From IMG/VR virus record IMGVR_UViG_3300008261_000018, positions 1-64,000 of that record: DNA of 64,000 bases. One strand, given 5' to 3'. A model generated the notes under the pieces. The model was not told where the DNA came from and searched no databases. It saw nothing but the letters and a program-made list of their open reading frames with translations. Origin of the DNA: a virus. Of the stretch, positions 1 to 64,000 are shown one piece after another; within the stretch, counting starts at the first letter, position 1, and the number at the start of each line of letters is the position of its first letter. Both the position numbers and the translations under genes were made by a program.

Positions 1-15
1 TTTTTCGTGCACTCC

Positions 16-29
16 TTCAGCAGTGCATT
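16..29 (+). promoter_or_regulatory. Early-region repeated motif TTCAGCAGTGCATT (copy 1 of 4)
   Basis: Same core CAGCRGTGCATT at 4025-4036, 10209-10220 and 14751-14762, each shortly upstream of a + strand start codon. Confidence 0.6.
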
Positions 30-49
30 TGTCGTTTCTGGTCAATCGC

Positions 50-187
50 ATGACTGAAATCAAAGACGTCCTCGGTGAGCTCTACCCCGAGATCGCCGAC
101 TTCCTGGCCGAGCAGGCTTACTTCAGCCAGCTCGCCATGCAAGAGGAGTACGACCACCTCCTCGAGCTCATCCCTGCTCGGCAGTGA
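50..187 (+). CDS. Small hypothetical protein (45 aa, MTEIKDVLGELYPEIADF...)
   Basis: Read manually; lies between the motif and a terminator, with phage-like codon usage. Confidence 0.6.
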   Translation: MTEIKDVLGELYPEIADFLAEQAYFSQLAMQEEYDHLLELIPARQ

Positions 188-206
188 CGCGAGTTTCTGA
201 CACTCC

Positions 207-236
207 GCCCCGGTGGCCCTGCTGCCGGGGCTCTTT
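207..236 (+). terminator. Intrinsic terminator-like hairpin
   Basis: GCCCCGG...CCGGGGC followed by TCTTT. Confidence 0.55.
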
Positions 237-285
237 CATGTCAACCTGCACGCCAGGTCGGACGTAACGCAACCCACATCACACC

Positions 286-1977
286 ATGCAATTCACCGTT
301 CCATCCACCCTCCAGCAGCGCATCGCCAAGTACGACCCCGAACTGCGCCGCAGACTCAAGGCCGAGGCCGCTTCCCAGCGCTCGGCCACACGGGGTCCCT
401 CCTACCCACTTGGCCTGCCGGTCGGACTGATCCCTCCTGGGATCGTCCCGGCCGACGCTTTCCTGCGGGCGCTGCAAACCATCAACACCTCTCCCGCCGT
501 TCGTCAGCACGAGCACTGGCTCGACGACGACGGCAACTTCAAAGCCGTCATCTGGCATGCCAATGCCGGCAGCGGCCGCAAACTCTGGGTCGCCGCCTAC
601 GCCGATCCCACCGAGGGGCTGCATCTGGCATGGGCCGCCAGACCAGGTGCAGCCAATGCGCCGCACCGGCTTTACCTCTACGAGGGAACGCCCGGCTTTA
701 ATCCCTTCAAAGCTGACACCGCCGAGGATCTCGAGTGCGGTCGCTCCACCTTCCGTGTGCACCGCTGGCATTTCACAGAAGCCAGCGTTGCCAGCGATCC
801 CCGCTACCTCCACGTCGCCAACATCTGGACCGTTGGCCAAGGCAACGGCCGCGCCGCTTGTTCTGATCGCGAGTTCATCCAGCAGACAGGCGACCGCGTC
901 CACCGCTACGCCACATCCATGCTCAGCAAGTCCTGGGAAGAGCGGGGCAACTGTCCCTTCGCTCGCGTCCAGGACACCTGGACCTCCATCCTCAGCAACT
1001 CAGGCGCACCGGCGAACTGGGTGCCGTCCCATTCAGACCTCCTGAAAGGCACCCCGATTGATACGCCCTGGTTCCGCAACCAGATCCAGGGCAGGCTCAA
1101 CGACATGCTCACTGAGTACGACGCACCAGTGGCGTCACCTCACCGCATTCGCAATCACTGGGCTGCCCTGAAGGATCAGTGCAAGGGCCTCAAGCCCATC
1201 ACTGAGATCTGGCCCGACGCCAGCCTTGATCATCTTCAAGCGCTCTGGCCCTTCAGCGATCAGATCAGCCGGCGGCTTTCCATCGACGACATCACCTGCG
1301 CCAACCAGCGCTACAGCCCCGGCGGCTTCCGGGCGCATGGCGAGAACCCAGTGATCGCCTGGATCAGGGAGCACCTGCCCCTGGCCACCTACGTCCACTG
1401 GATGCGCCGTGCCGCCGAGGAGAAAGACAACTACTGGTACTCCGACATCCGCCAGTTCAACCAGCAACTGGCCGCCTACATCACCAATGGCATGCAGTGG
1501 TCCGACGAGCAGCAGCGCTGGGTTGGCGTGCGCGAGCTGCCCAAGCCCAAGCGCCTGCGCCTCTCTGACCTCAACCGCCAACTGGAAGAGCGGCTCTGGA
1601 AAGTCAAGACCCCTGATGCACCCCTGCCTCAGGATCTTTTCCCGAGTCCCGTGCGCGTCACCACCAGTGACACACGGCTCTCGTTCTTCCAGCCCAACTC
1701 CGTCCACCAGCTGGCTGAGTGGGGCAACGCCGTCCGCAATTGCGTCGGCAATGGCACCTACGCCGATCGCATCAAGAAGTTCCAGAACTTCATCGTGCTC
1801 GGCATGGTCGACGGCAAGCCCACCTTCACCATCCAGCTCAGCCACCGAGACGGCCGGCTCCACACCGACCAGGTCGTCTCCATCTCCAACCAAGCACTGA
1901 GCGCCGACCAACGCCTGCTCTACCAGCAAGGCATGGAACTGGCGCTCGTCCAGCAAGCCGAGGCACTCGCTCAATGA
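286..1977 (+). CDS. PcfJ-like domain protein
   Basis: 563 aa; C-terminal LAEWGNAVRNCVGNGTY resembles the PcfJ L..EG..M.HCVG.Y motif. Confidence 0.65.
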   Translation: MQFTVPSTLQQRIAKYDPELRRRLKAEAASQRSATRGPSYPLGLPVGLIPPGIVPADAFLRALQTINTSPAVRQHEHWLDDDGNFKAVIWHANAGSGRKLWVAAYADPTEGLHLAWAARPGAANAPHRLYLYEGTPGFNPFKADTAEDLECGRSTFRVHRWHFTEASVASDPRYLHVANIWTVGQGNGRAACSDREFIQQTGDRVHRYATSMLSKSWEERGNCPFARVQDTWTSILSNSGAPANWVPSHSDLLKGTPIDTPWFRNQIQGRLNDMLTEYDAPVASPHRIRNHWAALKDQCKGLKPITEIWPDASLDHLQALWPFSDQISRRLSIDDITCANQRYSPGGFRAHGENPVIAWIREHLPLATYVHWMRRAAEEKDNYWYSDIRQFNQQLAAYITNGMQWSDEQQRWVGVRELPKPKRLRLSDLNRQLEERLWKVKTPDAPLPQDLFPSPVRVTTSDTRLSFFQPNSVHQLAEWGNAVRNCVGNGTYADRIKKFQNFIVLGMVDGKPTFTIQLSHRDGRLHTDQVVSISNQALSADQRLLYQQGMELALVQQAEALAQ

Positions 1978-2171
1978 CCAAACCCGTACCCACAGGCGAT
2001 AGCGATCCCACCCGAGATCAGCTGCTCAAGCTCCTTGCCGACCTCAATGCCCAGTCCAAAGCCGTAGGCGGCGTGGGCTTCGGCTTCTTCATGGACGGCA
2101 AGGGCAACACCTACTTCCAATCCTCAACCGACCTCGACACACCTGATCACCCTGAACTTCCTGAAGCCTGA
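1974..2171 (+). CDS. Hypothetical protein
   Basis: ATGA overlap with upstream gene. Confidence 0.55.
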   Translation: MTKPVPTGDSDPTRDQLLKLLADLNAQSKAVGGVGFGFFMDGKGNTYFQSSTDLDTPDHPELPEA

Positions 2172-2219
2172 CCAATTACTACGAATCTGACTAACCGCCA
2201 ACTATCACGAATCCAACTA

Positions 2220-2693
2220 ATGGCCAACAACTACGAAGTCGGCGCCACCCGTGTCCCCGCCGCCTGCTTTGCTCCAGGCGGGGCCGAGGCAGCCGTCTTA
2301 ATCAACGGCGAACTCCAGGACATCCTTGAACAAGATGACCGCCCAGAAGAGTTCGACGACTACTACGCAGGCTGCCTCGATACCGAGATGGGCGCCGATG
2401 GCTCCCTCTATCTCTCCAGCGGCGACGAATACTTCTGCCAAATGAGCTTCGAGTATCTGATCGCGAAGCTCGCAGAACGCAAGCTCATCACCAAGAGCTT
2501 CGGCATCCAGCTCGCCTACTACTGCAGCAAGCTCCGCCCCGACGAACACGGCGGCATCTACTGGCGAGCCCTGCCCAGCGGTGAAGTTCTAGCCATCGGC
2601 ACTCAGCTCGATGACCTTACCGACGAGCAGTTCCGCTATCTCGTCAACGTCCGCGAACGCCCTGCCACCTACACCTCCGCTCCCGACGCATGA
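2220..2693 (+). CDS. Hypothetical protein
   Basis: 157 aa ORF in operon orientation. Confidence 0.65.
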   Translation: MANNYEVGATRVPAACFAPGGAEAAVLINGELQDILEQDDRPEEFDDYYAGCLDTEMGADGSLYLSSGDEYFCQMSFEYLIAKLAERKLITKSFGIQLAYYCSKLRPDEHGGIYWRALPSGEVLAIGTQLDDLTDEQFRYLVNVRERPATYTSAPDA

Positions 2694-2971
2694 ACCACTC
2701 CCTGATCTCTCAGGCCAAGCGCTCATCGCGGCGCATCACTATCACCATCCCTCAATACGTCTTTGAGGCCGTGACTGCGGCCTCTGATCTCCAGGGCCGC
2801 TCCTTCTCCAACCTCGCCGCCTACCTCCTAGAGCGCAGCCTTGAATTCCTGAACCCACCAGAACCATGCCCGACCACATCGAAGCCACCTACATCGAAGA
2901 CCGCCTCGCTGTCGGCACCCTCGCCATCGAGGGCTATCTCCCCATCGCGGAGCACCTGCGCAACCGACTAG
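2690..2971 (+). CDS. CopG/ribbon-helix-helix regulator (cyanobacterial RHH_5-like)
   Basis: RRITITIP...A..QGRSFSNLAAYLLE motif. Confidence 0.7.
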   Translation: MNHSLISQAKRSSRRITITIPQYVFEAVTAASDLQGRSFSNLAAYLLERSLEFLNPPEPCPTTSKPPTSKTASLSAPSPSRAISPSRSTCATD

Positions 2972-3057
2972 AGCTCACCGAGTCTGTCGGCGATTGCATG
3001 CAGTTCACGCATGACTTCCGCAAACTCCTCGGCCCAATCGAGGACTACGCCCCGTAG
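2866..3057 (+). CDS. Hypothetical protein
   Basis: 63 aa ORF with plausible composition. Confidence 0.5.
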   Translation: MPDHIEATYIEDRLAVGTLAIEGYLPIAEHLRNRLELTESVGDCMQFTHDFRKLLGPIEDYAP

Positions 3058-3272
3058 GTCACCTCGGGCTGGTACCGGCCGCGCAGCGAGTATCCAGGCT
3101 CGCTGTGCTCCGGTGCCATCGCATGGAAGTCGCCCATCAGCGATTGCGGCACCAACCTCCCAGTGCCAAAGCCCTGGCGCAAACCGCCAATGCTCCCATT
3201 GCTCAACCCCTCACGAATATCCAACCCCAAACCTGTACCCGCCAACCGCAGCGGAAAATCACTGTCCATCAC
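3045..3272 (-). CDS. Small hypothetical protein with RLAG motif
   Basis: Last gene of a short - strand unit; RLAGTGLGL resembles N-termini of virion-region proteins. Confidence 0.45.
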   Translation of the reverse strand: MMDSDFPLRLAGTGLGLDIREGLSNGSIGGLRQGFGTGRLVPQSLMGDFHAMAPEHSEPGYSLRGRYQPEVTYGA

Positions 3273-3398
3273 ACAACCTGCACAAACGAACAGCTTCCTC
3301 AGCCATGTAGTAATACGACGTCCGATAGCAGCTCCTCGCCCGAAGAGCCGCTAATACCCGCTCCCAGATCTCACACTCCCAGGGCTCAGGCTTGGTCA

Positions 3399-3995
3399 TC
3401 AAGCCAGCTCGCGATTGCGCGCTTCCTGCTGCTCGGTTCCGTTCTGGATGTACTCCATCAGAGCCATCAGACCCTGACCGGCAGCAGTCAAGCCCATCAC
3501 GCTGCCACCTGCAGCAGCAGTGACCACGCCTGCACGGGCGATATCGCCACGAGTTCCTTCTGCTTGCAGTTGCTCGTTGGCATACAACTGCGCCTGACGC
3601 AGACGCTCCATCGGGCCAGAGCGACCATTGGCCGCCATGGATCCGATGAGCCGAGAGCGCTCATCCTTGTTGAGGCTCTGCAGGTTCTTACGAATATCGT
3701 CCGGTTCCACATTGGCGGCATCGGTTGTGCCTGTATAGGCATACATATCCCGAGCCGACATCGGAGTCGACTGCCCCCGGCTCATCCGCTTCAGCTGGGA
3801 AGCTGCTGCTTCTGACAGCTCCTGATCGGTACGACCGCTTAGCTCTTTCGCGCGGCGGGTGTAGCGATCGCCCTGCATCTTGGCGATCGAGCCCTCAAGA
3901 CCGCTCCGATCTGCCTGTGCGCGCCGGATGATTTCATCCTTCAGTGACTGAAGAGGATTCACGGATCTAGATGAAGCGCCTATGGGTGTCTTCAT
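3399..3995 (-). CDS. Hypothetical (possibly virion) protein; true start may be near 3962
   Basis: 198 aa ORF; TAGAAT hexamer at 3994-3999 on - strand. Confidence 0.6.
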   Translation of the reverse strand: MKTPIGASSRSVNPLQSLKDEIIRRAQADRSGLEGSIAKMQGDRYTRRAKELSGRTDQELSEAAASQLKRMSRGQSTPMSARDMYAYTGTTDAANVEPDDIRKNLQSLNKDERSRLIGSMAANGRSGPMERLRQAQLYANEQLQAEGTRGDIARAGVVTAAAGGSVMGLTAAGQGLMALMEYIQNGTEQQEARNRELA

Positions 3996-4024
3996 TCTAG
4001 ATCTGTTTTTGTTTTGACCTCATG

Positions 4025-4036
4025 CAGCAGTGCATT
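4025..4036 (+). promoter_or_regulatory. Early-region motif CAGCAGTGCATT (copy 2)
   Basis: Upstream of ATG at 4074. Confidence 0.55.
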
Positions 4037-4073
4037 TAAGAGGTCTGCTTCGTTTACTCATTCCTCCTTTCTC

Positions 4074-4412
4074 ATGGAACTCAACCTCGGCCCTCTCTCC
4101 TTCCGCGCCTATCGCGGCAATGGCTGGTGGAGCGCAGTCGGCGCTGTTGTCACCAACCGTGGATGCGGCCTCGCTCAACGTGAGTCCGCCATCCGCGCCA
4201 GCGCCAAGTCCGAGCACCTCACCGACATCACCGGCAAGGACAACCCGGAAGACACCTTCACCTGCCCGGTGTCCGGTGAGCTGTTCTACGGCAAGACCGG
4301 CTTCTCACCCCTCAGTGCGCAGCAGGTCTACGCCGCAACCCTGATCAAGCGCGCCCAGGCCGTCGGCCTCCAGGACGCCAAGGCCGCAACCGCTGAGCTG
4401 GCGAACGCCTGA
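4074..4412 (+). CDS. Hypothetical protein
   Basis: Strong phage codon bias; followed by a terminator-like hairpin at about 4420-4457. Confidence 0.65.
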   Translation: MELNLGPLSFRAYRGNGWWSAVGAVVTNRGCGLAQRESAIRASAKSEHLTDITGKDNPEDTFTCPVSGELFYGKTGFSPLSAQQVYAATLIKRAQAVGLQDAKAATAELANA

Positions 4413-4473
4413 TCCCGCGCCCCGGCTTGCAATCCGTAAGCCGGGGCTTCCCTTTTCTGGAATCCCCGCCACA

Positions 4474-4743
4474 ATGCGCAAGCCATGTCATGCACCGGAT
4501 GACCCAGGCATGTCCATCGATCCCAGCCGCTATCGCCACCTCCTTGCTCTGCGTGATGAGGCGGCTCGCCTCTGCGCTTCTGCCGAGGCCGAGATCGGGC
4601 CGTCCCCGACATCGGGCGAACTCAAGGCCCTCCGCCGCATCCGCTCGATCCAGCACTGCTTCGAGCAGCGCATTGCCCAGCTCGATCGAACGCTTCCAGA
4701 TCACCCACTACCAGAAGAAACTCCTCGTTCTTCTCATCCATGA
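4474..4743 (+). CDS. Hypothetical protein
   Basis: ATGA-coupled to next gene. Confidence 0.5.
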   Translation: MRKPCHAPDDPGMSIDPSRYRHLLALRDEAARLCASAEAEIGPSPTSGELKALRRIRSIQHCFEQRIAQLDRTLPDHPLPEETPRSSHP

Positions 4744-5384
4744 CACACACACCAACCTCCAATGGATCGTCCAGTGCGCGGACCCGTCGGACCTCGCGCA
4801 CTACGTCCTCGAACTCCACGCCGGCACTAACGACCGGATCCCCGACTTCCTTGTATCACCTGGGTCTGCAAGCCCAAGAGATTAGTGGCGAGATCGCCCT
4901 GGCTCTTGAGCTCATCGACTCCGAGGACATCGAGGAAAGAGAGACCGGCGAGGCACTGATTCAGCAGTACTTCGCCGCCAAGGGAGAAGTCGAGACCAAA
5001 GCAGACAACTACTGCTTCGTGATTCAGAGCGTCCTGCGTGATCGCGCTCGCTTCCGTAAGGAGCAAGCCAAGCGCGAGTACGAGCGTCTCGTCTCCTTGG
5101 CCGAGTCCGATGAACGCAAGGCGGACCGTATGGAACGCCTGCTCATCGACGTGCTCACCAAGCTCGACCCCGGCCAGAGCCGCTTCGATCTCCCGCGCTA
5201 CCGCATCTCCAGCCGGAGCAGCACCTCCGTCGAGATCACCGACGAGGACCTCATTCCCGAGGACATGCTCCGCGTCAAGACCACCACAGCGCCCGACAAG
5301 ACCCTGATCAAACAGGCCATCCAGTCCGGCCAAGACATTCCCGGCGCACAACTGAAGACCAACACCAACTGGACCATCAAATGA
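4740..5384 (+). CDS. Siphovirus Gp157-family protein
   Basis: Coiled coil then VEITDEDLIPE...PDKTLIKQAIQSGQDIPGAQL signature. Confidence 0.8.
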   Translation: MTHTPTSNGSSSARTRRTSRTTSSNSTPALTTGSPTSLYHLGLQAQEISGEIALALELIDSEDIEERETGEALIQQYFAAKGEVETKADNYCFVIQSVLRDRARFRKEQAKREYERLVSLAESDERKADRMERLLIDVLTKLDPGQSRFDLPRYRISSRSSTSVEITDEDLIPEDMLRVKTTTAPDKTLIKQAIQSGQDIPGAQLKTNTNWTIK

Positions 5385-5605
5385 ACCGTCACTACCAACT
5401 CGACTGGCCCACCTTCATTGACAACAAGCACGCCATCCTCGAGACCATGCAGCACTACGGCGGCAACTTCGCCCAGAAACTTGCCGCCCTTCTTATTTGC
5501 TCAGACCCCGGCAGGCTCAGAGCTAACTTCCTCGCCAATCTCGACACCATCGCCGAGTACGCGCCGGGATCTCCCCTCTTTCAAAGGACCCAGAAATCCT
5601 CCTGA
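5381..5605 (+). CDS. Hypothetical protein
   Basis: ATGA overlap; MQHYGGNFAQKLA pattern common in small phage ORFs. Confidence 0.6.
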   Translation: MNRHYQLDWPTFIDNKHAILETMQHYGGNFAQKLAALLICSDPGRLRANFLANLDTIAEYAPGSPLFQRTQKSS

Positions 5606-5818
5606 TTTCTTCCTGGTCCCAACCCCAAACCGCAAGCAGCGCCTGCTCACTCCCAACCCCGGGAGCCCAGCAGGTCGCTGCTTTCTCGCAGACATCGGCT
5701 CGATCCTCTGTGATCCCCCCAACCTCTACCGCCGTCTGGGCCCTGCTCTCCTTCTGTCTCCAGAAGAAGCCGACTTCGTTGTCTCTGTCCTTCGCTCTAG
5801 CCACTACTCCGTTCAACC

Positions 5819-6415
5819 ATGGCAACCCGCATCGTCACAACAGACCCCAAGCAAAGCAACAAATCACCTGACTACTACTACGTCCGCTTCAACGACAAGA
5901 CTCCTACTGGAACCGAGAAAACCTTCTCCTTCCCTAAGGCTCTCGCCGGCATCATCTCCAAGAACTATATGTTCGACGACTCCGCTCTCAAGTGGATCGA
6001 CCCGGTCGGCTGGGTTCTTCAGCTCGATTTCGACGCTGCGCCAACTGAAGATCCTCAACTCCCTCCTAACCCTGAAGCCGGGTGGTCCGATCCTGACCAT
6101 CTCACTGCCATCGCTCTCCCTGAGCCAGCTCCCCAGCCCGTCATCCCGAATCGCGGCGTGACTCCGCAGACCGCGCGCAAACATGCCGCTGCTGCACTGG
6201 CTGCCGAGCACAACTTGCCGGTCGAATTCCTCGAGCGGCTCTGGCTCTTGGGCCGGGGGCAGAACTTCATGGCCAAGCTGATCGGCGTCAGCGAGAAGCC
6301 CAGGCCTGAGGTTGCTCAACGCCTCGTTGTTACCGCCTTCATCGACTACTGCAGAGGCGAAGGCGTCAACCTCGGCGAACAAGAAGAGAAGCTCCTGCGC
6401 ACCCTGGCCGGCTGA
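5819..6415 (+). CDS. Hypothetical protein
   Basis: 198 aa ORF. Confidence 0.65.
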   Translation: MATRIVTTDPKQSNKSPDYYYVRFNDKTPTGTEKTFSFPKALAGIISKNYMFDDSALKWIDPVGWVLQLDFDAAPTEDPQLPPNPEAGWSDPDHLTAIALPEPAPQPVIPNRGVTPQTARKHAAAALAAEHNLPVEFLERLWLLGRGQNFMAKLIGVSEKPRPEVAQRLVVTAFIDYCRGEGVNLGEQEEKLLRTLAG

Positions 6416-6627
6416 TGAATCGATCAGCTCTCTTCCGCAAGGACCCCTGCCTCAAGCTCGCCCTCGAGCTCGGTTTCACCATCACGCCCGGCCGCAGGCA
6501 CTGGCACCTCAGCCACCCGAATGGCAATCACACGATTGCTTCTTTCGGTCGCAAGCGCCACGCCCGCAGCGAACGCAACACCATGGCCGCCATCAAGCGG
6601 GCGGCCCTTCTTCCTGTAGGTCCATGA
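6415..6627 (+). CDS. HicA-like (dsRBD-fold) protein
   Basis: LGFTITPGRRHWHLSHPNG resembles HicA GF..G.H..L.HP; no HicB adjacent. Confidence 0.5.
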   Translation: MNRSALFRKDPCLKLALELGFTITPGRRHWHLSHPNGNHTIASFGRKRHARSERNTMAAIKRAALLPVGP

Positions 6628-6747
6628 ACCACCCCTACCTCTATCCAGACGAGGCCCCCTGGACCGACGACTACTACGAACTCCGCGCCATTCGTAACCA
6701 CACCTTCAAGCCCGATGACCAACCTGAAATCACTGAAACGTACCTTG

Positions 6748-7053
6748 ATGGCCTTTGCGCTCATGCTTCAGCCACTGAGTGCTGAGGCGCGCACCGTCAC
6801 CGCCACTGTCTACGACGAGTGGTATCACGGCCGCACCGCCTACTGCGGCCAGACCTACATCCACTGGGGCGTCAGCGCCGCTCACCCCTGGCTGCCCTGC
6901 GGCACCAAGGTTCGCGTCTCTCATAAGGGCAGATCGCTGACGGTCCCGATCACGGACCGCTGCGAGTGCAATTCAATCGACCTCTCCGCCGGAGCGGCCT
7001 GGCGCCTTGGCGTCCCGCTCGACGGCATCGCTTCTGTGCAAATCAGCTACTGA
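6748..7053 (+). CDS. RlpA-like double-psi beta-barrel lytic transglycosylase
   Basis: ATVY...HGRTAYCG...AAHPWLPCGTKVRV...ITDR...IDLS motif set; signal-peptide-like N-terminus. Confidence 0.8.
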   Translation: MAFALMLQPLSAEARTVTATVYDEWYHGRTAYCGQTYIHWGVSAAHPWLPCGTKVRVSHKGRSLTVPITDRCECNSIDLSAGAAWRLGVPLDGIASVQISY

Positions 7054-7056
7054 TTC

Positions 7057-7464
7057 ATGAACCTCATCGCCCGCATGCTTCAGCCGCTCGTTGCCGCTGA
7101 AGTCAAACGCCAGATCAACTCGATTGACTACAGGCAAATCGCCGACTGGATGTGTGTCGTTGCCCTGGCTGAGCACATCAGTGTTCGCGGGGTCGCCGAG
7201 CAGATCGATGTCAATGACATTGCTTGCGAGCTCGATGTCAGTGACATCGCTGATGAGCTCGATCACGCCAAGGTCGCAGACGAGATCCGTCTCGACAACC
7301 TTGCCGCTGAGATCCGCCTTGACGAGCTCAGCCGCGAGATCGACTACTGCCAGCTGGCCGAGCAGGTCTCCTTCGATGACCTCGAAGCCAAGCTCGACTA
7401 CAGCCAGATCGCCAAAGAAGTCGCCATCTTCTTGTCCCGCAAACACCTTCGCTTCCATGACTGA
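7057..7464 (+). CDS. Acidic protein with 9-residue tandem repeats
   Basis: About 11 repeats of the form (I/L)DxxxIAxE. Confidence 0.7.
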   Translation: MNLIARMLQPLVAAEVKRQINSIDYRQIADWMCVVALAEHISVRGVAEQIDVNDIACELDVSDIADELDHAKVADEIRLDNLAAEIRLDELSREIDYCQLAEQVSFDDLEAKLDYSQIAKEVAIFLSRKHLRFHD

Positions 7465-7614
7465 TGAAACCGTCAGCCAACCTCGATCGATTTGAGCGCT
7501 TCCTGATTGTCACTGCCTTGGAGTATTACATCCTTAACAAAGAGGCAGACCCCATCGCCGGTGGCGTCCCTTATCAGGAGCACATGCAACACCTACGCAG
7601 CAGGTTTCTCGCCA

Positions 7615-7959
7615 ATGACTGACCCCGCCTTCGTTTTTCTGGATCCATCCCGGAAAGAACCCATCTTTCCGGACAAGGATGCAGACATCTTTCGCTGTCT
7701 CAGAATCTCCACGCAGCACATGCCCGACCCTGACGAAGACCTTGAGGATTGGTCGTTCGGGAATCTGCACGCATTCGGTCTCCAATGGTTTTTCGCTTAC
7801 GAAGAACAATACATTCTCTGCAATGACAAGGCAGATAAGCCAATCCCGGATTGGCTCTTCAATATCTGTATCGCCGCAAGAGAAATGTATGACTGCGAAT
7901 TCATCCTCCTTGACCCCAGTACAGCGCCCCTTGACATCTTCCCCACTTATGACCACTAA
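7615..7959 (+). CDS. Hypothetical protein
   Basis: ORF from MTDPAFVF. Confidence 0.6.
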   Translation: MTDPAFVFLDPSRKEPIFPDKDADIFRCLRISTQHMPDPDEDLEDWSFGNLHAFGLQWFFAYEEQYILCNDKADKPIPDWLFNICIAAREMYDCEFILLDPSTAPLDIFPTYDH

Positions 7960-8081
7960 TCACTGGGACAGTCATCCCGACTTCCCCGTCGAAGACTGGC
8001 GGTACGAAGTCGCAAACAACGATACGCGACTCGGCTACCAGGATTGGCTTGAGTCTCGCCTTGAACTTGCATCCGAAGACA

Positions 8082-8411
8082 ATGACTGACCCCGCCTTCA
8101 ACCTCGCTCAACTCGAGCAAAGACCCAACTGGTACCAACACCTAGACGCCGTGGAAAACGCTATCGCAGCAGAAGATGAGCTCTACCGCATTCGCTGGCA
8201 GGCCGGCTGGACCTGCGACGAGGGCGGCTGGTACGCACCCGACTGCACCCATGAGTACGACTGGATCCTCTGCGGGTATCCCTTCCCAGAGGAACCTGGC
8301 TATCAGGAATGGGCCGATGCCTTCTGGCATTACGAGCGTCTCGACAGCGAGCAGCACGCCGATCCCACTGGATCTAGCGTGAACGCTGAGTCGCACAGCC
8401 ACCCTGAATAA
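8082..8411 (+). CDS. Hypothetical Trp/Tyr-rich protein
   Basis: ORF from MTDPAFNL, overlapping the upstream small ORF. Confidence 0.6.
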   Translation: MTDPAFNLAQLEQRPNWYQHLDAVENAIAAEDELYRIRWQAGWTCDEGGWYAPDCTHEYDWILCGYPFPEEPGYQEWADAFWHYERLDSEQHADPTGSSVNAESHSHPE

Positions 8412-8442
8412 CCACGAAGCCAACCAGCGCGCGCAGGTTCCG

Positions 8443-8643
8443 ATGTACGACCTCCTCGACATCGCCTGCGCCGCCCAGGCCGCCCTGGAGCACGAGAAGA
8501 TCTCTGAAAAGGAATACGCCTTCAAGCACGTCCTCAACCGAGTCTTCGGCTACATGACTCCCGAGGCCAAGGCCGAGTTCAACGAATGGGTCGACCGCAA
8601 GGGTTGGCGCGCCAAAGAAACCATCATCCTCTCGACTACATGA
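8443..8643 (+). CDS. Hypothetical protein
   Basis: 66 aa ORF, ATGA-coupled to the next small ORF. Confidence 0.55.
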   Translation: MYDLLDIACAAQAALEHEKISEKEYAFKHVLNRVFGYMTPEAKAEFNEWVDRKGWRAKETIILSTT

Positions 8644-8842
8644 ACCTTGACCAGATCCGCGCGTCAGTTGACGCCGGGCGCACCGTCTTTTGGCGTCACA
8701 AGTCCTACCGCGTCGTCAAATCACCGACTGCTGACGCCTACCTCGTCTGCCACAACAACGGTCAGTGCTTCTCCATCACTGGCCCCGATGGCAAGACACT
8801 CCTCTGCAACGAATTCGACTTCTCACTGAACTGAGATCGCCC

Positions 8843-9604
8843 ATGGATCTGACCCTTCTCGCTGGGCGCTACAACGCCCTCAGCAACGACGCCTACCACG
8901 CCTTCAGGCGCTCGACTGAGAGCGGAGAAGATCCATGGACCGCAGCCATCAACGCAGCCAGAGTTCCCGACGACGAGTGGTCGCGCTGGAATGATCCGCC
9001 GATCCTCCTGCGTGACCACAAGCCCAGGGCCTGGCGCGTTGATACCGACTTCATCGACATCCTCGAGATCCCGTCCTTCCTCTCACTCATCGAGTGCCAG
9101 CGGCTGATCGACGTCATCGACTCCTCGCTCAGCCCCTCACTCGTTACCCACGGCCCAGACGACTACCGCACCAGCTCCACCTGCTATCTCGATAGCGCCG
9201 ACCCTGACCTCACCGACCAGCTCGACCAGCGCTTCGCTGATCTGCTGGGTGTCCCGCCCAGCTTCTCCGAGTCACTGCAGGGCGCCCGCTACGACAAAGG
9301 CCAGTACTTCAAGGAGCACCACGACTGGTTCGACCCGCACCACTACACCTGGCTCGAGCACGGCAACCTCGGCCAGCGCACCTGGACCGTCATGGTCTAT
9401 CTCAACACCGTGGAGCAAGGCGGCGAGACCTACTTCCCTGAGATCGAGCGCGCCTTTGCTCCCATTGCCGGCACCGCCCTGGCCTGGAACAACCTCTACG
9501 AAGACGGCACACCCAACGAGGACACCCTGCACGAAGCACGGCCCGTCCTCGCCGGACGTAAATACGTCATCACCAAGTGGTTCCGTTCCAAGCCGGCGGC
9601 CTAA
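8843..9604 (+). CDS. 2OG-Fe(II) oxygenase, prolyl-4-hydroxylase-like
   Basis: YRTSST...SESLQGARY...HHDWF...QRTWTVMVYLN...GGETYFP...TLHEA..V..GRKY..TKW. Confidence 0.9.
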   Translation: MDLTLLAGRYNALSNDAYHAFRRSTESGEDPWTAAINAARVPDDEWSRWNDPPILLRDHKPRAWRVDTDFIDILEIPSFLSLIECQRLIDVIDSSLSPSLVTHGPDDYRTSSTCYLDSADPDLTDQLDQRFADLLGVPPSFSESLQGARYDKGQYFKEHHDWFDPHHYTWLEHGNLGQRTWTVMVYLNTVEQGGETYFPEIERAFAPIAGTALAWNNLYEDGTPNEDTLHEARPVLAGRKYVITKWFRSKPAA

Positions 9605-10113
9605 CAGCCGCGCAGGATTGCCTTGAGGAACCAGGCAGCCTTGCTCGCTGCCGCCACCAGCTCAGCCATGTAGTTCGCCACATCGATGGCGCCCACCTGC
9701 TGAGCGCTCGGCTCGATCTGCACCGCCAGGTCAGCCAGGTCGTCCAGGTTCTTCAGGTACACGGCAAGCATCTCCTTGCCGTTGTGCGATTCCACGTTCT
9801 GGAAGCAGGGCAGGGCATCCTTCAGGCCGCATGCACACATCGGCATCCAGAAGTCCTGCGCCCGCACGAACTCAGCAACGGTGTCGAACTGCTCGAGATG
9901 CGCCTCGTACTGACCCTTCAGGAACTGGTGCACATCTAAGAAGTTCGCACCCTCATAGTTCAGGTGGATCAGATGGCTCTGCGTCTCCATCTCCTTGAGG
10001 AACGCCGCCAGCATGATCAGCTGATTCACCATGCCAGCGCAGGGATTGCGCAGCTCATCGGCCTCTGCCACCACGATCGCCATGGGCTCTTGACCATGGA
10101 GCATCCCCTGCAT
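9601..10113 (-). CDS. dps: Dps/ferritin-like protein
   Basis: HLIHLNYEGANFLDVHQFL...DTVAEFVRA ferroxidase motif; KAAWFL C-terminus. Confidence 0.8.
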   Translation of the reverse strand: MQGMLHGQEPMAIVVAEADELRNPCAGMVNQLIMLAAFLKEMETQSHLIHLNYEGANFLDVHQFLKGQYEAHLEQFDTVAEFVRAQDFWMPMCACGLKDALPCFQNVESHNGKEMLAVYLKNLDDLADLAVQIEPSAQQVGAIDVANYMAELVAAASKAAWFLKAILRGC

Positions 10114-10149
10114 TGTCGTTCGCTCTGATCGCCAGAGCACACTCTATCC

Positions 10150-10194
10150 AGCCCCGCCAGGCAGCCCAGATCTGGGTTGTCAGGTGGGGCTTTT
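10150..10194 (+). terminator. Terminator-like hairpin preceding the early motif
   Basis: AGCCCCGCC...GGTGGGGCT followed by TTT. Confidence 0.5.
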
Positions 10195-10198
10195 GTTG

Positions 10199-10220
10199 TG
10201 CACCGCTTCAGCGGTGCATT
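10199..10220 (+). promoter_or_regulatory. Early motif copy 3, within perfect palindrome TGCACCGCT-TC-AGCGGTGCA
   Basis: About 20 nt upstream of ATG at 10240. Confidence 0.6.
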
Positions 10221-10239
10221 CAAGTGACCTGTCATCAGC

Positions 10240-10881
10240 ATGACTTCTGCTCTTACTCCTGCCCACTCCGACCACGAACTCACCGAGATCCGGGCCGATG
10301 GGCTCTGCCCCGCCAGCCCTCAGCCCAATGTCAAAGTCCTCGGCATCGACAACGGCCGGCTCTACTTCTATTCCGAAACCCCAGGTGGCACCAGGGATTA
10401 CCTGCCTGATGGAGCCTGCGCGATCTACGGCGCCATCCTCGATGCCTCCGTTGCCAAGTACGGCAAGGCCGGCGAGCGCAAGGGCAACACCTGGGACGCC
10501 GACCGCGACCACCTCAGCCTGCTGATCCAGTCACCGACCCTTGGCCTGCAGTACCGCCTGCTCATCCCAGCGCACGCAAGCCAAGTCTCATATCGGACTC
10601 TTCTGGGTCACCTGGTCACACTTGACCTGCGAGCCACGGCAGTCAAACTGGAAGCCAAGCCCGGCAATACGCACGGCGTCACCATCTTCAACGTCTACCT
10701 GGACCCCGTCGGCTTGCCGCAGAACCAGGTGAAGGGCAACTGGATCGGCCCCAGCACGGCCGACCTCCAGATCGCAGTTGACGCCTGCCGCCGCTCCCTT
10801 GGCCTCCCTCCTCAATTTCCCGAATGGGTGACTCCAGCATCCCCAATTCCGTCTCAGCCGAGCACCTGCAGCGACTACTGA
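10240..10881 (+). CDS. Hypothetical protein
   Basis: 213 aa ORF directly behind motif. Confidence 0.7.
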   Translation: MTSALTPAHSDHELTEIRADGLCPASPQPNVKVLGIDNGRLYFYSETPGGTRDYLPDGACAIYGAILDASVAKYGKAGERKGNTWDADRDHLSLLIQSPTLGLQYRLLIPAHASQVSYRTLLGHLVTLDLRATAVKLEAKPGNTHGVTIFNVYLDPVGLPQNQVKGNWIGPSTADLQIAVDACRRSLGLPPQFPEWVTPASPIPSQPSTCSDY

Positions 10882-11408
10882 GTCGCACGCTGGAGCTGCC
10901 GAACTCCGACGTGATCCCCGAGCTCAACCTTGGCGATGGCGATCAGGCCCCTGGCGGTATCTGCGATCTGCAGGTCCCGCTCATGCAGATCATCAACCGC
11001 TCGGCGCATGGGACCAACCTCATGCAGGAGTTCACCGCAGCCCTGTATCTGCTGCACTCCGTCGGCGAATGCCTGCAGCGGCGGCAGAAGCAAGCCAAGG
11101 CAAACACCGAGCCATTCAACCGGCTCAGTATGTCGGAGCGCCTCGAGATCCTCGAGGTTCTGAACGAATACATCACCGTTCACTCCGCCATTGTTCAACT
11201 CGCAGAGCGGCTACATGTCGCTTTCATGATGGGCTCCAGCCAGGAAACCATCATCAATATCCGTAAGCGACTTGGCGATGAAGCCTCTCTTGAAGAGGTC
11301 CGCAGTCACCTGATGGTTGGCGACGGCTTACTGCAATCGCTCGGTATCGAGCGCAGCACCTTCACCGACTACATCAACAAGTTCGATCAGTTCGATCACC
11401 TCAGTTAA
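10824..11408 (+). CDS. Hypothetical protein
   Basis: 194 aa helical ORF. Confidence 0.65.
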   Translation: MGDSSIPNSVSAEHLQRLLSRTLELPNSDVIPELNLGDGDQAPGGICDLQVPLMQIINRSAHGTNLMQEFTAALYLLHSVGECLQRRQKQAKANTEPFNRLSMSERLEILEVLNEYITVHSAIVQLAERLHVAFMMGSSQETIINIRKRLGDEASLEEVRSHLMVGDGLLQSLGIERSTFTDYINKFDQFDHLS

Positions 11409-11432
11409 CACCCACTTCGTCCTTTCTCAACC

Positions 11433-12446
11433 ATGTCCTACAACCTCACCAAGTCCGACCGCAAGCTGTTCCGTGGCAATGCAGCTGGTGTTGACGGCTC
11501 CATGGATACCACCTCCATGCTTGAGCTGGTCAACGGCAACTTCGAGATCATCAACGAGCCCTGCCACGGCTCTGATGGCCGGGCTTACAACGATCACCGC
11601 CTCTGGCTGCGCAGCGACAACCGCGATGCCCTCGGCCAGTTCGGCACCCTGCGTGTCCCGCAGCAACCCACCAGCGTTGTCCAGCACTACAAGGACTTCT
11701 GCGCCAGCTCCGAGAAGGCCGTCACCCTCGATGTGATCGGCACGATCGACGGCGGCAAGGTCTTCTACATGGCCTCCAAACTCCACGGCAACAACGCTGC
11801 GCTGCTGGACCAGGAGACCTACGGCGACGGCGGCGGCCTCGCGATCTCCCGCCGTGGCACCAGTCAATACATCGCCAGCGAGGACCGCACCGATCACTGG
11901 CTGATGCTCATGACCCACTACGGCAAGGCCCTCGCCACCACTGCCACGGTCGTCTCGCTCGAGCTGGTCTGCAGCAATGGCATGACCCGCCGTCACATCG
12001 ACCAGAAGCTCAGCCTCTCTAACCGGATGATGCAGGACTCGATCCGAGTCGGCGACATATTGAACCGAGCCCTGCGTAACGCACGGGCCTACGAGTTCAT
12101 GAAGAACCGCTTTGTCGAGACACCCCTCACCATCGCCGAGGGCATCAATGCCATCCGCCACTTCCATGGCGATCCCGATGGCCAGAGCCGCACGGTCAAG
12201 AACCTCGAGCGCATCTACCGCCACGAACTGATCGGCGGCGAACTCGATACCCGTCAAGACAACGTCTGGCGCCTGCTCAGTGCTCAGACCCAGTACACCA
12301 GCCACTCGCGTATCTGCCGGGCTGACGGCGGCAAGACCCTGCTCTCCCAGGTCGAGGGCTCCAAGGCGCAGTCCAACCGCAAGTTCCTCGACTTCCTCGA
12401 GGCCCAGTTCGCTCCTGAACTCAGCGCCCAGCTCGCACTGGTCTGA
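11433..12446 (+). CDS. DUF932-family phage/plasmid protein
   Basis: GTIDGGKVF...LMTHYG...LVCSNG...NVWRLL motifs. Confidence 0.7.
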   Translation: MSYNLTKSDRKLFRGNAAGVDGSMDTTSMLELVNGNFEIINEPCHGSDGRAYNDHRLWLRSDNRDALGQFGTLRVPQQPTSVVQHYKDFCASSEKAVTLDVIGTIDGGKVFYMASKLHGNNAALLDQETYGDGGGLAISRRGTSQYIASEDRTDHWLMLMTHYGKALATTATVVSLELVCSNGMTRRHIDQKLSLSNRMMQDSIRVGDILNRALRNARAYEFMKNRFVETPLTIAEGINAIRHFHGDPDGQSRTVKNLERIYRHELIGGELDTRQDNVWRLLSAQTQYTSHSRICRADGGKTLLSQVEGSKAQSNRKFLDFLEAQFAPELSAQLALV

Positions 12447-12493
12447 TCACAAACCAACACGGGTCGCTTGCGCGGCCCTTTCTTTGACCCATC

Positions 12494-12697
12494 ATGCAAG
12501 ACATGTCACACACCGTGATCGCCCCTTACCGCAGCCACCTCGTCACTGACGACATGATCGACGACTACGTCAACTACCGCAGAGCCGTAGCCAAGAACTG
12601 CCCGCGCTATGGCGCCGAGCCGCTGTTCTTCCACCAGTGGTTCGACAACCTCTGGCAAGCCGCCCCCGTTGATCTCCTGGTGGGGCGCAATGACTAG
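12494..12697 (+). CDS. Hypothetical protein
   Basis: 67 aa ORF. Confidence 0.5.
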   Translation: MQDMSHTVIAPYRSHLVTDDMIDDYVNYRRAVAKNCPRYGAEPLFFHQWFDNLWQAAPVDLLVGRND

Positions 12698-12870
12698 CAG
12701 CACCCTCGAGAAGATCGCCACCATCGCGGTCTTCGTCTTTGCCGCCAGCGTCCTTGTCGCCACACCCTGGCCGGATATCGACGAGCTGCTCGGGATTGAT
12801 CCCGCCATCAGTAACCGATACAAGGCCTGTCTTTCACTCCCTAAACCACACCCCGACTGTCCAGCCATCC

Positions 12871-13320
12871 ATGGCACCCGGCCTCAGCCCTGACGACGTC
12901 GCCCTCATCCTCACCTCCCCCCAGCCAGCCGCTGCCATTGGCCGCCAGCTGGGGGTTTCCCATCAAACCATTTGCGATGTTCGCAACAACAAGACCCATC
13001 GCTCTGTTCACCCGGAGCTGCCACGCACGAACAAGTACGCCACCCGCAGACTCAACCCCGAGCAGGTCGCCTACATCCGCAACTCAGGGGAATCACTCTC
13101 AACACTGAGCAAGCGGTTCAACGTCTCGAACCGCACCATCCTCTCGGCCAAGCGAGGCGAGACCTATAGGGAACTTGCCAACGGCGCTCCTCGCTCAAGC
13201 ACCGAACCCCATTGCCTCAATTGCAAGCACTGGGATTCCGGCTGTGGTCTTGGCTTCCCTGAAGCACTCGAAGACCTCAGCTTCGCCGCTGAATGCAGCC
13301 TCTTCGATTTACCGGCCTGA
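12871..13320 (+). CDS. Tandem HTH DNA-binding protein with C-terminal Cys cluster
   Basis: Two HTH-like repeats (LGVSHQTI; FNVSNRTI) and CxxCxHW...C...C. Confidence 0.6.
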   Translation: MAPGLSPDDVALILTSPQPAAAIGRQLGVSHQTICDVRNNKTHRSVHPELPRTNKYATRRLNPEQVAYIRNSGESLSTLSKRFNVSNRTILSAKRGETYRELANGAPRSSTEPHCLNCKHWDSGCGLGFPEALEDLSFAAECSLFDLPA

Positions 13321-13640
13321 GCCATGACCATCGATCTCATCAGGCATCAGCGACTCAAGGTGATCCTCCCCGACGGATCGCACCTTTTCCTGGATCACAC
13401 CGACGGCAACCTTCACCTTGAACGCAAAGTCGATGGACGGCTCGACACCCTCATTCGCATCCCTCTCGACGATCACGATAGGCCTACGGGATCCAGCTGA
13501 CCTAGCCCTTATCCGCAGGGCCCTAATGCAACTTCCTCGCCTCGATCCTGATAGCAGCACTGCCGTCATGGAGCTTTTGTTGCATATCCATGACACAGAG
13601 CAACACCACTCACAAGACCTCCCCAAGTTCTTCTTCTGAA

Positions 13641-13958
13641 ATGACCATTCCCGGCCCCAGTTACTCCAACACCAAGAACGTCTCACGCATCGAACGCTGG
13701 CTCAAACTAACCGGCAGGCCTCACTCCATTCGTGGTGCCAGTCCTTATCGCGGCGTCTCTAAAAACAACGGCAACCCCGAGTTTCCCTGGCGCGCATCAC
13801 TCAAGTACCAGGGTCGCACCTACCACGGTGGCAATTTCGCCACACAAGAGGAAGCAGCTGCAGCCTGGAACCGCTTGGTCCTTCGCTACATCGGCCCAGA
13901 AGCTGAGCCCCGCCTTAACCCCGTCGACCTCCCCATCGCAAGTGAGATCAATGACTGA
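13641..13958 (+). CDS. Free-standing AP2-domain protein
   Basis: SPYRGVS...WRASL...G.FATQEEAAAAWN...G....RLN. Confidence 0.8.
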   Translation: MTIPGPSYSNTKNVSRIERWLKLTGRPHSIRGASPYRGVSKNNGNPEFPWRASLKYQGRTYHGGNFATQEEAAAAWNRLVLRYIGPEAEPRLNPVDLPIASEIND

Positions 13959-14271
13959 GCACTACCTCACCAAGCTGACCATCAGCATCGACTACTCCGG
14001 TGGCGACTCACTTGATGACACCGGCCCGATCAAGACAGTGATCGAGACCGACATGACGGACTGCTCGGTTCACGCCTGGTACAAGGTATTCGAGCAAGTC
14101 CTGCACCTCGCCGGGTTCCAGGACCGCGTGATCATGAGCGGCGCAACGCAGCTTGCGTTCAATGAGATGCGCGACATCAAGGACATGCGCACAACAGCCA
14201 AGTTCTACGACCTCAAGCTGCTCGAGGACGTTGCTGACATGCCCACCCCCGTCGATACCCCACAGTCATGA
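13951..14271 (+). CDS. Hypothetical protein
   Basis: Overlap-coupled ORF. Confidence 0.6.
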   Translation: MTEHYLTKLTISIDYSGGDSLDDTGPIKTVIETDMTDCSVHAWYKVFEQVLHLAGFQDRVIMSGATQLAFNEMRDIKDMRTTAKFYDLKLLEDVADMPTPVDTPQS

Positions 14272-14486
14272 AACCCAAATTCGCACCTCGTGATCTCTGG
14301 CTGGACATGGAAGCGGCCTTTGATTCCGTCATGGAGGACGGCAGCGCCTATCACTTCCACGAAGCTGCGGCTGCAATGCTGCGCGTCATCGCAGTCCGCA
14401 TGGATATTCAGCAGCCCGATCATCCCTTCCTGTGGCTCAACACTGAAGCCAACAAGGCCAAGGCAGCTAAGAACTCCCCCGACTAG
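14268..14486 (+). CDS. Hypothetical protein
   Basis: ATGA overlap. Confidence 0.55.
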   Translation: MKPKFAPRDLWLDMEAAFDSVMEDGSAYHFHEAAAAMLRVIAVRMDIQQPDHPFLWLNTEANKAKAAKNSPD

Positions 14487-14740
14487 GCATTACTCCTAGG
14501 GTTCTCAATGATAGAGCCCAAGCCTCTGCGCGCCCTCGAGGCGTCTCACGCTTGGGCCATCAATCTTCGTCACTCGTACTTGATGGGTACTTGCTGACAG
14601 TCTTACAAGCACGTCCGTATCCCATACGGACACGTTCGTATTTACACGTACTTGTCCGTAACTCCTAATGAACTTCTAATTCTCCCCAAATTAGGAGTTG
14701 CCAGTATCCCCCTGTCTTCACCGGCAGGGGGATCTTTTTG
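14483..14740. ncRNA. Candidate structured non-coding element (chain of hairpins ending in a terminator)
   Basis: At least 5 consecutive perfect 7-10 bp inverted repeats; lower GC; no convincing ORF. Confidence 0.45.
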
Positions 14741-14748
14741 TGCCGCTT

Positions 14749-14762
14749 TTCAGCGGTGCATT
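14749..14762 (+). promoter_or_regulatory. Early motif TTCAGCGGTGCATT (copy 4)
   Basis: Follows terminator 14706-14739; ATG at 14778. Confidence 0.6.
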
Positions 14763-14777
14763 TTGATTCCTGCTGCG

Positions 14778-15428
14778 ATGACAGTTAGCTTCTCTTCTCT
14801 TACAGAGGTCTCACAGAACTCCAAGACCGGGCCCATCGCCGTCAGCTCCACCGGCTGGTCCAGCTGCCCGCCTGAATGCGGCATGAAGGATGAGTGCTAC
14901 GCCATGAAGGGCTACCACACCAGACTTCACGGCGATGCCATCACCCGCCACGAGCGCGGCGTCCCGCCCGATCAGTTCATCAAGCAGGTCGCTGCCCTGC
15001 GTCCCGGCACCATGTTCCGCCACAACGTCGGCGGTGACCTCTGGCACCAGCGTGGTCGCATCGATCGGACCCTGCTCAAGCTTTTAACCCAGGCTGTCCA
15101 GCACCTCTCGCATGCCTGGACTTACACGCACCACAGGCCCGACAGCTGGAACCAGTACGCCATTCGCCTTGCCAACCGCACTGGTTTCACGGTGAACGTC
15201 TCGACCGAAACCCTCGACGACGCCATCAAGTACTACCGCCGGGGCTATCCCGTCACCTGCGTGATCGACGGGAGCGATACCGCCACCTTCCGCCACAAGG
15301 GCGTCCCCTTCAAGGTCTGCGAGAACCAGGCCACCAACAAGACGACCCAGTGCTGCGGCTGCGGCAACGGCACCCCCATGTGTGCCATCCCTGATCGGGA
15401 TTACATCGTGGCCTTCATCAAGCACTGA
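14778..15428 (+). CDS. Gp88-like / radical-SAM-like Cys-rich protein
   Basis: SQNSKTGPI...CPPEC...CYA...FRHNVGGDL...WTYTH...VNVS. Confidence 0.6.
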   Translation: MTVSFSSLTEVSQNSKTGPIAVSSTGWSSCPPECGMKDECYAMKGYHTRLHGDAITRHERGVPPDQFIKQVAALRPGTMFRHNVGGDLWHQRGRIDRTLLKLLTQAVQHLSHAWTYTHHRPDSWNQYAIRLANRTGFTVNVSTETLDDAIKYYRRGYPVTCVIDGSDTATFRHKGVPFKVCENQATNKTTQCCGCGNGTPMCAIPDRDYIVAFIKH

Positions 15429-15482
15429 TTCATCGACACAGCGCAAGACCAGGCATACACTTCGCCCACCCTCTCCTTTCTC

Positions 15483-15662
15483 ATGGCCAACGTCACCGTC
15501 AACCCCCTCGTCCCCGGGCTCCAGCCCGTCACCCTCGCCAATGCCACCCCTGACGCCCTCTCTGATGTCATCCGCACCTACCGCGCCAACGGCATCCCCT
15601 ACCGCATTCACTACGGCACAACCAAGCACTACCCCATCGCAGCCAGCTTCATCAGTCGCTGA
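15483..15662 (+). CDS. Small hypothetical protein (59 aa, MANVTVNPLVPG...)
   Basis: Read manually. Confidence 0.5.
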   Translation: MANVTVNPLVPGLQPVTLANATPDALSDVIRTYRANGIPYRIHYGTTKHYPIAASFISR

Positions 15663-15796
15663 GCTGCAACTGAGCGCCCACTGCGTCTATCGCTACTGGG
15701 CAGCACTGCAGGACATCCTGCACCGCGAAGCAGCGACCGAGGAGCTCAATGACTCCACCGGTCGCCGCTATACCGCAGCTCAGTGGTACCGAATCC

Positions 15797-15982
15797 TCAA
15801 CCCCTACATGGAGCAGATGATGGCGCCACCACCGAGGGGCGACATCTGAACACCACACCGTCAACAGCGCAGGCGGGCAGGGCCCCCAGCCCGTCTACCT
15901 GTTGGCAGCGCTCCACATGACGCAAGGCCTGCGCACGATCGTTCTGCTGGCGCATCAGCCAGCTCAAGCGAACAGCTTCCAT
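15797..15982 (-). CDS. Small hypothetical protein co-transcribed with the DUF4278-like gene
   Basis: MEAVRLSWLMRQQ...; ATG 1 nt after the upstream stop. Confidence 0.4.
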   Translation of the reverse strand: MEAVRLSWLMRQQNDRAQALRHVERCQQVDGLGALPACAVDGVVFRCRPSVVAPSSAPCRG

Positions 15983-15983
15983 C

Positions 15984-16151
15984 TCAGCCCTCCAGGATTC
16001 CCCAGTGGCCGGCACGTCCGCTGCACTCGTACTTCAAGCCGCGATACGTGCACAGTTGCGGAGTCTCGCTCCGACCCCGCTTCTTCAGTTCCTCAAGGAA
16101 CTGCCGCTCAAGGGAGCTAAATCCCTTCAGCCAGGCCCGCAGAACCTGCAT
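15984..16151 (-). CDS. DUF4278-like small protein (55 aa)
   Basis: MQVLRAWLKGFSSLERQFLEELKKRGRSETPQLCTYRGLKYECSG...; YRGxxY motif; GGAGG RBS; riboswitch upstream. Confidence 0.6.
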   Translation of the reverse strand: MQVLRAWLKGFSSLERQFLEELKKRGRSETPQLCTYRGLKYECSGRAGHWGILEG

Positions 16152-16166
16152 CACACGCCCTCCAAA

Positions 16167-16218
16167 CGCGGCATCCCCGTCGTCTGATGCCGTGATTGCA
16201 GCCCGAAGGCTCGACGAT
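16167..16218 (-). promoter_or_regulatory. Glutamine-II (Downstream-peptide) riboswitch-like element, variant
   Basis: AUCGUCGA-GCC UUCG GGC-UGCA-AUCAC-GGCAUC-A-GACGACG-GG-GAUGCC: P1, UUCG hairpin and pseudoknot in the canonical order. Confidence 0.7.
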
Positions 16219-16348
16219 TTCCATCACTCTAGGAATTTCCTAGAGGTCGAGCAGCATCCCAATCAACGTGACGATGATCAGCCCCAGGAGCGGCGCCGCC
16301 ATCAACGTCGCGAAGATCATCACATCGGCACTCGGCCCTTCCATGGCC

Positions 16349-16672
16349 TCACAACTGGCACTGGCCAGCGCCTGGGTCGCCGCATCCGCAGTCTTGCGGC
16401 TTCTCGTCGATCAGCCCGAGCACCTTGACTCCCTCGAGCAGTTTTTCTGTTTCAGCCTCGCTAAAGAGCTCACTGAGTAGACTCTCGAGGATGAATTCAG
16501 GCTCAACCGTTTCAAGGAACTCCCACTTTGAGCCCGGTTCCCAATCCAAATCCAGGAATCTAGCCCCGCTTTCTGATCGATAGCAGCGGATTGTCAGCCC
16601 ATCCTCTATCTCAAGCACCTCTTCTTCCACTGCATCATCAATGCTGTGGACTTCTACAAGGCTGTCATCCAT
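16349..16672 (-). CDS. Acidic hypothetical protein
   Basis: 107 aa ORF. Confidence 0.55.
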   Translation of the reverse strand: MDDSLVEVHSIDDAVEEEVLEIEDGLTIRCYRSESGARFLDLDWEPGSKWEFLETVEPEFILESLLSELFSEAETEKLLEGVKVLGLIDEKPQDCGCGDPGAGQCQL

Positions 16673-16805
16673 TGCTGGACTCCGATTTTGTTCACTCTAA
16701 GGAGATCTCCATGCTGCTAACCACAGCCAAGCTCTCGTTCATTAGCCTCACCCCGATCGCTTCGCTTGATCTGCCGCCTCAGATGCAGGTACCCGCCATC
16801 ACCGC

Positions 16806-17120
16806 TCAGGCGTCCGTATCCTCCACGGCAGACAGCTCGCTGAAGACCGTCTCGACCGAAGCAAACAAGAACTTCCCTTCCTCGCTCACCACCACATACG
16901 CCTCTCCTTCGGCGATCGACTCGTAGTAGTCATCAAACCAAAGACTCAAGTCCATGGGGCTGATCTCGGCGCAACGCTTGACCGAGACAGCCCCTTTTTC
17001 TATGCGGCGCCAGTGCAGCACATCACCGCTCTTCCAGCCCAGGTCTCGCGTGACCTCCTCGGGCAGCTGCAGCACACCGTTGTCCTGCACTTGGATTGTC
17101 CAGGTCTTGTTCATGATCAC
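16806..17120 (-). CDS. AbrB/MazE/SpoVT-domain protein
   Basis: IQVQDNGVLQLPEEVTRDLGWKSGDVLHW. Confidence 0.75.
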   Translation of the reverse strand: MIMNKTWTIQVQDNGVLQLPEEVTRDLGWKSGDVLHWRRIEKGAVSVKRCAEISPMDLSLWFDDYYESIAEGEAYVVVSEEGKFLFASVETVFSELSAVEDTDA

Positions 17121-17377
17121 TCGTCCTTGGTTTGACGGCTCAAGCTGATCAGCGTTGTCAACACGCTCATCAGTACAGCCACGCTTCTGTTGTCGCTGTC
17201 TTCGCAGCCGAGGCGGCGTGGATCCAGCTTCTCGGACACATCAGTTCCGATGTACTTGGCATAGAACGGCCACTGCCGTGGCGCCACGACGAATGCGCAG
17301 TTCATCCACTGAGCAACCGACAACGCCGCCGTTGCCAGCGCCACGCCAACGACCGAACGCCAGAGCCAATTAGGCAT
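17117..17377 (-). CDS. Small membrane protein
   Basis: Two hydrophobic segments; overlap-coupled. Confidence 0.55.
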   Translation of the reverse strand: MPNWLWRSVVGVALATAALSVAQWMNCAFVVAPRQWPFYAKYIGTDVSEKLDPRRLGCEDSDNRSVAVLMSVLTTLISLSRQTKDE

Positions 17378-17705
17378 CGCCCTGCCGCTCGCGATACACC
17401 GTCAGCACCAGGTGGCGACCCATCAAGGCCATGTCCACCTCCTTGACGCCCGGCTGCCGCATCAATCGATTGCGGTGATAGATGCCGTCCTCGATCAACT
17501 TCGCGTACGACAGTGGCTCAGTAGATCCAGTAGCAGGCTTGGGCGCAGGAGCCGTAGGTGGTGCTTGCTCCGCACCAAGCGAATTCAGCCAATGCCACAC
17601 CAATCCCGCCACGCTGCTGGCCTGGAACCGTCCGCTTTCGCCGATCCAGTCACTCGCTATGCCGTATGAGAAGCCCAGGACGGCGATCCAATCCCGCAGC
17701 TCCAT
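17370..17705 (-). CDS. Hypothetical membrane protein
   Basis: Hydrophobic N-terminus; TAGAAT hexamer 25 nt upstream. Confidence 0.55.
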   Translation of the reverse strand: MELRDWIAVLGFSYGIASDWIGESGRFQASSVAGLVWHWLNSLGAEQAPPTAPAPKPATGSTEPLSYAKLIEDGIYHRNRLMRQPGVKEVDMALMGRHLVLTVYRERQGDA

Positions 17706-17806
17706 CGCTCGCGAGCGGTGTTCCTGGGCATTCTATGAGCGCTCTGTCGGGCGAAATCTGTCATGCCTCTTAAGAGTTTTTAGGTTGAGCGTCCACCTGA
17801 AGAACG

Positions 17807-18019
17807 ATGCAGCGATACCGCGCCATCCTGATCGATACCCGCACCAACCAACCCCTCAGCCCGGACTGGCACCCGACGATTTGGCCCACCGAACTCGAAA
17901 GCGCCAATGCCAGCCTGGCCAGCCGTGACATGACTTACCGCTGGCGGTGGCTTGATCGCGTGACTACCCTTCATGGATCTGTCACCCTGCAAGCTGCAGC
18001 ACACGATGCTGACTCTTGA
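17807..18019 (+). CDS. Hypothetical protein
   Basis: 70 aa ORF. Confidence 0.5.
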   Translation: MQRYRAILIDTRTNQPLSPDWHPTIWPTELESANASLASRDMTYRWRWLDRVTTLHGSVTLQAAAHDADS

Positions 18020-18617
18020 CTCGGCGCTCATTGCGATCGTTGCCGAATTCACAGGCCCCTACGCCCCCTATCAAGGCGTAGCACTGACGCCTTGCTCGGG
18101 TGGCGGCGTCTTTGTGTCAGCAACCGACAGCGGCAAGATTGCCTGCATGGCATACGACCGCAAGGGACGCGGCGACGAATCGATCTATCTGCTGCCATCC
18201 ACTGAACTCGTTCGCAGCTGCAAAGGACTCAAGACAGCCGAACGCGAGATCACCATTGGCGACCAGACCGCCCTGATCACCACGTTTCGCAAGAGCGCAG
18301 CCAATGAGGTCAAGGAGATCCCGATCACCAAAAGCCAGACGACACCACCCCCGCTGGCCAAGATCATGCGCCACTGCATCGACACCTGGGGCGCCACTCC
18401 CGTGGCTAGCAATACCGCTGGTCGCTATGCCACGGACTATGTCGAGAAGGCGATCAAAGTCTTAAGCACGCGCGAAAAGTCGCTGGTCTTCAGCGCATTC
18501 GACGGCGGCCCCCTGCGGATCCAAAGCGACTGCGGTGACATCGTTGTCCTGGTCATGCCGCAAACAGCGGAGCCCATTCCGCCCCTACCCAGCTGGCTCG
18601 AACTGTTTGCCCAGTAA
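18006..18617 (+). CDS. Hypothetical protein, possibly beta-clamp-like fold
   Basis: VSATDSGKIA...VVLVMPQ resembles sliding-clamp domain motifs (ATDG; LIMP). Confidence 0.5.
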   Translation: MLTLDSALIAIVAEFTGPYAPYQGVALTPCSGGGVFVSATDSGKIACMAYDRKGRGDESIYLLPSTELVRSCKGLKTAEREITIGDQTALITTFRKSAANEVKEIPITKSQTTPPPLAKIMRHCIDTWGATPVASNTAGRYATDYVEKAIKVLSTREKSLVFSAFDGGPLRIQSDCGDIVVLVMPQTAEPIPPLPSWLELFAQ

Positions 18618-18677
18618 TGCAACCTGCTTGCCACATGCAATTTGCTGGTTAGCCTGGAGCGCACCCAAGCAACCCAC

Positions 18678-19340
18678 GTGTCCTTCTGCACGATCGTCGT
18701 TGCTCTGGCAGCTTCTCCCGTCGCGGCTGTTGCTGACGGCAAAGAGGTCCTCGAGGCCTACGCCGAAACCACTACAGACGAACCCGTCAATCTTTTGCTA
18801 CGTGTTCGCAGTGGCACCAGCCCCGCGCAGCGTTTCGCTGCCAAGAGCAAAGGAGACCTTCTGATCATCTCAGGTGATCTGATCCTCTCCACCGATGGCA
18901 ACCAGCCCATCATTTTGATTCGCACGCTCTGCAACGCCCAGCCCGATCAGTTCGTCAACGAAACACTGATCGTGGGCCGCCTCAGCAGCGATGCCAAGGA
19001 GTCACCCTCCTCCAAGAGCGTGAGTCGCAGCGTTGCCGTCAACCGCTACGTCAACCAGGAGGAGATCACCGACTGGTTCCGTGTTCGCGCTTACGGCTAC
19101 TCGAAGGATCGCCTTCAGCAGGCCGATAAAGGCTCACTCGTTTCCGTCAGCGGCGTTCTCGAGCAACGCCGCAACCGAGACGGAGCTCCCTACCCCGAGC
19201 TCAAAGTCCGCCAGATCAAGGTCCACAACAAGAGCCGAGCTAGCAGTAGTTCGGCCAAGGACCCCGCTGCTGGTACCTCCGCAGTTGGCTACAGCCACTC
19301 GGACTTCACAGAAGACCTCGACATGCCCTCCACCTGGTAA
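18678..19340 (+). CDS. ssb: Single-stranded DNA-binding protein (tandem OB-fold)
   Basis: LIVGRL..D...VAVNR...TDWFRV.A.G...KGSLVSVSG.L; acidic C-tail. Confidence 0.75.
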   Translation: MSFCTIVVALAASPVAAVADGKEVLEAYAETTTDEPVNLLLRVRSGTSPAQRFAAKSKGDLLIISGDLILSTDGNQPIILIRTLCNAQPDQFVNETLIVGRLSSDAKESPSSKSVSRSVAVNRYVNQEEITDWFRVRAYGYSKDRLQQADKGSLVSVSGVLEQRRNRDGAPYPELKVRQIKVHNKSRASSSSAKDPAAGTSAVGYSHSDFTEDLDMPSTW

Positions 19341-19346
19341 TCACCC

Positions 19347-20063
19347 ATGGGATTCTTTCCTTCTGACTACCGTCCGGCTTCCGGCTCCAGCGCAGGCAAC
19401 GACGCCGCCTCGTCGTCCAAGCGCTACTTCGAGTGCTCCGGCAAGTACCTCAAAGACGGCGAGAGCGTGACCCTGCGGCCCTGCGGTTCGCATGACACAG
19501 GCCACGTCATTGCCGGCTTCAGCTACTTCTCGATGGAAGGGCGGCCCAAGCGTTTCCCGAAATGGCCCGAGAACTACCTCGAGGACATCGGCCTGACCTG
19601 GGAAGCCAAGCAGAACGGCCTTGACCCCGCCGATCCTGCCAACCGCAGCAAGCCCAAGTACTTCCTCAGCTTCACCGCTCTGAGCCGCGAGGTCGATGAC
19701 TTCATCGTCGTCACCCTCGACAAGAAGGGCATCCGCGAGCAGTTCGAGGAGATCCTCGCCATGGAGGACTACACCATCCTTCCCAGCGGCGTCGCGAATT
19801 TCTTCGTGACGATCAAGCGCAAGGGCAGCGACATGAACACCAGCTGGCTGCTGACCCCTACCCTGAAGGCGCCGACCAAAGCGGACGAGAAGCGTTGGGC
19901 CGAATCCGGCCCCGGCATCTGGCTGCCTGCTCTCTACAACGGCGCCGATCCCTTCGCAGGGAAACCTGCCGACGGCCGGCCCGAGGGGCTGCCTCCTACC
20001 CATCGCGATGCCCTTGGTGCTGACCAAGAGGTAGCGACAGCCTCGATGCCAGAAGGCTGGTAA
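19347..20063 (+). CDS. Conserved phage protein, possible ssDNA-binding protein
   Basis: 238 aa; YLKDGESVTLR...IKRKG.....TSW; replication context. Confidence 0.55.
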   Translation: MGFFPSDYRPASGSSAGNDAASSSKRYFECSGKYLKDGESVTLRPCGSHDTGHVIAGFSYFSMEGRPKRFPKWPENYLEDIGLTWEAKQNGLDPADPANRSKPKYFLSFTALSREVDDFIVVTLDKKGIREQFEEILAMEDYTILPSGVANFFVTIKRKGSDMNTSWLLTPTLKAPTKADEKRWAESGPGIWLPALYNGADPFAGKPADGRPEGLPPTHRDALGADQEVATASMPEGW

Positions 20064-20082
20064 GTCTCTTTACCAACTCCTG

Positions 20083-20120
20083 AAAGCCCCTTTATGCGTT
20101 AGTTGCATAAAGGGGCTTTT
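20083..20120. terminator. Bidirectional intrinsic terminator
   Basis: AAAGCCCCTTTATGC...GCATAAAGGGGCTTTT between convergent genes. Confidence 0.8.
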
Positions 20121-20190
20121 GCTATAGGGCTTCTACCATTCGCAGCGCTTTTCGGGCTATGGTCTCAAGCCAAGCCGCGCGACTGATGCA

Positions 20191-20475
20191 TCACTCTGCT
20201 GCACCTTTCGTTAAGCCGCGCAACAGCTGCTCTGACCGCTGTTCACTCCAGTAGTGACCAGACATATTCTTTGCGGCTTCATTGGCTAGGAATCGCATCG
20301 CTGCTGGATAGGTCACCAAGACCTGCTGTGCCATCAGCTTTGAGATCTCTCTGAGCTCCTGTTCTGACGCTTTATCTAAGGCGTTAACGAACTGAGCCAG
20401 CCTGAGCTGCTCACCTACGGTCGGCTCAAAACTGGCGTCACCGCCAGCTTCCGGGTGTTCGATCATGGACACCAC
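20191..20475 (-). CDS. NblA-like protein (divergent)
   Basis: PTVGEQLRLAQFVNALDKASEQELREISKLMAQQ follows the NblA helix-loop-helix pattern LSLEQQF...MS.EQ....L..L..Q. Confidence 0.45.
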   Translation of the reverse strand: MVSMIEHPEAGGDASFEPTVGEQLRLAQFVNALDKASEQELREISKLMAQQVLVTYPAAMRFLANEAAKNMSGHYWSEQRSEQLLRGLTKGAAE

Positions 20476-20895
20476 GCCTCGTTAATTTGACCAACGCTAA
20501 CCATTTATCCGGGTCATGTCTGCTGTTGCCTATTACAAAGCCTGCTTAAACATATCATCGGTTTCCATTCCTTATTCAGGCGGCATTGCTCTCGCCATTC
20601 CTCCCAGGCAGATCCCTCCAGACGACTCCGACTTCCAAGCCCTTGACCTCCTGACTCAGTCGGGCGAACTGAGCGACTACCGGTACATTGAGGAGCAGTC
20701 ACAGCCGATCTTTCTTGCAACCCGACCCGACTCAGGAGATCGTTGACGCTCTTGAAGCCGCAAGGGTGTCAGAGGACGTTCGCGTTTTGATCGCCCGCTA
20801 CGGCTACGACGTCGTTGCACCCCTGTGGCAATACGTCAACCCGGCGCAACGCGGTGCCTTGGCTCTCGCCCGCAACTTCGACGGTGTCATCGTCC

Positions 20896-21327
20896 ATGAA
20901 CTCAGCACCCAGCCCGGACAGCCTGACCCTCTTTGACACCAGCAAGCTCATTCTCGATGAGCTGCGCAGGCACAACCAACTGCAAGAGCGCAGCCTGCAG
21001 CAGCAGGAGCACATCATGCAGCAGCTGCAGGATTTGCTCTACCTGATCAACGGCTTTACCTCCGGCGGCGCCAGCTTCAATGGCTACCTGCCGGATGCTT
21101 TCGTCTCGGCCTACCTCTCGATCCTCGGCCCCGTCCTGGCGCACAAAATCCAGAACGACGACATCGGCCTCGAGGAAATGATGAAGGGCGGCACCATGCT
21201 GGCTCGCCGTCTCCTGGAAGAACTCTCTGCCTACCGCAGCGAGCAGGGCGCACGAGACGTGCTCAGCGACGCCCTCGAGCTCCTTGACGATCCCTGGCAG
21301 CGCGATAGCTCCGAGGAGGAGGCATGA
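20896..21327 (+). CDS. Hypothetical protein
   Basis: 143 aa ORF. Confidence 0.6.
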   Translation: MNSAPSPDSLTLFDTSKLILDELRRHNQLQERSLQQQEHIMQQLQDLLYLINGFTSGGASFNGYLPDAFVSAYLSILGPVLAHKIQNDDIGLEEMMKGGTMLARRLLEELSAYRSEQGARDVLSDALELLDDPWQRDSSEEEA

Positions 21328-21533
21328 CCCCTCTGCGCTTGTTCCGTCAGTGGCGACTGATCACCGATCTCGCCAGCCAGAAGCGTCGCGCTCAACGTGA
21401 TCTTGACGGCATGCTCGTTGGCCTAGAAGGCAGGCACTATGAGATCACAGCAGAAGGAATGCGCTGGTCACTCACAATTTCTACACAATCTCCAGCTGCT
21501 CTAACTGTCGAAGCACTCGGTACTATTGAATAG
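21324..21533 (+). CDS. Hypothetical protein
   Basis: GAGGAGG RBS and ATGA overlap. Confidence 0.5.
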   Translation: MTPLRLFRQWRLITDLASQKRRAQRDLDGMLVGLEGRHYEITAEGMRWSLTISTQSPAALTVEALGTIE

Positions 21534-21758
21534 TTCTGGATTGCCATAGAGCTGGGCATGCTCTTTGTCGATCTCCCTGTTGATGCCAGCCACTGCTCGG
21601 ACTATGCGGTGGGCTACGACTGGCCTCTCACCTGCAAGCCAAGGGTCCCGTCGAGGACGTTCGGTAGCTCCTGGGTCGTTGTTCCTGTCTGACCGAACGC
21701 AAGGTCGACATGGCTTCCAGAATTGTCGCGCTTGCCCCGGAAGCCCTCCGGGGTTTTC
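21530..21758 (+). ncRNA. Candidate stand-alone structured ncRNA (~195 nt) plus terminator
   Basis: TACTAT -10 at 21521-21526; 5'/3' closing stem; nested multibranch stems; CCCCGGA/TCCGGGG-TTTT terminator at 21735-21757. Confidence 0.6.
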
Positions 21759-21824
21759 TATTGCTTGGCACTCTTTGATACAGACAAGTTGCTCTTCGTT
21801 ACATTGGATCAAAGCTGTTGATTC

Positions 21825-22592
21825 ATGCCCGCGCCAACGCGCTTTGAGGTCAACGGCGAACGCCATTACGCCACCGATAGGCCAGGCAAGGCCTATCCAT
21901 CGGTCACCACCATCCTTGGCAAGACGGCATCAGCCCATGCCAAGAAGATGCTCAGCAACTGGAACGCCAAGAACCCAGGCGGCAAGGAGGCTGCAGCCGC
22001 TCGTGGTACGGCCATCCACGCTGCCTGCGAGAACTACATTCGTGGCTTGCCCGTTAATGTCCCTGAGGCATACCTCCCATTTTGGGAGGGGCTCAGTCAG
22101 CACCTCGATCGCTACGACTACTTCCTGTGGTCCGAAAAGCCGCTCAAGCCTGAATGGAAATTCTGCACTGGCGAGGACGGGATCTCTCGCGTCTGGTCGC
22201 ACGAGTACGGCTTCTGCGGCTGCCCCGACCTGATCGGAGTCCGCAACAACGTCATCATCCTGGGCGACTTCAAGACTTCCAACCAGCCCTATTGCCGCTA
22301 CTTCCCCAAGGAAACCGATCGCTCCAACTTCACTGGCTGGAGCAAGATGAACAAATGCGGCTTGCAGCTCGCTGCTTACGCCCTGGCCGTTGAAGAGACC
22401 CTCGGTCTGCACGTCGACTGCGCTCAGATCCTGGTCAGTACACCCGAGATCGATCAGAACTTCTTCATCCACGGCGACGAGCTTGCACGCTTTCGCATTC
22501 GCTGGCTACAGAAGGTCCGCCACTACCGCGAACTCAAGGAGCTTGAGGCTCTCGCGCCTGAACAAGCAGAGCAAGAAGCTGTTCCTGCCTAG
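21825..22592 (+). CDS. PD-(D/E)XK exonuclease
   Basis: YPSVTTIL...RGTAIH...E...GCPDLI...DFKTS...LQLAAYA. Confidence 0.85.
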   Translation: MPAPTRFEVNGERHYATDRPGKAYPSVTTILGKTASAHAKKMLSNWNAKNPGGKEAAAARGTAIHAACENYIRGLPVNVPEAYLPFWEGLSQHLDRYDYFLWSEKPLKPEWKFCTGEDGISRVWSHEYGFCGCPDLIGVRNNVIILGDFKTSNQPYCRYFPKETDRSNFTGWSKMNKCGLQLAAYALAVEETLGLHVDCAQILVSTPEIDQNFFIHGDELARFRIRWLQKVRHYRELKELEALAPEQAEQEAVPA

Positions 22593-22616
22593 GCTGTAAC
22601 CAACAGCGGCATCTAT

Positions 22617-22931
22617 ATGCTGTCAACTCGTGTTCGCCTTAAGGCTGAATTTATCTGCGCTCGCATCGCCAAGCGACAAGAAGTTCAGCTGGCGGACATG
22701 CAGTGGATCCAGAAGTGGGCCAAGAGCAACCACACTGTTGACTCCATGCTGCGCCGTGCGCGACGGCAGGCCATCCATGGCGATGAACCGATGAGCGAAC
22801 TCGACGCGTTCATGCAAGCCATGGACCTGGGGGATCCCGACCCAGCCAATCATCTCAACGGACCGCAGAGCCCCGTCAACTTGGCGGAGTGGTTCTCGGA
22901 AGAACGAAAGTGGTTCCAAGGCAATGACTGA
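22617..22931 (+). CDS. Conserved cyanophage-type hypothetical protein
   Basis: MLST..RL...FIC.RI....EV.L.DM.W..K...DLGDPDP. Confidence 0.65.
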   Translation: MLSTRVRLKAEFICARIAKRQEVQLADMQWIQKWAKSNHTVDSMLRRARRQAIHGDEPMSELDAFMQAMDLGDPDPANHLNGPQSPVNLAEWFSEERKWFQGND

Positions 22932-23112
22932 CTCCACCCAGCTCCTCACCGAAGCGCTCCGGCTCCTGGCCACGCTCGAGGATCTGATGACGACAGCCGA
23001 CATCCTGGGCGATACGGTCGGCTACCACCGGTATCGCGATGCCGTTCACAACGCCAAGATCCGCTACGCCCGCCGGCATCGGCGCTACATCAACGAGCGT
23101 CAGCAGGCATAA
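22924..23112 (+). CDS. Hypothetical protein
   Basis: Overlap-coupled; ends at terminator. Confidence 0.5.
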   Translation: MTDSTQLLTEALRLLATLEDLMTTADILGDTVGYHRYRDAVHNAKIRYARRHRRYINERQQA

Positions 23113-23140
23113 AAAAAGCTCCCGCTGCGGTGGGAGCTTT
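23111..23140. terminator. Bidirectional intrinsic terminator
   Basis: AAAAAAAGCTCCC...GGGAGCTTT. Confidence 0.75.
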
Positions 23141-23168
23141 GTCCTTTCTCGTCTTGCAGACTAGCAGC

Positions 23169-23786
23169 TCAGGCAGCCACTGGCCCCCGCTTTTCAAACG
23201 CTTGTCGCACTGCATCAGACGCATAGCCGGTCACCAGGGCAAAACCCTCGACCATCTCGTCGTCATAGATGCCCTCGGTGGCCAACAGGTTCAGGGCCGA
23301 CAGCGTCAGACCCAAGCGTTCGCGGATCGCATCGCTCACGCCCGCCTGCTTCAGAGCCACGATCGGCCAGGTGTACGGCGCTGATGCGGCAGGTGCATTC
23401 TCGTCGCCGGCCATCTTGAGAGCCGCTTCGTGCATGGACTTCATCAGGGCAGGCAGGTCCTGCTGCCCGGCGCTGCTGCGAATCCAGCTCTCGACGTCTG
23501 AGAGGGACACACCGGTCAGATACTCGCCGGTCTCGTAGTACGCCACCAACGCGTCGAGGGTCACGCCCAGCTCCTTGGCCAGGTGCCGCTGGATACCCAG
23601 TCCAACTTTGAACGGCGGCACCACCTGCTTGAGGTATTTCGTCATGGTGCCGATCGTTATACCGATCCGCTCACTCAGCTCCCGCTGGGAATAGTTGTTG
23701 AGCGTCAGAGCTTGCAGCAGCGCTCGCTTGAAGCGCTCTGTATGCAGCTGGTCTTCCTGACCCCTGAGAACGGATGCACTGTCCAT
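23169..23786 (-). CDS. XRE-family HTH transcriptional regulator (repressor-like)
   Basis: SQRELSERIGITIGTMTKYL...LAKELGVTLDAL; divergent from the primase. Confidence 0.75.
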   Translation of the reverse strand: MDSASVLRGQEDQLHTERFKRALLQALTLNNYSQRELSERIGITIGTMTKYLKQVVPPFKVGLGIQRHLAKELGVTLDALVAYYETGEYLTGVSLSDVESWIRSSAGQQDLPALMKSMHEAALKMAGDENAPAASAPYTWPIVALKQAGVSDAIRERLGLTLSALNLLATEGIYDDEMVEGFALVTGYASDAVRQAFEKRGPVAA

Positions 23787-24032
23787 AATCGATTCACGGT
23801 CTTTGGCTTGCAGTGCGGCAACCATAGGTCGTCGAAATGGCCAAATGGGCAGGCTTTCGATTTGGTCCAGATTCGTGGACTGCGTCACTGTAAGACCCGT
23901 CGGCACTGCAGGCGGCACGTAAGAATCCCTGCACTGCAAGCGCTTTTACGAAATCTTGACGCTGCAGCTTGACGCCCGTGGCATCATCTGCGTGCGACAC
24001 GGCGTGCATGGTGCGCGCCAGAATCGCCATTT

Positions 24033-26501
24033 ATGCCTCACACGTCCCGCACTATGACGCTGATTTTCTGCACGCACCCGGCCATCAAGAACAAGCCGGA
24101 GCACTGGGATCCAGCCTTCGCCTCTAACTGGCAGGTCCAGAGCGCCGACCTCGAAGCCCTCAAAGAACACGTTGCCGCTGGCGGCGCCTTCATTCCAGCG
24201 GGCATGACCTCCGCGCATCGCAGCAGCAGCGCATTTGATGCAGCCGACCTCGCCGTTGTCGACATCGACAGCGGTCTGAGCACCGAGGACTTTCTCGCCC
24301 ACCCACTCGCACCCTCCGCCTGCTGGGCCTACACGACAGCGAGTCACGCGCCAGAACAGGGCAAGCACCGCTTCCGTGCTGCCTTCCGGCTCCCGACCCG
24401 CCTGCACGATCCTGACCTCTACAAGGCGGTCATCACGCTGCTGTCCCGTGCACTCGGTGGCGACAAGAGCTGCACTGACCCCTGCCGCCTGTTCTATGGC
24501 AACGACCAATGCACTCATTTGCTTTGGCAGCCGGATGCAGTACTGCCGTTTGAGCTGATCGATGACGCTCAGCGGGAAGCAGAGCGCCAGCGCCGGCACT
24601 ACGACCGGCAGACCGCTGACTACGACGAGATCTCGATTGACCGAGCAATCTTTTGCCTCGAGCAGATCATCGAACCCACCAACGATGGCGAGCGAGACCG
24701 CTTCATCAAAGTCACCGCTGCCGCTCGTTCGGCCGGGGACCGTCTCTTTACCGCCTGGTCCGACTGGGCCTCGCGCGGTCACCACGGCAAAGGCAAGAAC
24801 TCCCGCCAAACCTCAGAGAGATTCTTTCGCGGCCTGAACGGCACATCACTCGGCAGCCTGTTCTATCTCGCCAGCGAGGACGACCCCGACTGGCGCGACA
24901 AGCTGCCTGAGGAACTGCGCTCCAGTGGCGGCGAAAGCAAGCTCGGCATCTTCGGTGACGCCTTCGCTGGCTATGCCCATGAGGACTTCCTTGGCGAACC
25001 CGAGGAGCTGCCGCCCGACGAGGAGACCATGTCGCTCTTCGATGCCGAGCGGCCCTGGACTCGGATCGCTGTGGTTCAGCAACAGGGCGCTTCCGCCGCA
25101 GTGGTAGACGCCCCGCCCCGCATTCAGCACGTTGCCGCGCCCGAGCTCGATGAGGATTACGACGACGACTACGACGACGAACTTGGCGCCGATGACGACA
25201 TGTTCAACCCGCCTCTTGCCGCCGGGCGAGGCAACCTTGACCGGCAGGGGGGCGGACGCCCTGCAGCCGGTGCTGACCAAGACCAGATCGACCTGATCCG
25301 CACCCGTCTTACGCGCCTCTACCCAGGGCTCAGGCTCAATGCCATGAACCAGGAGATGGAGTTCGGCCCCAAAGAGAACCCCCAGCAGGTCCACGACATC
25401 ACAACCGCCTACGTCCGAATCTCTCGGGGGCTGCAGCGCGTCCTCCCAAAGATGCTCACGCACGACACCGCCAGCATCATTGCCTACGAGAACCGCTATC
25501 ACCCCGTCCGCAGTTACCTCGAGCACTGCGCGTCCTCGGCGGCCCCCTGCCCGTACTTCGACCGACTGGCCTCTGAGCTGCTTGGCCTGCCGCCCAATGA
25601 GATCGACAATCCACGCATGCCCAATGGCAACCTCGTTGCCGACGAGGTCATGCGTCGCTTCTTGATCGGCGCTGTGGCCAGGGTCTTCCAGCCCGGCTGC
25701 ACCCATGACTGGATGCCTGTCCTGATCGGTCCGCAGAACGCAGGCAAGACAACCTTCTATCAGTACCTGACACCGCCCAGCCCGAACGACCCGGGCAGCT
25801 ATCCATGGGTGACAACCATGCAGCAAGGCATCAGCTACATCAAGGACAAGCCCCACGTCCTGCACTGCGGCTGGGTTGTCGTCCTCGATGAAGTGGAGCG
25901 CTACTTCAAGCGAGCCACCACCGAGGAACTCAAGAACATCGTCTCGGTCAGCAACGATCGCTCTGCCAGGAAGTACGAGAACGAACGGTCCTTCCAGCGC
26001 GCCTTCGTCCTGGCCGGTGCCACCAACAGCAACGACTTCCTGGTGGATCCCACCGGCAACCGTCGCTTCATGCCGATCGTCGTGACCGGCAAGGTGCCGA
26101 GCCGCGAGAACCCCAAGATCAAGATCATCGACCTTGACCGCCTCAAGGCCGACCGCGACGCCATCTGGTCAGCGGCTTACCAGGCGTACCTCGATAACCC
26201 GGTCCATACCTTCTCCAGCTACGAGCTCTCCCACATTGCCGAGTACGTGGATTGCTTCACCCGCGACAACCCCGTCGATGATCCATTGGCTCGCGTCCTG
26301 GAGCGTAATCACAGCGGCTACCACCAGGGCCAGGTCTACTGGTGCCTCGCCGATATCTTCAAGTGGCTGGAGATCTCGATCCGCGACCAGTCATCCATGA
26401 CCATGGCGATCACCGATTCCCTTAAGCGCTCCGGCCACAAGCAACGTCGTTGCCGCATCGGCGGGCGGGTCCGCAGGATCTGGGTCAAGGGCGAAGACTG
26501 A
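24033..26501 (+). CDS. Primase-helicase (N-terminal primase-like/PriCT region, acidic linker, VapE/VirE helicase)
   Basis: VDID...YTTASH...RFR; HPVRSYL; Walker A GPQNAGKTT; VLDEVE; GATNSNDFLVDPTGNRRF. Confidence 0.9.
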   Translation: MPHTSRTMTLIFCTHPAIKNKPEHWDPAFASNWQVQSADLEALKEHVAAGGAFIPAGMTSAHRSSSAFDAADLAVVDIDSGLSTEDFLAHPLAPSACWAYTTASHAPEQGKHRFRAAFRLPTRLHDPDLYKAVITLLSRALGGDKSCTDPCRLFYGNDQCTHLLWQPDAVLPFELIDDAQREAERQRRHYDRQTADYDEISIDRAIFCLEQIIEPTNDGERDRFIKVTAAARSAGDRLFTAWSDWASRGHHGKGKNSRQTSERFFRGLNGTSLGSLFYLASEDDPDWRDKLPEELRSSGGESKLGIFGDAFAGYAHEDFLGEPEELPPDEETMSLFDAERPWTRIAVVQQQGASAAVVDAPPRIQHVAAPELDEDYDDDYDDELGADDDMFNPPLAAGRGNLDRQGGGRPAAGADQDQIDLIRTRLTRLYPGLRLNAMNQEMEFGPKENPQQVHDITTAYVRISRGLQRVLPKMLTHDTASIIAYENRYHPVRSYLEHCASSAAPCPYFDRLASELLGLPPNEIDNPRMPNGNLVADEVMRRFLIGAVARVFQPGCTHDWMPVLIGPQNAGKTTFYQYLTPPSPNDPGSYPWVTTMQQGISYIKDKPHVLHCGWVVVLDEVERYFKRATTEELKNIVSVSNDRSARKYENERSFQRAFVLAGATNSNDFLVDPTGNRRFMPIVVTGKVPSRENPKIKIIDLDRLKADRDAIWSAAYQAYLDNPVHTFSSYELSHIAEYVDCFTRDNPVDDPLARVLERNHSGYHQGQVYWCLADIFKWLEISIRDQSSMTMAITDSLKRSGHKQRRCRIGGRVRRIWVKGED

Positions 26502-26547
26502 GTCCCGCAATGAGACCAGTCTCGATCTGGTCTAACTTGATACGCCT

Positions 26548-26573
26548 GCCGCTCCAGTGAGGGCGGCTTTTTT
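26548..26573 (+). terminator. Intrinsic terminator
   Basis: GCCGC...GCGGC followed by T6. Confidence 0.75.
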
Positions 26574-26583
26574 GTGCTTGCTC

Positions 26584-26934
26584 GTCACGGGGTCACGCCA
26601 TCAGGAAGACCTGGCGTCACGCTGCATCCCTTGCAGCAAAGTGAGTCTTAGCCCGTGCCGGGGCGTGCTAGGCGATTTCTACCCCCTCTTTATTTGATGA
26701 GGCGCGACTCTCCCGCTTTATCTCCCTGCTTTTCCCACTTCACGTCGTTCTCGCTACGATGACTCGTGACATCGGTATGGGTTTTCTTGGTTGTCCCTCT
26801 AAACCAAGAAAGGGGAGGAATTTAATTTAGAAGTTGTAGAAATAGCCTGTCACCCCGTACACCCCGTCAGTCTCATTCCAGCGCAATGGATTTGCACGTA
26901 CCGGGGTCTGGCACACCTGCGAGACGCCGTGACA
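26584..26934. other. Putative replication origin (long imperfect inverted repeat around an AT-richer core)
   Basis: AGGCGATTTCTAC 26670-26682 vs GTAGAAATAGCCT 26836-26848; arms extend about 100 bp with GTCAC repeats; directly after the primase-helicase. Confidence 0.5.
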
Positions 26935-26993
26935 CAGTCTTGCAAAAAGCAAGACAGGGCCTACGATCTGTGCGACGTACGCTTCATAGGGCC

Positions 26994-27302
26994 GTGCCTC
27001 AGCTGTCTCAAGGCCAGTCTCATCCGCTCTACAAACAAGACAGGGCGATCATTGATCAACTGCTCCAGGCGCCCACCCCCGACGCTCAGCACTGCACCGA
27101 CGCCGGGCGGCTCATGATTCGCTACGACGGCTACCCCGGCTGCTACGACATCCAGCAGGACCTGCAGCGCTGCCTCGCTCGCTGGCAGATGTCGCGCGAT
27201 GACCTCAACCGCCGCTGCCGCTCCCTCTGGGCTGGCGGCTGGCGTCCCGCCATCGTCGATGCCATAGAGGTCGGCTCAGGCGCCGACGTCAACGCCGCCT
27301 GA
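26994..27302 (+). CDS. DUF3288-family cyanobacterial protein
   Basis: QSHPLYKQDR..ID.LL...RL.IRY.GYPG..DIQQDL...L..W. Confidence 0.75.
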   Translation: MPQLSQGQSHPLYKQDRAIIDQLLQAPTPDAQHCTDAGRLMIRYDGYPGCYDIQQDLQRCLARWQMSRDDLNRRCRSLWAGGWRPAIVDAIEVGSGADVNAA

Positions 27303-27509
27303 TCAGCGACGCTCCAGCTCTCGCAGCCGAATTTCGTGGTCACCGACGCGGCCTTCCAGGCCCTGGATGTCCTTTGACAGGTCGGTCCGCAGCATCTGCA
27401 CTTCGCGCAAGATTGCATCCATGCCGCGCTGCATCTTGCCTTGTTCAAAGGCCATGCGCCAAAGCGCACCTACTGCAGCAACGCCGATCACGGCTGCGAC
27501 TTCGACCAC
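27303..27509 (-). CDS. Small membrane/coiled-coil protein (holin-like)
   Basis: N-terminal TM and ...HEIRLRELE; TATACT hexamer 26 nt upstream. Confidence 0.55.
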   Translation of the reverse strand: MVEVAAVIGVAAVGALWRMAFEQGKMQRGMDAILREVQMLRTDLSKDIQGLEGRVGDHEIRLRELERR

Positions 27510-27577
27510 GCCACGGCGTCAGAGGCTCTCACTAAGTATAGAAATCTCCGTCTCATTCACGTCTCACATAAGCCACG

Positions 27578-28126
27578 ATGGACAACCTCAAACCACCCCG
27601 TCCGCCCAAGCACTGGGACCAGCGCTTTCTTGTCATCGCCTCTCACGTTGCCGGCTGGTCGAAAGACCCCAGCACCAAAGTTGGTGCCGTCGCAGTTCGT
27701 GATCGCCGCATCCTGGCGACCGGCTTCAACGGCCTCCCGGTCGGGGTTGCCGATAGCGAGACACGTCTCATGAATCGAGACATCCGTCTCAGCATGACCA
27801 CCCATGCCGAGATGAACTGCATTGCCTACGCCGCCCGGAACGGCGTTTGCCTCGCTGGCGCCACGATGTACGTCTGGCCGCTCATGACCTGCGCTACCTG
27901 CGCGGCCATGCTCATCCAGGCCGACATCACCAAAGTCGTTGTCCCCGATTTTGTCGAGCCCCTCCGCTGGCAGGAGAGCTTTGGCCTAGCCCGCGAGATG
28001 TTCATCGAGGCCGGCGTTGCCGTGCATCGCATCCCCATCAAGGGCCCGATCAACCCGATCATCGAGGAAGACGGCGATCACGCCGACGAGCTTGAGTCGT
28101 TGGGCTTGCAATGTCTTGCAGAGTGA
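27578..28126 (+). CDS. dCMP deaminase (ComEB-like)
   Basis: SKDPSTKVGA...TGFNG...HAE.N...C..CA. Confidence 0.92.
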   Translation: MDNLKPPRPPKHWDQRFLVIASHVAGWSKDPSTKVGAVAVRDRRILATGFNGLPVGVADSETRLMNRDIRLSMTTHAEMNCIAYAARNGVCLAGATMYVWPLMTCATCAAMLIQADITKVVVPDFVEPLRWQESFGLAREMFIEAGVAVHRIPIKGPINPIIEEDGDHADELESLGLQCLAE

Positions 28127-28157
28127 CTACCGTGGCGTGCGTTGATCACTCCTTGGT

Positions 28158-28406
28158 ATGGCTTCTCTCCGTCTTGGGGAGCGCGTCACGCATGCAGTTG
28201 ATGGGCGCAGTGCTCTGATCATCGGCAAGGCCGAGGCCGCTGGCTGGAACCGCGCCCTGATCCTGGTCGCCATTGAAGGCAGTACACGCAATGAGTACTG
28301 GCCCTTGCGTCACGTCGTCTCGCGTCCCAAGCGAGAACAGGTGCCCGCCTTGGGTGGTCGCTTTCAACCACCCAAGGGCTTTCCCTTGATTCCTGCTGCA
28401 GCTTAA
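28158..28406 (+). CDS. Hypothetical SH3/KOW-like protein
   Basis: LRLGERV start; beta-rich. Confidence 0.5.
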   Translation: MASLRLGERVTHAVDGRSALIIGKAEAAGWNRALILVAIEGSTRNEYWPLRHVVSRPKREQVPALGGRFQPPKGFPLIPAAA

Positions 28407-28408
28407 TC

Positions 28409-28702
28409 ATGAGCAAACCCAAAGCGCCGACGCTTCAGATCGGCGATCGCGTTCGCGAGCGCGACTCACTCAAGATGTTCATTGCCAAGCCCACCTCTCC
28501 GGGGTTCGCGATTGCGCGCGACATCGTTAAATCCGAGCGTCGCGGTGAGATCGTCGCGATCGAGACGCGCAAGGCGGCGAACGGCAGCGCCTACACCTAC
28601 GTCAGCGTTCTTTGGGACGGCGATCACCGCCCGAAAACCCATGCACGCCAGCGCATTGAGCTCGCTCCCGTTGATTCGGCACCAGCCGATACATTGCTTT
28701 AA
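28409..28702 (+). CDS. Hypothetical SH3/KOW-like protein
   Basis: LQIGDRVRER...GEIVAI...V.WD. Confidence 0.55.
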   Translation: MSKPKAPTLQIGDRVRERDSLKMFIAKPTSPGFAIARDIVKSERRGEIVAIETRKAANGSAYTYVSVLWDGDHRPKTHARQRIELAPVDSAPADTLL

Positions 28703-28717
28703 GCATGCTTCTTTGCA

Positions 28718-29395
28718 ATGGGGCACTGGCAACTCCCTCCCAATCTTCACGCTCAGATTGAAGGGGGGCCCATTTGCCCTTTTGCTGATCATTCACTGGG
28801 CTCCCGCGACGGCCGCATCCCCCGCTATACCGATAGCCATGCCTGCGTCCGCTGCGTCAGCTCATTGACGGAAGGGCGCCTCAGCCTGGACGTCCATCGA
28901 ATCCATAAGTCGTTTAGGCGCCGGTTCCTCGAGTTCTGGAGCTTCGTCGATATCGATGACCCCGAGGAGTGCTGGGAGTGGCGCGGGCTGATCCATTCCC
29001 GCCACGGCACGTCTTATTTCTCATTTCCGCGCTTCTGGACCAGCAATCAACAATGGAGCGCCCCGCGCGTTGCTGCCTGGCTGACGTGGGGTGACATCGG
29101 TCGACTACCCGTCAAGACCGTCTGCGGCAACCCCAACTGCTGTAACCCGCTGCACATCCGAGTCAGGGGCGTTCCCCACTACTTCCATAACCGCCACATC
29201 CAGGCCATCGATCTGGAGTTCAACTCTCACAAGCTCATCAACGAAACCCAGTCGTTCCTGCTAACCACGCGCGATCGAGACCCCAAGCGCTTCGAGAAGC
29301 TGGAGAAAAGCAATAAGCTCTGGATCGAGTCACGCCTGAACTCAGACGGACCCGTCGATGTACGTGCGCTCGCTAAGCAAGAGGGAACGGAATAG
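28718..29395 (+). CDS. Zn-binding HNH endonuclease-like protein (catalytic His apparently lost)
   Basis: FWSFVD...ECWEWRG...CGNPNCCNPLH; the usual VxH before the C is replaced by VKTV. Confidence 0.7.
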   Translation: MGHWQLPPNLHAQIEGGPICPFADHSLGSRDGRIPRYTDSHACVRCVSSLTEGRLSLDVHRIHKSFRRRFLEFWSFVDIDDPEECWEWRGLIHSRHGTSYFSFPRFWTSNQQWSAPRVAAWLTWGDIGRLPVKTVCGNPNCCNPLHIRVRGVPHYFHNRHIQAIDLEFNSHKLINETQSFLLTTRDRDPKRFEKLEKSNKLWIESRLNSDGPVDVRALAKQEGTE

Positions 29396-29443
29396 CGGCA
29401 GTTTCTATGATGAACGCATCACATACGGCCTCCTTCTTGCGTC

Positions 29444-30235
29444 ATGAGTAGCTGGGAAAAGGAACTCAGGGACAAGGCCAAGGCTCAGGCCGAGAAGGTG
29501 ATCCGCAGGGCCGCCAGGGACGGCAAGATCACGAAGAAGGATTTCAGGGATGTCGCCGAGCGGACCTTCCCCCTCTCGGGTAGCGCCCTGAACAATACGT
29601 ACATGGCGAACGAGATCGCCCGTGCGCTCAAGAAAGATCCCACCCTCCGAATTGGCAAGAAGTCAGCCGAGGTTACAGGCGTCAGGCTGAACAAGCGCGG
29701 GCAGTTGACCCACGAATTCCCGGAAGACCGGACCGCAAATTTCAACGGCAATAGCAGCCCTGTCACCTTCCCCGGCCGAGGGGGCTACGACAAAGGATCT
29801 GCGAACTGGGTCCAAAACTCCAGGGGCTCGTACACCTACATCGGTGACATCCCCAGCCGCACCAAAAAAGAAGAAGACGCACCCGAGACTCCGGCCGGCA
29901 CCGATGATCCCCCGCGCGATCCTTTCGCGGGATTGACCGGCGGCGAAAGCGGTAACGACACGAGCTCCGCCGGCGGCAACTCGAGCTCCGGCGGCTCCGG
30001 CAGCATCCACTTCAACCCCGGCGCTGACATGATCCAGGCCGTGGCGGATTACGGGAATGCCGCCACAGACGACTATTTCAATCGCTTCCTGCCCGACCTT
30101 TACAACAGTGCCAACCTCCAGGCGCGCGAGGTTGGTGCGGCAGGAGCTTTCCATCTGGATCGCTTTGTTGGCAAAGTCCCTGAGTTGGGTGACGCCAAGG
30201 ACATGTTTAAGTGGTATAAAAAAAGGATTGCCTGA
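29444..30235 (+). CDS. Hypothetical (possibly virion) protein
   Basis: 263 aa ORF with Gly/Ser low-complexity linker. Confidence 0.6.
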   Translation: MSSWEKELRDKAKAQAEKVIRRAARDGKITKKDFRDVAERTFPLSGSALNNTYMANEIARALKKDPTLRIGKKSAEVTGVRLNKRGQLTHEFPEDRTANFNGNSSPVTFPGRGGYDKGSANWVQNSRGSYTYIGDIPSRTKKEEDAPETPAGTDDPPRDPFAGLTGGESGNDTSSAGGNSSSGGSGSIHFNPGADMIQAVADYGNAATDDYFNRFLPDLYNSANLQAREVGAAGAFHLDRFVGKVPELGDAKDMFKWYKKRIA

Positions 30236-30318
30236 TCCTGAAGATCAGCAATTACTGAGCGACAGGGCTTGCGCTGCGTAAGAGCACTCCCTACTCTCTG
30301 CTTACCTGCCCTCGCTGT

Positions 30319-31032
30319 TTGGCTGACCTGTTTCGCGCGAGAACCGTTGCGGCTACCGAGATGCCGCAACGCGTCGCCTACCTTGCGCTGCATACCGACT
30401 ACTCCGAGGATTTCGCGCCGTCCACGGATCTCAGCGAGGATCGCTGCGGTGAGATCGTTGTTGAACGCTTACTCAAAGGGAACCGCGGTCATTACGGTCC
30501 TCTAGAGCACCCCTCGCTTTCACTGCTGATCTGCGCTGATCACAACACCATTGTCCAGATGCGAACCCATCGCATCGGCATGAGCTTTGACGTTCAGTCG
30601 ATGCGCTACACCGGCGAAAGGATTATGCGCGTCGCTCGCCGGGAAGTCTCACCCGAAGAGGTCTTTTACGTCAGGCAGCCCGGCATTTACTGGGATCGGC
30701 AAGGCGATCGCTACACATGGACCGCCGATGACGCCGAAGAATCTCTTGCTATCGCACTCTCTTCCGCCATCGATTACGCCCGACTCCGCGACAAAGGCGT
30801 CTCCGAGGAGCACGCTCGGCAGGTCCTGGTGACCTCGTACTACCAGAACGCCATGGTCACCGGCAACCTGCGCTCATGGTTGCACATGCTTGACGTTCGC
30901 CTGAAGAGCGACGCGCAGTCTGAAATCCGCCAACTGATGGACCTTATCTCAACCGAAGTCCAGCGTTGGGCACCCGAGGTTTACTCCTGGTGGGCCAGCC
31001 ATCGCAAAGGCAAGGCACAGCTGGCTCCTTGA
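30319..31032 (+). CDS. thyX: FAD-dependent thymidylate synthase
   Basis: GHYGPLEH...QMRTHR...SFDVQSMRY...NLRS..H....R....AQ.EIR. Confidence 0.92.
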   Translation: MADLFRARTVAATEMPQRVAYLALHTDYSEDFAPSTDLSEDRCGEIVVERLLKGNRGHYGPLEHPSLSLLICADHNTIVQMRTHRIGMSFDVQSMRYTGERIMRVARREVSPEEVFYVRQPGIYWDRQGDRYTWTADDAEESLAIALSSAIDYARLRDKGVSEEHARQVLVTSYYQNAMVTGNLRSWLHMLDVRLKSDAQSEIRQLMDLISTEVQRWAPEVYSWWASHRKGKAQLAP

Positions 31033-31033
31033 T

Positions 31034-31282
31034 ATGGACTTCATGACCGGCCAGTCCCTAGCGGATTTCATCAACAGCTTTGACGACAAGGATGACCTCC
31101 CCGAGCTGGAAGCTCATCACCTGTTCGACAAGCTCATTCAGTCTCACGGCCTACTCAGCGAAGTTGTCGACTACCTCCAGCAGGACAACTTTGATCCCGA
31201 ACTGCAGGGCATGATCAAAGCAGCTGAGCAGCTTACAGATTTCATCGTCATCACCTTTCAACAGCGCATGCCCCATGACTAG
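31034..31282 (+). CDS. Hypothetical protein
   Basis: Operon-coupled ORF. Confidence 0.55.
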   Translation: MDFMTGQSLADFINSFDDKDDLPELEAHHLFDKLIQSHGLLSEVVDYLQQDNFDPELQGMIKAAEQLTDFIVITFQQRMPHD

Positions 31283-31718
31283 GCCTTCTCGTTTTGAACT
31301 GCTCAGCAAGTTCTTCCCCGAGCTCAAGCAGCCTGGAACCCAAGGAGACAAAGAGGCTTCACTGCGTTTCAACACGCTGGCGTGTGAGGCGATCCTTGCC
31401 GATCAACTGCATCTCTTTGATATCGGGTTTCGGCACAACGGTCCAGGGCTCCTGTGCGTACGCCTCCGCGATGGCGCCCAGTGCAGTGAATACCTGCCTG
31501 TTGACGACCTGCGCGTCGATCAGGCGGAAGCCAAGCGGACTGGTGACAGCGATGTCGAGCAGTTCCTCGCTGATGCCATCTCCCAGATCGGCTCCACCAA
31601 CTTTGAGAAGTGCGGGCTTGTCCTGCTCATCGATAACAGCTCGATGCAAGTCTTCCCGATTGATCGCGACTATCCGGCCCGGGCAATCCAGGCCATGCTC
31701 GAAGAATTTGCAGCTTGA
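31275..31718 (+). CDS. Hypothetical protein
   Basis: 147 aa ORF. Confidence 0.6.
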   Translation: MTRPSRFELLSKFFPELKQPGTQGDKEASLRFNTLACEAILADQLHLFDIGFRHNGPGLLCVRLRDGAQCSEYLPVDDLRVDQAEAKRTGDSDVEQFLADAISQIGSTNFEKCGLVLLIDNSSMQVFPIDRDYPARAIQAMLEEFAA

Positions 31719-31721
31719 CCG

Positions 31722-32342
31722 ATGGGTGAACAACACAGGGCCCGCCTTGCTCCGCCCCAGGACTTCGTGCTTGCAGCACGCTCGGTCATGGGCGCCATCG
31801 ACTTCGATGCCTTCGCGAATTCCGATATCAACAGGCTCGTTCAAGCCAGTCGCTTTCACGACCGTGACAAAGACGACCTCGAGCTTCTCCTCGCTCAGCC
31901 ATGGGATCTGCCAGGAGACAAGCGCGTGCTTGTCGCCCCTCCCATGAGCGCCGTGCTCTCCAGGCGCTTGATCAATAAGACTCTGCGCGAGTACCGGGCC
32001 GGTCGAGTCAATCAGGCCATGCTTTGGATCTCGCATAACGAGACCATCATCAAAGCTCCATGGCTGTGGGACTTCCCCGCCTGTATGCCATTTCGCCGCT
32101 TGCGCCCCTGCTGGTGGGATGACGAACTGGAAGTCTTCCGCAACGTCGCGCTTTCGGACTGGTCTGCTGTTTTCTACTTGCCGCCGCCCGATCCCGTCGC
32201 CGAATTCCAGAACCGCGTCTCTCGCTTTCACACCGTCTTCAGCGCACTGGGCCGCGTCGTCTTCAACGAGATGAGCGGCGAAGGTGACTGGGAGAAGTCC
32301 TACCAGGCGCTGCAGAAGAAGCCCTACAACTACCGTGAGTAA
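31722..32342 (+). CDS. Phage Dam-like DNA N6-adenine methyltransferase homolog, degenerate motifs
   Basis: P....AARSVMGAIDFD...N..VQA.RF...QPW...V.VAPPM (NPPY changed to APPM)...EY..G.V.QA. Confidence 0.6.
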   Translation: MGEQHRARLAPPQDFVLAARSVMGAIDFDAFANSDINRLVQASRFHDRDKDDLELLLAQPWDLPGDKRVLVAPPMSAVLSRRLINKTLREYRAGRVNQAMLWISHNETIIKAPWLWDFPACMPFRRLRPCWWDDELEVFRNVALSDWSAVFYLPPPDPVAEFQNRVSRFHTVFSALGRVVFNEMSGEGDWEKSYQALQKKPYNYRE

Positions 32343-32769
32343 GTTTCACGTACCCGGCTCTGAGTGCGCGGCAGACGAGTTCCAGGCTCCTGATGGGGCC
32401 TGGTTCAGCATCTTCCGCGCCATTGTCTTCGACTCATGGCTGATTTGGCGCGACGCCTTGCCATCTGAGCCGGAGCTGCGCGAGCAACTCGACGGCTCAG
32501 CCTATGAATGCGTCACGGCTCTGGCTAAGCAGCTCCATCTGTTCCACCAGTCATTGCCTTGCTACCGGGGCTTGACGATCTCACCCTTCCACGTCTCGCG
32601 TTGGTGGGACCCAACCGATACCGATCAAGCGTGGAATTCAGGAGGCTCGGTCCTGTTTTACATGGATGACTACAGCGCTGCAGACCTGTTGCGCCTCTGC
32701 GTTAAACGACCAGGGCTCAAGCTCCGGGCCGTATCGCAACGCTACGTCGAAGCATCCTTAGTGGAGTGA
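32335..32769 (+). CDS. Hypothetical protein
   Basis: GTG start overlapping upstream gene. Confidence 0.55.
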   Translation: MSKFHVPGSECAADEFQAPDGAWFSIFRAIVFDSWLIWRDALPSEPELREQLDGSAYECVTALAKQLHLFHQSLPCYRGLTISPFHVSRWWDPTDTDQAWNSGGSVLFYMDDYSAADLLRLCVKRPGLKLRAVSQRYVEASLVE

Positions 32770-32787
32770 CTACCCAGTATTGGGTAC

Positions 32788-33075
32788 TCACTCCGGCAAG
32801 ACCCTGGCTTCGCTGAAAGCTTTGCGGGCACCCAACGCGCCGCTGCCGAAGTCCTTGAACACCTGACGTGCCTGGGCAATGGACTGCGCGCGCTCCTGCA
32901 TCACCTCCAGGCCGCGCCCGTTGTCGATACTCCGCAAGCCGCCCGTGCTGCCGCCATAGGCATTGGCCGTGTGGGCCTGGCTTCTGGCCCTGGCCTGTAG
33001 TCGCTTAGCTGTCGCATCACGCTGGGCTTGCCCGCCTAACGAGAAACCTTGAGCTTCTTTGTATCGGCGGTCCAT
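32788..33075 (-). CDS. Hypothetical protein
   Basis: 95 aa ORF. Confidence 0.5.
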   Translation of the reverse strand: MDRRYKEAQGFSLGGQAQRDATAKRLQARARSQAHTANAYGGSTGGLRSIDNGRGLEVMQERAQSIAQARQVFKDFGSGALGARKAFSEARVLPE

Positions 33076-33150
33076 GGCTGCGCCCTATCGTTCAGACCGC
33101 TTGCCACAGCATGGTCCTGTTCTTATCCTACTTCCAATAACAAAGGCGCC

Positions 33151-33582
33151 ATGAAGCCCAAGACGCGGTTCGACCTCGTGCCATTCGCCGCGCTCGAGGA
33201 GATTGCCGATGTCCTGACCTACGGCGCCGATAAGTATTCCGCCAATAACTGGTGCCGTGGTACGCCCTGGAGCCGCTATTTCTCGGCGCTCTGCAGGCAT
33301 ATCTTCGCCTGGTGGCGCGGCGAGAATACGGACCCCGAGACCGGGCTCTCGCATCTAGCTCATGCCGGCTGCTGCTTGATCTTCCTCATGGAATACCAGC
33401 GCAATCGCTGGGGGGAAGATGACCGTTTTGTCAGCCCCGACGGCCAGGAATTCATGAAGCACGACGGACGCACAGACCCGCAAACCATTCGCTCGACCTG
33501 CTGGGTTGACGCATCTGGCACGCGGACCTGCCGCGACGTCTCAGTCAGGGACCTTGATCACGATGAAGACGGATGCGAGTGA
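33151..33582 (+). CDS. dATP/dGTP diphosphohydrolase (DUF5664)
   Basis: K.RFDLVP...VLTYGA.KY...NW..G.......A..RH..AW..GE..DPETGLSHLAHA. Confidence 0.85.
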   Translation: MKPKTRFDLVPFAALEEIADVLTYGADKYSANNWCRGTPWSRYFSALCRHIFAWWRGENTDPETGLSHLAHAGCCLIFLMEYQRNRWGEDDRFVSPDGQEFMKHDGRTDPQTIRSTCWVDASGTRTCRDVSVRDLDHDEDGCE

Positions 33583-34202
33583 TCTGATCTCTGTACTACT
33601 GCATTAAACGCCAGAGACCACCGCTCTCCTTCCCCTTGAAACGGGTTTACTGAATGCGGCTGCCAGGCCGGGAAGACGAAGTACTCGCCAACCTTCGGCT
33701 GGAAATACTGCAGCATCCCCATCTGGAAACGGCTTGGGTCGAAGCATTCCGGGCCGTGGAAACAAATGGCTCCGCCCTTCCTTTCGCCATCGATCTGCTC
33801 AGGGACCTTCAGATACAGAACACCTGAGAAGGCCCCGCCATGGACGTGAACCGGGTTGAAATCTCCTGCAACCTGTCGGTTCAACCAAATTTCATAGACA
33901 TCCGCTCTATAGGATCCCGCCGGCCAGAACCGATGCGCCGCCCCGTCCCAGTCACGCGAGGACTCCTGGATCCACAGTTCACAGGCTTGCTCGAATTCAG
34001 CCTTCAGTGCCTTGGCCACCGGCAGCGTCAAAGGCAGAGCGATCTGCTCGGCTAGCTCGCCTGCCAGCTGCCGTGACATGTCGATGGCATCTTTACTCCC
34101 AAACAGCTTGCCGGCCTGATGCAGGAGCGACTTCAGTAGATCTGGCTCGATCGTGCCCGCCCCGATATTCCGGGGGAACAGGCGGTACATGCGATCCAGC
34201 AC
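33558..34202 (-). CDS. Putative 2OG-Fe(II) oxygenase (TIGR02466-like)
   Basis: WLN....GDFNPVHVH...SGVLYL...FPAW..H.V.PF....ER.S.AFN. Confidence 0.85.
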   Translation of the reverse strand: MLDRMYRLFPRNIGAGTIEPDLLKSLLHQAGKLFGSKDAIDMSRQLAGELAEQIALPLTLPVAKALKAEFEQACELWIQESSRDWDGAAHRFWPAGSYRADVYEIWLNRQVAGDFNPVHVHGGAFSGVLYLKVPEQIDGERKGGAICFHGPECFDPSRFQMGMLQYFQPKVGEYFVFPAWQPHSVNPFQGEGERWSLAFNAVVQRSDHSHPSSS

Positions 34203-34204
34203 AA

Positions 34205-34546
34205 TCAGCCGATTCCAAACTGGTTGTTGATCGCGCTGATCCGATCACTGAGTGCAGCCAGCTGATCATTGATTTGCTTGTTCAAGCCAGGGGGCTGCTG
34301 CTGCGCGGGGAATGCAGCTGCCTGTCTGGCCTGTTGCTGGCTCTCGGCCATGCGGCGGGCTTCGATGGCAGCTGCCTGAGCGAACGCGTTTTGCACTTCC
34401 GCCCGGGTAATCAGCTCAGGCATGGCCTGCTCGAGGGCACTGATGCGGCCGCTGGATTTCTTGTGCTGCGCTGCCAGGACCAGCCCCTGGCCGGAGAGCA
34501 CGCCGATCAGCGCCGCTGCTGCACCGGCCACGAACGATTCGAGCAT
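34205..34546 (-). CDS. Hypothetical protein (N-terminal TM, coiled coil)
   Basis: 113 aa ORF. Confidence 0.55.
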   Translation of the reverse strand: MLESFVAGAAAALIGVLSGQGLVLAAQHKKSSGRISALEQAMPELITRAEVQNAFAQAAAIEARRMAESQQQARQAAAFPAQQQPPGLNKQINDQLAALSDRISAINNQFGIG

Positions 34547-34596
34547 GTCAATGGTGATCAGTCACCAAAATGTATCTCGTATCGCGCAGCCCCGCA

Positions 34597-35556
34597 CTAC
34601 GACATCCGCAAAATCGCGCGCACTCGTCTTGATAACTCCTGCTCCTTGCCGCGTGGAACTTGTGCCGCAGGGACATCAAACGCTTGTCCGCTGTAGTGGT
34701 AGGAGTTTGGCGAGTGCCCGCCCACTGCATTCACTCCCTTGAGCTCGGTTGTCTTAATGCCGGCTTGGTTCAGTAATGACGCAGCGGCCCTGGCTTCTTC
34801 CGGCGTGGAGAAGGCCAGGTGCTCGTGGTAGTTCTCCCCGCCGTGGTCGTCTCGATATCCAGCATGGGAGCGATCACCTGTCAGATATTCGATGGGCTTG
34901 AACCCGCCTGCTGATGTGGCGGGTGTCATTGCATCGAGGCCGCCTGTCTCGACGATCTGCTTGGTCTCCTGCGGCGTCTCCGGATTCAGTGACGCGATTG
35001 CAACCGCCAACGGGCTCTGCGCTGCCATGCGCTGGCCGCTGGAGGTTCGTGCCACCGGTCGGTACTGGTCTCCGCCAATCAGCGCGAGTGCTGTTGCTGC
35101 CACCGGATCCATCGTTTGCTGTGGCGCTGCAGTGCTGGCCACCGGCTGAACGGATGGAAGGCCCCCGATCTCAAGTCCACCACCGCCAGACAGGCTCGGC
35201 ATCGGATCTTTGCTGGCCGCGCCGGCGGTTGTCCAGGCATTGATGCCGGAGCTCTTGAGGATCCTGGCTGCGGCCTGGGCGTTCTTCCAGGGATCCTTGA
35301 GATCGTCGTACGAGCGAACACCAATATCAGCAAATTGCCTCAGTCGCTCTTGCCCTAGTTGATAGCCGGGCTGATCAATCATGTTGATCTGCCACAAGCC
35401 ATAACTGTTGTCACCGGTTGCCCGGTTTGGGTTGTGCGCCAACGGGTTTAGACCTGACTCCCGTTTGGCGATATTCACCATCAAGGGAACTTTGTCCTCG
35501 GGGACCCCAGCGCGCCGCAGAAGCTCAGCTACTTGGCCTTCCGAAAGCGCCGCCAT
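34597..35556 (-). CDS. Virion-associated muralytic protein: lysozyme-like/SLT domain plus M15-like peptidase domain
   Basis: IAKRESG.NP.A...SYGLWQINM...NA.AA..I.....G..AW; C-terminal HSPNSYHYSGQAFDV. Confidence 0.8.
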   Translation of the reverse strand: MAALSEGQVAELLRRAGVPEDKVPLMVNIAKRESGLNPLAHNPNRATGDNSYGLWQINMIDQPGYQLGQERLRQFADIGVRSYDDLKDPWKNAQAAARILKSSGINAWTTAGAASKDPMPSLSGGGGLEIGGLPSVQPVASTAAPQQTMDPVAATALALIGGDQYRPVARTSSGQRMAAQSPLAVAIASLNPETPQETKQIVETGGLDAMTPATSAGGFKPIEYLTGDRSHAGYRDDHGGENYHEHLAFSTPEEARAAASLLNQAGIKTTELKGVNAVGGHSPNSYHYSGQAFDVPAAQVPRGKEQELSRRVRAILRMS

Positions 35557-35897
35557 CAGTCTTCAGATTCCAGGACAATTGCGTCCATGTCCAGCTCCAT
35601 TGTGGCATTTTCCCATAGGCCACGCATATAATCTTCTGCTTCTTCGTCACTCGGGACGTAGCCAAAAATCTCAGCGAAGTCTTCCTCAGTCTCAGGCGCA
35701 AACAGCGTCGCCCCCTCGTCCATCCTGAAGATGTAACCAGCTGATCGCGTCGTCGACAGAAAGATCTGCTTCTGCCGAAATCGCGCCTCCCAGCAATCGA
35801 GTAGCGCAGCTTTCAATTCCTCCCTTGAGAGGTCGCTGATCTCGAGTTCGATGCGACGCAGTAGGTACTGCTGTTCGTGCGTCAGGTTCTCGTCCAT
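35556..35897 (-). CDS. NblA-like phycobilisome degradation protein with acidic C-terminal extension
   Basis: LTHEQQYLLRRIELEISDLSREELKAALLDCWEARFRQKQIF; GGAGG RBS; starts inside the HNH ORF. Confidence 0.65.
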   Translation of the reverse strand: MDENLTHEQQYLLRRIELEISDLSREELKAALLDCWEARFRQKQIFLSTTRSAGYIFRMDEGATLFAPETEEDFAEIFGYVPSDEEAEDYMRGLWENATMELDMDAIVLESED

Positions 35898-36282
35898 GAG
35901 CCGATCCTCCGATGGTCCAGGGCTGAGCCACGCCTGGGCAGGAATATGGACGCATCCATTCCTCAATTCTGGCGGCTCGTTCAGTGCAGTAAAACTCCTG
36001 CTCTTGAAACCATTTGCGCCACTCCCGCACCGACCCCTTGGCGAGATTGCAGCGGCGGCAGGCGGGCACCAAGTTGGAGCGCATGCTGCTGCCGCCCCAG
36101 GCCCGTGGCTTGATGTGGTCCAGGGTGAGATTGAGCCGGCTCCCGGCTTCATCGCTATCGCGCCCGCAGTAGGCGCAGCAGCCCCACTCTTCCTTGATTG
36201 ACTGCCGGAATCGGCGTCGCGCCGAACCCGGAGACAGATCGATGAGACTGAACACGTAGGTATCCCAGTGTTCCGGCGTCAT
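35692..36282 (-). CDS. HNH endonuclease
   Basis: CAYCG...LTLDHIKPR..GG....NLVPACRRCN..KG. Confidence 0.85.
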   Translation of the reverse strand: MTPEHWDTYVFSLIDLSPGSARRRFRQSIKEEWGCCAYCGRDSDEAGSRLNLTLDHIKPRAWGGSSMRSNLVPACRRCNLAKGSVREWRKWFQEQEFYCTERAARIEEWMRPYSCPGVAQPWTIGGSAHGREPDARTAVPTASHRTRDQRPLKGGIESCATRLLGGAISAEADLSVDDAISWLHLQDGRGGDAVCA

Positions 36283-36465
36283 CGGCGATGGTCCGTCGTG
36301 ACCTCACCGTAGGCAGAGCGATGCAGGGCGAAATCTGAGCGACCGATCCCGGCTTCCTAGGATTGCAGCTTGCGAGGCGAAAGCTGTGGCATACTTCGCG
36401 CAGCAACGCACGACAGGTCGCGCATGACTGGGCAGGAGGCGCTTGAGCGCATCGCAGAGCGCGCC

Positions 36466-37716
36466 TTAGCGCAACGTGATCTCCAGGCTCTCCAGTCCTC
36501 CGGGCCAGACAAGTTCGCTGACGAATTGCAGGATCACCGCCCGCAGTTCCTCGTCCGTCGCAAGTTCAAGCGTCCGCCGGTCTGCAAACAGCTCGACCAG
36601 AAGCTCATAGCGAGCTGAGCTATCCACTTGCTGCAGCGCCTGCAGCTGACGATGCAGCGCCGCCAACTTGTCCTCCAATCCATCGACTCCAGCAGCCTGC
36701 GCTGCCTGCAGCGCTGAGATCTGATTGCGAATTGGTCCTGCTTCCGCTGGCTCCTTCTTTTCGCTGATAGCTGCGCTGGCGAGCTCCGCTGCCTTGGTGG
36801 TCAACGCATCAATCACCTTCCTGCGCACAACCTCGACACGGATGCCCTGGCCGTAGCGAGCGCAAATGCGGTTGTGGCATTTCAGGCGAGGGACCGCCCG
36901 ATCGCGGATGTTGTGCAGGGACTTGCCGCAGCTCTCGCAGCGCACCAGCCCGGTAAACAGATGCACGGTGTGAGCAGCTCTACCCCGCATGTTTGATCGG
37001 GCCTTGAGCTTGTTTTCGGCTTCCGCCCATTCCTGCCAGCTGATCAACGGCTTGGTCCCGCCGTGCTCACCGCGCACAATGCCGCGCAGCATCGGATTGG
37101 CAATCCAGCTTTTGACGCCCTTCGGGGTCCACTTCGATTGCGTCTTAGCAATCCAGCCAGAGACGTTGAAGTCGAGCTCCATCAGCTCGTCCCACATCTG
37201 GCGCGCGGCATCCCAGTGATCCGGGCATGGCACGACGTACTGCCCGTCGTAGCTGTACCCAAAGGGAACCTTGCCGCAGGCGTAGTACCCCTGGGCCTTG
37301 CGTCGCCTCAGGCCGTCTCTGACCTTGGCCGCCGTGAGCCGGCTCTGCATCTGCGAGAACACGCTCATCATCCCGGCCTGCACGAAGCCGCCGATCGACT
37401 CGGTTTCAATGGTGCCGCCGACCAGGGCCACCACCTTGGTGCCGCGAGCGGCGCAGAGCTCGAGGAATGCCATGTCATCACCCGAGCGGCTCAGGCGAGA
37501 CTGATCGGCCACGAGGATCTCGTCGACGCCGCCCCGGCCAACCAGCGACCAGAGCTCATCCCAGCCCGGGCGTGCGTTGCCCTTGAAGGCTGACCTCCGC
37601 TCGGCAATGACCCGCTCACAGCCAGCGCGCTTGAGCTCGACGACTTGGCCCTCGATCGACTTGTCCTGCTCCTCTTGGGCCGTCGAGGTGCGGGCGTATC
37701 CGATTCTCACGACCAT
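36466..37716 (-). CDS. Large serine recombinase (integrase-like)
   Basis: GYARTS catalytic motif, RPG, SRLSRS, recombinase domain (PFGY), zinc ribbon (LFTGLVRCESCG...C...C), coiled coil. Confidence 0.9.
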   Translation of the reverse strand: MVVRIGYARTSTAQEEQDKSIEGQVVELKRAGCERVIAERRSAFKGNARPGWDELWSLVGRGGVDEILVADQSRLSRSGDDMAFLELCAARGTKVVALVGGTIETESIGGFVQAGMMSVFSQMQSRLTAAKVRDGLRRRKAQGYYACGKVPFGYSYDGQYVVPCPDHWDAARQMWDELMELDFNVSGWIAKTQSKWTPKGVKSWIANPMLRGIVRGEHGGTKPLISWQEWAEAENKLKARSNMRGRAAHTVHLFTGLVRCESCGKSLHNIRDRAVPRLKCHNRICARYGQGIRVEVVRRKVIDALTTKAAELASAAISEKKEPAEAGPIRNQISALQAAQAAGVDGLEDKLAALHRQLQALQQVDSSARYELLVELFADRRTLELATDEELRAVILQFVSELVWPGGLESLEITLR

Positions 37717-37760
37717 GGTTGACACACGCGCTGCAGGGGGCACACTTGCGCAGACCTCCT

Positions 37761-37803
37761 TTAGGGGTGGTCAAAGGTACTCCAGAAACGAGTACCACCT
37801 AAG
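37761..37803. other. Candidate attP/recombinase site
   Basis: GGTACTC-7-GAGTACC (37776-37796) nested in TTAGGGGTGGT...ACCACCTAA, just upstream of the recombinase. Confidence 0.35.
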
Positions 37804-37827
37804 ACACACGACAGATCCTCTGCAGAA

Positions 37828-38241
37828 ATGCAACGCATCACAGAAGACACCGCCCTGTTCGGTTGGACGGAGCGCGACCTCGCCCAAGAAGCTCACGAGC
37901 TCACGATTTGCAGCATCGCAGTCGATGGACTCATGGAGCTCACCGGCGACGAGGACGATGACGAACTCGCCGCGAAAGTCGACAGCCATCCCGCCGCACG
38001 GAGCGCCTCGGCCTTCCAGGAGTTCAAGGACTCCATCGAGCTCAAAATCGAAGAGGCTTTCGAGCAGGCAGCTCTGGCCTCGCACCCGAACGCATTCAGC
38101 GCCGACAAAGTGACAGGTGGGCAGAACGTCACCAGAGTCACAGCCGTGTCCGCTGACGGCGGCAAGCAGGGGGGGGCATTGGTTGCGATCCAGGTTTGGG
38201 TGCCCTGGAGCGCCCTGCCCGATGGCTTCCTTGCGGCCTAG
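37828..38241 (+). CDS. Hypothetical protein
   Basis: 137 aa acidic ORF divergent from the recombinase. Confidence 0.55.
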   Translation: MQRITEDTALFGWTERDLAQEAHELTICSIAVDGLMELTGDEDDDELAAKVDSHPAARSASAFQEFKDSIELKIEEAFEQAALASHPNAFSADKVTGGQNVTRVTAVSADGGKQGGALVAIQVWVPWSALPDGFLAA

Positions 38242-38268
38242 TCGAGATCCCCTGGCTCCGCCCGCTCG

Positions 38269-39654
38269 TTAGCGGAAGAACAGGCCGCCTGCCTCTGAGA
38301 GGCCCAGCTCGGGAACCGTAAAGGGACCGAGCCTCCATTTGCCGCCACGCCGCCGCGCCGCCTCCGCTCGCAGCAACTGAGGATTAGCGCTTGGGCCTTG
38401 GGCACCGAACGCCCCGGGGTCCAGGCGCTTTTCTTCTGCGCGCTGCCGCTGACTGGGCTTGGCACTGCCGCCCAGCTGCGACACCACCGCGACGGGATTG
38501 CCGATGCGAGCGCCGGTAGCCACTGCCGGCAACACTTGGGCCGCGGCCGCCGGTGCCAGGCGCTGCAGCGCGCCTGCACCCATGCCAACAACAGGGGCGG
38601 CAAGCAGGCCCGTGGCGTATTCCTGCGCTACCCGCTCACCCGCCTTGCGGACATTTCCGGTCTCGACCGCTTGGCGGAACTCCGGATCGAAGAGCGGAAC
38701 CGATCCAGCCAGATCGGTCGTGGCATTGAAGCCAGCCCCGACAGCATTCCGCACCCTTTCAAAGGCGCGGCCAGCGCGGGCGTTCTCCGCGAACTGGATA
38801 GCCATGTCCTTCTCGTACGTCGCCGGGATCCTGGCGGGAGGATTCGAGAGGGCGCTGATCTTGTCTTGATAAGGGAAGATCCCTTCATCAGCCCAACCCC
38901 GTCCGATCTCCAGGCTTCCGTCCATGGCAGCGTCTGAGAGATCAGCGGCGTGAATCGAGCCGCCAGCCGTCCAGCGCTTCGGGGTATAGCGGCCTTCATC
39001 GACGGCACGCTGATAGCCCTGAATCAATTCATCGGCGTACTTCTCGCCGCGAATCCGCGCAGTCCCAACATCCTGATCGGCGATAGCGCGAGTGTTGCGA
39101 GTCTGCGGGGTCGGCATGAAGCCTTCGTCCCAATCAAACTCGCCGGCATCCATGAAATCGAGGTCGCCTCTCTTGAATGAGGGAGCGGCGAGATTGAAGA
39201 CCCGGGTCAGATTTCCCTGCTTGTCTGTCAGGGAGTCCGCAAGCTTTTGGTCCCAGCTCCCTTCTCCGCCGGGCGCGAAGTAGCTGGGATCTACGCCCAG
39301 TTCAATTTGTTTGAGCTTCCGAACCGTAAATGCATCGCGATCCGGCATGGCGCCGTAATTCACGAAGTTGCTGTAGTTCGGGGTGCCCGGCCCTCGATCA
39401 GGGCCGTACCATCCAGGATTGCCGTGAATCGCGCCTGACGCATACAGCTTGTCGAGCGCTGCGTGATCGGTGACGTTCTCGAGAAGCTCGCCATAGACCG
39501 TGGCCGGGACATTCGAGAAACGATGGCCCGCGTCATGGATCGCAAAGGGTCCTGACTCCAGCGGCGGCTGGACATCGAGGCCATAGGGATTGACGAACTC
39601 CTCGCCGAGCTTCAGGACAGAAGTGCGCTTCTGACTTGGATCTCTAGGCGCCAT
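38269..39654 (-). CDS. Hypothetical virion-region protein
   Basis: 461 aa ORF in late operon. Confidence 0.65.
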   Translation of the reverse strand: MAPRDPSQKRTSVLKLGEEFVNPYGLDVQPPLESGPFAIHDAGHRFSNVPATVYGELLENVTDHAALDKLYASGAIHGNPGWYGPDRGPGTPNYSNFVNYGAMPDRDAFTVRKLKQIELGVDPSYFAPGGEGSWDQKLADSLTDKQGNLTRVFNLAAPSFKRGDLDFMDAGEFDWDEGFMPTPQTRNTRAIADQDVGTARIRGEKYADELIQGYQRAVDEGRYTPKRWTAGGSIHAADLSDAAMDGSLEIGRGWADEGIFPYQDKISALSNPPARIPATYEKDMAIQFAENARAGRAFERVRNAVGAGFNATTDLAGSVPLFDPEFRQAVETGNVRKAGERVAQEYATGLLAAPVVGMGAGALQRLAPAAAAQVLPAVATGARIGNPVAVVSQLGGSAKPSQRQRAEEKRLDPGAFGAQGPSANPQLLRAEAARRRGGKWRLGPFTVPELGLSEAGGLFFR

Positions 39655-39932
39655 TACCAGCTCCAGTTGCAACTCCAGTAGCCCGGAGTGGTTTTGTCTT
39701 TTTTCTCGTCACAGTTGTGACGACTCTTGAAATCGGCGCGGCGATCTTCGTCGCCATGGCCGCCGCGACCGTTTGGGCCATTGCGGTAGTTCTCCATCGA
39801 CGGATCACCGAAGCGCACAATCTTGTCGGTGTCGCCATCTTTGACGACAACCGCAAACTTCTTACTCTCACCCGGCGTGCGCTTGGGCTTGTTGTAGCCC
39901 TCGAAGACTTCTCCGGCTTTGCGGACAGTCAT
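39654..39932 (-). CDS. Conserved small phage protein (RFGD...RR..F..RH.C...YWS)
   Basis: Motif common in aquatic phage structural regions. Confidence 0.7.
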   Translation of the reverse strand: MTVRKAGEVFEGYNKPKRTPGESKKFAVVVKDGDTDKIVRFGDPSMENYRNGPNGRGGHGDEDRRADFKSRHNCDEKKDKTTPGYWSCNWSW

Positions 39933-40054
39933 GGCTTGTCCTTCTTCGGCACGCAGTTCGGCACCTTTTTGCCGTCTTTGACCTTCATGCCGATGGCCTC
40001 ATAGCCCTTCCAGCACGCGTCTTTGAGTTTGTCGCCTGCCTTGCGGACTGCCAT
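39929..40054 (-). CDS. Small basic protein MAVRKAGDKLKDACWKGYEAIGMKVKDGKKVPNCVPKKDKP
   Basis: Read manually; CWxGY...GxKxKxGKxVPNCVP motif seen in aquatic phage proteins. Confidence 0.7.
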   Translation of the reverse strand: MAVRKAGDKLKDACWKGYEAIGMKVKDGKKVPNCVPKKDKP

Positions 40055-40056
40055 GG

Positions 40057-40716
40057 TCAGCGCTCCTTCTTGCGACTGCCGTCTTCCTGGCCGCCGCGAT
40101 CCTGCATCAACATCACCGCCGGCACGGAACCAAGCAGAGCGCCAATGCCACCGCCTCGGATCAGATTGCGACCCGAGCGAACAACTGCGGACTCGGCGGC
40201 GCGGGCAATCGGCACGCCCGACGGCTGCGGACCGTACTTGGTGTAATCGCTGCCAATCTTGCGCAGCACTTCGTCTTCAATGCGCTGAGCCCTTGCGCTG
40301 ACCTTACGGGCCGCGTCATCGACGGCCCCGCGGTCAGGCGTGGCTGTCTGGCCACCCGAGAGCATGGTCATTACAGCGTCCCCGCCGTACTGGGATGCCA
40401 CTTGCCTCGCCGCTGCTGTATCGCCAAGTAGGCCGACCATTTCGTTGGCCAGCGGATCTCGAGCCATCACCAGGCCAACACCGGCCGCGGCGGTACCCAA
40501 GGGAATAGCGGTAATAGCAGCATTAGCCAGGTACTCACCACTGTTATTGATCGTGGCATCTCCCATGAAGTAATCCAGGAGGTTCACGATCCCTGTTGTT
40601 GTCAGGCCTCCCACCCCGCTGAGGGCGGCCAGGGCGGTTACGAAATCAATGGAGTCAAGATCATCGCGTCCGAGATCTTGCTTAAGGCGATCGCCAGCGA
40701 GTCGGTTCACAGTCAA
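40057..40716 (-). CDS. Hypothetical virion-region protein with hydrophobic segments
   Basis: 219 aa ORF. Confidence 0.6.
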   Translation of the reverse strand: MTVNRLAGDRLKQDLGRDDLDSIDFVTALAALSGVGGLTTTGIVNLLDYFMGDATINNSGEYLANAAITAIPLGTAAAGVGLVMARDPLANEMVGLLGDTAAARQVASQYGGDAVMTMLSGGQTATPDRGAVDDAARKVSARAQRIEDEVLRKIGSDYTKYGPQPSGVPIARAAESAVVRSGRNLIRGGGIGALLGSVPAVMLMQDRGGQEDGSRKKER

Positions 40717-41186
40717 GCCCTCTTAACAAAGCCTGGCAGGTCTTGGCCGTGATCAGGATTCTTGAGCAGGCGCTGACGCAGCTTCTCGCGCATCACCGGA
40801 TCATTGGCATTCGGGATGCCTTCCACGTTCCGGCCAGGGATCTTGGGATAACTCAGATCGAAGCTCGGGCTACCCGCAAGGATCTCAGGCGCTCCCCCTT
40901 CGTCCCACTGTCCGGGGAACGCACGGTTCCGGTAGTCCTCCATCTGCTGGTCGTACAGGCGCTCGTCGCCTTCCTCCCATGGGATGACAGGCATATTCGA
41001 GTAGTCGCCCTCTTGCGGGCCGCCACCAACTGTGTCTACCAGTGTTCCGGCAATGGCCTCAGCAATTTGCTGATCTTCCGGTGTCAGGATACGCGGATCG
41101 GTGCGACCTTGCTGCGACTGTCTGCCGATGTAATTCACTAGATCAGGCGACAGCCCAAGCCCTTCTCCAGCAAACGCTTGTCGCAC
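40713..41186 (-). CDS. Hypothetical protein
   Basis: TAGACT hexamer 26 nt upstream. Confidence 0.6.
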   Translation of the reverse strand: MRQAFAGEGLGLSPDLVNYIGRQSQQGRTDPRILTPEDQQIAEAIAGTLVDTVGGGPQEGDYSNMPVIPWEEGDERLYDQQMEDYRNRAFPGQWDEGGAPEILAGSPSFDLSYPKIPGRNVEGIPNANDPVMREKLRQRLLKNPDHGQDLPGFVKRA

Positions 41187-41234
41187 TGTCCGGCAGTTAA
41201 GAGTTAGATCAAGTCTACAAAGACTTGCTTCTTC

Positions 41235-41450
41235 CTATTCCAAGTTCTCCTCCAAGATCGGCCGCAGTTGATCGGCAATCGGGAAGTGCCGCAGCAGTGC
41301 CTTGGCTTCTCGCCTGACTTCCCTTGGGATCCTCGGTGTCACTTTCGCGTTGGTCAGACGCAGCAAGAAGTCGCGGGTCGCAACCACCGCTGCCACCCGC
41401 TGCGTCGTGCTGGAAATCTGAGCCCTAGGCCGCTGCGGAAAATTCAGCAT
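41235..41450 (-). CDS. BPSL0761-family-like small protein
   Basis: R..AV..TRDFL..L.....TPRIPREVRREAKALLRHFP. Confidence 0.7.
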   Translation of the reverse strand: MLNFPQRPRAQISSTTQRVAAVVATRDFLLRLTNAKVTPRIPREVRREAKALLRHFPIADQLRPILEENLE

Positions 41451-41661
41451 CAGAAATGCGGATCGATTCCTCTTCTTCGTCGAACCACTGCAACCGGGCT
41501 TCGGCTACATCAGCGCCGACGCGCTCAACGTACATCCGGTGTAGCCCTGTGTATGTGAAGCAGTGCTCGGTGGCAGGGTTGCCGCGATCAAACAACTCGT
41601 AGAGATACTCCACGTAGTCCGCTCGGTTCTGATCCTGCTGAACAGCTGCTGTCGTTTTCAT
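41425..41661 (-). CDS. Hypothetical protein
   Basis: ...LYE...R........YTGL motif. Confidence 0.55.
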   Translation of the reverse strand: MKTTAAVQQDQNRADYVEYLYELFDRGNPATEHCFTYTGLHRMYVERVGADVAEARLQWFDEEEESIRISDAEFSAAA

Positions 41662-41916
41662 GTCATATCGCATCGTGCCTTGCAAGGCTAAGCAGTTACC
41701 AACCGATTGCCAAGGCTTGCAAAGCGCATGACACGGCCCATAATGGGCCCGACTCATCGCGCTAGCCGTGGACCTGCCGACCCCCGAACAGATCGACGCT
41801 CACTACAAGCAGTGGTTCACCGAGAACTACGTCGCCCCCTGCGGTAAGACCCCGCCGACCGTGATCGCCTTCGTGCAGGACGTGCTCGAGACCTTCATCA
41901 AGCCGCAGCTCGAGCA

Positions 41917-42111
41917 GTGATGGATGCATACCGGCTGTCACTGACCCGCAGCTACCCCGATGAGGAGTACTGCCAGACGATCACAGTTCGCGTCGAAACC
42001 GAGGAGATCCACGCCTTGGTGCATGCCTTCTCGGACTTCCTGGAATCCTCGGGATTCCTCAGGGCTTCGATCGCGGCGTCGCTACAGTCCGCCGCGGCAC
42101 GCATGCTGTAG
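41917..42111 (+). CDS. Hypothetical protein
   Basis: 64 aa ORF. Confidence 0.5.
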   Translation: MMDAYRLSLTRSYPDEEYCQTITVRVETEEIHALVHAFSDFLESSGFLRASIAASLQSAAARML

Positions 42112-42158
42112 GCCATGGCAGGCGATGTCTTTACACTGAGGGAAGCATCGCCTGTCTA

Positions 42159-42296
42159 ATGGATCCCACCACTGCTGCGATTATTGCGATCATCATTGCC
42201 GCCGGTAGTGAGATCATTGCCCTGCTGCCGATTCGCAGCAACAGCTGGATTCAGCTGCTGATGCGCGCGCTGAAGTCACTCTTCCCAAAGCGCTGA
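42159..42296 (+). CDS. Small holin-like membrane peptide (MDPTTAAIIAIIIAAGSEIIALLPIRSNSWIQL...)
   Basis: Read manually; TM plus SE...P..SNS.IQL motif; TACACT hexamer upstream. Confidence 0.65.
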   Translation: MDPTTAAIIAIIIAAGSEIIALLPIRSNSWIQLLMRALKSLFPKR

Positions 42297-42520
42297 AGCC
42301 GGGAACGACGTGGCTCTTGCGCTTTGGCGATAAGGACTGGAGGCATCAACTCCAGAAAGCTGCTCAGGACCGCAAGTTCGAGGCGACGCTAAAACCTCGC
42401 TTAGATGCGGCCATCGAAGACTGGCACGCAACGCAACCGCGAACGATTGCTCCGAAAATAAATCAACACGAAGACGGCTCTATGGAAATCAGATCACCAT
42501 GGAGTCATCATTCCGATGAA

Positions 42521-43657
42521 TCAAGAAAATAGTCGGGCGTACTGGAGAATCACGAGTCCGGCACCACCGGGAGCGTCGCCATCGGGATAGTAATTGTAAT
42601 AGCCAATGCCACCGCCGCCGCCGGCGTTCCCGCCGCGACCGTATGTAGGGGCGTAGGTTGTCGCGCCACCCCCGCCGCCGAGAATGCCCCCGAGGCCTGT
42701 GGACATGTAGCGTTACGGACTAGCGTCACACCCCCCGCAACCGCCGCCACCGCCGCCTGGGCCACCGGCCGTGCCTTCAATGGTGCGCGAAAGCGTACTT
42801 TCGTAATGCCACATTCCGGCCGAGCCGCCACCGCCGCCTAGGTAAATCTCATTTGGACTAATAAGAAAGTCGCCCCGCCCGGGTGTACCAGATCTGCCTG
42901 TAGCGCCACCGTAGCTGACATAGCAATTCACTACTGTTCCTGACGCACCGCCCGGACCAAATAGACCATTGCCGCCTGGCTCGGGGGTGTAGTTACTCGC
43001 CCGACTATTGGAAAACGCAGGCCTGCGCATTGAGCCACCACCGGCGCCCCCGGTGTAGCTGCCATTGTTGCCAGGGCCACCTATGCCGCCACCACCGCCC
43101 GAGGCGTAGGAGGAGCCATTACCGCCAGCAAACCCATCACGAATGCCATAAGGGGCGGGGGCGCTGCCACCACCTCCGCCGCCGGCGTTAGTGCTCGAAG
43201 CATAGTAACCAGTGCCGCCAGTGCCGCCTCGACGGTTGATATCTCCGCCAATGCCTAGGCCACCTACTCCATAATTCGCAGTTCCAGCGACTCCGCCATT
43301 GCTCCCCGAGTTCGACACCTCGCAGGCGCCGCCATTGCCCCCAGTCGCCGAGCAATGACTGCCAAAGCTAGAGGTTCCAGACTGAGTTGTTGAGTTGTTG
43401 TTTGGGGCGCCAATTGTGATGGTCTCAGTGGAGCCAAGGCTGGCTGGGGTGATGTGCTTTACTGCCAAGCCGCCGCCGCCGCCGCCATTCGGGGTGACCG
43501 CTCTTGTGTAGTAGGAACAGCCCGTACCACCAGCGCCCCAAACATGGACGAGGATGGGTTTCGAGCCATCTAGATCAGCGGGTTTGGTCCAGGTAAACGT
43601 GCCCTGTGTTCTAAAGATCTCGTAGCAGTTGTAGTTATAGGACTTGAAGTTGGCCAT
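42521..43657 (-). pseudogene. Glycine-rich tail/receptor-binding protein B2 interrupted by an in-frame TAA (42713-42715)
   Basis: ORFs 42713-43657 and 42521-42706 are in the same frame and together are collinear with the full-length paralog 44913-46049. Confidence 0.7.
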
Positions 43658-43663
43658 CCCTGG

Positions 43664-44803
43664 TTACACCACCTTGTACTGAATAATGATCAGGCCGTCC
43701 CCACCGTCGCCGGCGTAATTGTCGTTGCCATAGCCACTCCCACCACCGCCGCCGGCGTTGCCGCCATGGCCACCACTGCTGTAGTGGCACGCGCCGCCAC
43801 CGCCAGCGAGAATCCCGCCGCTGCCGGCCACCAGGTATCCGCCGTTAGTGGATACAGCCCCAACCCCGCCGCCGCCGCCGCCCGGAGCACCGTTGGCGCC
43901 GTTGGCAAAGAAAAAGCCGGAGCTTTGATTGAATGCTCCGCCGCCGCCGCCGCCGCCACCGCCAAAGATGATCTCGTTAGGAGACAGGATCACTCCGCCT
44001 TCCCCGGGCTGAGCCGGACCAGCTACGTCGCCGCCATAGCTGACATAACCCAGATACGTCCTGGCCCCTTGGCCCCCGCCACCGAGAATGCCGGGGCCTC
44101 CCTGCCCAGCGCTGTAGTAACCCAAGTTCGAGGAGAAGCCTGGGCCAGCAGAGCCGCCGCCGCCGCAACCCATGTAATAGCCGTCACCGCCCTCGCCGCC
44201 GATGCCAGCACCACCACCAGCGCCGCGCGTGCTGAAGCCGTGCCCTCCGCGGTATCCGTCAGATAACCCGTACGGGGCAGGAGCAGATCCCCCGCCGCCG
44301 CCGCCAGCATTGGTCGACGCTGCGTTGTAGCCATCGCCCCCTGTTCCGCCCCGACGATTGATATCGCCGCCAACGCCAAGTCCGCCAACGCCGTAAGTCG
44401 AACCGCTGCCCTGATTGGGAGTGCCATTACCGCCACTGTTACCACCAGTTGCTGAGCAGTGAGCGCCGAATGAGCTCGTGCCTCCTACCCCGTCAAAGGC
44501 GGTAGCACCAGTACCAATCACGAGAGTCTCAGTAGAGCCCAGTGCGCTGGTATTGATATATTTCAATGCCAGTCCGCCACCACCGCCGCCCTTCGCGTAC
44601 GGCGCGGGTGCCCCTGAGTTCCCGTAGTCGCCAGCACCACCAGCTCCCCAGACGTGCACGAGAATACGGGTACCGATGAGCCCGGCAGGCTTCTCCCATG
44701 TATATGTTCCAGCAATATGGAAGATCTCGTACTGGTTAAATTCACCCGGCAAGCCGCCGCCACCGCCGCCACCGCCGCTGCTACCCGGAAATCTCCTTCC
44801 CAT
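43664..44803 (-). CDS. Glycine-rich tail/receptor-binding protein A2
   Basis: MGRRFPG...ILVHVWGAGG...polyGly...GDGLIIIQY; paralog of 46053-47186. Confidence 0.8.
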   Translation of the reverse strand: MGRRFPGSSGGGGGGGGLPGEFNQYEIFHIAGTYTWEKPAGLIGTRILVHVWGAGGAGDYGNSGAPAPYAKGGGGGGLALKYINTSALGSTETLVIGTGATAFDGVGGTSSFGAHCSATGGNSGGNGTPNQGSGSTYGVGGLGVGGDINRRGGTGGDGYNAASTNAGGGGGGSAPAPYGLSDGYRGGHGFSTRGAGGGAGIGGEGGDGYYMGCGGGGSAGPGFSSNLGYYSAGQGGPGILGGGGQGARTYLGYVSYGGDVAGPAQPGEGGVILSPNEIIFGGGGGGGGGAFNQSSGFFFANGANGAPGGGGGGVGAVSTNGGYLVAGSGGILAGGGGACHYSSGGHGGNAGGGGGSGYGNDNYAGDGGDGLIIIQYKVV

Positions 44804-44912
44804 TGAAAACCAGTGTCAGTCTGAGTGGATCAGAGGAGATTCGCGGTTGCGCGAACCCACGCATCTATAGATAGGTTAGCGCCAACAATGGGCCGCTCAG
44901 TCGTGCAAATAA

Positions 44913-46049
44913 CTAGACCAGTCGTGCGTATTGAATGACGACCAGTCCATCCCCACCGCGACCAGGCTGGGTCGGATCTCCATTCATGTAATACCCCGCA
45001 CTGCCTCCACCGCCTGCATTGCCGCCCTTCCCGGGGGAGGCGTAATCAGAGCAGCCGCCACCACCGCCAAGCAAGCCGCCATCGCCAGCGCAGCCATAAA
45101 AGCCCGTCGTCGTGTATTTCCCTGTGCCGCCGCCGCCGCCGCCTGGGCCTCCAGGGCTGCCGTTATGCATGGCACGAGGGCTTGACGGCAAATCGTTGTA
45201 CTGCCCTGCGGTGCCGCCGCCGCCGCCCAGATAGATCTCATTGGGTGAGAGCAGGAAATCACCCCCGGCCCTACTTGGATTGCGGCCAGCGCTGCCGCCA
45301 TAGGTGACGTAGCAGACGTAAGTGGTTCCAGAGCAGCTTCCTGGGCCGAACAATCCATTCCCCCCAGGTTCGGGTGTGTAGCTGCTTGAGCGGGAATACG
45401 AGACCGGCCCGCTACGCATGGAGCCACCACCGGACCCTCCGCTGTAGGACCCGCTTCTACCTATTCCACCTATGCCGCCACCGCCGCCACCGGCATAGGT
45501 GGAGCCGTTCCCACCATTGAAGCCGTCCCTGGCACCGTATGGGGCAGGTGCGCTACCGCCGCCGCCGCCGCCAGCGTTGTCGTAAGTCGAGTAATAACCC
45601 GTTCCGCCTTGTCCGCCTCGACGGTTGATATCTCCGCCGATACCTAGGCCACCTACTCCGTAATTTGCAATGCCATTCGTCCCGCCATTACTGCCTGCAT
45701 TCGATGTCGAACAGACGCCGCCGTTTCCCCCCGTAGCCGAACAATGCGAACCAAAGCTCGATGTACCGCCTGGGAGGTTCGAGCTGTAATCGTAGGCACC
45801 GACGGTGATTGTTTCTGTGCCGCCAAGACTGGCTGGGGTGATCAGCTTGACGGCTAAGCCACCACCACCACCACCTCTCCAGTTGCTGTCACTGCCGCTG
45901 TAGTAATCATTCCCGCTCCCGCCTGCTCCCCAGACGTGCACCAGGATCGGCTTACCGCCGTCTAAATCAGTCGGTTTTGTCCAGGTGTAACTCCCAGACA
46001 ATTGAAAGATCTCGACACAGTTGTATAGATACGACTTGAAGTTGGTCAT
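44913..46049 (-). CDS. Glycine-rich tail/receptor-binding protein B1
   Basis: M.NFKSY.YNC...ILVHVWGAGG...GDGLVVIQYARL. Confidence 0.8.
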   Translation of the reverse strand: MTNFKSYLYNCVEIFQLSGSYTWTKPTDLDGGKPILVHVWGAGGSGNDYYSGSDSNWRGGGGGGLAVKLITPASLGGTETITVGAYDYSSNLPGGTSSFGSHCSATGGNGGVCSTSNAGSNGGTNGIANYGVGGLGIGGDINRRGGQGGTGYYSTYDNAGGGGGGSAPAPYGARDGFNGGNGSTYAGGGGGGIGGIGRSGSYSGGSGGGSMRSGPVSYSRSSSYTPEPGGNGLFGPGSCSGTTYVCYVTYGGSAGRNPSRAGGDFLLSPNEIYLGGGGGTAGQYNDLPSSPRAMHNGSPGGPGGGGGGTGKYTTTGFYGCAGDGGLLGGGGGCSDYASPGKGGNAGGGGSAGYYMNGDPTQPGRGGDGLVVIQYARLV

Positions 46050-46052
46050 GGC

Positions 46053-47186
46053 TCAACCCCCCTTCTTGTACTGAATGATGATTAGGCCGTCGCCGCCAAA
46101 GCCCACGAACGAACTCCCGTAGCCGCTACCGCCGCCGCCGCCGCCGTTGCCGCCGTTGCCGCCATAGCAGTAGTGAGCTGCACCGCCTCCACCGCCCAGC
46201 ATGCCTCCACTGCCAGCGCGACCGTAAAAGGATTCTGATGATTGAACCCCCAAGCCGCCGCCGCCAGCGCCAGGGCCGCCATTGCCACCGTCTTGCATGA
46301 TGCCGACGGTGCTTTGGGTGTAACAAACGCCACCTCCACCACCACCTCCGCCGAAGACGATCAGATTTGGTTCAAGGATCATTCGGCCGCCACCATTTTG
46401 CGCAAAGTCACCAACGTCATGTGAGTAACTTGCGTACGCCATGTATGCAGTCGCTGCGATTCCGCCGGCGCCGAGAATGCCTGTACCGCCGTTGCCTGGT
46501 TGTCTGTACGAGCTTGTTCCAAATGCTCCTGGGCCCGCACTCCCGCCGCCGCCACCACCAGCGGTAATTCCCTCGCCTCCTTTGCCACCTATTCCACCAC
46601 CACCACCACCACCGCGCGTGCTGTAGCCATCCCCGCCACGGAATCCATTTCTGTATCCATAGGGAGCAGGGGCAGATCCGCCACCACCACCGCTGCCGTT
46701 AGTAGACGAGCCGGTGATGCCATCCCCTCCTTGGCCGCCCCGGCGGTTGATGTCACCGCCAATGCCCATACCGCCGACGCCGTATAAGGATGCGCTCCCC
46801 TGATTTACCGCGTTATTGCCACCACTGTTCCCACCCGTAGCGGAACAGTGTGCGCCGAAGGACGAGCTGCCACCAGTGCCGACATGAGAGGTCGAGCCTG
46901 CGCCCACCGTAATGGCGACAGTGCTGGCTAACGAGCCAATCGGGATTGACTTGAATGCTAAGCCTCCACCGCCTCCTCCTTGCCCTACGGTATAACCGGA
47001 TCCGCCGTAATCACCGCAGCCTCCGGCGCCCCAGACGTGCACGAGAATACGGGTCCCACTGATATCGCTGGGGACGGTCCACGTGAATGTTCCGCTTTCT
47101 CGATACATCAAGTAAGCGTTAAATTCGCCGAACGAACCGCCACCACCGCTGCTGGCGTTTCCTGTTCCTGGAAACCGTCGTCCCAC
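46053..47186 (-). CDS. Glycine-rich tail/receptor-binding protein A1
   Basis: Same polyglycine scaffold with variable loops. Confidence 0.8.
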   Translation of the reverse strand: MGRRFPGTGNASSGGGGSFGEFNAYLMYRESGTFTWTVPSDISGTRILVHVWGAGGCGDYGGSGYTVGQGGGGGGLAFKSIPIGSLASTVAITVGAGSTSHVGTGGSSSFGAHCSATGGNSGGNNAVNQGSASLYGVGGMGIGGDINRRGGQGGDGITGSSTNGSGGGGGSAPAPYGYRNGFRGGDGYSTRGGGGGGGIGGKGGEGITAGGGGGGSAGPGAFGTSSYRQPGNGGTGILGAGGIAATAYMAYASYSHDVGDFAQNGGGRMILEPNLIVFGGGGGGGGVCYTQSTVGIMQDGGNGGPGAGGGGLGVQSSESFYGRAGSGGMLGGGGGAAHYCYGGNGGNGGGGGGSGYGSSFVGFGGDGLIIIQYKKGG

Positions 47187-47193
47187 GTTCTCC

Positions 47194-47631
47194 TTAGCGA
47201 CTTTCCGTGATCTTCTGAACTGAAGCTTCGCTCAGTACGCCTGCTGTTTTCAGTCTCTCCAGCAGAGCAATATCATCCTGATTGTCCAAGTCAAGATGAC
47301 CTAGAGCCTCCAGCATCGCCAAAAAGTCCCGCAGCTCTGCGTCCTCGCCTGACAGATCAGTCAGAGCAATGCGCTCGCCACGAGTCAACGCGCTCATGAA
47401 CTCCGCCTTTGAAACCAGGCGCTTCTCCACAGGCGCGGCAGGCGCGGGCAGCTCTGCCGGGGCAGGCGCTTTCTTGAGCTTCCCGTCTTCTACCGTGTCA
47501 CCCGGCTCGGCACCTTCTGGAGCTTCCTGGAATTCTTTAGCGATATCAGGATGGAAGCACTGAGCAATATCCTCGCAGCAGCAGACCTCGAGCACCAGGC
47601 CTGTTTCACTCAACCGTGCAAAGTGTGCCAT
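47194..47631 (-). CDS. Tail-fibre-associated (assembly/adaptor-like) protein
   Basis: MAHFARL...V..V...FHPD pattern typical next to Gly-rich fibre genes. Confidence 0.6.
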   Translation of the reverse strand: MAHFARLSETGLVLEVCCCEDIAQCFHPDIAKEFQEAPEGAEPGDTVEDGKLKKAPAPAELPAPAAPVEKRLVSKAEFMSALTRGERIALTDLSGEDAELRDFLAMLEALGHLDLDNQDDIALLERLKTAGVLSEASVQKITESR

Positions 47632-47638
47632 GGCTTAA

Positions 47639-47974
47639 TCAGGACTCGAGACCGTATGCAACGAAGGAAATGTTTCCACTTCCGGAACCAACAAACATCC
47701 GCGCTCCAGTTTCAAGCGTGATGCCTGTGCGCTCGTATGCGCTCTTGGAAGACAGCGAATAGTCGTATTCGATGTAGTACGAATCGGCGATGGCGCCGCT
47801 GCTGGCGGTCACCGATGCAGGGACAACCGCAATTCGCACAGTATCAGCTGCGCTGCCCTGATTGCAGATCGACAGAATCAGCGTGGTTGTTGCTGTTGCC
47901 GTGACAATCGGGGTGCTGGCGTAAGTCGGCGCACCACCGCTTGGCTTGACGGCTCCCTTGACTCCCGAGGCCAT
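47639..47974 (-). CDS. Small virion structural protein
   Basis: ...ICNQ......VRIA...YIEYD......ERTGITL...SF..YG.E. Confidence 0.7.
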   Translation of the reverse strand: MASGVKGAVKPSGGAPTYASTPIVTATATTTLILSICNQGSAADTVRIAVVPASVTASSGAIADSYYIEYDYSLSSKSAYERTGITLETGARMFVGSGSGNISFVAYGLES

Positions 47975-48193
47975 GTGAAATCAGCGATCAATCGGGCAGT
48001 GTGACTGCCACTTCTCTCAAGTATAGAAGCTGCTGACTCTATTCGTTCTCGGTTTCAACCCAACGCCTTAATTCCTCCTTTTCTTCCAAACGCGCCCGAC
48101 CCTGCTTTTGTCCTGAGCCCGATTCCGGCGCACGAACACGACCGGCCGTGCCCGGAGCGCCGGGGCCCTTCTTGGGCGCAGCCTTGCGGAAAA

Positions 48194-48922
48194 TCAAGTG
48201 CAGTTGGCGTAGAAGAACGCCAATTGACGATCCGCAATCGATGTCGTGTACGTACCAGAGACTAGAAGCTGCCAGTTGACGACCTCTCCGGGATCCGCAA
48301 TATTGCCGGCACTGGCCGTGTGATCCGTCAAGCAGAGATACAGATCCAGGTTCGGAGCGACCCCACTGGTTGCCAGGTCGCCCTTGAAGTAGGCGGTGCC
48401 ATTGACATAAGCGCCTCGGCTCTGGCTGCCGGAGGCGTACCGCTGCCAGTAGCTGCTGCTCAGGAAATCGGCAATAAAGCTAGCGCTAGCGGTGTGATTC
48501 ACCAGGCAGCGATAGCTCTGCCCCAGATGCACTACAACATCGTCGACTTTATAGGCCGTCGTCGCGGCCCAGGCGCCCCGCGGGTTGTATGCCTGAGCGA
48601 AGACCTCCCAGTAGCTTGCATTGGGCGGCTCGTTGTTCGTGCTGGCAGCCGTGTTGCGATAGTACGTACCGCCGTGTTTCACCAGGTCGTTCGGCAGATA
48701 CGCCGTTGCCGAACTCCAAGCACCACGCGGATTAAGGCCGCTAACCATTCGCGACCAGTAAGTCGCGTTGGTCGGAGCATTCCCGATGGTCGCTAATGCA
48801 TTGACATAGCAAAAGACGTCACCGCCATAGACGACAACGTCGTTGTATTCGTACTGCGTCGAGGAGACGTACGCGCCGCGGTACTGGAACCGCAGTTTGC
48901 CGAGATCAATAACGGTGCTCAT
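48194..48922 (-). CDS. Tail fibre protein with RGAW...Y...D.V repeats (carbohydrate-binding-like)
   Basis: IDLGKLRF..RG; four repeats RGA(W/Y)....Y..ND.V..GG. Confidence 0.75.
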   Translation of the reverse strand: MSTVIDLGKLRFQYRGAYVSSTQYEYNDVVVYGGDVFCYVNALATIGNAPTNATYWSRMVSGLNPRGAWSSATAYLPNDLVKHGGTYYRNTAASTNNEPPNASYWEVFAQAYNPRGAWAATTAYKVDDVVVHLGQSYRCLVNHTASASFIADFLSSSYWQRYASGSQSRGAYVNGTAYFKGDLATSGVAPNLDLYLCLTDHTASAGNIADPGEVVNWQLLVSGTYTTSIADRQLAFFYANCT

Positions 48923-49185
48923 ACGATCTCAACCTGCAGATGCCCGGGGTACAAAGTCGACCAGCTGAATCGAAGGAGTTTGTCAGACCACACCAGCTGA
49001 GCGTAGTCCTCAGTGTTGATTATAGAGTCGTCTCCTAGCTTCACAAAGCTGCCATCGTCGTGACGCACGACGTCGAGTGCCCCGCTCGCGATGTCGAAAT
49101 CAAACCCATAGGCCACCTTGCCGCTGGGCTCCGGAAATTCCAGGATCCCAGGGGCTATAACCTCTCTGACCAGTTGCACAGACAT
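48919..49185 (-). CDS. Virion-region hypothetical protein
   Basis: Overlap-coupled. Confidence 0.6.
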   Translation of the reverse strand: MSVQLVREVIAPGILEFPEPSGKVAYGFDFDIASGALDVVRHDDGSFVKLGDDSIINTEDYAQLVWSDKLLRFSWSTLYPGHLQVEIV

Positions 49186-49187
49186 GG

Positions 49188-49535
49188 TTAGACGTCCTCA
49201 TACACCGAAACGACAACCGTAAAGCTGGGTGCACCCGTAGAGACTTCGGGGCCATCAGCCTTGACGAGATCATTAGCCAGAAGCACCATCTTCTCTGGAC
49301 CACTTAGCTTCTGCGCCTGACCAGGAGGAACCCGAAGATCCTTGGCGATGTACAGCAGCGTCCCTCCAGAATCGATCCAGACGCTGATCGGTAAATCAAA
49401 CGCCGTCGTATTGACCACGGTCAAGCCAGTAATCACCGACTTCTTCGCGGCCGGCACCGTGTACAGGGTTACCGGTACTGGGCTGGTTACAGAGCTGCCA
49501 ACAGAGGCGGAGGCTCCTCTGGTAAAAAAAGCCAT
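49188..49535 (-). CDS. Virion structural protein
   Basis: LYTVPA.K.SV..GL.V.N...K.VL..ND.VK motif. Confidence 0.7.
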   Translation of the reverse strand: MAFFTRGASASVGSSVTSPVPVTLYTVPAAKKSVITGLTVVNTTAFDLPISVWIDSGGTLLYIAKDLRVPPGQAQKLSGPEKMVLLANDLVKADGPEVSTGAPSFTVVVSVYEDV

Positions 49536-50032
49536 TATCCAAATGCCAGGATGTCAGCGATCGAGAGCTGTGAGCCCATCGGGAGCCAACTGTTGGTTGT
49601 GCCTCCGATATACATGCTAAACGTCCCAGTCAAGGGCCTGTACCACATATCACCCTGCTCGATGCCAACCGTCGGCTGCGTATTGTCGACAAATAATTGC
49701 GTTTGGCATGGCACCCAGGACGTGGTTGCGGCCAAGTAAATCTTGAGATATCCCTCTGTTGTGTCGTACCACAGCAGGCCATTCGTCGCGGGCGACGGCG
49801 CTGTTGCAGAGACTCCGACAGTGGAGCTTCCTGTGCCGCCGACAACCACTACCCAGGTAGTACCGTCGAAGACGCGCAGGCCATTAACCGACGTATTGAA
49901 CCATAGGTCGCCCTCGACAGGAGTCAGTGGCGCCGTTGCCGATCGGATAACATTTGCGGAGTGGATTATTCGGTCGCTTTCTGGCAGCTCCTGGGGGATG
50001 CCATTGACCAGAACAATTGGATAACGCTGCAT
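49535..50032 (-). CDS. Tail fibre-like protein (GDLWF.T repeats)
   Basis: Three AP..P..GD.W repeats. Confidence 0.7.
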   Translation of the reverse strand: MQRYPIVLVNGIPQELPESDRIIHSANVIRSATAPLTPVEGDLWFNTSVNGLRVFDGTTWVVVVGGTGSSTVGVSATAPSPATNGLLWYDTTEGYLKIYLAATTSWVPCQTQLFVDNTQPTVGIEQGDMWYRPLTGTFSMYIGGTTNSWLPMGSQLSIADILAFG

Positions 50033-50595
50033 TAACTCAGAAGCAACGGGGTTTCGGTCTGCACGTCTAGCGACACTGCGGACAAGGCCTGGCCAACTCG
50101 TGTCAAATACACGCCGCCACCAATTGGCGGCGTGGGACTCACGGCTCCGGCGGTTGTTAAGTAGTACTCCTGGCCAGTACTCAGTCCGGTGAAACCATCA
50201 ACACGCCCCCTCGCGATTACCGTCACGCTGGCACCTGCTATCACGCCCTCCCGGCAGAAGCCCAGTACATTTGCTTGCTGGAACGACCCCGTATTGCGTG
50301 CGCGGTAGACGAATCCATCCCCGGCTAGGTACACCGCGTCGCAGGCATTTAGGGCTTCGCCTGCATTCATAGGCAGGCGGACTGACAGGCCAGATCCGCC
50401 GGATCCGCCGCCTAGAGCCCCTTGCAGGTCAATCAGCGCTTGAATGATCCCGGCCGTATTACTTGGGTATGACGTCACGGTTCCTCCAGCGGCCACAATG
50501 CAGGCCGTGATTGCCGCAATAATCCCTGCGGTATTCTCCGCGTATCGACCCTGGAATAAGGGTGTAACAGACGGATTAAGAGGCTCTGTTGTCAC
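50032..50595 (-). CDS. Virion structural protein
   Basis: AGEAL...DAVY...A......V.GF...GL..G..YYL; TAGAAT 25 nt upstream. Confidence 0.7.
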   Translation of the reverse strand: MTTEPLNPSVTPLFQGRYAENTAGIIAAITACIVAAGGTVTSYPSNTAGIIQALIDLQGALGGGSGGSGLSVRLPMNAGEALNACDAVYLAGDGFVYRARNTGSFQQANVLGFCREGVIAGASVTVIARGRVDGFTGLSTGQEYYLTTAGAVSPTPPIGGGVYLTRVGQALSAVSLDVQTETPLLLS

Positions 50596-50634
50596 GGCCG
50601 ATAGCTGCCTCCACCCTGAATTCTAAACAGCGCA

Positions 50635-52053
50635 TCAAGCAACAATTACCGGCGCCCCCGTGCTGCCGGGTTCTACGACCTGAATAAATGGATACGTTGC
50701 CGCTCCGATGATCACGTCTGATTCAAACCGAGCTGTTGAGGCGTTGTAGATCCGCAGCTGCTGCGTACCGCGCTGTAGCCACCAATCGTTCTGCCGGCAC
50801 CAAATCGCCAACGGTTCGGTTCCGTCATTCCACAGCATTGGGCGAGGATCAGACCTGATCGCGTCACGTACGTCGGAGCCTGGAAACAATTCAAGGCCGA
50901 CAACCTCAGCCAGCGACATCGCGTAACGGTCGTAGTTCATCTGCCGCAACGCGAAGTATTCGTTGGCGATCTGCGCGCTATATCGCCCCTCCGACGCCCC
51001 GGCCAACTCGAGGATGTCTCGTTCTTCCTGCGTCGGATAATCCGATGGCTCGTACCACGGAATCCCGCAAGACCAGCGCAGTGCATGCATGTGCTTGCAC
51101 TCACGGCGTTGGTCAATCCGGAACGGCAGGGTCCGCCATTGGCGGTAGTACCCCGCGCCCTGCCTCTCCCATGGCGCCCGCACCGTGCGGTTTGCATTCG
51201 GCAGCGGGAACTCGCGCATCGAGGCGGTCGCACCCGCCTCTTCCGGGTATTCCAGGTTGGCAAGCGCTCCGCCTAGGTGATCCGGGCAGCAGCAGAACAT
51301 CTTGAATGAGGAGCACAAGTGGCGGCCACTCGCCGTGTTCCAACTCAACGGAGCGTTTGGGTCGTATCCCAGAGCCTGCCAGTACACCCTCCCATTACGC
51401 TCAATACGCCCTTGCGGCTTGGATAGATCAAAGACCAACGTCATTGATCCGGGATTTGCCGCGATGAGTGTCAGAGCAATGCTCCCGACAGGGCGAGGAA
51501 TCAAGTCATCCGGATAACTGGGGCCAGAAGCACTGTCCTCGAACTGGTCTCCTATGAACACCGAGAAGATCCCGACCTGAGCAGGCGTCAGGACACCTGT
51601 CACGTCATACGTCAACGTGTGGTTATTCGGATCGGGATCCGATGTATTCAGCGATATCGCAGCAGCAGCAAGCGGTTGCGGAAACATAATGCTCCCGCGG
51701 GTCCTCATCGCCGCATACCAAGCTCTCTCCGGACTGGTGCCGCTAGGGAAGACCGTGACAATGTCCTTCGACGTGCCGTCAACAGCCCCGGTAACGAACC
51801 TGGCCAGGCTGTAAATCTGATAATCCGCCCAGCTTCGCCCGTTACCGAAGTAGTACTCTTGCCCCAGTTTCCAGCGTCTGTAATCAGACTCTCGGTTGTA
51901 TGCCTCGATCACGGACGGGAACGTGACCGAGCCGTATTCGCCCAGTCCGTTGCCTTTCGACGGATAGACACCGTTCGCCGTCTTGCGCATTGGCTTGGAC
52001 ACTGGGCTCAATCCGAAGCCCTGATCCATTCGCGCGCCCAGGCGTTTAGGCAT
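50635..52053 (-). CDS. Virion-region protein with SWIM-like zinc finger
   Basis: CxCPDH...CKHMHAL. Confidence 0.65.
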   Translation of the reverse strand: MPKRLGARMDQGFGLSPVSKPMRKTANGVYPSKGNGLGEYGSVTFPSVIEAYNRESDYRRWKLGQEYYFGNGRSWADYQIYSLARFVTGAVDGTSKDIVTVFPSGTSPERAWYAAMRTRGSIMFPQPLAAAAISLNTSDPDPNNHTLTYDVTGVLTPAQVGIFSVFIGDQFEDSASGPSYPDDLIPRPVGSIALTLIAANPGSMTLVFDLSKPQGRIERNGRVYWQALGYDPNAPLSWNTASGRHLCSSFKMFCCCPDHLGGALANLEYPEEAGATASMREFPLPNANRTVRAPWERQGAGYYRQWRTLPFRIDQRRECKHMHALRWSCGIPWYEPSDYPTQEERDILELAGASEGRYSAQIANEYFALRQMNYDRYAMSLAEVVGLELFPGSDVRDAIRSDPRPMLWNDGTEPLAIWCRQNDWWLQRGTQQLRIYNASTARFESDVIIGAATYPFIQVVEPGSTGAPVIVA

Positions 52054-53312
52054 TACCCGCCAAATCGCCGTGAGTAGTAGTTAGAGGCGGGGCCGCCGCC
52101 GCCGCTCAACCTGCTGGAGCCGCCGTTACCGGAATCTTCCGAGGCGTAGCTCCCGGCGATCATCGAACCACTGCCGCCGCCGCGCCCAGCTCTGCCGCTT
52201 TGGTAGGAAGAGCCGCCGGAGGCGAGACCGTAGCTGCTGAACACACTGCTCCCGCGCCCGGAGCCGCCACTACGGAGCGTTTGCAGTTCGTACTCGTTAG
52301 AACCGCCGCCTGATCCACCCATGGCGAGCAGCTCGTCAAGCTGCTTCTGGTAGCCAGACAGCGTCTCCTCTAACTGCTTTTTGTAACTCTCGTCGACATC
52401 GCTACCTTTGTTTTGGTATTCAGCTAGCCGACTATTGAAGTCTGACTCTAGCTGGCTGTATCGCGTATTGAATTCCTCCGACATCCGACTATTCGCGTCC
52501 TGGAGACCGCCGATCGTTCCCTCCAGATCTCCGATCGTGTCCTCGTAGCCCGAGACTGCATCGTCTAGGCGTCCCTGCCATTCTTCGTCCAGGCCGCCAA
52601 GACGACTCGTCAGCTCATCGAATGACGTCTTCAGTCCCCCGAGCTCTGTATCTTTACCGCTCAGTGAATCGTTCAAGGTCTTGATCTGATCTTTGAGCTT
52701 GTTGATCTTGTCTTTCTGCTTGTCGTTATTGGTCTTGCCGTTGCCACCTATCTTGCTGGGAGTATTCTTCTTGCCCCCAGTCAACACGGATTCTTTATTG
52801 GTCTTGCTCGTACCCGCATTCTTCCCACTGCCCTTGATCTGATCCTTGACCTGTGTGGCCATTTGATCAGCCTTTTTCTGCGCCGCGGGGGTCTTGCCTG
52901 GCTGCTTGCCGGATCCGCTGCCCTTCGATTCCGTGTATTGAGTGGTCCTAGCTACGGCATTGGCAGCAGCCTTGCTCCCTGCTGATTGCCCCTTAGTCGG
53001 GGTGGAATTTACTTTCTGCGGCGATACGCCTGCGACTGGGCGCGTCGCGGTGGCTGCCGCTGGGGTCTTGGCAGGTGCCGCACTCTTATTGGCAGCCTTC
53101 GCCGGAGCCTGGTTAGGCCTCGGAGCTGGAGCTGGGTTGGGCCTCGGAGCTTGAGCTGGGTTGGGCCTCGGAGCTGGGGCGGGATTAGGCCTCGGAGCTG
53201 GAGCCGGAGCCGGTGCTGGACGCGGCGCTGGGGCAGGGTTAGGCCTCGGAGCCGGAGCCGGAGCCGGAGCCGGACGAGGAGCTGGGCTGCCGCCGCCGCC
53301 TTTTTTCGCCAT
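52053..53312 (-). CDS. Low-complexity protein (Pro/Ala repeats, Lys-rich region, coiled coil, Gly/Ser tail)
   Basis: 419 aa ORF. Confidence 0.7.
   Translation of the reverse strand: MAKKGGGGSPAPRPAPAPAPAPRPNPAPAPRPAPAPAPAPRPNPAPAPRPNPAQAPRPNPAPAPRPNQAPAKAANKSAAPAKTPAAATATRPVAGVSPQKVNSTPTKGQSAGSKAAANAVARTTQYTESKGSGSGKQPGKTPAAQKKADQMATQVKDQIKGSGKNAGTSKTNKESVLTGGKKNTPSKIGGNGKTNNDKQKDKINKLKDQIKTLNDSLSGKDTELGGLKTSFDELTSRLGGLDEEWQGRLDDAVSGYEDTIGDLEGTIGGLQDANSRMSEEFNTRYSQLESDFNSRLAEYQNKGSDVDESYKKQLEETLSGYQKQLDELLAMGGSGGGSNEYELQTLRSGGSGRGSSVFSSYGLASGGSSYQSGRAGRGGGSGSMIAGSYASEDSGNGGSSRLSGGGGPASNYYSRRFGG
53110..53287. repeat. Coding tandem repeat (APRPNP/APAP units)
   Basis: Repeated GGCCTCGGAGC and GGAGCC units. 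Confidence 0.7.
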
Positions 53313-53314
53313 GA

Positions 53315-53851
53315 CTAGAAGAAGCCGCCCTGGGCAAACACGTGGACACGCGTCGACGCGCTAGGCGCCGTCAGCACGGCGTTCACGCCGATATAGATCA
53401 GCGCGCCGGAGGGTACATATAGACCTGTGTTTTTCTTGTCGGTTTCCGATGCGAAGGTCGTCGTGGTCGCCGCAGGCCCCGCCAGGTTGGGTACCGGGAC
53501 ACACAGCGGCGGAAGCGAGATATTAGTGCGCTGACCTGCTGAGCTCGAGGCAATTGCCGCGCTGGCAACACAGGCCGTGTTACTCGTATTGATCCCGTTG
53601 GCAGACGTTGCCACGCTCAGGAACACCAACACCGTCGACGCTGTGGTGCTGGCCTCGTTGGCGACGATTGAGATGCTGTCAATGATGCCGCCATCATTAG
53701 ACGAGCAGTCCACCAGCAGCACGCAACCACCACCGTTGACAGTGTTGAAGTTGGTCGCCGTGTTGAGGCAGGCCGCGCCGCCAATCGTTGCGAATGAATG
53801 CAACGGCCGGTCGACCAGCAGTGGCATCTTATTGCTGGACGTCGTTGCCAC
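53315..53851 (-). CDS. Virion structural protein
   Basis: MATTSSNKMPLLVDRPL...AQGGFF; TACAAT 25 nt upstream. Confidence 0.7.
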   Translation of the reverse strand: MATTSSNKMPLLVDRPLHSFATIGGAACLNTATNFNTVNGGGCVLLVDCSSNDGGIIDSISIVANEASTTASTVLVFLSVATSANGINTSNTACVASAAIASSSAGQRTNISLPPLCVPVPNLAGPAATTTTFASETDKKNTGLYVPSGALIYIGVNAVLTAPSASTRVHVFAQGGFF

Positions 53852-53919
53852 TTACGGCCTCTCTAGTCTTCTCAGATTGTATCCAGAAACGAACTGCGGC
53901 GTTCCAAACGCAAGACGCT

Positions 53920-54372
53920 TCAGTTCATTGGTTCATTGCGACGAGGGCCGCCGCCTACTCCAAACCGAGTACCCCGCGCCTTACGCGGGCCCTGAATCGG
54001 ACCATCGCCCGGAGCACTGCCCCAGCCGATATGGCTTTGCACCTCCGCATCGTCCGTCGCACCGCCCCCTTCAGCGAAGGCGCCCCACTGATCAGGCCGC
54101 GTGAATTGCGGCCCCTCCGCGGTTGCATAGCGCTCACCATCGCCATAGGGATTACGGCTATGAACGACATTGCCCTCTGAGATAAACGACTTTGCGTTCT
54201 GCGGATTGTTCGGCACCGTACCGCGAGCGTCCGCAAAGAACTGCTTGGCTTCTTTGTGGCCCTCCTTGTTGAGGTACCACTCGTTAAAGCGTGTACTGCG
54301 CTTGGGTCCTTGCCGATGTTTCCGATCGGCGAGACCTTCTCCCCCCTCGACGGGTTTCTTATCGCTTTTCAT
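53920..54372 (-). CDS. Hypothetical protein
   Basis: 150 aa ORF. Confidence 0.6.
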   Translation of the reverse strand: MKSDKKPVEGGEGLADRKHRQGPKRSTRFNEWYLNKEGHKEAKQFFADARGTVPNNPQNAKSFISEGNVVHSRNPYGDGERYATAEGPQFTRPDQWGAFAEGGGATDDAEVQSHIGWGSAPGDGPIQGPRKARGTRFGVGGGPRRNEPMN

Positions 54373-54383
54373 TGTTTAGAACA

Positions 54384-55511
54384 TCAAAAGAGGGACTTGC
54401 CGTCGTAACCCGCCAGCTCTAACTTCTTCGCGGCAACAAGCTTGTTCCAGTCCATCCATTCGGGTGTCTCAGTGGTATCTGGCAGGTTGTATTTGCCAAA
54501 ATCCATGCCACCCGCATTTGCGCTCAAGACCCCTGGCCATGATGCCGCGGAGCTCTCAGGCTGCATGTTGAATGCACGCTCGCCCGCGCCGGTGCTTTTC
54601 GCCTGTGGCACGATCGCCTGTAGCTCTGCCATCTTGCTGCGATTAACTCCTGCAACAACGCCCGGCTCGTTCCCGATGGTGACACCAGGAGCCACAGGTG
54701 CGCCGTCGTAAAGCGCGTACTTGGCGTTCATCAACGCCTGCTCGCCCACCGTCGGCTTCGCCTGATCAATCGTTGGTGCCGAGGGTTCACCGGCGCCCAT
54801 GGTTGGCTGACCAGCTGGGAACTTCTTCATGTACTCGCGCAGGGCCATGCCCTTGTTCGCCCGTGCCCACTCAGCCATGGCGCCGGTGTAACCCATGCCC
54901 TGGATGATCTCGTCGATCGAGCCTTCGCCAAGGGCCCGCTGCGCGGCGTAGTAGCCAGCCAGGTTGTCGCCCTCGTATTTGTCCTGCAGGGCGAGATCTT
55001 TCATCGCCTTGCCCTGCTCGGTATTCCAGTACTCCTTGGAGGCGTACTGCTGCATCATGCGGCGCTGCTCGGACTCGCGGGCACGCGCAGCAGGATCGCC
55101 GTAAGAGTCAGGACGCTGCAGACCAGGGGCGACAGGCGGCGGCGCCTGATCTTTGGATGGGTCGATGGTCGGCGGGGCGGAACCCTCCCCCATCTGCGCT
55201 TTCCAGATGGCGTTTTGCTTTTCGCCTACGCTGATCGCCTGGTCAGCCTCGGCCTTGAGCCTGGCCTGCTTCGCCAGCTCTTTATCCATCCAGCCCCCGT
55301 AGCCAGGGATCCAGCCCAAGTACTGTTTACCGAGCTGCGCTTGCTGGGCAAGTGCGGACGCGTTCTGACTCAGAATTCTCTGACGCGCTAATTCTGCCTC
55401 GGTCTCTCGCCTGCTGGCGCGTGTCCGTGAAGCCGCTAGCGCGTCATTGTAATTCTTGTGCGCCTTCCCCTGATCATCGACGTATCGACCGTCCGGCAGT
55501 TTGTAGCCCAT
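54384..55511 (-). CDS. Hypothetical virion-region protein
   Basis: 375 aa ORF. Confidence 0.65.
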   Translation of the reverse strand: MGYKLPDGRYVDDQGKAHKNYNDALAASRTRASRRETEAELARQRILSQNASALAQQAQLGKQYLGWIPGYGGWMDKELAKQARLKAEADQAISVGEKQNAIWKAQMGEGSAPPTIDPSKDQAPPPVAPGLQRPDSYGDPAARARESEQRRMMQQYASKEYWNTEQGKAMKDLALQDKYEGDNLAGYYAAQRALGEGSIDEIIQGMGYTGAMAEWARANKGMALREYMKKFPAGQPTMGAGEPSAPTIDQAKPTVGEQALMNAKYALYDGAPVAPGVTIGNEPGVVAGVNRSKMAELQAIVPQAKSTGAGERAFNMQPESSAASWPGVLSANAGGMDFGKYNLPDTTETPEWMDWNKLVAAKKLELAGYDGKSLF

Positions 55512-55514
55512 TGT

Positions 55515-56000
55515 CTACCTCCAGCTGATTGAGCCTGTTGCCTGGGCGATGCGCGTGCCCACGGCGGTGTCTGCTGGCCCCGGGATGGCCATGATGAATT
55601 CAGCGCCGGCACGCTCAAAGGCGTAACGGCGGACCTCGTCGCGGCGATAGTTCGCCACATACAAGGTCTCAGCCAGGCGATCTACCTCCCGCAGGTAGAC
55701 CTCCCGGTAGTCGCGATCAGCCTTCAGCGGATCAGACGAATAGATCGCACGATCCGTATCGCCTGTGATTCGCTCGATCCGACTGGGCTGAGGCTGATCT
55801 TCAACGCGGAAGATCTGCGAGACCTTGTACGCCTTATCGCAGCGATCAAGGTGCTCGAGCACCCGTGCGTAGAAGTAGCTATCAGGCACCCGCGCCATAG
55901 CCTCCTCCAATCTGGCGACATCGCCAGCGGGGAGGTTGGCACCTACGTTGTAGCCCAGGTGAAACCTGCAGCGACTTTTGTCGTAGTTGTTAAGTTCCAG
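55515..56000 (-). CDS. Putative head completion/adaptor protein, predicted CTG start
   Basis: Frame is open from CTG at 56000 (LELNNYDKSRCRFHLGY...); GAGG RBS and TAGAAT hexamer upstream. Confidence 0.65.
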   Translation of the reverse strand: MELNNYDKSRCRFHLGYNVGANLPAGDVARLEEAMARVPDSYFYARVLEHLDRCDKAYKVSQIFRVEDQPQPSRIERITGDTDRAIYSSDPLKADRDYREVYLREVDRLAETLYVANYRRDEVRRYAFERAGAEFIMAIPGPADTAVGTRIAQATGSISWR

Positions 56001-56037
56001 GGAACCTCAACGCGACCTGGGCCTCATTCTAAGAAGC

Positions 56038-56469
56038 TCAGCCGATGTAGATCAGATCTTCTGCAATCACCTCGTCCCAATCCACGCGGCCGATCTTGCG
56101 CAGTTGCTCGAGATTCTTGAATCGCTCGCCGGGCAGAGACAGGCGCAGCTCGACAATCTTCTTGGCGGTTGCGTAGCCAATACCCTTGACGTGCTTGGCG
56201 ATGCCTTCAGCGGTGGCCACGTTGAGGTTCAAGCGGGTATCCGCAGGGATCGCGGATTCGGGCAGCTTGTCCTCATCCTCCTTGGGTTCTGCACTTTGGG
56301 GCTCGATCGACACCCCAGTGCGACCCTTGCCGGGTTCGTACGAGACAAGATCAGCCAGGGCCACATAGCTCACAGAGCCAGTGCTGTTCTTGACCATCGC
56401 CCACTCCTTGTCGTGGTGGCCGATGAATTCAACGATCTGACCGTTCTTGGTGTTCTGGTACAGCGCCAT
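56038..56469 (-). CDS. Helix-hairpin-helix (ComEA-like) DNA-binding protein
   Basis: LNLNVATAE.I...VKGIG...AKKIV..R....GE.F..LEQL. Confidence 0.8.
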   Translation of the reverse strand: MALYQNTKNGQIVEFIGHHDKEWAMVKNSTGSVSYVALADLVSYEPGKGRTGVSIEPQSAEPKEDEDKLPESAIPADTRLNLNVATAEGIAKHVKGIGYATAKKIVELRLSLPGERFKNLEQLRKIGRVDWDEVIAEDLIYIG

Positions 56470-56476
56470 AAGACAC

Positions 56477-56510
56477 AAAAAAGAGGGCGCCTGACTTTGC
56501 AGACGCCCTC
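56477..56510 (-). terminator. Intrinsic terminator after capsid genes
   Basis: GAGGGCG...CGCCCTC followed by T6 on - strand. Confidence 0.7.
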
Positions 56511-56531
56511 ATTGTAGGGATAAACAACCGA

Positions 56532-57170
56532 TCAGGACTCGGTGATGAACGGCAGGTAAGTGCTGTTCACGTCGGGCACCACATCTTCGATGTAGTAGCA
56601 GACTTCAACCACGATCGGAGTACCGCCAGTGGCGGTGGAGGTCAGGGTGGAGCCAGCGGCGGTGCCGGTGCTGTCGGTGACGAACACCTTCAGAGTCTCG
56701 GCGCCGGTCAGAGCCACGGGAGTGATCAGACCTTTGCTGTTAGCGACGGGAGCCACGGTGCCGCCGGAGACGGCCACGGCCGAAGAGGTCGTGGAGACTG
56801 CGGTAGCGGTGATGGTGTCGTCGTTCGCCAGGGCATCGGCCACCTTCAGGCGGTTGGTGTTGGTACCAACCAGGCCAGAGAAGGCGGTGCCCACGCCACG
56901 GTCCTTGCGCACATCGGGCACGCGGATGCCAACGCGGTAGATGTTGGCGCCAGCGGGCACGGTCAGACCGGTGATGTCGGGACGGGGCTTGTCGTCCTGA
57001 CGCAGGTCGGGGCTAGGGATGGTGATATCGAAGCTGGTACCACCAGTTGCACCCACCAGTGCGTAGCCGATCACCTGGTAGTAGGTGCGGCCGGGGAGAG
57101 CCACAACAGGCTGACCCTGGTAGCTGCTCAGTTCGGTAACCCAGTTACCGGGGTAGATCTTCTTCGCCAT
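56532..57170 (-). CDS. Capsid decoration/minor capsid protein
   Basis: Directly after MCP; AGGAGG RBS; Thr/Ala-rich with strong codon bias. Confidence 0.7.
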   Translation of the reverse strand: MAKKIYPGNWVTELSSYQGQPVVALPGRTYYQVIGYALVGATGGTSFDITIPSPDLRQDDKPRPDITGLTVPAGANIYRVGIRVPDVRKDRGVGTAFSGLVGTNTNRLKVADALANDDTITATAVSTTSSAVAVSGGTVAPVANSKGLITPVALTGAETLKVFVTDSTGTAAGSTLTSTATGGTPIVVEVCYYIEDVVPDVNSTYLPFITES

Positions 57171-57186
57171 TGTTCGTTACCTCCTA

Positions 57187-57911
57187 TCAGTACACGAAGC
57201 TGTAGGCGACGGTGATGAAGTCCTTGTTCAGGATCTCAAAACCGGCGAAGAGCGACCAGATCATGATAATAAAACGACTGAAATCGTCGTTGTTATTCAA
57301 CAGGATCTGAGCGTTATTACCACCGATACCCACGCCCACGGCTTGAGGGCCGAAGAACAGCATGGGGGCGGCAGTAGTCACAGCAGAGGTGATCGACGCA
57401 TCAGCGATGGTCACCTGCAGAGACTTCTCGGGGAGGTTGGTCGACTCGAACCAGCGGACACCCTCAAAGAGGAAGCCGGTAGGCATCACGGGCTGACCAG
57501 CCACGAAGCCTGCCTGGCCGTAAGCGGGACCCATGCCATAGAAGAAGTTGGCGTTGGGAGCCTGCTCGGGCTGCAGGGGGTTGACCATACCGTTACCCGC
57601 GTAACGAGCGATCTCACGGAACGCGTCGTTCTGGCGCAGGTGCATCATTGCGGTGGGATCCGCGATGCAACGGTAGTAGCCATCGGCGAAGGTCGGGACA
57701 TTGCGCTTGCGCATGTCCTTGACCACAGCCAGGAGGTCGGTCTTGACGTCGAACTTCGCAGACTGACCGGCGCTGTAGCTCAGATAAGGAGCAGCAGAAC
57801 CTTTGGTCTTGTTCAGGGGGTAGTAGTAACCACCCTGGGTGCTGTCGGCCTTGCCATTGGCTTCGGCTTTGAACAGCTCGTCAGCAAACACGCGGTCTCG
57901 CCAGCGCCTAT
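57187..57911 (-). CDS. Major capsid protein, exon 2
   Basis: Spliced junction reads LLDD-Y-RRWRDRVFADELF; HK97-like P-domain motifs (GFLFEGVRWFESTNLP; FFGPQAVG; DDFSRF...W). Confidence 0.85.
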
Positions 57912-58360
57912 CACTACTGCCCCGGAGGGCTGCGAGGCTCTTTATCCTCGCACTTGCTCTTTGTCATCGAGCAAGGTCAGACTATATCTTCACCATCCTT
58001 GAACATCTGAAGACCCCCTTGAACGCGTTGTCGCGCGAAGCGCTTGAGCTGAGCGCTTACGCCTGGAACGCAAGTACAGGGTCTTCTTCAGTTGACAAGG
58101 TGCAGGTGCGGGGCACTCGTGGGTCCTTTACCGAGTTTCCTCTCGGGACCTAGTCGTTGAACCTGCCGGCTTGTTGGCCGGATTGGCTGCTGATTACCCA
58201 TGCAGCGACAGGATTTTTAAGCTTTCACGATTGCCCTTCCGGGCTGCGTTGTAGCTCCTGAGCTTTTTCCGACCGCTGGCTTGGTCGGGAAGGGCTTCCA
58301 GCAATTCACCCCGTGTTGCCCTAGACGTTTCCGACTAGGCGACCACAAGCCTTTGGGCCG
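57912..58360 (-). mobile_element. Group I intron (449 nt, no internal ORF) in major capsid gene
   Basis: P GAAUUGCUGGAA (58296-58307), Q AAUCAGCAGCC (58185-58195), R GUUCAACGACUA (58151-58162), S AAGAUAUAGUCU (57979-57990); P1 GACU/GGUC with U-G at the 5' splice site; terminal G. Confidence 0.93.
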
Positions 58361-58778
58361 AGTCATCCAGCAATGTCAGGCTTCCAATCGACTGATGGAA
58401 GACGTTCAGGTTGCCGGTATCCAGCAGCAGGCGCTGGGCGGTCAGCAGGGTCTCACGAGCCACCTTGAAGGTGGACGGAGCGGTGGGATCAAGGGGATCA
58501 GCGGGACCGGTGTACTCCTTGAGCGTCACCAGGACCTTGTCCTTGACGATATTGCGGCTAGATGCAGTGCCCAGCGTTTGATCGGCAGTGCGCTCGCGGG
58601 AATCCTTGTTGCCAGGATTGCCCCAGAAGCGGTAACGATCGAGCTGAACAGTCTGGCCCGGCTGCTTGGCGAAGTCATGCACGACGACGGGCTCAACCGC
58701 CATCTCGATGATGTAGCCAGGGTGGGGCCGATAAAGCTCTGCGCCTAGCAGCTTGGGAAAGTCATTATCGATCCACAT
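58361..58778 (-). CDS. Major capsid protein, exon 1
   Basis: MWIDNDFPKLLGAELYRPHP...KQPGQTVQLDRYRF; spliced CDS is 1143 nt (380 aa). Confidence 0.85.
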
Positions 58779-58868
58779 GGGTCGACAGGCTCCTCAGCTG
58801 GTAGAAGAAACAGCACGCAGAACGCGCGCTTGCTCTTACTATAAAGTCGATTTGTAGGGTGAAAAAAT

Positions 58869-59582
58869 TTGGACGCGGCGGATGTCCGAGGCCTCCTGGG
58901 CCTACTCCTCCCTGACGGCAGCCTTGTCCCATATCGCAGTCCAGCAGGGGGTTACATCCAGCTGACGCTGACTGCTGGGGTTTCTGAGTCCGCATTTCTC
59001 GAGGACAAGGTCGCCGAATTTCGGCAATTCATCTCGACTTCGGCCGAAATTATTCCCTACAAGACGCGCCCCCGCGCCAACGGCAAGACGACCGAGGTGC
59101 TGCGCTTTCGGGTCTCGACCAACAAGCTGCGCCCTGTTTACAACCTTCTCTACCCGGGCGGCGAACGGCAAATCACTCAGAACGCTCTGGATCTCCTGGG
59201 CGCCAAGGCTGCCGCGTGGTGCTGGGCCGAAGGAGCTCGGCTGAACCGTGATGGATCTTCGTGCCTAGCCCGCGTCGGTAACTCCGTCGATGAAGGACAC
59301 ATGGTGTCGTCGTGGATTGAAGTCCTCACCGGCGCACGCTCCGAGATCGAGGGAGAACTGATCAAGCCAAGGCTTCGTTTTGATGCCGAACAGACCCGCA
59401 AGATCCGGGAGTCCTTGGCTCCCTACGCACCGCCCAGTCGTCAACACCTTTTCACCGGAGAGCAGTGGGATGTCCACTCAATTCGTAGCGCGCGTACTGA
59501 GCTACAGCATCGGCAAGGGGAAAATTGCTCTCAAGGGGAGCCGCAAGAGGCCCTGGCTGGAACTCAAGCGACCCGAGACTGA
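58869..59582 (+). CDS. Free-standing LAGLIDADG (two-motif) homing endonuclease-like protein 1
   Basis: GLLLPDGSL (motif 1), LYNLLYP, AAAWCWAEG (motif 2). Confidence 0.7.
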   Translation: MDAADVRGLLGLLLPDGSLVPYRSPAGGYIQLTLTAGVSESAFLEDKVAEFRQFISTSAEIIPYKTRPRANGKTTEVLRFRVSTNKLRPVYNLLYPGGERQITQNALDLLGAKAAAWCWAEGARLNRDGSSCLARVGNSVDEGHMVSSWIEVLTGARSEIEGELIKPRLRFDAEQTRKIRESLAPYAPPSRQHLFTGEQWDVHSIRSARTELQHRQGENCSQGEPQEALAGTQATRD

Positions 59583-60048
59583 GCGCGCGTATCTCGGTTC
59601 CCAGGTCTACCAGCTACGCAAACTCCATCCCGGGGAGCTCGAGATCTTCTGGGACCGAGTGCCAACCGAGGGTTTCTACGACCTCGATCGAGCCAGGATT
59701 CAAAGCGATGAACTCTGGCGCGCCTACGAGCTCCTCTACCCCCGCGACAAATTCACGCTGTCACCGACCGTGCTCGAGCTCACGGGGCTCCAGGGCGCTT
59801 GCGCGCTCTGGCTTGATCACGGCTCCTGGTATGGCCGAGCAGGGGAGATCACAGGGGGCTACAGCCCTCACGAGAAGAAGCTCATCGGTGAGTGGTTGAC
59901 CTCTTTGGGTTTCGAGGCCGCGAACAAGCGCGTTGACAGCCGATGCCGCCTTTGCATCTCCCCTGATTCGATGCGCAAATTCATCCCGGCGATCCGCCCG
60001 CTCGTACACGCATCGATGCGTAGCAAGCTTCAACGTAAAAGGACCTAG
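59470..60048 (+). CDS. LAGLIDADG-like protein 2, acidic catalytic residues apparently lost
   Basis: SYSIGKGKI (D to K), YELLYP, ALWLDHG (DDG to DHG), ...F...IRP.VH.SM..KL C-terminus typical of LAGLIDADG_2. Confidence 0.65.
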   Translation: MSTQFVARVLSYSIGKGKIALKGSRKRPWLELKRPETERAYLGSQVYQLRKLHPGELEIFWDRVPTEGFYDLDRARIQSDELWRAYELLYPRDKFTLSPTVLELTGLQGACALWLDHGSWYGRAGEITGGYSPHEKKLIGEWLTSLGFEAANKRVDSRCRLCISPDSMRKFIPAIRPLVHASMRSKLQRKRT

Positions 60049-60116
60049 GCTGAATTCTGCCCCGAAGCAGAACTACGTCAGGGGCCTCCAGGAGTTCGAG
60101 TTTTTGTAGTTTCCTC

Positions 60117-60281
60117 GTGGCGATTCCAGATCAGACGGAACAGCAGCAGCCCCCTCCCTCGCCCAATCCGAGCCAGCGCGGGGAGACCGACTACTGCATT
60201 GCCTCCGGCCTCAGGCGGAAGTTTCTCGATTACTGCTACGAAAATCCAGGCGCCGAGGAGTGCCGGATCTATGACGTCTAG
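60117..60281 (+). CDS. CP12-like peptide (C-terminal CP12 motif only)
   Basis: Read manually: ...FLDYCYENPGAEECRIYDV matches CP12 C-terminal C..NP...EC..YD. Confidence 0.7.
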   Translation: MAIPDQTEQQQPPPSPNPSQRGETDYCIASGLRRKFLDYCYENPGAEECRIYDV

Positions 60282-60341
60282 CCCACCTCGGAGGGCCTGA
60301 ATCAATCTCTTAGACTGCATTCATCGCGATAGCCTCGCCAG

Positions 60342-60782
60342 ATGGCAGTCTTCAATAAACTGAATGGCTTTGTCGAGCATCTCAGCCTTGGCGTCCACAA
60401 CCTGGCGACCAACCAGCTCGTCATCGCTCTAAGCAACGTCAACCCTACCGCCGAAGCGACTCCGCCGACCGGGACGACCGCTAACTGCATCCTGGCCAAT
60501 GTGACGCAGGTCTCATACACCAACCTAAGCAGCCGCAATATCACCACAACAAGCTCCGCGCAGTCGTCCGGAACTTACAGGCTCGTTCTCGCAGACTTGA
60601 CCCTTAATGCGACAGGGACCGTCGGCCCTTTCCGCTATGTCTACGTCTTCAATGACACTCCGACTTCCCCGGCGGACCCGTTGATTGGTTATTACGACTA
60701 CGGCTCGTCGCTAACTCTCAGCAACGGCGAAAGTCTCACTATTGACTTCGATCAAGTGAACGGCGCCCTGACCCTCGCGTAA
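60342..60782 (+). CDS. Virion/tail structural protein
   Basis: [12 protein letters not shown]...[16 protein letters not shown]...IDF; TAGACT hexamer upstream. Confidence 0.75.
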
Positions 60783-60805
60783 ATCCTGACGCAGGGGGCG
60801 GGGCG

Positions 60806-62878
60806 ATGTCTATTTCTTTCATCTCAACTGCGGTTAGTTCCGCCACAACCCTTGCTCTCCCAGCGCATCAGGCAGGGGACGTCATCGTACTACTTGCCTA
60901 CAACTCACTTAGTAGCACATATCCAACCATCCCGATCGCCTCGGGAACGGTCCCCGCTTGGTCCAATGTAACCAATAATACGAGCGGAACCAGCGCGGGG
61001 CGACTGCTTTACGCGGTTGCCAGCAGTAGCTCGCATACCAGTGGCACCTGGACAAACGCTACCAGGCTCCTCGCAGTTGTTTACAGGGGCGCGTCGCGAA
61101 TTTCTCAGGGGTCCGTCGCGACCGGCAGCGGGACTAGCCTCTTCCATCCCTCCCTGACCCCATCCGAGGGGGCCGCTGGGAACAATATTGACGCAGTGCT
61201 CCGGGTATCCGCGCACAAGAGCGCAACCAACCTTAGCCAATCAGTTACCGGCTACACCTTCCGGAACGGTACAAGCAGTAGCACTGGCTCGACCGCCCTT
61301 CGTGATCAAGTCCAGTCCACAAGCTCTCTACCCAGCCTGTCCTTAAGTGTTAACGCGTCAAACTCTTATATAGCCTTTACTGCGATCCTTAGGGATAACA
61401 ATAGACGGCTAATCGCCGACACGCGTAACTATGTCGCGGCAGGTGCCAATGCGGTCGTATTCAGGCCGCTACCACCCTTCCCGGTCGATAGCAGCACGTA
61501 TGCATTACTTGGTGGAGTCACCGAGTTCTCCCCTGGGGTCTTCTTCGACGGGGCGGCAGGTGTATTCGCGTGCACGGGCAGTGACGCAACCCTTCGGTAC
61601 AATCAAAACCTGCTGCACGCTACTCGGCAACGCTACCAGGCCGAAGGCCCTGCGGCGGTTCTTAACTTTACTCGCCGAATCTACGCCGATGGCGGCGTTT
61701 TCGGATTAAGTGGTGGCGTCGTCACCTACCCACGCGGATACTATCTCGATCCTCTTAGTGTCCCGTATAACGTCGTAGCCCCCGAAGCCTTTCTAAAGGC
61801 GTCACTCCGCTTCATCCTGCTTAGGGGCGCGTTCAGCGTCACTGGCCGCTCAAACGCTTTCTATCGCGGCTACATCATTAACTCCAGCCCGGGCGCTTTC
61901 GCTGCAACCTGGTACGTCAGTCAGCTATATCTTTACGCTCGTGTCGTTGGTGTCTCCGCCTCCTACGAGGCCAACTGGCCTGATACGCCATTAAAGCGTG
62001 CCTTAATTGGGCTTATTTCGAGTGGCACCTTTACCTGGACCCTCAACCAAAGCGGCTTCCAATTTACCCCTCCAGCGCCTGCAAGCGGCCAACCGCGACC
62101 ACGCGCGCTGAATCCCTACGGCGGCAGTGACGACACCGGCGGATCTTTTGTCCGGCCTCAGTACGTCAAGTACAACTCTGCTAGTAAAGCGAAGGATTTC
62201 GGCATCGTCAGTAACCTCTTCTCGATAGCGGAGGGTGAGCTGGGCGGTCAGGCGGGCTCGAACACCGCTTTCTATAAGGTCGAGACCGATGGTCCCGCCC
62301 AGCTCTTTATCCAAAACAACACCGACTCCGCATTCACGAAGAACTACATTTCAGTCGGCGTCCTGGATTCAACCCGCAAGCCACTATCGCTTACCCCTCA
62401 AGGCTTCGCATATCTAAACGACAATGCGGCGACTCCAGCCCTCGAGTCAGCGGAATCCCTCCCGCCTGGGATCTATTACTTCACCATCTCCTGCAATCAG
62501 TGGCAAGCCATACCTTTCACTGTGACCATGCAGGTCATTCGCTTTAAGCCATTGATCGGTGCGGCAGGTGGAACCTTCGCCCCCTATGGACGGTTCGCCC
62601 AGGCCAAACTCTTCAGCGTTGCGACGCTGACCGCCCCATTCACGGGTACCATTCCTCCAGATAGCGCTATTGATCGGCTGTCTGGCGTGGCAACAGTGAC
62701 TGCGACTCCCTTGCTGTCATTGGCAATTATGCGTGGCGCCGCAGTTGGAACAATGGTTCCTTACGGCAGGCTCAAGCAGACTCATCGCATCTCGGGTACT
62801 GCAATTGGCAATGGGAACAGCATCGCCACCCTGAGCTCCATACCCCCCTATGGCGGTGGCTATGGCGGCGGCTATTAG
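60806..62878 (+). CDS. Tail/baseplate-like structural protein
   Basis: 690 aa Ser/Thr/Gly-rich beta protein between structural genes. Confidence 0.65.
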   Translation: MSISFISTAVSSATTLALPAHQAGDVIVLLAYNSLSSTYPTIPIASGTVPAWSNVTNNTSGTSAGRLLYAVASSSSHTSGTWTNATRLLAVVYRGASRISQGSVATGSGTSLFHPSLTPSEGAAGNNIDAVLRVSAHKSATNLSQSVTGYTFRNGTSSSTGSTALRDQVQSTSSLPSLSLSVNASNSYIAFTAILRDNNRRLIADTRNYVAAGANAVVFRPLPPFPVDSSTYALLGGVTEFSPGVFFDGAAGVFACTGSDATLRYNQNLLHATRQRYQAEGPAAVLNFTRRIYADGGVFGLSGGVVTYPRGYYLDPLSVPYNVVAPEAFLKASLRFILLRGAFSVTGRSNAFYRGYIINSSPGAFAATWYVSQLYLYARVVGVSASYEANWPDTPLKRALIGLISSGTFTWTLNQSGFQFTPPAPASGQPRPRALNPYGGSDDTGGSFVRPQYVKYNSASKAKDFGIVSNLFSIAEGELGGQAGSNTAFYKVETDGPAQLFIQNNTDSAFTKNYISVGVLDSTRKPLSLTPQGFAYLNDNAATPALESAESLPPGIYYFTISCNQWQAIPFTVTMQVIRFKPLIGAAGGTFAPYGRFAQAKLFSVATLTAPFTGTIPPDSAIDRLSGVATVTATPLLSLAIMRGAAVGTMVPYGRLKQTHRISGTAIGNGNSIATLSSIPPYGGGYGGGY

Positions 62879-62930
62879 AACTAGCCGGCTTCAAGAACTT
62901 GCCAGAATGGTTCAGTAGAGAAGTAAGTCC

Positions 62931-63353
62931 ATGGCGTTCTCGCAGTATTTTGCAACCCAGGTATTGAACTGGGTCAAGGGATCTCCGTTTCCTACTGCGC
63001 TATCGAATGTCTACGTGTCCTTGCACACCGGCGATCCCGGCTCGGCTGGCACATCGAATGATGTAACCGGCACCATCAAAGGCAGTGCAACCCGGACTAC
63101 TGTCTCGAGCGCAGCATTTACCGCCGTCGCATCTGCATCGGGCGGCGGCTTCGAGATCACTAACACTGGCGTGGTGCAGATCACAACCAGTGCCGTGAAT
63201 ACAACAACTCAGACCGTTACGCATTTCGGTATTTGGGATGCCGCAACTGGCGGCAACTTCCTCGCCTCTGGTGCACTGACAACCTCTGTCGGTGTCCAGC
63301 TTGGTGACACCGTTCAATTCAATATCGGCGCCATGGCCGTGCGTGTGATCTGA
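62931..63353 (+). CDS. Phage tail fibre-like structural protein
   Basis: YVSLHTGDPG...TVTHFGIWDAATGGNFL..GAL...GD...F. Confidence 0.75.
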   Translation: MAFSQYFATQVLNWVKGSPFPTALSNVYVSLHTGDPGSAGTSNDVTGTIKGSATRTTVSSAAFTAVASASGGGFEITNTGVVQITTSAVNTTTQTVTHFGIWDAATGGNFLASGALTTSVGVQLGDTVQFNIGAMAVRVI

Positions 63354-63487
63354 TGGCTAAGGTCAAGAAAAGCCCAACCGGCGCCATCCACAAGGAGCCA
63401 GTCGAGAAGATCACGCGCCAGGGAAACGGTCGACGCAGTCGCGCCAGTCACGGCCGCAAGCTGCGTCGCGGTCAAGGGAAGGGCTGA
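63353..63487 (+). CDS. Small basic protein MAKVKKSPTGAIHKEPVEKITRQGNG...RGQGKG
   Basis: Read manually; K.TRQG.G...RGQG motif common in aquatic phages. Confidence 0.6.
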   Translation: MAKVKKSPTGAIHKEPVEKITRQGNGRRSRASHGRKLRRGQGKG

Positions 63488-63501
63488 GAGTCTCGCCCTC
63501 C

Positions 63502-64000
63502 TTAGTAATTCCAGACAGTCGCCGGCTTCACGCCCGCCCGGGCATGGAAACACCCGCCATTCCTGGTGTCGATATGGATAAAGCCCTTGGGGCGCCCATC
63601 GCCATACCCGCCACTCCAGCGTTGAATCAGCCAGCGGTGGAAGTTCTCGAGTGATTCACCGATCGGATAAATATCGAGCGCCATGCCCTTTGTGTGGTAC
63701 GAACCAGGGACGCCACCAACTTGTCGATTGATTGGCTCAGGCCTGTAACCGCTAGTCACACCCAATGGTCCGTCCCAGCTCTTGCGAATGGCGTCGAACT
63801 CCTTGCAGATCTTGATGATCTCTTTTTCTTCCTGGCTCCCCGCCTTTGGCTTACGCCTCGCGTCGTACTGAAGCACTTCGCCAACGGTGATATATTCGCC
63901 AACGCGCGCACCGAAATCTCCCCAGTTGATGGCGGTTGTTGGCGCTAAGCCAGGCTTGGCTGTTTCCTCTCGCCAGTGAGGCAGGAAGAGCACCCATTTT
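63502..64000 (-). CDS. Peptidase M15 endolysin (5' end beyond window)
   Basis: VTSGYRP...N..VGG...S.H..G.A.DI...FIHID. Confidence 0.85.
   Translation of the reverse strand, partial: KWVLFLPHWREETAKPGLAPTTAINWGDFGARVGEYITVGEVLQYDARRKPKAGSQEEKEIIKICKEFDAIRKSWDGPLGVTSGYRPEPINRQVGGVPGSYHTKGMALDIYPIGESLENFHRWLIQRWSGGYGDGRPKGFIHIDTRNGGCFHARAGVKPATVWNY

Follow-up and report, generated by a model that had tools for sequence, protein, structure and literature searches.

A conserved structured RNA with a four-way junction in the replication and recombination gene module of uncultured tailed phages

GOLLD, ROOL and HEARO are orphan structured RNAs of phages and mobile elements that were discovered by comparative genomics. 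The pRNA of phage phi29 exhibits a helix joining its 5' and 3' ends, a multi-helix three-way junction and two loops able to pair. YrlA comprises an end-joining stem with a conserved bulge and a multi-branched, tRNA-like module with a UCGA-type loop, and 6S RNA folds into a long hairpin with imperfect pairing and a central bubble. RNAs of about 200 nt with an invariant multi-helix junction have repeatedly proved to be riboswitches, ribozymes or parts of ribonucleoproteins. Here, we describe an RNA of this size encoded in a 64,000-nt stretch of viral DNA, hereafter the window, which corresponds to positions 1 to 64,000 of IMG/VR record IMGVR_UViG_3300008261_000018. It is a strongly conserved member of an unnamed family of structured RNAs found in uncultured tailed phages.

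The initial annotation could not assign this RNA to a known family, and the searches agree. Among the 4227 models of Rfam 15, only a group I intron, located elsewhere in the window, reached the gathering threshold when the whole window was searched, and only RyhB (E 9.5) appeared in the region 21300-21900 at E values up to 10. No match at the gathering threshold was obtained for 13 related loci, and five further members gave nothing on the RNA at E up to 5. ARAGORN detected no tRNA or tmRNA gene in the window, and no description of the RNA was found in the literature. A catalogue of csRNAs mined from IMG/VR by covariation comprises 8,495 unnamed candidates of 29-151 nt (PMC10690425); as it drew on the same kind of viral contigs, part of the RNA may be among these candidates, and nothing like it is described in the portions of the main text considered here. 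Our best reading is that the RNA belongs to no catalogued family and represents a probable new class of phage RNA located in a DNA-metabolism module.

Fold and covariation of the RNA family

The folded RNA of approximately 197 nt occupies positions 21530-21726 of the plus strand, with a core of 145 nt at 21566-21710 (Table 1). Both ends are joined by the outer helix P1; next come a small hairpin (P1a) and helix P2, on which a four-way junction opens. P2 itself, the arm formed by P2a and P3, a hairpin of 3 bp whose loop CRUCGA is invariant, and the P4 arm meet at this junction, and, save for two bases (YA), no linker separates one helix from the next. The invariant block of the family, GGK-UCC-CRUCGA-GGA-C, served as the basis of the pattern used to search for family members, a first DNA pattern having been over-specific (3 stretches only). 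In the window copy, this block comprises the 3' strand of P2a, the small hairpin (TCC 21646-21648, loop 21649-21654, GGA 21655-21657) and the first base of P4.

Table 1. Features of the RNA and of its flanks, in window coordinates.
Feature	Position	Strand	Basis
TACTAT, proposed -10 box	21521-21526	+	Letters only, unsupported as promoter
P1 5' strand (ATAGTTCTGGA, TT, GCCAT); 21530-21546 pairs with 21711-21726	21530-21547	+	Letters and minimum-energy fold
P1a hairpin (AGAGC, loop TGGGCAT, GCTCT)	21548-21564	+	Letters and minimum-energy fold
P2 5' strand TGTCGATCT, ending in a nearly invariant CU; pairs with AGGTCGACA, 21702-21710	21566-21574	+	Both sides change in 8/9 pairs (A2)
P2a 5' strand CCC, pairs with GGG 21643-21645 (helix SCC/GGK)	21575-21577	+	Covariation
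P3 domain: GCCAG 21585-21589 with CTGGC 21620-21624, enclosing P3a	21585-21624	+	Covariation
P3a hairpin: CCACTGC, loop TCGGACTAT, GCGGTGG	21590-21596, 21606-21612	+	Covariation
Invariant block GGG-TCC-CGTCGA-GGA-C	21643-21658	+	Invariant or nearly invariant columns in A2
P4 domain: CGTTCGGT 21658-21665 with ACCGAACG 21692-21699; internal loop and inner hairpin between	21658-21699	+	Covariation
Joiner CA (YA in the family), then P2 3' strand AGGTCGACA	21700-21710	+	Alignment and covariation
P1 3' strand (TGGC, T, TCCAGAATTGT)	21711-21726	+	Letters and minimum-energy fold
Intrinsic terminator: GCCCCGGA, loop, TCCGGGGT, then TTTTC	21734-21758	+	Terminator scan

All the stems proposed in the initial annotation were found where it had placed them, and the minimum-energy fold of 21521-21760 on the plus strand gives them back. 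Nevertheless, this single-sequence fold is not significant (z = -1.76, with 10 of 200 shuffles folding equally well; z = -1.17 for the minus strand), and we take the stems as real because they covary across relatives. Wide-window energy folds had noisy ends, and a helix finder was used instead. In alignment A2, which comprises 33 distinct copies aligned by sequence only, 94.8% of the cells pair, versus 35-44% in slid controls. Conservation among the homologs is compensatory rather than codon-type: both sides change in 25 of the 35 pairs, and none of 500 shuffles reached the observed covariation values, either in A2 or in an independent set. Both sides change in every pair of P3 (5/5), in 7/8 pairs of P4 (99.2% of the cells pairing) and in 4/7 pairs of P3a (98.3%). 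The first pair of P2a is G.U in 19 and C-G in 13 of 32 rows, without exception, and the same two states account for 23/29 and 6/29 rows of the independent set. The only proposed stem needing revision is GTCC/GGAC (21645-21648 with 21655-21658): its letters are present, but the outer G-C pair is not kept in the family. The outer G, which is the K in GGK, covaries instead with the first base after P2.

With regard to the periphery, the two flanks are predicted to form a P1-like helix of 5 or more pairs in 61 of 67 members, a count made without shuffle control. The motif RUAAG is present in the 3' flank of 53/67 loci and forms a bulge in P1, which is absent from the 3' strand of the window copy. 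The position of P1a is also occupied by a hairpin in relatives such as L003, with another sequence. The core ranges from 145 to 236 nt across the family, and its junction is invariant although the GC content of the RNA spans 41-75%. A mutual-information scan for additional tertiary pairs gave subgroup signal only and no new pair, and a candidate pseudoknot, in which CCCUG of the joiner would pair with CCAGGG of P4, was dropped, as the latter element pairs locally and covaries there. Two invariant loops, UCGA and UCGG, carry letters that are complementary or palindromic; no covariation was observed between them.

Strand, boundaries and genomic context

Several positions of A2 are dominated by U.G or G.U pairs (for example 32/33, 27/33 and 19/32 rows). 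Such pairs would turn into mismatches in the complementary RNA, which places the RNA on the plus strand, as had been proposed from its G-U pairs. It could be argued that there is no RNA gene at this site and that the stems are a chance fold in GC-rich DNA or part of a coding stretch (ORF 21558-21692 on the plus strand or 21501-21866 on the minus strand). The weak z score of the single sequence (-1.76) would agree with a chance fold, and open frames cross the core in 45/71 copies, which is expected for GC-rich DNA. Yet the covariation, unmatched in 500 shuffles, contradicts a chance fold, and a coding stretch is contradicted by core lengths that modulo 3 divide into 29, 21 and 21 over the 71 copies, by stops in all six frames in 26/71 cores, and by the absence of any Pfam match for the minus-strand ORF. 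Both versions are therefore already refuted, and the claim of a non-coding RNA of about 197 nt with a multibranched structure is borne out, with indels that are not in multiples of three.

The initial annotation had also given the RNA its own promoter and terminator. TACTAT is present as letters, but a sigma-70 scan of 20500-23000, which needs two spaced hexamers and thus covers promoters other than those with a -10 box only, returned no promoter-like site, and no conserved -10 box is visible by eye in the relatives; a promoter at this place finds no backing. In 36/71 loci, a conserved ORF on the same strand ends 8-91 nt before the core (32-41 nt in 25 loci), at or near the start of P1, which makes a transcript shared with the upstream gene no less likely than an own promoter. 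In the window, the TAG stop of a 69-aa ORF (21324-21533) falls within the 5' strand of P1. Across the family, the position of the RNA is fixed to the upstream stop codon and not to the downstream start; the RNA usually begins just past such a stop codon and ends at a terminator. In the window, the terminator scan located a hairpin at 21734-21754 ahead of a T run, and its 8 pairs, of which 6 are G-C, are characteristic of an intrinsic terminator. A hairpin and T run are found at the same place in L003, L004 and L263, the nearest relatives, and a T run lies at most 90 nt past the core in 46/70 loci, often right after P1, in a count without shuffle control.

The RNA sits in a replication and recombination gene module that comprises SSB, an exonuclease, a primase/helicase, RusA, a Sak-like annealing protein and a Dda-like helicase. 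The PD-(D/E)XK nuclease before which the RNA had been placed is the next conserved downstream gene in 19/71 loci, and its family, phrog_298, is present in 18/30 RNA-bearing records; this link holds in part only, as phrog_298 is missing from two of the five records that are at least 90% complete (G017 and G018). Elsewhere the downstream genes include the Dda-like helicase, an operon with RusA and a Sak-like protein, a dNMP kinase, and small genes ahead of the terminase; they have a module in common but not a family. A co-oriented gene is found 3' of the RNA in every locus. In the high-GC group, the RNA lies in the apparent 5' leader of the Dda-like helicase gene and starts a transcription unit diverging from the primase gene. 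Several observations favor a free-standing gene over a leader: the neighbors differ between groups, the gap to the next gene varies from 20 to more than 900 nt, exonuclease and SSB are upstream of the RNA in L365, and, in the window group, an invariant box of the nuclease's own, CGTTACATT, lies beyond the terminator. With 8 matches versus 5.6 expected, this box is no more frequent in the window than chance would have it. In L005-L007, other ORFs separate the RNA from the downstream gene. Terminase genes occur within about 2 kb of the RNA in group B only, and no GC-skew switch is observed at the RNA site.

No phage protein is common to all five complete RNA-bearing genomes (blastp, E 1e-4), so no partner can be named. 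A small protein that resembles ribbon-helix-helix proteins, by sequence reading, is encoded in four of the five complete genomes at a position that is not fixed. The 94-aa ORF at 20191-20475 was considered as NblA-like and rejected, since Pfam NblA matches only 35790-35888, below the cut-off.

The covariance model matches 51 of 98 viral sources (37-132 bits), 42 of 120 metagenome loci (30/80 and 12/40) and 2 of 120 cellular-genome loci, and it matches the genome of the window once, with 119 bits. In total, the RNA recurs in at least 70 distinct phage loci, and the block motif is single-copy in each of the five complete genomes. One copy is located on a short contig binned with a Synechococcaceae MAG and another in a mobile-element island of a genome from the same family as this MAG; at least some members are associated with picocyanobacteria. 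Neither the window locus nor three other members representing their groups gave a blastn match among 50,697 GenBank phages. The only cultured phage with a related exonuclease (44.6% identity) is S-EIV1, whose whole record has no copy of the RNA according to covariance model R1.

Possible functions

Our preferred reading, to which we give a probability of about 0.45, is that of a discrete and stable RNA, about 200 nt long, that works in trans. It would form the 3' end of the transcript of the upstream gene, or else have a promoter that went unrecognized, stop at the terminator and persist as a compact molecule. A conserved partner, be it a small molecule or a protein of the host or the phage, could bind to the invariant junction and loops, and P1, with the UAAG bulge conserved in most members, may provide a second platform that binds protein or protects the ends. 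Given the neighborhood, the effect may concern phage DNA replication or recombination, or host defense. Several points weigh against a trans-acting RNA: the five complete genomes have no phage protein in common; the co-oriented gene following the RNA in every locus and its apparent leader position in the high-GC group fit cis regulation equally well; and sequence conservation as extreme as that of the junction is seen more often in aptamers and ribozymes than in RNAs that bind proteins.

The serious rival to the trans-acting RNA is a cis-acting switch controlling transcription elongation or termination, which would gate the downstream DNA-metabolism genes and which we consider possible, with the odds against it. 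One version would be a sensor akin to a riboswitch, in which the folded RNA with closed P1 creates or favors the following terminator; the other would be a put- or EAR-like RNA that alters the very polymerase that has just made it. The terminator of the window and the T runs after the RNA in 46/70 loci would be explained in this way, as would the co-oriented gene that always follows, the coherence of the downstream genes as a module (exonuclease in 19/71 loci, Dda-like helicase, RusA/Sak-like operon, dNMP kinase), the invariance of the junction over the whole GC range, and the opening of a divergent transcription unit in the high-GC group. However, a cis-acting switch fits poorly with an immediate downstream gene that is not of one family, with the very variable spacing and the intervening ORFs in L005-L007, with a nuclease that has its own conserved box after the terminator, and with a position tied to the upstream stop codon. 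Moreover, no conserved anti-terminator pairing was found, the 5-bp alternatives seen in the window and group B being missing from L003 and L004.

An RNA that is part of the replication, recombination or packaging machinery, for example as a cofactor or guide of the exonuclease or helicase, an origin transcript, or a pRNA-like oligomer held together by its UCGA and UCGG loops, is unlikely. Its steady place in the module, the presence of phrog_298 in 18/30 records and the complementary or palindromic letters of the two loops are consistent with such a role, but two complete genomes, G017 and G018, lack the exonuclease, the five complete genomes have no protein in common, GC skew does not switch at the site, the Rfam pRNA model does not match, and the two loops do not covary. 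Still less probable is a ribozyme, such as a self-cleaving RNA that would cut a polycistronic transcript between genes. Intergenic sites in variable phage contexts, like those observed here, are typical of several self-cleaving classes, and the invariant nucleotides are concentrated at the multi-helix junction. Against this, to our knowledge, the known self-cleaving classes are among the Rfam families, none of which matches, the core of 145-236 nt is larger than most small self-cleavers, and no cleavage-site signature was recognized.

The family is supported by unusually clean covariation in at least 70 phage loci, in viruses linked to picocyanobacteria, and its defined 145-nt core, with a ready covariance model, is amenable to biochemistry. 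The family may indicate that phage DNA metabolism, gene timing or counter-defense includes an RNA-based step not yet shown by any cultured phage. More speculatively, the RNA might be a new functional class with an activity of its own, common to many picocyanobacterial phages: a riboswitch using P1 and the U run as terminator, a ribozyme, or a cofactor that arms or aims recombination enzymes (the PD-(D/E)XK exonuclease or the Dda-like helicase) or blocks host defense.

Comparison with known structured RNAs

The RNA had been called 6S-like in size and more branched in topology. Both statements stand, as it measures about 200 nt and covariation supports a four-way junction; the likeness to 6S RNA is one of size only, and no 6S model matches. 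Like YrlA, the partner of Ro60, it exhibits an end-joining stem with a bulge, conserved in most members, and a multi-branched module with a UCGA-type loop. In contrast, the order of its arms differs from that of a cloverleaf, and ARAGORN sees nothing tRNA-like. A TROVE (Ro60, PF05731) gene was found in none of 16 RNA-bearing records, six of them complete, whereas control genomes gave signal.

Riboswitch aptamers and put or EAR RNAs resemble it in that the junction core is invariant, a terminator comes immediately afterwards and the genes that follow are co-oriented. The invariant junction block and the covarying helices provide the kind of conserved, structured, aptamer-like core expected of a riboswitch; a conserved alternative pairing, which is also expected, was not found between the window and its closest relatives. 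The RNA further differs from these elements in that it matches no known class, showed no conserved expression platform, precedes genes that do not form one family, and is tied in position to the upstream stop codon.

The phi29 pRNA is likewise phage-encoded, with an end-joining helix, a multi-helix junction and two loops with pairable letters. Nevertheless, the junction described here is four-way, the RNA is located in a DNA-metabolism module, its loops show no covariation with each other, and it does not match the pRNA family of Rfam. With regard to GOLLD, ROOL and HEARO, the new RNA is much smaller (about 200 nt), exhibits its own four-way junction and invariant block, and has no match in Rfam 15. 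Like them, it combines a complex, covariation-supported fold with varied neighbors on phages or mobile elements.

The RNA at the window locus

All letters of the stems proposed in the initial annotation were confirmed, and the minimum-energy fold of window positions 21521-21760 yields the same stems. On the + strand, the fold energy of this stretch is -91.2 kcal/mol, which is unremarkable for its composition as a single-sequence fold (z = -1.76, with 10 of 200 shuffles equally stable); the opposite strand at the locus gives z = -1.17. The proposed terminator was also recovered, as a hairpin followed by a T run. The RNA takes up most of the interval between a 69-aa ORF, whose TAG falls within the first bases of the outer helix P1, and a 255-aa ORF, which matches the phage exonuclease family phrog_298 (E 1.3e-34) and gives a weak match to Pfam PDDEXK_1, below the cut-off. 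The 69-aa ORF shows no family match and, in the closest relatives (loci L003 and L004), is missing between the homolog of a 170-aa gene and the RNA.

Approximately 25 nt before the exonuclease start lies a box, CGTTACATT, which is found at the same place in L003-L011 and is nearly invariant across the ten related loci. In several of them, the box forms an inverted repeat, GTTACATT ... AATGTAAC, around the ribosome-binding region. Elsewhere in the window, the box shows no excess over chance (8 matches versus 5.6 expected). Candidate roles for it are a gene-specific operator, a promoter and a 5'-UTR hairpin.

Features of the window, and selected features of related records (A2, alignment of 33 distinct cores; G013, G017 and G022, complete RNA-bearing genomes)
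Feature	Position	Strand	Basis or remark
TACTAT	21521-21526	+	letters read
Outer helix P1	21530-21546 with 21711-21726	+	letters, minimum-energy fold
Hairpin P1a	21548-21564	+	letters, minimum-energy fold
Helix P2	21566-21574 with 21702-21710	+	letters, minimum-energy fold; 8/9 pairs change on both sides (A2)
Helix P3	21585-21589 with 21620-21624	+	letters, minimum-energy fold; 5/5 pairs change on both sides (A2)
Helix P3a	21590-21596 with 21606-21612	+	letters, minimum-energy fold; 4/7 pairs change on both sides (A2)
Helix P4	21658-21665 with 21692-21699	+	letters, minimum-energy fold; 7/8 pairs change on both sides (A2)
Terminator-like hairpin and T run	21734-21754	+	terminator scan
Box CGTTACATT	21797-21805
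69-aa ORF	21324-21533	+
SSB-like gene	18642-19340		near RNA
Exonuclease (255-aa ORF)	21825-22592		near RNA
Regulator	23169-23939	other strand	near RNA
Primase/helicase	24033-26501		near RNA
Ribbon-helix-helix-like protein (putative)	2690-2971	+	also G013 66939-67202, G017 4057-4260, G022 44361-44567
NblA-like match, PF04485	35790-35888	-	weak, 22 bits versus cut-off 25; inside 240-aa open frame
Group I catalytic intron, RF00028	57953-58355	-	60.3 bits, E 8.2e-13
RNA-bearing MAG stretches	L361, L363, L365 (G032); L362, L364 (G031)

Relatives and conserved core

The source virus record of the window is complete (85,174 bp, with terminal repeats). Ten related viral loci were recovered via the exonuclease protein, and their upstream alignment exhibits compensatory changes in a hairpin, as well as a nearly invariant block, GGKTCCCRTCGAGGAC. 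A search of the viral collection for this block gave 91 stretches, of which about half seemed to be chance matches within coding DNA and the remainder true relatives. The covariance model R1, trained on 33 distinct cores, gave 51 matches (37-132 bits) on 98 viral sources, with members separating cleanly. These matches include the nine nuclease-related loci supplied to R1 (L003-L011), among which L005-L007 have the RNA placed farther upstream, with other ORFs in between. In the whole genome of the window, the single match is 21566-21710 (119.3 bits). R1 members made up 30 of 80 and 12 of 40 of the pattern-bearing metagenome loci listed, and 2 of 120 of the pattern-bearing cellular-genome loci listed, the other matches there being at most 26.8 bits. 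Since all three pattern scans need a near-exact block, with diverged copies outside their scope, and the genome and metagenome counts cover listed matches only, these member counts are lower bounds. The RNA noticed at the window locus is real, and the finding is larger than was visible there: the RNA belongs to a family across phage loci.

A2 is a sequence-only MAFFT alignment, the ends of which were set by a routine seeking the P2 and P4 helices. Over its 35 proposed pairs in six helices, standard pairs fill 94.8% of 1125 cells, versus 35-44% in controls with the 3' partners slid by 1-3 columns. Changes on both sides occur at 25 of the 35 pairs, the covariation score is 0.548 versus 0.07-0.10 in the slid controls, and none of 500 shuffles attained any observed measure. 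The metagenome alignment A4, comprising 29 distinct rows outside the R1 training set and aligned by R1, shows 93.8% pairing versus 33-47% in controls, with both-side changes at 24/35 pairs.

The core is a four-way junction. P2 leads straight into P2a/P3, the GGK of the invariant block leads straight into a 3-bp hairpin (UCC, loop CRUCGA, GGA) that continues straight into P4, and the linker from P4 to P2 consists of two bases only, YA. The three bases 3' of P2 (SCC) pair with GGK, the S-K pair being G.U in 19/32 and C-G in 13/32 rows of A2, with no exceptions, and G.U in 23/29 and C-G in 6/29 rows of A4. The GTCC/GGAC stem proposed initially is present in the letters of the window; in the family, its outer G-C pair is replaced by this long-range S-K pairing. 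A mutual-information scan of the family gave no further long-range pairs. Outside the core, P1a and P1 are present in most members. At least five pairs form between the 5' and 3' flanks in 61 of 67 members, which is weak evidence because this flank-only fold is without shuffle control. RUAAG occurs within the 3' flank of 53/67 members (approximately 7% expected for random letters, by our own arithmetic); the RUAAG bulge is missing from the window copy, which does have P1 and P1a.

Near-constant wobble pairs are observed in nearly all A2 rows (U.G 32/33, U.G 27/33, G.U 19/32). As these positions would not pair if the other strand were transcribed, the RNA strand is the + strand, as its G-U pairs had suggested. 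Its non-coding nature is likewise borne out: the core lengths of 71 copies spread 29, 21 and 21 modulo 3, and all six frames are closed in 26 of them. Complete copies have cores of 137-236 nt (115 nt in one copy ending at a contig end), and no protein family matched the ORFs crossing the window copy. A chance fold or a coding stretch has a negligible likelihood.

Transcript ends, gene neighbourhood and carriers

With regard to the promoter attributed to the RNA, no sigma-70-type promoter was called by the scan of 20500-23000, and no conserved promoter was seen by eye in the relatives. A conserved same-strand ORF ends 8-91 nt 5' of the core in 36 of 71 distinct loci (ORFs being called mechanically and retained only if present in at least three loci), and 25 loci have a spacing of 32-41 nt, equal to the length of P1 plus P1a. 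These upstream ORFs fall into several unrelated clusters. In most members, no room for a promoter is therefore seen, and an own promoter is not supported; TACTAT is a possible, unsupported -10 box of the window copy. On the 3' side, a T run is found within 90 nt of the core in 46/70 loci (without control), often directly after the GC-rich end of P1. Other loci, among them the window, L003, L004, L263 and group B, one locus group of the family, have a separate hairpin ahead of the T run, which is absent within 90 nt of the core in the high-GC group.

The link to the adjacent nuclease holds in part. In 19 of 71 loci, with at least three kinds of upstream context among them, the first conserved gene downstream of the RNA is the exonuclease. 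Of 30 RNA-bearing records, 18 encode phrog_298; among the five that are at least 90% complete, three encode it, and G017 and G018 lack it. In one group, the RNA precedes an operon encoding a RusA-like resolvase together with a Sak-like annealing protein. In the high-GC group, it has a divergent primase gene on one side and a Dda-like helicase on the other, and in a third group it is followed by small genes without assigned function and then by putative terminase subunits, as judged by eye. In L365, an exonuclease and an SSB lie 5' and a dNMP kinase 3' of the RNA. The five complete RNA-bearing genomes (42-85 kb, 56-62% GC) carry the block once each and have no protein common to all (blastp E 1e-4). 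A small, putative ribbon-helix-helix-like protein (RxTITxP ... EGRSxSNLAA) occurs in four of them, its position with respect to the RNA not being fixed; its four carriers otherwise have few genes in common.

The two cellular-genome matches are short contigs of a Synechococcaceae MAG and a Candidatus Fonsibacter lacus MAG, which carry two and three copies, respectively, in whole-genome searches. Given their GC content of 46-64% and their phage genes (RusA, exonuclease, SSB, dNMP kinase, Dda-like helicase), these stretches, including the Candidatus Fonsibacter lacus copies, look like phage sequence that was binned into the MAGs. Among 151 genomes of the Synechococcaceae MAG's family, matches were found only in that MAG and in G090. 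The G090 copy is diverged (43 bits; G090:C1:424399-424527, equivalent to L367 9900-10028, - strand) and lies on a 2.98-Mb contig, approximately 6 kb from a tRNA-Pro (L367 3619-3692). It adjoins integrase-core fragments, an AAA_25 protein (914 aa) and a PAS-GGDEF-EAL gene; it sits in a mobile-element island, which looks like a decayed integrated element. Thus, in the genomes searched, the RNA is no host housekeeping gene. For at least part of the family, the hosts are likely to be picocyanobacteria.

Proposed function and comparison with known RNAs

The RNA is compact, has an invariant junction and occurs once per genome, between a stop codon and a terminator in a DNA-metabolism module. We propose, with a probability of about 0.45, that it accumulates as a discrete ~200-nt species, released by the terminator and acting in trans. 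Termination, perhaps together with a cut 3' of the upstream stop codon, would release the RNA, which would act through its invariant junction and loops. This is suggested by a position fixed to the upstream gene and the terminator and not to any downstream start, by neighbours that change between groups, by the invariant box that the window-group nuclease has for itself after the terminator, and by the extra conserved outer helix.

The main rival is a cis-acting switch governing termination or read-through into replication/recombination genes. The terminator, or P1 plus a U run, does come next, a co-oriented gene is always downstream, and an invariant core of this kind is typical of aptamers. 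Against it, no conserved alternative pairing was found; we consider such a switch a serious rival, somewhat less likely than action in trans. There is a small chance that the RNA is itself part of the replication, recombination or packaging machinery, and a slightly smaller one that it is a ribozyme. The absence of a TROVE/Ro60 gene from all 16 RNA-bearing records searched argues against a phage-encoded Y-RNA system.

As in the initial annotation, the RNA could be assigned to no known family: Rfam 15 gave no match to it in the window at the gathering threshold, in 21300-21900 at E up to 10, in 13 relatives at the gathering threshold or in 5 additional relatives at E up to 5. ARAGORN called no tRNA or tmRNA. 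Searches by blastn of 50,697 GenBank phage records returned nothing for the window locus or three group representatives, and R1 found no copy in S-EIV1, the sole cultured phage whose exonuclease is related. The cyanophage-linked motifs named in passages of PMC2864571 all have Rfam numbers, and none of these matched the RNA. No description of it was found in the literature searched. According to passages of PMC10690425, 8,495 unnamed viral RNA candidates of 29-151 nt were obtained from IMG/VR, and a piece of the window RNA may be among them. The family is a new, well-defined class of phage RNAs, the function of which is directly testable.

Follow-up and report, generated by a model that had tools for sequence, protein, structure and literature searches.

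The capsid gene, its intron and the adjoining genes

The window analysed here is a stretch of viral DNA of 64,000 nucleotides, and the locus under study belongs to a freshwater cyanophage-like virus that is related to S-EIV1. Its major capsid protein (MCP) gene lies on the minus strand and is interrupted by an ORF-less group I intron. Upstream of the MCP gene lie two open reading frames, ORF A and ORF B, which are co-oriented, overlap each other and both point away from the MCP gene. The features of the locus are as follows.

57187-57911, minus strand: MCP exon 2, codons 140-380, the first two bases completing codon 140
57912-58360, minus strand: group I intron of 449 nt with a match to RF00028 and no intact ORF
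58060-58095, plus strand, antisense to the intron: remnant of a lost intron endonuclease gene, last 11 codons and stop
58361-58778, minus strand: MCP exon 1, codons 1-139 and the first base of codon 140
58779-58868, no strand: divergent intergenic region of 90 nt
58812-58830: 5' hairpin in the MCP leader, with a folding energy no better than that of shuffles (z -0.42)
58838-58843, minus strand: -10-like TATAGT, a promoter-like match at 9/12 positions
58869-59582, plus strand: ORF A, 237 aa, TTG start
59470-60048, plus strand: ORF B, 192 aa, ATG start with its own GGAG

The exact borders of the intron were taken from the sequence reading, and place a U at the end of exon 1, before the 5' splice site, and a G at the end of the intron. 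The Rfam model RF00028 matched positions 57953-58355 of the minus strand with 60.3 bits (E 5.8e-14), which is above its gathering score of 50 bits. The spliced exons read LLDD-Y-RRWRDRVF at the joint and encode a product of 380 aa, which is 100% identical to the uninterrupted MCPs of two relatives, L009 and L005, and shows 70% identity to the MCP of Synechococcus phage S-EIV1. Exon 2 matched the PHROG family phrog_1357, major head protein (E 1.1e-15), and the protein encoded by exon 1 showed identities of 91-100% among the best 80 loci of a larger match list. The MCP-anchored and other samples used below were likewise the best 80 loci of larger match lists, and include near-duplicates.

In the RNA run X15, a circularly permuted contig of 435 nt joins position 58347 to position 57912, with a depth of 4.5 and possible DNA carry-over. 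This junction connects the 3' G of the intron to its 14th nucleotide, as expected for an intron circle minus its first 13 nt. No ligated-exon contig of the window allele was present among the RNA contigs of runs X15, X16 and X17, and these contigs do not cover 58868-60200, which makes them uninformative on the expression of ORFs A and B. An intron-skipping joint from X17 was considered and rejected, since 39 replaced letters assigned it to the allele of an intron-less relative and not to that of the window.

An earlier examination of the same DNA, made from its letters alone and referred to here as the sequence-only reading, had placed 90 nt between ORF A and the MCP start and an overlap of the two ORFs at 59470-59582, and both statements were borne out, the overlap amounting to 113 nt. 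In the intergenic region, TAGGG stands before the TTG start of ORF A, and TATA.TA, CCCTA and TCCAA are conserved in at least 90% of 42 distinct intergenic sequences.

Folds, conservation and distribution of ORFs A and B

The TTG start of ORF A is preceded, two codons before, by an in-frame stop. The AF2 model of ORF A (pLDDT 83.8) shows a LAGLIDADG fold with two alpha-beta-beta-alpha-beta-beta-alpha halves, and a Foldseek search against the PDB placed I-SceI chains on top (E 2.3e-9, TM 0.65/0.69). Against Pfam LAGLIDADG_2 it scored 24.1 bits, just below the cut-off of 25, and a precomputed PF03161 match is present in most of the ORF A homologs listed. ORF B lies in the +1 frame relative to A and is basic (pI 9.8). 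Its AF2 model (pLDDT 94.4) also has the LAGLIDADG fold, again with I-SceI chains as the top Foldseek matches (E 6.5e-7, TMq 0.76), so that the description of both genes as two-motif LAGLIDADG-like was supported by folds and structural matches. The bI3 maturase and WhiA were both found among the fold matches of the pair as well. ORFs A and B are paralogs, as detected by BLASTP (E 8e-7) and hhalign (98.5% probability, E 2.2e-15).

By sequence, A, B and their profiles gave no match to PDB chains at E values up to 10, and neither protein matched any of 50,697 GenBank phage records in a tblastn search or any PHROG family. No helix-turn-helix as an extra domain was detected in either protein by Pfam (E up to 1) or in the AF2 models. 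A search with the ORF B profile retrieved 493 proteins at E of 0.001 or below, 51 of them at 1e-30 or below; a 405-aa protein among them was examined as a candidate A-B fusion and proved not to be one. Complex prediction with residues 1-200 of A and with B returned a score of 0.00 in both runs, which gives no answer either way.

The motif letters are as the sequence-only reading had written them, and its statement that A keeps acidic residues agrees with their conservation: D16 is present in 119/119 occupied rows and E121 in 120/120, and E121 is replaced by Gln in three loci (L055-L057). The essential invariance of D16 and E121 argues for ORF A having remained a nuclease, as opposed to a binder of the WhiA kind. 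ORF B had been described as having lost its acidic residues. This held for motif 1, where position 16 is acidic in just one of 37 family members, but not for motif 2, where D116, the Asp of WLDHG, is invariant (37/37); it aligns with the catalytic Glu of A, and one additional residue precedes the Gly. Since the acid of motif 1 is gone but that of motif 2 is invariant, ORF B is half-dead and not plainly dead.

In ORF A, dN/dS was 0.02-0.13 over codons 1-198 but 0.6-2.0 in the tail, and the functional part of the protein stops near residue 200. For ORF B, the values were 0.12-0.38 in the overlap and 0.065-0.19 from codon 39 to the end. Judged from its sequence and predicted model, ORF A most likely encodes a sequence-specific DNA endonuclease of the I-SceI type, weakly translated from its TTG start, that would cleave its target. 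ORF B is most likely a derivative that binds nucleic acid without cleaving it, or that nicks it at most, and its function would be independent of the intron.

We then compared the position upstream of the MCP gene among relatives. At least 800 nt of sequence was available there in 72 MCP-anchored loci (from the best 80), of which 62 contain A and 10 contain a NUMOD4-HNH gene. The slot was empty in none of the 72, and the presence/absence polymorphism expected of a mobile gene was thus not observed at the site of A. When at least 1300 nt was required (69 loci, from the best 80), 58 loci had both A and B, 10 had the HNH gene and one had A without B. B is present in 58 of the 59 A-bearing loci with sufficient room, and L016 is a locus with A and no B. 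In all A-anchored loci having enough flank, A adjoins the MCP gene. In a sister clade, a NUMOD4+HNH_3 gene was found in the same place and the same orientation in 11/11 loci.

The pairwise distances of A correlated with those of the MCP (rho 0.53) and of B (rho 0.62), similar to the correlations among neighbouring genes. By these sequence comparisons, A and B are tandem overlapping paralogs that are fixed in the S-EIV1-related clade and inherited like neighbouring genes. A block of 97-98% identity that is common to the window, L005 and L009 stops 70 nt past the stop codon of B, after which the identity is 78%. Four MAG contigs labelled Methanobacteriota or Phycisphaerae were considered as carriers of host genes and rejected; the MCP gene, A and B occur together in all four, and we take them for misbinned phage contigs. 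In the literature consulted, we found no description of a LAGLIDADG pair beside an S-EIV1-type capsid gene.

Intron history and the relation between the intron and the gene pair

Insertions of 1.15-1.2 kb are located in L031 and L069 at the same MCP codon as the window intron. The window intron aligns along the ribozyme core with these 1.2-kb introns, and the alignment contains a gap of about 740 nt. The L031 and L069 introns contain antisense ORFs of the 260-aa class that match PF14528 (LAGLIDADG_3) with 36.6 and 32.4 bits, where the cut-off is 22.5 bits, and the same intron with its own endonuclease gene is also present in L165. Neither the L031 nor the L069 intron reached the Rfam gathering score, the latter having 38.9 bits. 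The translation of 58060-58095 in the window gives the same 11 residues that close the ORF of the L069 intron. Consequently, the earlier statement that the intron carries no endonuclease is right in that no intact ORF exists, but the end of such a gene is still in place.

By this comparison of sequences, the window intron is a deletion derivative of an endonuclease-bearing intron. Between the MCP coding sequences of the window and L011, 29 mismatches were found in 1143 nt, every one of them synonymous, and 20 of the 29 lie between CDS positions 361 and 480, a stretch that spans the junction at 418/419; this cluster looks like a co-conversion tract. In our model, the intron would have come from a diverged donor, through either homing or recombination, would after its arrival have dropped about 740 nt of its antisense two-motif LAGLIDADG_3 gene, and would despite this deletion still be a working ribozyme. 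The endonuclease of the L031 intron gave nothing significant against A and B by BLASTP, and no relative of it was found elsewhere in the genome of the window, an empty result that shows little.

Co-occurrence of the intron and the A/B pair across relatives was the check set beforehand, and the two distributions are not joint. The ~98%-identical relative L009/L011 has no intron, and its A, B and MCP proteins are identical to those of the window, except for how the TTG start of A is read. Of 73 full MCPs in the MCP-anchored sample (from the best 80 loci), just four are interrupted; among full MCPs adjoining A, 54 of 66 are uninterrupted; and in three of the five A/B genomes that are complete or almost so, RF00028 matched nowhere. 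Since A and B occur with or without the intron, the pair and the intron are not one system. Based on these observations, we suggest that the locus probably, if by no means certainly, holds two independent things, a decayed mobile intron and, beside it, a clade-fixed nuclease gene with a non-canonical paralog.

The introns themselves are diverse. MCP introns occupy eight or more approximate insertion positions; some of them contain an endonuclease gene and others do not. The MCP gene of L099 has up to four RF00028 matches. Interruptions were counted in 22/78 loci beside A/B versus 3/79 beside the HNH gene, or in 15/46 versus 2/54 clusters (95% nt identity), an enrichment that comes down to one comparison of two clades. 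It leaves room for some link between the A/B pair and the MCP introns. The synonymous divergence of the MCP gene is below that of A and B when the same pairs of genomes are compared.

The sequence-only reading had proposed a three-part system that cuts the intron-less capsid genes of competing phages, with B serving as maturase or regulator; in such a system, A would cut at the insertion site and the intron would shield A's own genome. The identical A and B proteins of the intron-less L009/L011 speak strongly against this proposal, because A could not cut that allele without cutting its own genome. In addition, the insertion-site sequences of intron-less A/B and HNH loci differ alike and at wobble positions only (26 loci lie outside this comparison), most MCP genes beside A have nothing inserted, and the intron lineage has an endonuclease gene of its own in L031, L069 and L165. 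With the pair present regardless of the intron, we consider this arrangement very improbable, although the window intron is ORF-less, A retains its catalytic residues, introns are enriched in the A/B clade, and the layout is like that of F-CphI beside the psbA intron of S-PM2 (PMC6083498).

It is also quite unlikely that B, with or without A, is a splicing helper acting in trans, which would make introns tolerable in a capsid gene that is highly expressed and so let them accumulate. The enrichment by clusters and the stacked RF00028 matches of L099 are what such a helper would produce, the active site of B is degenerate as in LAGLIDADG maturases, and the fold matches include the bI3 maturase. 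On the other hand, self-splicing is common among phage group I introns, and the intron circle of the RNA library (one contig, for which DNA carry-over is possible) is in line with it. L016 dispenses with B, and the dN/dS values of ORF B are 0.07-0.19 even in locus pairs with an uninterrupted MCP gene. The suggestion that B serves as maturase of the resident intron fared no better, given the A/B genomes that contain no RF00028 match at all.

A further reading takes A and B as domesticated regulators that bind the divergent MCP/A promoter or other late promoters without cutting. As this reading from the earlier examination would have it, purifying selection acts on the pair, which is fixed and keeps its synteny; the pair also lies at a divergent region that is conserved and promoter-like, with TATAGT, B is basic and has no full active site, and WhiA chains are among the structural matches (for B, E 9.1e-5). 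We nevertheless regard it as unlikely. A pure binder needs no metal-binding residues, whereas the two of A are essentially invariant, WhiA ranks far below I-SceI in the fold matches, and neither a helix-turn-helix nor another extra domain was found. Moreover, the presence of an HNH nuclease gene in the equivalent slot of the sister clade suggests that a nuclease is what this position requires.

Alternatively, A may make breaks within the capsid gene of co-infecting relatives or next to it, repair templated by the A-carrying genome may drag along the content of the adjoining capsid gene, ORF-less introns included, and B may be a self-protection or targeting factor. Although rather improbable in our judgement, this would amount to a generalised collaborative homing, with one conserved free-standing LAGLIDADG enzyme powering many introns at many sites, and it would explain both the roughly nine times more frequent interruptions beside A/B than beside the HNH gene and the low synonymous divergence of the MCP gene relative to A and B.

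Returning to the reading of two independent elements, A would occupy a nuclease slot on the border of the capsid module, a slot which is filled by the NUMOD4-HNH gene in the sister clade. A may cut related co-infecting genomes and thereby favour its own capsid-side block, and it would not cut at the insertion site of the MCP intron. Its role would be interference competition or else an intronless homing that has gone to fixation. Since A is never absent from its site, with no empty slot in 72 loci, no obvious naive target is left, and simple homing therefore fails to explain the long-term purifying selection. The retention of A/B throughout the clade, together with the HNH gene in the slot of the sister clade, argues that the nuclease is kept for a function of its own and is not only a parasite.

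An I-SceI-like gene with a half-degenerate overlapping paralog is thus kept, under strong purifying selection on both genes, in nearly all sampled members of a widespread aquatic phage clade, and the pair offers a tractable case for what phages gain from such enzymes. The adjoining capsid gene, unusually rich in group I introns, may be a natural setting in which to study how introns are gained, lose their endonucleases and hitch-hike. Should A/B prove unrelated to the introns and A be simply a competition nuclease, the locus is a useful but ordinary addition.

Comparison with known systems

The best structural matches of both A and B are I-SceI and I-WcaI, which are monomeric two-motif enzymes (Pfam LAGLIDADG_2). 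The likeness extends over about 200 aa, and in A the two motif helices end in Asp and Glu. I-SceI differs in being intron-encoded, whereas A and B stand free as an overlapping tandem that is fixed in a phage clade. In addition, no PDB chain was matched by sequence, and B has no acidic residue in motif 1. In phages, free-standing homing endonuclease genes tend to occur sporadically, and most of them belong to the GIY-YIG or HNH type. LAGLIDADG maturases such as bI3, which are encoded in the intron they help and have a degenerate active site, and WhiA, which has a C-terminal helix-turn-helix domain and lacks the catalytic residues, share with B the LAGLIDADG fold and a degenerate active site. 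Unlike these proteins, B has retained an invariant Asp, contains no additional domain and is found in genomes free of introns.

Among phage systems, F-CphI of cyanophage S-PM2 is a free-standing nuclease encoded next to the psbA intron, an arrangement known as collaborative homing, where the intron prevents self-cleavage (PMC6083498). Here, too, a free-standing nuclease gene adjoins a gene with an ORF-less group I intron in a virus of the cyanophage type. However, F-CphI has an Endo VII motif where LAGLIDADG motifs are found here, and in the present clade the nuclease gene occurs with or without the intron, whose lineage has its own endonuclease gene.

Group I-like introns in major capsid genes have been described for mycobacteriophage LittleE and lactococcal phage Tuc2009 (PMC3706429). 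The intron endonuclease gene of LittleE is antisense, like those of L031, L069 and L076. LittleE and Tuc2009 have single introns with an HNH gene, whereas the genes here are of the LAGLIDADG_3 family, at least eight sites are used and one gene can hold up to four introns.

Free-standing homing endonuclease genes also stand beside essential phage genes and in HEG islands; Barth et al. (2023, PMC10448857) report that they cluster in the vicinity of genes for terminase, ribonucleotide reductase and capsid. The present locus resembles them in that a nuclease gene stands beside the capsid gene at the edge of a high-identity block. The genes in that account are mostly T5orf172 or HNH and variable in presence, while here a LAGLIDADG pair is found and the slot is never empty among the 72 loci from the best 80. 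Finally, gp210 of PhiPA3 is an intron-encoded endonuclease that gives an advantage over a co-infecting phage through interference competition (PMC11620839). It differs from A in being an HNH enzyme and in its location within an intron, but it provides a precedent for a phage homing endonuclease acting in competition, a role that A may also play.

The split capsid gene and its intron

The source record is 85,174 bp long, its two ends repeating each other, and the window covers its first 64 kb; the metagenome runs containing the stretch are mostly lake, freshwater and aquatic. The major capsid protein (MCP) gene lies on the minus strand and is split in two pieces. The Rfam group I intron model matched positions 57953-58355 with 60.3 bits (gathering score 50), and the group I intron was the only above-threshold Rfam match across the whole window. 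When we joined the exons read from the sequence, the frame LLDD-Y-RRWRDRVF gave a 380-aa protein. Two related contigs encode exactly this MCP (100% identity) in an uninterrupted gene, and the MCP of Synechococcus phage S-EIV1 shares 70% identity with it. Two overlapping genes, ORF A and ORF B, lie on the opposite strand, with ORF A 90 nt upstream of MCP.

Features of the MCP region
58778..58361, minus strand: MCP exon 1, ending in U, read from the sequence
58360..57912, minus strand: intron, 449 nt, ending in G, read from the sequence
57911..57187, minus strand: MCP exon 2, read from the sequence
58060-58095, plus strand: intron-endonuclease remnant, last 11 codons and stop
58869-59582, plus strand: ORF A, TTG start, 237 aa
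59470-60048, plus strand: ORF B, ATG start, 192 aa, +1 frame, 113-nt overlap with A

Two related loci, L031 and L069, carry 1.15-1.2-kb insertions at the codon of the window intron. These insertions align to the window intron across the ribozyme core, and a mid-part of about 740 nt is missing from the window. On its antisense strand, the mid-part encodes a two-motif protein matching Pfam LAGLIDADG_3 with 36.6 and 32.4 bits (cut-off 22.5), which showed no detectable relationship to A or B by BLASTP. Both introns score below the Rfam gathering score (38.9 bits for L069). The intron therefore has its own endonuclease lineage, intact as a LAGLIDADG_3 gene in L031 and L069 and left as a remnant in the window, where the intron had rightly been described as ORF-less.

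Comparison of the window MCP coding sequence with that of a 98%-identical intron-less relative revealed 29 differences in 1143 positions, all synonymous, and 20 of them fall within about 60 nt of the intron junction. Judged from the sequences, this clustering is what co-conversion would leave if the intron had been acquired from a diverged donor. RNA run X15 contains one low-depth 435-nt contig, circularly permuted, which joins 58347 to 57912, that is, the terminal G of the intron to its 14th nucleotide, the first 13 nt being absent. Since GGCU ahead of this joint can pair with the internal guide GGUC, as can GACU of the 5' splice site, we read this single low-depth contig as the usual truncated intron circle. 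In another RNA run, X16, the depth was 36 over the intron and 7-11 over the exons.

Two overlapping LAGLIDADG-fold genes under selection

Pfam LAGLIDADG_2 matched ORF A with 24.1 bits, just under the cut-off of 25, and the Pfam search of ORF B gave no match. AlphaFold2 models built from family alignments were confident, with pLDDT 83.8 for A, with a disordered tail, and 94.4 for B, and the closest solved structures for both are I-SceI and I-WcaI, followed by I-DmoI, the bI3 maturase and WhiA. A and B can also be aligned to one another (BLASTP E 8e-7; profile-profile probability 98.5%). They are genuine LAGLIDADG-fold genes and paralogs of each other. The arrangement recognized in the sequence-only reading, an intron and two overlapping LAGLIDADG genes 90 nt from MCP, is thus confirmed by the Rfam match, the ORF coordinates and the folds.

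At the catalytic positions of A, Asp is found in 119/119 occupied rows and Glu in 120/120 of 120 homolog clusters; in three loci that are not among these clusters, Gln replaces the Glu. The second gene had been thought to have lost its acidic residues, which holds for motif 1, acidic in 1 of 37 B sequences, but not for motif 2, where W114, D116 and G118 are invariant in the same 37 and D116 aligns with the catalytic Glu of A, with one additional residue ahead of the Gly. The pI of B is 9.8.

When we calculated dN/dS over 15 locus pairs, the values were 0.02-0.13 for A codons 1-198, 0.065-0.19 for B from codon 39 to the end, and, within the overlap, 0.12-0.38 in the frame of B and 0.6-2.0 in that of A. 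The last range indicates that the real A protein ends near residue 200, and the tail of A is an unselected read-through across the first helix of B. In the same pairs, dS was 1-3 for A and B, far above the 0.2-1.1 of MCP. All 58 loci with both genes have B in the +1 frame relative to A, and A starts with TTG in 55 of them and GTG in 3. The spacing from the A start to the ATG of B is mostly 601 nt (604 nt in some loci, 628 nt in L073), and a GGAG-type Shine-Dalgarno sequence stands about 9 nt ahead of this ATG in most loci.

The pair and the intron among relatives

A scan of viral contigs for MCP exon 1 gave at least 595 loci, and the counts below come from the 80 best of them. In this sample, 72 loci had 800 nt or more of upstream sequence: A was found in 62, another gene in 10 and neither in 0. 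With at least 1300 nt upstream (69 loci), A and B occurred together in 58, another gene in 10, and A without B in one, L016, where an unrelated 192-aa gene (70-648, minus strand) follows A in the place of B. MCP was interrupted in 4 of 73 full-length genes of the sample, so the expected co-occurrence of intron and pair across relatives did not appear.

The sequence-only reading had proposed a three-part system of intron, trans-acting homing nuclease and dead paralog serving as maturase or regulator. L009/L011, the contig most similar to the window, has 98% nucleotide identity over MCP, A and B; it encodes A, B and MCP proteins identical to those of the window and lacks the intron. Cleavage of intron-less MCP by A at the insertion site would mean that this phage cuts its own DNA. 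Together with the separate endonuclease lineage of the intron, this speaks against the three-part system. A maturase role cannot account for the retention of B, since of five A/B-clade genomes (S-EIV1-related phages with A beside MCP) that are complete or nearly so, three gave no group I intron match over their whole length.

The predicted nuclease slot and the intron hot-spot

The other gene met upstream of MCP in the exon 1 sample belongs to the sister clade, whose MCP is 77-84% identical: a NUMOD4+HNH_3 gene that occupies the place and orientation of A, divergent from MCP, in 11/11 loci. Some 2.5 kb upstream of MCP, this HNH clade also encodes a full sigma-70-type factor (regions 1.2, 2, 3 and 4).

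Sister-clade features
L079, 6492-6899, minus strand: NUMOD4+HNH_3 gene at A's position
L082, 5028-5396, minus strand: NUMOD4+HNH_3 gene at A's position
L079, 3590-4546, plus strand: sigma-70-type factor
L082, 2678-3616, plus strand: sigma-70-type factor

Window positions 55464-60117, which include MCP with A and B, are 97-98% identical to the related contigs L005 and L009. This block ends 70 nt past the stop of B, where identity drops to 78%; the next genes, at 60189-60778 and 62028-63487, are 78-83% identical. Pairwise distances of A correlate with those of MCP and B to about the degree seen between neighbouring genes (rho 0.22-0.62). The mean divergence of A (0.35) resembles that of ordinary neighbouring genes, and B is more diverged (0.55). 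Three elements persist in the intergenic region: a -10-like TATAGT, a TAGGG ahead of the TTG of A, and a hairpin with locus-varying arm sequences. At 58812-58843 (minus strand), the hairpin comes directly after the conserved TATAGT and is itself followed by a T-rich run, all of this preceding the MCP start; the fold energy of the hairpin is unremarkable and not significant. In one study, the RNA contigs terminate at 58811-58814. Public MAGs assigned to Methanobacteriota and Phycisphaerae contain four phage contigs (L171-L174) on which MCP, A and B are all present, probably by binning error.

Collecting loci via A, which does not require an intact exon 1, brought out far more MCPs with interruptions. 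Rfam detected 34 RF00028 group I introns in the 19 A-anchored loci examined (including L099, L100, L108, L117, L138, L149 and L165), up to 4 per MCP, at approximate positions, taken from tblastn segment ends, of codons 7, 36, 48, 107, 132-139, 218, 232, 283 and 291. Most are 225-300 nt long and ORF-less; LAGLIDADG_3 genes occur in some, and an HNH-like gene in one group. The MCP gene of the A/B clade is a hot-spot for group I introns. In L131, L156, L159 and L164, about 900 nt separate the A start from the first aligned MCP residue, and an intron near MCP codon 5-7 has an HNH-like stretch resembling the free-standing HNH gene of the sister clade, so that the same HNH type may occur both intron-borne and free-standing.

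In a parallel sample collected via the HNH gene, 3 of 79 loci had an interrupted MCP, compared with 22 of 78 in the A/B sample (2/54 and 15/46, respectively, by clusters at 95% nucleotide identity); being a single contrast between two clades, this excess could be an effect of clade. Among the results, only this one still allows for a functional link between the pair and introns. The pair is a clade-fixed, selected predicted nuclease gene with a non-canonical paralog, standing beside a decayed mobile intron.
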